Source: a virus
Strand: one strand, 5' to 3'
DNA length: 7,938 nt
Virus record (IMG/VR): IMGVR_UViG_3300022690_001911
Location: 1-7,938 of that record
Part shown: piece by piece, positions 1 to 7,938 of the stretch
How the letters are laid out: every line of letters starts with the position of its first letter
Numbering within the stretch: the first letter of the stretch is position 1
Program-made: the position numbers and the translations under genes
Notes under the pieces: generated by a model
What the model was told of the DNA's origin: nothing
Databases searched by the model: none
What the model saw: the letters and a program-made list of their open reading frames with translations, nothing else

Positions 1-144
1 CTTTCAGTACCGGATGGACTTTTTTAATGTTTGTGGTTGTTAATGAAAAGTCCCAATTGTGGTGCCGATGCATATCAAACGCCGCGTAAATATCCTCGGG
101 CCTGTCGTCTTTTTCGGCTGCTTCGGCTCCATTTGGGTAATCAA
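1..144. repeat. Terminal redundancy, copy 1 (identical to 7795-7938); circular-assembly overlap
   Basis: Base-by-base comparison shows all 144 nt identical. The repeat lies inside one continuous reading frame (zot-like), which is not how a biological repeat would sit. Confidence 0.95.
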
Positions 145-466
145 AGGCTTTCATTTCTTTAGCCGTTAATTTGGGGTTCCAGATGCGCTGTACTTCATCA
201 ATACAGATGTAAGCCCCTTTCGGTGCCCAATGAAAAAAACGAGCCATTTTCTGACGATTAACTGACAAATCCGTATCAATATAAATAACTTCCCAATCGG
301 GATGAACCTTATCCTTGCCCAGAACTTTAATGGCTTTTTCTTTGCTGAAACCCCGCACATTCGTGACCAGCGTCCGCCCCTGTTCAATTACCTTTAAAAT
401 GTCGTCCTTAATGGCGCCAGAGGTCTTATAGGTGCCACCAGGGCCGTGATGTATTTTTATGCTCAT
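1..466 (-). CDS. zot: Zot / pI-like assembly ATPase, 5' (N-terminal) part. It continues across the circular junction into 7037-7794, giving a full protein of 407 aa
   Basis: This frame is missing from the ORF track because it runs off the window edge. ATG at 466-464. Translation: MSIKIHHGPGGTYKTSGAIKDDILKVIEQGRTLVTNVRGF... The P-loop GPGGTYKTS maps to 419-445 and the Walker B ICIDE to 194-208. The N-terminus closely resembles my recollection of V. cholerae CTXphi Zot (MSIFIHHGAPGSYKTSGA...). The frame at position 1 is contiguous with ORF 7037-7867. The ATG overlaps the upstream gene's TGA (ATGA at 466-463). Confidence 0.9.
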   Translation of the reverse strand, partial: MSIKIHHGPGGTYKTSGAIKDDILKVIEQGRTLVTNVRGFSKEKAIKVLGKDKVHPDWEVIYIDTDLSVNRQKMARFFHWAPKGAYICIDEVQRIWNPKLTAKEMKAFDYPNGAEAAEKDDRPEDIYAAFDMHRHHNWDFSLTTTNIKKVHPVLK

Positions 467-786
467 TTAGTAAAGAACCCCATCACAAAGCGCGTCACTA
501 AGGCGTTCAGCACTAAATTAAGTCCCGATGTTACGTTAAAAAAATCGAGCTTATTTCGGACATCGACGGGTAATCCCACCAACGCAGTGTTAATTTTTTG
601 GCTTATTTGAAGGTCAAGAATAATATCCTTGGCAATATCCCAACTAAACTGAATTAAATCAGCCTGAATATTCAAGCGGAATAACGTCCACTTCACAATA
701 ACGTAACTCATGAACTGAACCGCAAAATCATATATACCTTCAGTAAGCCAACTGTAAATTGCTTGTATACCGTCTAAAAATTCCAT
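463..786 (-). CDS. Minor coat / assembly membrane protein, pVI-like (Ace / DUF2523-like), 107 aa
   Basis: Sits between the pIII-like and zot-like genes. The protein is hydrophobic. The segments YSWLTEG, QFSWDIAKDII and LVLNALVTRF resemble recalled CTXphi Ace (YDWLIDG, QFFWEMSQKVI, IVLQALMTRF). TAATG overlap with pIII-like at 788-784 and ATGA overlap with zot. Confidence 0.8.
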   Translation of the reverse strand: MEFLDGIQAIYSWLTEGIYDFAVQFMSYVIVKWTLFRLNIQADLIQFSWDIAKDIILDLQISQKINTALVGLPVDVRNKLDFFNVTSGLNLVLNALVTRFVMGFFTK

Positions 787-2177
787 TAGTTACGACTCCT
801 TAATATAATAAAGCCCGAGAGACACACAAACATAAATAAAATGGCATTGGCCAACACGCTCATTTCATCCGAAAACTCATCTAAACAAGCCGTGTGAACA
901 ACCCCAGCCACCTTAGCAATGTTAGAACACCCCGCAAACGAGCCAGTACCCGAAGAAATGGACGGAATCAGCGCACCAGCCTCACTCTTAATCGTTGAGA
1001 TAGCTGTTGATAACGCTGTCTTGGCCGCTACGATTTCAGCCTCTACCGCCGCAATATCAAAGGTTCCGGCAGTGCCTTTAACAACCTGTAGCGCTTTGTT
1101 GATTTTCTTTAATTCGTCTTCAACCGTGGATAAATCGACTCCTGGCGCTGGGTCGGTGCCTGGGTCTGGGTCGGTGCCTGGGTCTGGGTCGGTGCCTGGG
1201 TCTGGGTCTGGTTCAGGGTTAGGTGTGCAGTTACCTAAATCATCGCAAGTTTCGCCGATATCAGGCTGGCCGTTTTGATTTTTATCAGGGTCAATAATGC
1301 CATCGCCATCACTGTCTGAATCGGGAATTCCATTTTGATCGACATCCGTATCAAAACAATAAAAAACACCATTTACATAACCGCAATTTGGTGTGCATAT
1401 ATTACCTTCACAGTAATCATTAGGGTCAGCAGCACAGACCAATGAGCCATCGCCCATCGTAGAGCATGAATTAGGTGACGGCTCATTAATTGGCGAGTTA
1501 CCGTCTGTTTGCGGGAGTGGCGCATCTGGCTGATAGCATGAGCCCTCGGAGGGGGATAGAGTTAGCCCGTTGCTAGTCATATGACACACCGCCCCGCTGC
1601 CATCCGATGGACCAACACAGGCATTATTATTTAAACCCAGTGTGATACCCGAACCTGGAAACGGAACAACCGCATCCCACGGGCAAGAATTATTTGTTGC
1701 TGTAGCTAAATCAATATCAGACGGGTTGTAACATAGGTCATCTTCACCATCACCATTGGAATCATCACCGTATGTAAGAAGCGGAAAATCTGTTGGCGGA
1801 CAGCTTTTACCATCGGAGGTTTCAACATAATCAAAAGGATTTGAGCCGTAATACGTGGTTGTAGAGCCGCCACCATTAAAAAAACAATAATACTCGTTAC
1901 CTTGCTTGAGTTGGACAATGCGACAATCTAACGTAGCAGCAAACGCAGCTATCCATTGGTCCAGCATGTTATCCGTACAATAGTTATATTGAGCCTCGGG
2001 AGACAAAGAACCCTCACCGCTAGCAGCCCCTATAAAATCCCCCATCAACGAACATCTAAGAGTCCATGTTCCAGATGGTTTTGGTGGTTCACCCGACACA
2101 CCCAGCGATTGAACATAAGAAACCGCAAACGAATTGGCACTAACTAACAACAGCAACCCTAAAAATAAATAACGCAT
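786..2177 (-). CDS. pIII-like adsorption / minor coat protein, 463 aa from the ATG at 2177
   Basis: Signal peptide MRYLFLGLLLLVSANSFA. Cys-rich N-terminal domains. Asp-rich DxDxDG repeats. A PD/PGTD low-complexity linker. C-terminal hydrophobic anchor ILFMFVCLSGFIIL followed by a basic tail RSRN. Sits directly after the major coat gene. GGTGG Shine-Dalgarno (SD) 6 nt upstream of ATG 2177. The track's TTG start at 2192 lies inside the terminator U-tract and is unlikely. Confidence 0.85.
   Translation of the reverse strand: MRYLFLGLLLLVSANSFAVSYVQSLGVSGEPPKPSGTWTLRCSLMGDFIGAASGEGSLSPEAQYNYCTDNMLDQWIAAFAATLDCRIVQLKQGNEYYCFFNGGGSTTTYYGSNPFDYVETSDGKSCPPTDFPLLTYGDDSNGDGEDDLCYNPSDIDLATATNNSCPWDAVVPFPGSGITLGLNNNACVGPSDGSGAVCHMTSNGLTLSPSEGSCYQPDAPLPQTDGNSPINEPSPNSCSTMGDGSLVCAADPNDYCEGNICTPNCGYVNGVFYCFDTDVDQNGIPDSDSDGDGIIDPDKNQNGQPDIGETCDDLGNCTPNPEPDPDPGTDPDPGTDPDPGTDPAPGVDLSTVEDELKKINKALQVVKGTAGTFDIAAVEAEIVAAKTALSTAISTIKSEAGALIPSISSGTGSFAGCSNIAKVAGVVHTACLDEFSDEMSVLANAILFMFVCLSGFIILRSRN
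1150..1203. repeat. Perfect 3 x 18-bp tandem repeat (gggtcggtgcctgggtct) inside the pIII-like gene, encoding (PGTDPD)x3; degenerate flanks extend to 1141-1215
   Basis: Units at 1150-1167, 1168-1185 and 1186-1203 are identical. Translation on the minus strand gives EPDPDPGTDPDPGTDPDPGTDPAPG. Confidence 0.95.
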
Positions 2178-2190
2178 TTTGACCACCGTC

Positions 2191-2225
2191 AAAAAAAAGA
2201 TAAAAAAATAGCGACCGAAGCCGCT
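2191..2225 (-). terminator. Rho-independent terminator downstream of the major coat gene
   Basis: Minus-strand RNA: AGCGGC-UUCG-GUCGCU, a 6-bp stem with one G-U pair and a cUUCGg tetraloop (2210-2225). It is followed by AUUUUUUUAUCUUUUUUUU (2209-2191). The position matches the Ff terminator after gene VIII. Confidence 0.8.
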
Positions 2226-2302
2226 TATCTAAGCATGTAAAAACCCGATGCTATTCCAATCACTAGGGCCATGGCGGACATAGCCCCGAGAAAAACAGCC
2301 AC
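2225..2302 (-). CDS. Possible 25-aa hydrophobic peptide (pVII/pIX-size), GTG start
   Basis: GTG at 2302-2300 overlaps the coat gene's TAG (TAGTG). Translation: (M)AVFLGAMSAMALVIGIASGFYMLR, stop TAA at 2227-2225. It is below the ORF-track size cut-off. Support is only hydrophobicity plus the coupling geometry. Confidence 0.3.
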   Translation of the reverse strand: MAVFLGAMSAMALVIGIASGFYMLR

Positions 2303-2532
2303 TAGATCTTTTTAACAATGCCGACGATTAAACCGATAACAACCAAACTCGCCACCGTACCGATAACAAACTGACCAGTTGTTAATGCGTCAGATTCAGC
2401 CGAAGTAATAGCCGCACCTACGGCAACCGTGTCAACCGCTGAGGCAACCGAGGCAAACATAGCCGTACCCATAGCCACAGAACCAACAGCCATTTTCTTT
2501 CCAAATTTCTTCATTGCGTTAAATTTTTTCAT
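2302..2532 (-). CDS. Major coat protein (pVIII-like) precursor, 76 aa; predicted mature form 44 aa
   Basis: Basic, hydrophobic signal peptide ending in ASA. The mature form VDTVAVGAAITSAESDALTTGQFVIGTVASLVVIGLIVGIVKKI has an acidic N-terminus, a hydrophobic core and a basic KK C-terminus, which is the classic inovirus coat layout. It is followed by a strong terminator. Confidence 0.9.
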   Translation of the reverse strand: MKKFNAMKKFGKKMAVGSVAMGTAMFASVASAVDTVAVGAAITSAESDALTTGQFVIGTVASLVVIGLIVGIVKKI

Positions 2533-2534
2533 AA

Positions 2535-2768
2535 TTATCTCTTAAGTTTAGTTAGGATTGCTAATATCCATCCGATGCCCAAGCCAATCACTAGACTTTG
2601 CAACACTGCCCCATAAGCCAAGTCATAAGCTTCGGCATCGAAAGAATTTGATAATAAACCCGCGTCATATTCGTTATGCGTAACAAGCACATAAGCCGTA
2701 CACGAATCTATTGTTTCTGACGATTGCGTTAAAACCCCTTTGGAGTTTAATTTTACGCATAACGCCAT
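2535..2768 (-). CDS. Hypothetical 77-aa protein with a C-terminal TM anchor (possible minor virion or morphogenesis protein)
   Basis: The ATG at 2768 overlaps the upstream TAA (TAATG). C-terminus: LQSLVIGLGIGWILAILTKLKR. Sits immediately upstream of the major coat gene. Confidence 0.6.
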   Translation of the reverse strand: MALCVKLNSKGVLTQSSETIDSCTAYVLVTHNEYDAGLLSNSFDAEAYDLAYGAVLQSLVIGLGIGWILAILTKLKR

Positions 2769-2911
2769 TAAAATTTGCTCACTTTATTTGAGCGTTTCGA
2801 TTTCTTGGCAAAATGAAAGGCCGCTAAGGCATTAACAAAAACAACAATAATAACAACCATAAAAAACGAAATGGTCTTAATTAAAGCGTTGTTTTCTATT
2901 AAAAAATCCAT
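2768..2911 (-). CDS. Hypothetical 47-aa small membrane protein (below the ORF-track cut-off)
   Basis: Hand translation: MDFLIENNALIKTISFFMVVIIVVFVNALAAFHFAKKSKRSNKVSKF. It has one TM segment plus a basic tail. The stop TAA at 2770-2768 overlaps the next ATG by 1 nt, and the ORF fills an otherwise unexplained 160-nt gap. Confidence 0.5.
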   Translation of the reverse strand: MDFLIENNALIKTISFFMVVIIVVFVNALAAFHFAKKSKRSNKVSKF

Positions 2912-2928
2912 AAAATGCCCCGAAACTA

Positions 2929-3231
2929 TTAAACCGCTGCTTTGTCGCTAAAACCGACTATATTCATAACCATTTCATTTTTCTTAACAATGGTTTCGAC
3001 CTCACAAATCACAATGCCAGGAATTAAGCCAGCTTTAGCCAACGCTTTAACAATTTGGTTTTCGTTCGCGGTTGAAATTTTTACTTTTGCCGTCTTCTGA
3101 CCAACATCAATGCGATCATCTGTAATCTGGTCTGCCTGATTATCATCAAGAATTTGAGCGCTGGCGTACAGAAGACCACCATCCTCGATTTTGCCCCCTG
3201 ACAAGCTCAATATATTCATTGGAAATTTCAT
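2929..3231 (-). CDS. 100-aa protein in the position of the inovirus ssDNA-binding protein (gV/RstB analogue); function inferred from position only
   Basis: First gene of the structural operon. AGGTG SD 6 nt upstream of ATG 3231. Size is typical for phage ssDNA-binding proteins. I recognise no diagnostic motif. Confidence 0.6.
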   Translation of the reverse strand: MKFPMNILSLSGGKIEDGGLLYASAQILDDNQADQITDDRIDVGQKTAKVKISTANENQIVKALAKAGLIPGIVICEVETIVKKNEMVMNIVGFSDKAAV

Positions 3232-3260
3232 TTTTTACACCTTGATTTGATTAAGTGAAA

Positions 3261-3273
3261 CAGTGACACACTG
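3261..3273. promoter_or_regulatory. Second palindrome CAGTGACACACTG (5-3-5), centred about 38 bp from the first
   Basis: Read directly from the sequence. Shares the TGACACA half-site with 3298-3312. Confidence 0.45.
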
Positions 3274-3284
3274 AAACTGAGTGC

Positions 3285-3313
3285 AATGTAAATCACCTGA
3301 CACAATGTGTCAA
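3285..3313 (-). promoter_or_regulatory. Sigma70-type promoter for the structural operon: TTGACA-N17-TACATT
   Basis: On the minus strand the -35 box TTGACA is at 3313-3308, the spacer is exactly 17 nt, and the -10 box TACATT is at 3290-3285. This lies about 55 nt upstream of ATG 3231. Confidence 0.6.
3298..3312. promoter_or_regulatory. Perfect 7-1-7 palindrome TGACACA-A-TGTGTCA (operator candidate) overlapping the -35 box and spacer
   Basis: Read directly from the sequence. A related palindrome, CAGTG-ACA-CACTG, lies at 3261-3273 and shares the GTGACACA core. Confidence 0.6.
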
Positions 3314-3373
3314 TTTATTTATTGTGACGCATACTATAAAATCACACCTCCAGATAATAAAAAGGTTTGAAAA

Positions 3374-3562
3374 ATGTCTAAAACCAAGACGCTAAGAGCT
3401 AGATTGGACGATGCAAAAATAATAGAGCAAGCCGTGAGAGTGCTTGCAGCAGAGCTTCAGAGGGAAGTTACTGTCAGTGAACTTATAAGGGAATTAGTAA
3501 AGTATGTGCCGGAAGCTTCGAAAGGAATTAAAAAAAGATTTACTGAAACTAGCGAAAAGTAA
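3374..3562 (+). CDS. Ribbon-helix-helix (CopG/Arc/MetJ-type) transcriptional regulator, 62 aa; the only plus-strand gene
   Basis: KTLRARLDD (beta strand), then AKIIEQAVRVLAAEL (helix), then a loop, then VSELIRELVKY (helix). This fits the RHH pattern, including the common SE(L/F)IRE signature. It is divergent from the structural-operon promoter and operator. Confidence 0.65.
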   Translation: MSKTKTLRARLDDAKIIEQAVRVLAAELQREVTVSELIRELVKYVPEASKGIKKRFTETSEK

Positions 3563-3617
3563 AAATATTACGTACAGACGATTAAAAAAAAGGATGTTGT
3601 TATAGGGATATAAAATT

Positions 3618-3639
3618 GAGCAGGTTATAAAATCTGCTC
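3618..3639. terminator. Hairpin GAGCAG-N10-CTGCTC between the convergent RHH and rep genes (weak bidirectional terminator candidate)
   Basis: Perfect 6-bp stem. The minus-strand side is followed by AAUUUUAUAU; the plus-strand side has a poor U-tract. Confidence 0.35.
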
Positions 3640-3643
3640 ATTT

Positions 3644-3737
3644 AGTACCAATTTCGACGTGCCGGCGCAACGCCAGGTTTCAAAATCAGTACCTATTTTT
3701 GTTATCGATGTCGCCCAGGGAACAGCAAATCAGTACC
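3644..3737. repeat. Iteron cluster A: AGTACC at 3644-3649; a 34-nt element TGCCGG-N7-CCAGGT-N8-CAGTACC at 3660-3693; CCCAGGGA-N10-CAGTACC at 3714-3737
   Basis: Read directly from the sequence. The same motifs recur in cluster B (6866-7036). The cluster abuts the rep stop codon. Confidence 0.8.
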
Positions 3738-5353
3738 TAATCACCTGCATTTTTTGTCATTTGCTCATATTTATTGACATAATTCGGCTGGTAAAATCGA
3801 CTTTGCGACAACATAAGATCAGCCTCCGCATTAATTTTTTCAGAACCTAGAGTGCAAGGTTTTTTATAATAAATTTTGCCGTTCATATTGATTTGATCAT
3901 CCAAATCATCATCGTTATTAGCATCGCCACGCGACAGAAAATCAATATAAAATTGTTCAAAGGTATAACGACCATTATCATCATCAACAAAGCCATAACA
4001 ATACCGCGCAACAGCATCAATGCCGCCGTTGGTTATGATATCGAGCAATAATGGGCGCTGCTTACGAGCTTGAATAATTTTCCATTCGTAGGGCAATAAC
4101 AAGCATTGTAAAATGGCTTTGTCTTCTTCTTGCTGGATGATTTCCGCGTCGGTCAATTCTTTAGTGTTTGCCATGCCTAAGTCTTTTCGCAAGTTACGCG
4201 ACCACTTAATCATTGTCTTACCATGCATTGCCCTGGCATATTGCAAAAATAACAACCAATTAAATTTCCTGATCTCTTTGGTTTCGCCCTCCTCAATTAA
4301 CGACAATATTTCCCACGGCGTGATCGACTTAGATCGACCATTTTTTTTATTTCCCTTGGTCATTTCGTCGGCCATGTCCCATGTGATTTTTTTACCCGTT
4401 TTAGTCTCTAAAATTTCATCATCAGAACCGTATTTATTGATATATTCAGAGGCTTGAGAGCCATTTTGTAAGTCCATACCAAACAAATTTGGCTTTTTTA
4501 ATCCCGCGTTTAAGCAGTGACCCTGCCAGCGCTCAAGAATCCTGTCCCATTCGGGATCTTGATTTTTTTGCAAACGACCAACCAAGGTTCTTTTCGTTAC
4601 GGGTAACGGTTTTTTACTGAAAACAATAATATGAAAATGCGGATGCCAACCATTATCGCCGTATCGAACTTCAAGCGTTCTAATGTTGCCGACAATGCCA
4701 TAACGTTTCTTGAATCGTGTAGCTACATTGTTGCGCCAAAATTCGCGCAAAGCCGCATTCATTTTATCGACCAAAACTTCAATTTTATCAGTAACATAAT
4801 GAGGCGCGGTAAACGTCAGCAACTGAATATTCAACCCTTTTTCTTTTGCTAAATCAAAGCCTTCACGCATTTCGTTAGCCTTACGTTCTGCCAACTTATC
4901 AGAGCAAATCGGGCACGTATGGCCATTGCCGCAATTCATCAGGCCGCCGTAAAAATATTTGCCGTTGGTTTTTGATTTTAAAATCTCAGTTGTGGTCGAC
5001 AAACGGAATCCGGTACAACTACAAGTACGGTGATGAATATCGTAACCTTTCACGTTTTTTCGAGTCGTTTCACTGTAAGAATAGAGGGTTTTTTTCGCTA
5101 TTTCATGAAGCTCGAAACGAATACGACGAGTTCGTGAAATTGATTCGGACTCAGTGAGCGCGCGCACTTCAAGCAGTTCGCCAGTCTCTTTATCGAGAAA
5201 ATTCCTGACCAATTTTAGAGGGGGGGTGGTGCGTAAGTCCGTAGCATTACCAAGTGCGCCCGTCTTCGACGGCTGCGCTGCGGTGCCGTTGCTCCTCGCT
5301 AGCCTCTCTTGAGGGCTTGCTATTGTTTTTAATAGTTTGCTATCATTGCTCAT
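3737..5353 (-). CDS. Rolling-circle replication initiator, HUH endonuclease superfamily (pC194/Rep_1-like, RstA/gII analogue), 538 aa
   Basis: Motif 1 LLTFT. HUH motif GWHPHFHIIVF (His codons at 4631-4645). Candidate catalytic Tyr in SEYINKYGSDDE (about 4430-4453). Upstream Cys/His cluster HHRTCSC...NCGNGHTCPIC, which looks like a zinc ribbon. This is the largest ORF and sits upstream of the structural module, as in inoviruses. Confidence 0.85.
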   Translation of the reverse strand: MSNDSKLLKTIASPQERLARSNGTAAQPSKTGALGNATDLRTTPPLKLVRNFLDKETGELLEVRALTESESISRTRRIRFELHEIAKKTLYSYSETTRKNVKGYDIHHRTCSCTGFRLSTTTEILKSKTNGKYFYGGLMNCGNGHTCPICSDKLAERKANEMREGFDLAKEKGLNIQLLTFTAPHYVTDKIEVLVDKMNAALREFWRNNVATRFKKRYGIVGNIRTLEVRYGDNGWHPHFHIIVFSKKPLPVTKRTLVGRLQKNQDPEWDRILERWQGHCLNAGLKKPNLFGMDLQNGSQASEYINKYGSDDEILETKTGKKITWDMADEMTKGNKKNGRSKSITPWEILSLIEEGETKEIRKFNWLLFLQYARAMHGKTMIKWSRNLRKDLGMANTKELTDAEIIQQEEDKAILQCLLLPYEWKIIQARKQRPLLLDIITNGGIDAVARYCYGFVDDDNGRYTFEQFYIDFLSRGDANNDDDLDDQINMNGKIYYKKPCTLGSEKINAEADLMLSQSRFYQPNYVNKYEQMTKNAGD

Positions 5354-5420
5354 GCAATACGACCTTATAGCTGTCCAGGGTGGTTCCTAGACTTAAAGCT
5401 TGGTTAAATTGTTTCTGAAG

Positions 5421-5450
5421 GGGCTATCGGTGGTTTACGTCGATAGTCCC
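5421..5450. other. Imperfect 10-bp inverted repeat (GGGCTATCGG ... CGATAGTCCC; 9/10 pairs, 10-nt loop) about 70 nt upstream of the rep start
   Basis: Read directly from the sequence. There is no U-tract, so it is not a typical terminator. Confidence 0.5.
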
Positions 5451-5466
5451 GAAATCTTTCTAGATA

Positions 5467-5613
5467 CTAATCTTTTTCTAAATTCTTGTCATCTTCTGTA
5501 TTTTTCTTCTGAATATAACGTCTTACAAAATACCTCGATTCCAACTTAAAGACCGCCCGACTGTGAAACGGCGATTTCACCAAATCCAATAAATCAATAA
5601 AGAAACGCTTCAC
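5467..5613 (-). CDS. Possible 48-aa basic protein, GTG start
   Basis: GGAGG SD 7 nt upstream of GTG 5613-5611. Translation: (M)KRFFIDLLDLVKSPFHSRAVFKLESRYFVRRYIQKKNTEDDKNLEKD. It starts 4 nt after the upstream ORF's stop. Below the ORF-track cut-off. Confidence 0.4.
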   Translation of the reverse strand: MKRFFIDLLDLVKSPFHSRAVFKLESRYFVRRYIQKKNTEDDKNLEKD

Positions 5614-5616
5614 TTT

Positions 5617-5742
5617 CTACCCTCCCCGCACACGCTGAAATAACGACCTAAAAAACGGAAAAACAAGCACTGAACCACACAAAACTATCAGACCAAAAAG
5701 CAAATCGAACGTAAAAAGCCAATCAACAAAATTATCTATCAT
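5617..5742 (-). CDS. Possible 41-aa small hydrophobic protein
   Basis: AAGGAA SD about 9 nt upstream of ATG 5742. Translation: MIDNFVDWLFTFDLLFGLIVLCGSVLVFPFFRSLFQRVRGG. One TM segment. Below the ORF-track cut-off. Confidence 0.4.
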   Translation of the reverse strand: MIDNFVDWLFTFDLLFGLIVLCGSVLVFPFFRSLFQRVRGG

Positions 5743-5887
5743 TTTAAATATTCCTTTATTCAAACGTTTCTCTATCGTGCTTAATCAGAGTAAACAGTGT
5801 GCGCTGTTAGCCTTTAAAGACTAAAACCAGTTAATTAGGGAAGGGGAAAAAGAAGTTAATGTATTTGCTACGCAAAGACGGCAAAGA

Positions 5888-6484
5888 CTAGTTCGCATTC
5901 TTCTTTTTAGTTACGAGTAACGCTTTAAGCCCGATAGCTTCAACTTCACGATCAAGAAACATACCGTCATCATTTTGATATTTCACATCGGCAAACGCCG
6001 CATATGCCAACGCGACAATCGAATTCAAATCAAGCCCCGCCTCAAGCATCATCCTATAACGCCCACCTTCCAGACTCTCTAGCGACTTAGAAACATGAAC
6101 GATACCAGTTTCCTTTTTCTTTAAACGTGCCTTTTTGGCCCTCTCAGCGCCAGACATGGCATTACCTGAAGAAGGTCGACCACGCTTTTTAGGCATATTA
6201 TCAAGTTGTAGCTGAATTTCTTCCTTAACAACAGGCTCAGGCTCGATGCTCACTTTAAAATCATCATCTTCGTTAATGTATGCCACAGCAGCACGCTTAA
6301 GACCAGCCAACGAACCATCACACTTTAATGTCACGCCAGACTGAATATTATCAATATCCCCCTCCTGCTTAATCAGGAACGTTTCAGCGTCTTGATTCCA
6401 CTGAATAAACGCAAGCCTATTGTAGCCCTCTTTAATTTCCAGCGTGTTAGTACCTAACTTTCTGACATTTCGTGTAGTGATCAT
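5888..6484 (-). CDS. Hypothetical 198-aa protein with a central AT-hook-like basic segment (PKKRGRPSSGNAMSGAERAKKARLKKK); putative DNA-binding regulator
   Basis: The preferred start is ATG 6484, which has an AAGGAG SD (6499-6494) and lies downstream of a TATAAT promoter. The track's TTG 6541 and the ATG at 6514 both fall inside that promoter. The GRP-x(n)-MS-x-AER-basic pattern recalls small plasmid and phage regulatory proteins; this is from memory and not verified. Confidence 0.7.
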   Translation of the reverse strand: MITTRNVRKLGTNTLEIKEGYNRLAFIQWNQDAETFLIKQEGDIDNIQSGVTLKCDGSLAGLKRAAVAYINEDDDFKVSIEPEPVVKEEIQLQLDNMPKKRGRPSSGNAMSGAERAKKARLKKKETGIVHVSKSLESLEGGRYRMMLEAGLDLNSIVALAYAAFADVKYQNDDGMFLDREVEAIGLKALLVTKKKNAN

Positions 6485-6512
6485 TTCTTGAATCTCCTTA
6501 GTTGATGTAACC

Positions 6513-6541
6513 ATTATATCGTTACGCGTAACAATAAACAA
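6513..6541 (-). promoter_or_regulatory. Sigma70-type promoter TTGTTT-N17-TATAAT with the palindrome GTTACGCGTAAC in its spacer
   Basis: On the minus strand the -35 box TTGTTT is at 6541-6536, the spacer is 17 nt, and a perfect -10 box TATAAT is at 6518-6513. It probably drives the 198-aa ORF, and possibly the small ORFs and rep as well. Confidence 0.6.
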
Positions 6542-6639
6542 GCATTTTCGTTACGAATAACAATAAATCATCAACTTTTTTCGTTATGCGTATCATTAAT
6601 TAACTTTTCCAACCGAGCATTTGCGCTGTCACGCGTAAC
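6521..6639. repeat. Array of four related about-18-nt repeats with a 12-bp palindromic core: GTTACGCGTAAC (6521-6532), GTTACGAATAAC (6550-6561), GTTATGCGTATC (6583-6594), GTCACGCGTAAC (6628-6639), each followed by an A/T-rich AATAAA-like tail
   Basis: Read directly from the sequence. Start-to-start spacing is 29, 33 and 45 bp. The array spans the promoter of the 198-aa ORF and the 3' end of the 89-aa ORF. Confidence 0.85.
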
Positions 6640-6840
6640 AATTAAATCACTGACTTCTGCAATAACCTGCTCTAACTCCTCAATCCTAGCCTCCGCATTG
6701 TCAGCCCTAAGCTCATTAGCCTGACAGTTCGTTATGGCCCATAACGCCGCCTTGCTGGACGTACCAACCTCAGCGCGGTACTTTAATTCATTAATTAAAT
6801 TCAAAAACTCTTTAGTGTCATTATCAATTTTTACCAGCAT
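6571..6840 (-). CDS. Hypothetical 89-aa protein, predicted coiled coil
   Basis: AAGGAA SD 5 nt upstream of ATG 6840. A heptad-like acidic and basic helix (ELRADNAEARIEELEQVIAEVSDLI). First gene after the main intergenic region. Confidence 0.65.
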   Translation of the reverse strand: MLVKIDNDTKEFLNLINELKYRAEVGTSSKAALWAITNCQANELRADNAEARIEELEQVIAEVSDLIVTRDSANARLEKLINDTHNEKS

Positions 6841-6865
6841 CTTAATTCCTTGGTTTCATTAAGTT

Positions 6866-7036
6866 ATGGTACTATTTTAGCAAATAACTGATCGATGTAA
6901 AGGCTTTTTAGTACCATTTTTAGCTTTTATTTTCCCCAGGGACTTTAAAATCAGTACCAAAACAAACCCAGTGAATTTAACTTTGGTACTAATTTTAAGT
7001 TGCCGGTCGCGCGCCAGGTGCGTTAAACAGTACCAA
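6866..7036. promoter_or_regulatory. Main intergenic region / iteron cluster B (candidate origin, packaging signal or attP region)
   Basis: Inverted pair ATGGTACTA (6866-6874) / TAGTACCAT (6909-6917). CCCCAGGGA-N10-CAGTACC at 6934-6958. Inverted pair TTGGTACT (6983-6990) / AGTACCAA (7029-7036), which encloses the second copy of the 34-nt element (7001-7034). This is the largest non-coding gap after the assembly gene, like the Ff intergenic region. Confidence 0.7.
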
Positions 7037-7938
7037 TTACTCAAACCCGGACGTAGCCTGGGGCGCAGAATTAGTACTGTAAAAAGCGGCCTTAGTCTTG
7101 TTTAACCCACAAAAAACAGACTGGATTTGATCCTGATAAACCAAATCAACCAGACACGCCGTTTTGCGTAACACCTTAAATCCCATCAGGACCAAGTCAT
7201 CACTGTTAAAATGATACTCAGCCTGATTAATGGTTCCCGCAAACATATAAATGGACTGATTACGACCAGTGCTTAACACGGCCCCAGTGACCCAAATATC
7301 ATCGAAACGGCTTAAGTAAGGCATAGCTGACACATCAAACATTAAACCGCCGCCATCGCCATCAACCACCGCACGCTGAACGCGATCACCTTTATCACCA
7401 CTATTAGAATTAACACCCGAAACAGCACTTTCACCAGTAGCCAATGGAGCGCCTTTTTCAGCCGTGGCCACGTCCTTATTTTTACCCATCGAAACAGCGT
7501 TAGGTGCGTCTGCAAAAACAAGCAAATAAGTCCATATAGCGACCACAAACAATAACATGCCTGCAATTTTAGGGTCCTTAAAGATGCTTGTTCCCGCAAT
7601 CGAGTCGCTAACTTCCCCTGTTTTAGTCGATTCGTATAACTCAAAAATGTAGCTGGGTATTTTCTTATTTTTGACTGATATTTGATTAGAAGCAGAGGTG
7701 CCGTTATTTTCTTTATCATGAGTAATTTCCTTGTATCTGCCCTTGATCCCAATCACGGCCATGTTGACGTGACGATAGGCCATTTCCGTGTTTTCTTTCA
7801 GTACCGGATGGACTTTTTTAATGTTTGTGGTTGTTAATGAAAAGTCCCAATTGTGGTGCCGATGCATATCAAACGCCGCGTAAATATCCTCGGGCCTGTC
7901 GTCTTTTTCGGCTGCTTCGGCTCCATTTGGGTAATCAA
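7037..7938 (-). CDS. zot: Zot / pI-like assembly ATPase, 3' (C-terminal) part; the frame stays open to the window end, and 7795-7938 duplicates 1-144
   Basis: Same frame as 1-466 across the junction. Contains the single TM segment MLLFVVAIWTYLLVFA followed by a C-terminal, presumably periplasmic, domain, as in pI/Zot. Stop TAA at 7039-7037. The track's Met at 7867 is internal (residue 132 of 407). Confidence 0.9.
   Translation of the reverse strand, partial: DYPNGAEAAEKDDRPEDIYAAFDMHRHHNWDFSLTTTNIKKVHPVLKENTEMAYRHVNMAVIGIKGRYKEITHDKENNGTSASNQISVKNKKIPSYIFELYESTKTGEVSDSIAGTSIFKDPKIAGMLLFVVAIWTYLLVFADAPNAVSMGKNKDVATAEKGAPLATGESAVSGVNSNSGDKGDRVQRAVVDGDGGGLMFDVSAMPYLSRFDDIWVTGAVLSTGRNQSIYMFAGTINQAEYHFNSDDLVLMGFKVLRKTACLVDLVYQDQIQSVFCGLNKTKAAFYSTNSAPQATSGFE
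7795..7938. repeat. Terminal redundancy, copy 2 (identical to 1-144)
   Basis: Same as copy 1. The offset between copies is 7,794 bp, which is the genome length. Confidence 0.95.

Follow-up and report, generated by a model that had tools for sequence, protein, structure and literature searches.

Among the described systems closest to the locus reported here, CopG is a protein of 45 aa without a long C-terminal helix, which occupies one contiguous pseudo-symmetric element and spreads locally from it. Omega acts at several loci of one replicon, and the parC iterons of R1 flank a promoter. In the sopC locus of the F plasmid, a 43-bp repeat with a palindromic site for SopB, a ParB-type HTH protein of partition, is present 12 times in tandem, and the repressors of lambda, coliphage 186 and lac that use distal operators are HTH proteins as well, for which looping has been demonstrated. 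In pMV158, CopG is co-transcribed with repB and represses their promoter Pcr (PMC2724298), and in the omega (pSM19035) and ParR-parC (R1) systems ribbon-helix-helix (RHH) dimers act cooperatively on arrays of short repeats around promoters, to which the arrays described below bear a likeness (PMC5016525).

The locus lies in the window, by which we mean the whole stretch of 7,938 nt that was analysed. Bases 1-144 are repeated at 7795-7938, and this 144-nt terminal overlap indicates that the window represents a circular genome of 7,794 nt. It is the genome of an inovirus, from a clade that is uncultured and probably marine. Cultured phages gave zero DNA matches to it, and in protein searches against them the best match to Rep reached 30 %, with none for orf89. 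Moreover, no integrated relative was recovered, and the species-representative genomes yielded only relatives with a Rep at most 34 % identical. The genes and sites are collected in Table 1. Cluster A is situated inside the 174-nt gap between orf62 and rep, and cluster B is found upstream of orf89. As for CopG and Pcr, a small gene of predicted RHH type precedes the gene of an HUH initiator on one and the same strand, and its putative operator overlaps its promoter (PMC2724298); from this CopG-like layout negative feedback on the replication module is predicted. We consider it probable that cluster A (3644-3737) is a secondary or auxiliary operator cassette for orf89, belonging to a CopG-like control module of the replication genes, and not an origin.

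Table 1. Genes, operator sites and signals of the window, in window coordinates.
Feature	Position	Strand	Remarks
orf62	3374-3562	+	62 aa; convergent with rep
Bidirectional terminator-like hairpin	3617-3641		GAGCAGG-loop-CTGCTC; between orf62 and cluster A
Cluster A, site 1	3644-3649		AGTACC (rep-sense aaattgGTACtaaat); forms the H unit's left end; terminator hairpin 3 nt away; homologue in L034, L036 and L135
Cluster A, H unit	3644-3693		
Cluster A, H-unit core	3662-3677		CCGG 3662-3665, N7, CCAGG 3673-3677; the 'hairpin' of the original prediction
Cluster A, site 2	3688-3693		AGTACC; 44 nt from site 1
Cluster A, CCAGG core of second unit	3715-3719		CCWGG-only type; within CCCAGGG 3714-3720
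Cluster A, site 3	3732-3737		AGTACC; 44 nt from site 2; overlaps the rep stop by 1 nt
rep	3737-5353	-	538-aa Rep_1 (PF01446) HUH initiator; stop codon 3737-3739 adjoins cluster A
Sigma70-like site	3754-3783	+	TTGTCA-18-CATAAT; starts 17 nt after site 3; antisense to rep
orf217	5888-6541	-	217 aa; the '198-aa protein' of the original prediction
Two small ORFs listed with orf217		-	
orf89	6571-6840	-	89 aa; candidate GTAC-site binder; predicted RHH N-terminus and 60-residue helix
Cluster B, primary operator array	6868-6958		Sites 6868-6873 (GGTACT), 6910-6915 and 6953-6958; CCAGG 6936-6940 between sites 2 and 3
Cluster B, sigma70-like promoter	6874-6901	-	TTTACA-16-TAAAAT; TG-extended -10; reads into orf89
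Cluster B, H unit 1	6985-7034		CCGG 7003-7006, CCAGG 7014-7018
Cluster B, H unit 2	7029-7078		CCGG 7047-7050, CCTGG 7057-7061; overlaps the zot 3' end
Zot/gI	ends 7037	-	Crosses the circle junction
g5-like ORF, major coat (Phage_Coat_B), g3-like protein, g6-like protein		-	

The original prediction, made from the sequence of this phage only, had singled out a group of CAGTACC motifs next to rep, and its account of them stands for the most part. AGTACC starts at 3644, 3688 and 3732, the 34-nt element TGCCGG-CGCAACG-CCAGGT-TTCAAAAT-CAGTACC is located at 3660-3693, and CAGTACC is present in six distinct copies, each on the + strand, at 5, 944, 3687, 3731, 6952 and 7028, a match at 7799 being the copy at 5 that recurs in the terminal overlap. 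By chance 0.40 copies are expected, and none of 200 shuffles reached the six observed. The shorter AGTACY is found 15 times, with 3.7 matches expected. Some details had to be amended, however. The second unit, described as CCCAGGGA-N10-CAGTACC, is indeed there, but with a spacer of 9 nt, and the last CAGTACC, said to end exactly at the rep stop codon, adjoins the stop while sharing 1 nt with it. A single orientation is true of the CAGTACC 7-mer, but not of all sites, as cluster B also includes inverted ones at 6868 and 6985 and a palindromic AGTACT at 7073.

From core to core, the GTAC sites are spaced 44 and 44 nt in cluster A, and 42, 43, 32, 44 and 44 nt in cluster B. The genome contains three arrays of at least three RGTACY sites 41-45 nt apart, compared with none in 3,000 first-order Markov-simulated genomes. 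This phasing is the strongest feature of the sites, and it had been overlooked in the original prediction. Across relatives the GTAC sites form palindromes of 12-14 bp, again 41-45 nt apart, and 53 sites from 11 phages were combined into the imperfect palindrome consensus tttTG-GTAC-YAaa. CAGTACC is the variant of this consensus that the present phage carries, read on the other strand. With its periodicity of about 43-44 bp and its short palindromic protein sites, the arrangement resembles sopC of the F plasmid, the units of which are however near-identical tandem copies, whereas the window keeps the short cores only.

The 34-nt element is part of a larger composite of 50 nt, here called the H unit, with the structure RGTACY-N12-CCGG-N6/7-CCWGG-N11/12-RGTACY. 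Sixteen copies were recovered from 12 genomes, three of them in the window (Table 1); the two RGTACY sites are 44 nt apart in all 16, and the polarity relative to transcription is the same in 15. The CCWGG-only type, represented by the second unit of cluster A, also occupies the interval from site 2 to site 3 in cluster B, and is found in relatives too.

Next, about 130 related contigs were gathered via Rep, orf89 and DNA patterns. Phased palindromic sites are kept in at least 14 of these, and the general part of the original prediction, namely that the region holds sites for protein binding, is as a prediction well supported by their conservation, phasing and palindromic symmetry. All phages with a close homologue of orf89 have three to four RGTACY sites, 41-45 nt apart, directly upstream of that homologue or its operon. 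Such primary arrays are carried by L001, L002 (two genomes), L003, L004, L036, L113, L115, L116, L118, L126, L128, L129 and L135, and a CCWGG is usually placed between sites 2 and 3 in the relatives.

A second cassette is found at varying positions. The rep/orf62 gap equivalent to that of the window holds a cassette with an H unit in L034, where the first site adjoins the rep stop codon, in L036, where the first site is inside the last rep codons, and in L135, where it is made up of the two sites of the H unit only, about 35 nt past the rep stop. In L001, L002, L126, L128 and L129 the cassette is found in the interval from orf89 to rep, that of L128 combining a CCWGG unit and an H unit (44/44) just as cluster A of the window does, and in L118 it is ahead of a small gene upstream of rep. 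A separate secondary cassette is missing from L003, L004, L113, L115 and L116, so that cluster A is accessory. H units are present inside the primary array in L113 and L116, and in the cassette-less relatives the rep/orf62 gap measures 40-91 nt and contains a terminator hairpin at most. Judged by this comparison of sequences, cluster A represents a secondary cassette that is both conserved and movable.

In cluster B the sites are arranged around the promoter that reads into orf89. The -10 adjoins site 1, and site 2 is situated 8 nt upstream of the -35, which in gene sense gives the order GGTACT-N8-TTTACA-N16-TAAAAT-AGTACC. The equivalent segment is TTGATA-N16-TATAAT-GGTACT in L003 and L115, and TTTACT-N16-TAAAAT-GGTACC in L001; the register is similar in L118, L036 and L128 and also kept in L002, and hence in at least seven relatives. 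With the register fixed in this manner, one site is positioned over the probable start of transcription and the next a short way upstream of the -35, and occupancy of the two should consequently shut the promoter off. Palindromic, repeated sites thus overlap the promoter of the candidate regulator's own operon, as is characteristic of RHH repressors and their operators.

It is conceivable, although we judge it unlikely, that orf89 and the array instead of, or besides, repression serve an accessory nucleoprotein complex, such as an origin enhancer, a minus-strand origin, a packaging structure or a centromere-like site. Examples of origin enhancers are IHF at domain B of the Ff origin and RHH accessory proteins of relaxosomes such as TraY. 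Inoviruses have their origins and packaging signal in the main intergenic region after zot, precisely the region that the arrays fill, and R1 parC demonstrates that iterons of a centromere may likewise flank a promoter. In addition, the inverted sites of cluster B give long ssDNA hairpins in the window, at 6945-6998 and 7027-7080 (z about -2.4), and RHH proteins act as relaxosome and centromere adaptors (PMC5675868, PMC5016525). The long hairpins are however not seen in relatives, where the sites are mostly direct or palindromic. Furthermore, ParR has the motor ParM as a partner, whereas no partition NTPase (ParA/ParM) was detected among the 10 window proteins scanned, which are all but the small ORFs of a genome of just 7.8 kb. 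The repeats of omega and ParR are contiguous (7-bp heptads and 11-bp iterons, respectively) rather than four turns apart. Control of transcription is the simplest account of the fixed promoter register.

The distribution of orf89 bears on which protein may occupy the sites. In a set of 118 non-redundant loci (596 kb), arrays are present at 11 of the 14 that have an orf89-family gene and at none of the 104 that lack one, giving a Fisher p of 4e-13 for lineages that are non-independent, and the three array-less orf89-positive loci represent a distant orf89 subfamily. Of the contigs added later, L126, L128, L129 and L135 have both orf89 and arrays, and L132-L134, which are close Rep_1 relatives without orf89, have neither. 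Among related phages, such co-occurrence may partly mirror a module of promoter, sites and gene that is inherited together, and the sites could be bound by another protein of that module or by a host factor. The orf89 family comprises about 47 protein clusters and is also found with Rep_trans (L120); single-sequence searches with orf89 retrieved only orf89 itself, and the relatives were found by profile.

The family signature starts with an N-terminal MLxKF strand, followed by helix A and then by a G-x-S-S-K turn; K4, S29 and K30 are invariant, and the turn resembles the GLSKSA of CopG. In the AlphaFold (AF2) model of orf89 (pLDDT 92.4), residues 1-9 are extended, and helices span residues 10-23 and 28-88. 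A Foldseek search with this model gave non-significant matches only (best E = 0.54), the top ones mostly to RHH or RHH-like proteins (MazE, NikR, ParD and a TCP domain), and a Pfam scan returned no match for orf89. As no fold match is significant, the assignment to the RHH class rests on the sequence signature and the topology. We regard orf89 as the candidate binder of the GTAC sites. The two proteins put forward originally, the 62-aa RHH protein (orf62) and the 198-aa protein (orf217), do not fit this role. RHH-like by an eye reading of its sequence, orf62 receives no support from Pfam and PHROG scans, and its distribution is decoupled from that of the arrays, which exist without orf62 in L113 and L116, while orf62 exists without arrays in L006, L007, L035 and L039. 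It also has a different palindrome of its own, TGACACAATGTGTCA at 3298, which is kept in L034. A search of the 29 closest relatives gave no homologue of orf217.

The CCGG and CCWGG cores are unlike GTAC, and a single RHH specificity does not account for them. Three short palindromes (GTAC, RCCGGY and CCWGG) are combined in one unit, and the co-occurrence of orf89 and arrays is phylogenetically structured, both of which would agree with sites that are regulatory but bound by a host factor, or by a second phage protein recognising CCGG/CCWGG, with orf89 merely linked to them. We nevertheless hold this to be quite improbable, since no other protein tracks the arrays (orf62 and Rep are decoupled from them, and orf217 has no homologue in the relatives mentioned above), and the distant orf89 subfamily lacks arrays, as expected if the specificity resides in orf89.

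The preferred reading, operator arrays for orf89, would operate as follows; binding by orf89, repression through that binding and a looping or roadblock role of cluster A are what we infer. RHH dimers of orf89 would bind the GTAC palindromes. These double-stranded imperfect palindromes are 44 bp apart, or some four helical turns, and would be exposed on roughly one face of the helix. The second helix of orf89 is predicted to continue as a rod of about 60 residues that could link dimers, and the four-turn spacing together with the long helix might permit cooperative higher-order complexes. The cluster B promoter would read into orf89 and then into the same-strand orf217 and rep, and occupancy of the promoter sites would subject the replication module to negative feedback of the CopG kind. 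Cluster A would supply three extra sites 3.2 kb downstream, at the rep stop and just ahead of the terminator. Through looping to cluster B, these could raise the local concentration, or occupancy, of the regulator; alternatively, bound cluster A may form a roadblock or insulator at the convergent rep/orf62 junction.

In the window, a promoter-like site at 5492-5464 and a leader hairpin at 5422-5451 may belong to rep itself, which renders its control from the cluster B promoter uncertain.

Compared with CopG, the window displays palindromes that are discrete and separated by 44 bp; it also has CCGG/CCWGG cores and a cassette at a distance, and binding is here predicted. The presumed role of cluster A, a second cluster of sites kilobases from the promoter, is reminiscent of OL-OR of lambda, FL/FR of coliphage 186 and O2/O3 of lac, with the difference that looping is in our case predicted from sequence. 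Four traits distinguish the module from RHH repressor-operator modules: the discrete four-turn palindromes, the composite H unit, the variable position of the cassette and the rod-like C-terminal helix. In a bolder version, which is speculative and on balance rather unlikely, the RHH-plus-rod protein and its 44-bp-phased composite operators would constitute a portable cassette that has moved between Rep_1 and Phage_CRI inoviruses; the two arrays of the window would lie on either side of the replication module and bring 3.2 kb of the 7.8-kb replicon into a closed repression loop, and RCCGGY and CCWGG, being classic targets of host cytosine methyltransferases, could sense host methylation.

No account of the motif or the module was found in the literature searched or in cultured-phage genomes, and the control module, which is conserved, is apparently undescribed. 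How filamentous phages regulate chronic infection and copy number is understood for a few models only (Ff, CTXphi and Pf). The module offers a protein family, an operator consensus that is precise, an architecture based on 44 bp and a secondary cassette that can move, and leads to the predictions that orf89 binds at TTTGGTACYAAA sites, that it represses its own expression, and that cluster A acts either by looping or as a roadblock.

The original prediction had gone further and proposed for cluster A an origin or nicking site, a replication-termination signal or a recombination site, none of which is supported. If recognised by Rep, the element could be a plus-strand origin, a secondary RCR origin or terminator, or a nick site 8 nt from a hairpin. 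Substrates of HUH relaxases and transposases contain a hairpin with a nick at a fixed distance, and the hairpin, fixed spacer and conserved heptamer of cluster A recall them; in the window and in L034, L036 and L135, four Rep_1 phages, the element moreover adjoins rep, and 15 of 16 units share one polarity with respect to the packaged strand. Located in the inovirus intergenic region and beside rep, the repeats are also similar to origin iterons, to the gpII repeats of Ff and to HUH hairpins. True origin repeats however co-vary with their initiator, and the GTAC arrays do not. Arrays are found with the unrelated Phage_CRI initiator in L113, L115 and L116, with CCGG-N6/7-CCWGG units (H units) in L113 and L116, and they are missing from close Rep_1 relatives, more than 20 contigs with a Rep_1 of 36-54 % identity in all. 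The sites are also palindromic and number 12 per genome, and those of cluster B stand on both sides of a promoter in a constant register, as operators do. The Rep_1 nick consensus CTTGATA (CTTG/ATA type) is in neither cluster, its only copy being at 6199 in orf217, a chance-level occurrence. Recognition of cluster A by Rep is thus largely refuted by the distribution across these contigs, and we consider it very improbable.

The hairpin points in the same direction. Folded as CCGGCG-caa-CGCC(A)GG, as proposed for ssDNA, it is the predicted MFE structure, yet with -4.8 kcal/mol it is no better than shuffled sequences (z = -0.15 for the + strand and -0.12 for the - strand). The copy in cluster B adopts a different fold (z > 0), and the homologues in L036, L001 and L113 form essentially no structure, with -0.6 to -1.9 kcal/mol (z at least 0). 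Throughout the 16 homologous units the 'stem' blocks CCGG and CCWGG are invariant, the 'loop' measures 6 or 7 nt and its sequence is free, and the 'bulge' is A or T. No covariation of the stem was observed across the units, as the stem sequence is constant and the loop variable, and an Rfam search gave no match. Invariant stem blocks around a free loop suggest recognition of sequence, not of structure. The CAGTACC finding is real, but is better classified as an operator array than as an origin or hairpin, and caution is warranted against annotating repeated motifs near rep as origins.

Several other sequences were considered as nick sites or origins and rejected. TATCAAG of L003 equals a promoter -35 hexamer, and ATCGATG(T), which is common to clusters A and B, overlaps the -35 hexamer and spacer in cluster B and is unconserved in relatives. 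The sequence CTGACGAACGCAAC in the first unit of several cassettes was regarded as a possible Rep_1 origin; it is confined to cassettes and missing in array-less Rep_1 phages. The 9-mers common to Rep_1 genomes are just conserved Rep codons (TWDM), and the window differs at synonymous positions. The XerCD/dif-like attP sites of integrating inoviruses are 28 bp long, with two 11-bp arms and a 6-8-bp centre similar to the dif of the host, and are found at prophage borders; by eye, we take the cluster A motif to have no resemblance to dif.

Control by cluster A of an antisense promoter, with a counter-transcript running through rep, is most improbable: the sigma70-like site that follows site 3 in the window matches at 10 of 12 positions and has a TG, and L034 has TTGATA-16-TAAATT at the equivalent position, but there is none in L036 (leaving two of the three post-rep cassettes) and none beside the L118 cassette, promoter-like match counts are not above those of shuffles, and such a function is impossible for the cassettes between orf89 and rep.

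Within 3644-3737, no intrinsic terminator, for which a G+C-rich hairpin with a U-run behind it would be expected, was detected. In the order of rep-sense transcription cluster A is crossed first, and then the terminator-like hairpin at 3617-3641, for which RNA folding gave -13.2 kcal/mol on the + strand (z = -4.55) and -9.5 kcal/mol on the - strand (z = -2.71).

A 26-nt sequence, TTAGCAAATTAGCTTGCGATTTTTGG, is identical across inoviruses that encode three unrelated initiator families (Rep_1, Phage_CRI and Rep_trans), with variants in a further set of related contigs (L007, L119 and L128), and it is not present in the window. Considering this conservation across unrelated initiators, the comparison suggests that TTAGCAAATTAGCTTGCGATTTTTGG may be either a host-identical sequence (attP/attB) or a common cis signal, for example a minus-strand origin or packaging signal.

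Next, a stem-loop upstream of rep, the Rep_1 initiator gene, is conserved among Rep_1 phages both with and without orf89, the gene of an 89-aa predicted RHH protein. Among the relatives the sequence is GCAAAAAAA-GGGTTGAACG-loop-CATTCAACCC-TTTGTCTTTTTGC; a TATATT -10 element stands ahead of it, and five of the ten pairs carry compensatory changes. The window counterpart has diverged in sequence from the relatives and retained the fold (z = -2.2 and -2.9). The structure is a candidate for a rep leader attenuator or for the real double-strand origin.

Folding potential was also observed in cluster B (6868-7078) of the main intergenic region, where inverted GTACC sites would pair in single-stranded DNA as a 17-bp stem at 6945-6998 (arms 6945-6961 and 6982-6998) and as a 12-bp stem at 7027-7080. 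Whichever strand is folded, this region does better than shuffled sequences (z = -2.3 and -2.4), and the two stems were not seen in the relatives; it is possible that they represent a packaging signal or a minus-strand origin.

Coordinates of the features in the window and in related contigs (L numbers)
Feature	Position	Remark
TTAGCAAATTAGCTTGCGATTTTTGG, Rep_1 phages	L001 735; L002 5723 and 12752; L126 5537; L129 4898	
TTAGCAAATTAGCTTGCGATTTTTGG, Phage_CRI phage	L115 6656	
TTAGCAAATTAGCTTGCGATTTTTGG, Rep_trans phage	L120 5047	
Stem-loop upstream of rep	window 5422-5451	promoter-like site at 5492-5464
Same, relatives	L001 about 925-955; L003, L035, L039, L118, L128, L132-L135	about 80 nt upstream of rep
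GTTACGNGTAAC sites	window 6521-6645, plus 2673, 4596, 5910	second motif system
Palindrome TGACACAATGTGTCA	window 3298-3312; L034 2083	divergent orf62/g5 promoter region
H-unit cores	window 3662-3665, 3673-3677, 7003-7018, 7047-7061	homologous units in relatives
Distant-subfamily orf89 paralogue	L113 3150-3506 (-)	second copy, opposite orientation
Distant-subfamily orf89 paralogue	L116 295-672 (-)	second copy, opposite orientation

The 12-bp palindrome GTTACGNGTAAC occurs at six distinct sites in the window (at most one mismatch), versus 0.09 expected. Together with a weaker copy at 6583, the local cluster comprises four sites, 29-45 nt apart, spanning the 3' end of orf89 and the start of orf217, a 217-aa ORF. 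This looks like the operator set of another regulator, possibly orf217. Another palindrome, TGACACAATGTGTCA, conserved in L034, is separate from the GTAC system of phased RGTACY sites and is likely the operator of the 62-aa orf62 protein. As for the H units (50-nt elements flanked by RGTACY), their cores are mostly RCCGGY plus CCWGG; RCCGGY, CCWGG, GTAC and GGTACC are classic targets of restriction-modification systems and orphan m5C-methyltransferases, and modulation of the H unit by methylation in the host is a possibility.

A distant orf89 subfamily, with the signature MLIKF..DDP.FEQAIQLLKLKYRTGAxSKA, provides the second copies in two contigs and the sole orf89 copy in L119, L120 and L121, the last a Colwellia contig in which an integrase adjoins. 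In these three, the conserved element GTCCAAyTCTrAA..GTATCGGACAT lies downstream of the gene. In L002 (14,310 nt), two related, non-identical phage genomes lie one behind the other, and both carry an array, orf89, a cassette (a secondary group of GTAC sites), rep and orf62 of their own. This contig is a tandem double prophage or RF, or else a chimeric assembly. Finally, tandem 18-nt repeats in the g3-like gene of the window (1123-1224) code for a (P-G-T-D-P-D)n linker, a type characteristic of inovirus adsorption proteins.

Follow-up and report, generated by a model that had tools for sequence, protein, structure and literature searches.

The window, that is, the whole stretch of 7,938 nucleotides analysed here, carries four related palindromes at and upstream of the promoter of a 198-aa gene, with further copies of the same palindrome inside distant genes, and the question raised by this arrangement is which protein reads these sequences and with what consequence for the genes concerned. 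The comparisons described below suggest that the GTTACGCGTAAC-type palindromes are very probably binding sites of the 198-aa protein itself, predicted both at its own promoter and at other places of the genome.

Genome context

The window is an inovirus genome. It corresponds to a circular molecule of 7,794 bp, bases 1–144 being the same as 7795–7938 (a terminal redundancy of 144 bp), and it combines the features by which Inoviridae are recognized, i.e. a circular genome of ~5–10 kb, a Zot-like ATPase, coat protein B, a pVI-like protein and a rolling-circle Rep. Family matches were obtained for Rep_1 and Phage_Coat_B in the window, with Zot and DUF2523 matching on the same contig. All genes except one are carried by the minus strand (Table 1). 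A megablast search of GenBank phages with the whole window gave no match, indicating that no close relative is present there.

Table 1. Genes, promoter elements and palindromic sites of the window (mismatches are counted against GTTACGCGTAAC)
Feature	Position	Strand	Description
O1	6521..6532		Perfect palindrome GTTACGCGTAAC; in the 17-nt promoter spacer; starts 48 nt before the ATG of the 198-aa gene
O2	6550..6561		GTTACGAATAAC, 2 mismatches; 29 bp upstream of O1, just past the -35 hexamer; -77 from the ATG
O3	6583..6594		GTTATGCGTATC, 2 mismatches; within the final codons of the 89-aa gene; extra putative operator, this phage only
O4	6628..6639		GTCACGCGTAAC, 1 mismatch; within the 3′ end of the 89-aa gene; extra putative operator, this phage only
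3′ site	5910..5921		GTTACGAGTAAC, 1 mismatch, both 5-bp half-sites perfect; within the final codons of the 198-aa gene, at +563 from the ATG
Remote site	4596..4607		GTTACGGGTAAC, 1 mismatch, both half-sites perfect; inside rep (peptide PLPVTKR)
Remote site	2673..2684		GTTATGCGTAAC, 1 mismatch; inside the 77-aa ORF
Weaker remote site	2752..2763		TTTACGCATAAC, 2 mismatches; at the start of the 77-aa ORF
Weaker remote site	7161..7172		GTTTTGCGTAAC, 2 mismatches; near the 3′ end of zot
Promoter of the 198-aa gene	6513..6541	-	-35 TTGTTT (6541-6536), 17-nt spacer (6535-6519), -10 TATAAT (6518-6513)
Shine-Dalgarno sequence	6499-6494	-	AAGGAG, before the ATG at 6484
198-aa gene	5888..6484	-	ATG at 6484; start backed by alignment with the L005 and L031 homologues
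Predicted DNA-binding domain, residues about 97-165	5990..6196	-	AT-hook-like PKKRGRP, basic helix SGAERAKKARLKKK with Ala116, strand-like segment, two helices
89-aa ORF	6571..6840	-	Upstream of the 198-aa gene; 3′ end holds O3 and O4; not conserved with the motif
Two small ORFs		-	Between the 198-aa ORF and Rep in the gene list
Rep, 538 aa	3737..5353	-	Rep_1 family
ssDNA-binding-like protein, 100 aa		-	
Small coat-region ORFs		-	One is the Phage_Coat_B protein
pIII-like protein, 468 aa		-	
DUF2523 protein		-	pVI-like
Zot, 407 aa		-	Gene spans the window ends
62-aa RHH-like gene	3374-3562	+	RHH-like sequence pattern

Palindromic sites and promoter

Over the whole window, nine sites match GTTACGCGTAAC with at most two mismatches where 0.30 are expected, and none of 200 shuffled sequences reached nine. 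When at most one mismatch is allowed, five sites remain against 0.014–0.02 expected (composition and Markov-1 to Markov-3 models), and even three were never reached in 2,000 simulations per model. An initial annotation of this DNA had set about 0.02 chance hits against the same five copies, an estimate in line with these models; its coordinates and sequences all proved correct on re-reading, and every site that it listed is real, although the two-mismatch sites at 2752 and 7161 were missing from its list.

The two half-sites, GTTAC and GTAAC, occur six times at a gap of 2 bp (0.26 expected), and no such pair is found in the window at gaps of 0, 1, 3, 4 or 5 bp. A gap held constant in this way would be expected of a protein dimer with fixed geometry. 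The two central bases, for their part, are variable in the window as well as in relatives (CG, GG, GA, AC and GT). Within the array the start-to-start spacings from O1 to O4 are 29, 33 and 45 bp, and the units are in direct register. Repeat analysis revealed that the units have common AT-rich flanks (tttTC-GTTACGCGTAAC-AATAAA), and because these flanks are shared a duplication of the operator unit is suggested. O2 and O3, with two mismatches each, may be weak sites.

The promoter had been described as near-consensus, which holds for the -10 box and for the spacing but not for the -35 hexamer. The latter fits TTGACA at three of six positions, and for this reason the promoter is absent from the promoter-scan list. 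Similarly, the four repeats had been said to cover the promoter, whereas only O1 lies within the core, in the spacer; O2 is located just upstream of the -35 hexamer, and O3 and O4 fall in the 89-aa gene, so that O2–O4 are all outside the core promoter. The copies located in genes are read in more than one codon register, as had also been pointed out initially. That is, the 77-aa ORF has GTT-ACG-CAT-AAC, whereas rep, the 198-aa gene and zot have G-TTA-CNC-GTA-AC.

The 198-aa protein and its family

The 198-aa protein is made up of an N-terminal domain (an extra 95 aa, predicted to be mostly beta-strand) and a C-terminal part of ~75 aa that defines a small family. The C-terminal part is very probably a DNA-binding domain (Table 1). 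A first search returned three proteins, in which the similarity was limited to the C-terminal ~75 residues, and when 1.8 billion cluster representatives were searched exhaustively with HMMER, no more than 33 proteins were recovered at E ≤ 0.001. The N-terminal domain is common to just two other proteins, P0046 (locus L005) and P0009 (locus L031). The family consensus reads EIQLQL..(M/I)PKK.GRP....A(L/M)(S/T)GAERAKKAR.KKK, followed by LVTVNSTL and then by two helices. The strand-helix-helix module of the C-terminal domain is probably the part that dimerizes the protein. The AT-hook likeness of the PKKRGRP motif would fit the AT-rich flanks of the sites. An internal short isoform starting from the Met of 'NMPKK', considered for the relatives that have an internal operator, was dropped, the residue being Ile in about half of them.

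Searches of reference collections gave little on this family. The full-length 198-aa query had no match in viral contigs, and profile-based scans were needed to find the loci described below; the DNA-binding domain had no tblastn match in GenBank phages and PLSDB plasmids. Pfam, PHROGs and NCBIfam contained no meaningful family for either the 198-aa or the 89-aa protein, and PDB profile searches with the family returned only non-significant matches or repeat-protein artefacts. In the AlphaFold2 model of the domain monomer (pLDDT 75.6, pTM 0.37) the basic helix is followed by a coil (40–49) and by two helices (50–61 and 66–79). The pTM values of the AlphaFold2 models are low (0.29–0.37), and Foldseek comparison of both models with PDB and BFVD gave nothing usable. 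In a literature search the 12-mer was encountered in cloning primers only, and a search on inoviruses and Colwellia gave nothing on the C-terminal-domain family.

Conservation of the site layout with the 198-aa gene

Homologues of the C-terminal domain are encoded by several kinds of replicons. These include plasmid-like contigs with ParA and Mob_Pre (L002, L009 and L010), a further plasmid-like contig whose first ORF looks by eye like a Mob_Pre/MobV relaxase, without a family match (L005), a 2.6-kb Rep_1 plasmid (L032), and inovirus prophages or genomes in which the homologue gene immediately follows zot (L006, L014/L015, L018, L019, L025, L033 and L034). Two inovirus prophages with a homologue are found in Colwellia sp. 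Bg11-28, and the Colwellia prophages carry Rep_trans. The motif travels with the C-terminal-domain homologues into unrelated replicons, i.e. Rep_trans inoviruses, ParA/Mob plasmids and a Rep_1 plasmid.

The layout was compared over 17 distinct loci with upstream DNA. All 17 have a 12-bp palindrome at -43 to -48 relative to the ATG, placed between the two hexamers of a sigma-70-like promoter and abutting (g/a)TATAAT, and in 15 of them a second palindrome lies at -72 to -77, about 29 bp upstream of the first. The -35-like hexamers of the homologous loci are TTGACT, TTTACT or TTGATT, and a ACTAAGGGGAAT-type ribosome-binding region is conserved between the promoter and the ATG. A perfect 12-mer should turn up by chance roughly once in 17 Mb, so its recurrence at a constant place in the promoter, across unrelated replicons, is not due to chance. 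The spacing of O1 and O2 across loci, 28–31 bp, corresponds to non-integral helical turns, and cooperativity between them is not self-evident. The initial annotation had proposed asking whether the motif co-occurs with homologues of the 198-aa ORF, and had named its absence from relatives with the same regulators as the outcome that would count against a regulatory role; the motif was found in the relatives, at the same promoter position.

Most relatives have the two promoter operators and one internal site at +324 to +330, coding V-T-(R/G/S)-N, whereas the window has four array operators instead of two, plus five remote sites. A putative operator at the 3′ end of the gene is kept in all three loci that share the N-terminal domain, at +563 in the window (half-sites perfect), +567 in L005 and +583 in L031 (both perfect). 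Relative to the coding sequence these 3′ operators differ from one another, either in frame or by falling just beyond the ORF, so that three coding contexts are represented, which argues for selection acting on the DNA and not on the peptide.

Operator classes and protein covariation

Four operator classes with the same layout could be distinguished among the loci, namely A (GTTACGCGTAAC), B (GTGTCGCGACAC), C (ATGTCGCGACAT) and D (GTTTCGCGACAC). In an alignment of 15 related proteins with assigned operators, a single column splits class A from the rest, which is the residue following AER in the basic helix. All nine class-A proteins have Ala here (Ala116 in the window protein), and each of the six others has Ser or Cys; that is, GTTAC half-sites go with Ala, and GTGTC, ATGTC and GTTTC half-sites with Ser or Cys. 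The covariation is that of one column among 15 related sequences. In a neighbour-joining tree built with the discriminating column left out, the class-B protein of L014 falls inside a class-A clade, which implies that the switch between classes has taken place at least twice. Over the same 15 proteins, the strand-like segment (LVTVNSTL; IVHVSKSL in the window) does not track the operator class.

Predicted autoregulatory circuit

Taking these observations as a whole, we consider it likely that the palindromes at 6521–6639 are operators of the 198-aa protein, which would bind them as a dimer and repress its own gene, the remote sites serving as auxiliary sites. Support comes from the enrichment of sites, their strict spacing, the layout conserved across replicons and the covariation of protein and operator. 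As is typical of an autoregulated module, the palindrome and the core promoter of the 198-aa gene overlap; at every locus compared (17/17) the palindrome is conserved with the gene, and it co-varies with the gene product. A dimeric DNA-binding protein acting on a multi-operator autoregulated promoter and on remote sites had been suggested initially, a suggestion that the conserved layout and the covariation support; on this comparative evidence the candidate binder could be narrowed to the 198-aa protein.

In the proposed mechanism, a dimer of the C-terminal domain would bind GTTAC-N2-GTAAC. With O1 placed in the spacer between the -35 and -10 boxes and O2 beyond the -35 box, their occupancy would keep RNA polymerase off the promoter. 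Such occupancy of a core promoter that has an ideal -10 box and ideal spacing would result in negative autoregulation, and from this we infer repression by the protein rather than activation. O3 and O4 may add to the cooperativity of binding, and might in addition impede transcription running in from the 89-aa gene, whose promoter the scan placed at 6901-6874 (TTTACA-16-TAAAAT). The remote sites, at the 3′ end of the regulator gene and in rep, the 77-aa ORF and zot, would be auxiliary sites for the same protein. Their likeliest roles, if they function, would be looping to the promoter array or a modest control of neighbouring units including rep; for example, all of them, the 3′ operator included, could reduce the transcription that enters the small ORFs and rep.

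Alternative readings of the sites

A wider role for the 198-aa protein can also be envisaged, in which it would be a genome-wide regulator or DNA organizer comparable to KorA/KorB or omega and not a simple autorepressor. The nine sites would then coordinate rep, morphogenesis (the 77-aa ORF and zot) and the regulator's own synthesis, or would serve to condense or segregate the replicative form, with the array doubling as a centromere-like site. This is in keeping with the number of remote sites (five against about 0.3 expected, three of the five with both half-sites intact), with the five extra sites of L005, two of which are perfect, with the 3′ operator kept in all three close homologues, and with an array of four direct units sharing AT-rich flanks. 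However, most family members have sites at their own gene only, no partner ATPase is encoded by the phage, and neither the promoter scan nor inspection revealed a convincing promoter beside the remote sites; in addition, those remote sites that carry two mismatches could be due to chance (0.24 expected). We regard this reading as unlikely in place of the autorepressor, although the data are compatible with such a role, which would extend autorepression instead of replacing it.

Another phage protein, i.e. the coiled-coil-like 89-aa or the RHH-like 62-aa protein, or a host factor seems very improbable as the binder of the sites. The gene for the former adjoins and overlaps O3 and O4, the latter has an RHH-like sequence pattern, and a degenerate operator-like unit was found by repeat analysis at the promoter of the 62-aa gene (3311-3342). 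Both proteins had been put forward as candidate binders in the initial annotation. Nevertheless, the 198-aa protein is the one with homologues at the other motif-bearing loci, together with just the structural zot and pVI; no homologue of the Rep, the 89-aa or the 62-aa protein is encoded at any of them, and neither the 89-aa nor the 62-aa protein is conserved with the motif. As for a host factor, its site would not co-vary with a residue of a protein encoded by a mobile element.

The initial annotation had also offered the alternative of a Rep-binding iteron set, i.e. origin-binding sites of the Rep_1-family initiator. Direct repeats ~30 bp apart are iteron-like, and one copy is located inside rep, but the same motif and layout occur beside Rep_trans or other replication genes, at loci without this Rep. 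Furthermore, the two phages with the closest Rep, which lack a homologue of the 198-aa protein and served as negative controls, have 0 and 1 site, the latter with two mismatches. The sites overlap the promoter spacer at every locus, and rolling-circle Reps of the Rep_1 family act at a nick site and are not known to act at iteron arrays. We give the iteron alternative hardly any weight.

Finally, the chance that the palindromes act as RNA or ssDNA structures (a terminator, an attenuator or a minus-strand origin hairpin) appears negligible: the minus-strand RNA of 6505-6650 does fold somewhat better than shuffled sequences (z = -2.1) and O1 and O4 can pair, but such a score is a trivial outcome of repeated self-complementary units, the 12-mer gives a stem of at most 5 bp with a 2-nt loop, O1 and O2 are upstream of the transcription start at all loci, there is no Rfam match, and the covariation involves a protein residue and not RNA pairs.

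Significance of the predicted circuit

With autorepression by the 198-aa protein as the preferred reading, the circuit is of an ordinary type, that is, an autoregulated promoter with palindromic operators, and it is built on an uncharacterized DNA-binding family. The in silico specificity code is unusually clear, and the expansion to nine sites is specific to this phage. An unannotated family, whose genes directly follow zot in marine inoviruses, those of Colwellia among them, and which is also found on small marine plasmids, thereby gains a specific predicted function and a DNA code, and the Ala-GTTAC and Ser/Cys-GTGTC classes provide a ready pair for swapping of specificity. Moreover, the findings point to a compact circuit for gene regulation, located upstream of rep in the genome of a filamentous phage. 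To our knowledge, little has been established about how chronic infection is regulated in environmental inoviruses.

Comparison with known systems

Phage-encoded repressors of inoviruses such as RstR of CTXphi, Pf4r and FpsR of SW1 are HTH/CI-like and usually divergently transcribed. The 198-aa gene resembles them in coding for a putative regulator located between the morphogenesis and replication modules, but it is co-oriented with rep and its product has no HTH family match. The divergent 62-aa gene of the window is the more obvious RstR-like candidate.

A closer parallel in gene organization is offered by CopG (RepA) of pMV158-type plasmids, where the gene for a small dimeric repressor is located upstream of a rolling-circle rep and the protein represses its own promoter through a pseudo-palindromic operator overlapping that promoter. 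The window and L032 similarly pair the regulator with a Rep_1-type Rep, the regulator gene of the window likewise lies upstream of rep with a palindromic operator overlapping its promoter, and by eye the C-terminal LVTVNSTLSE...G(Y/F)(D/N)L(N/S)SII..A of the family resembles the RHH pattern. On the other hand, hhalign gave a probability of 0.3%, and no RHH was detected in Pfam scans (E ≤ 0.1 to 1), PDB profile searches or Foldseek. The residue linked to specificity is in the basic helix, N-terminal to the putative strand and not in it, and the alignment, which is indirect evidence here, does not point to RHH-style base contacts through an N-terminal strand, the strand not co-varying with the operator class. 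The 198-aa protein also has the additional 95-aa N-terminal domain, and the family has two to four operators ~29 bp apart where CopG has one.

CopB/RepA2 of IncFII plasmids (PF10723 RepB-RCR_reg, PRK13702) is likewise a small basic repressor of a replication-gene promoter, and it has a 'G(R/K)P..(S/T)..E(K/R)' motif similar to that of the family, with a strand and helices coming after it. Two distant superfamily members, P0016 and P0028, match it below threshold (E about 0.02; 14–16 bits against cut-offs of 21 and 87), whereas the 198-aa protein and its close family have no match, and hhalign to R1 CopB gave 1.5% over 18 residues.

In KorA/KorB of IncP plasmids and omega of pSM19035, one element-encoded protein recognizes a 12–13-bp palindrome or a repeat array, present at its own promoter and at remote places. 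The predicted sites of the window are similarly arranged on a small replicon, at the promoter of the putative regulator and at several remote places, the comparison being one of arrangement; as a difference, the phage has no partner ParA.

The best PDB profile match of the family was the basic region of NFIL3/E4BP4, a PAR-type bZIP protein, at a non-significant E of 0.26. The (G/N)-A-E-R-(A/S/C)-K-(K/R)-A-R motif of the family aligns with N-x-x-A-A-x-x-(S/C)-R of bZIP proteins such that the covarying residue falls on the second Ala, and the half-sites of the PAR consensus, which we take to be RTTAYGTAAY, equal the GTTAC and GTAAC of the window. Conversely, the family lacks a heptad leucine zipper and in the models its helix ends after about 15 residues, the half-sites of the window are 2 bp further apart, and position i+3 is Arg, not Ala. 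The bZIP likeness is a resemblance and not membership, and should be taken as a lead. The boldest extension of it, which we find doubtful, would be a new prokaryotic DNA-binding domain in which PAR-type GTTAC/GTAAC half-sites are recognized through a GRP arm resembling an AT-hook together with a basic helix resembling that of bZIP proteins, instead of through an HTH or an RHH ribbon, with Ala versus Ser/Cys switching the specificity and with a nine-site global regulator coupling the replication and assembly genes to its own level. If the basic helix were indeed the reading head, the family would represent a new DNA-recognition module in bacteria and could supply orthogonal repressor-operator pairs.

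Operator-like sites in homologous loci

Among relatives of the putative 198-aa regulator that carry a different N-terminal domain from that of the window protein, seven loci contain an operator-like palindrome inside the regulator gene, at +324 to +330 from the ATG (see table). The palindrome is located between the two domains, where it encodes V-T/S-R/G/S-N. The L006 copy, GTTTCGCGAAAC, is a perfect palindrome, and its sequence is not that of the promoter operators of the same locus (ATGTCGCGACAT). The 'promoter' site of L013 also corresponds to this internal operator, and the 'standalone' 70-aa homologue at that locus appears to be left over from a full-length gene that was disrupted. The DNA upstream of it still codes for DDLAIESTCEVVIVPRND.

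The family, i.e. the C-terminal domain of the regulator, is also encoded by a 2.6-kb rolling-circle plasmid (L032) that is otherwise made up of a Rep_1 Rep and a 78-aa ORF. The 109-aa plasmid member consists of the domain only, and the promoter spacer of its gene holds GTTACGCGTCAC; another palindrome, GTGACACGTCAC, is found on the downstream side of the -10 box. In Colwellia sp. Bg11-28, a single genome harbors two inovirus prophages (L033 and L034), each with a regulator gene directly 3′ of zot and with identical operators; one prophage adjoins integrase and dus genes and the other is near a ribosomal protein operon.

In the window itself, a degenerate copy of the promoter unit of O1, the predicted operator of the 198-aa gene, was observed upstream of the 62-aa RHH-like gene (TTTATTGTGACGCATAC-TATAAA). 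Its palindrome is one base short and adjoins a -10-like box, and the unit could possibly be a cross-regulation site or a relic.

Intergenic repeats and genome organization

A second repeat family, AATCAGTACC(T/A)A, bears no relation to the operator palindromes and was counted seven times in the window versus 1.2 expected. Three copies, spaced by exactly 44 bp, lie in the stretch that separates the 62-aa gene from the end of rep, and four or five are located between zot and the 89-aa gene. A GC-rich element, GCCGG..GCGCCAGGT, is likewise present in both of these intergenic regions, one copy being flanked by an inverted repeat (17 nt, 94% complementary). The AATCAGTACC(T/A)A repeats are candidate origin, packaging or Rep/RHH-binding elements.

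Coordinates of the features in the window and in homologous loci
Feature	Locus	Position
AATCAGTACC(T/A)A copies	window	3640, 3684, 3728 (region 3640-3742)
AATCAGTACC(T/A)A copies	window	6868, 6907, 6949, 6980 (inverted), 7025 (region 6868-7039)
GC-rich element	window	3660-3679; 7001-7023
Inverted repeat	window	6945-6961 / 6982-6998
Degenerate unit	window	3311-3342, + strand
Terminal redundancy	window	1-144 = 7795-7938
zot	window	466 down to 1, then 7794 down to 7037
pIII-like gene, tandem repeat	window	1123-1224
Internal palindrome	L002	7936
Internal palindrome	L003	789
Internal palindrome	L009	592
Internal palindrome	L016	588
Internal palindrome	L025	2824
Internal palindrome	L027	2700
Internal palindrome	L006	10331
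70-aa homologue	L013	476-730
Plasmid	L032	1-2644
Regulator gene	L033	9929-10522
Regulator gene	L034	10001-10594

Because its termini are exactly redundant over 144 bp, the window represents an entire genome, which is circular and 7,794 bp long, with zot (407 aa) crossing the junction. Moreover, the pIII-like gene contains a tandem repeat of 18 nt encoding (PGTDPD)n, a flexible linker typical of inovirus adsorption proteins.
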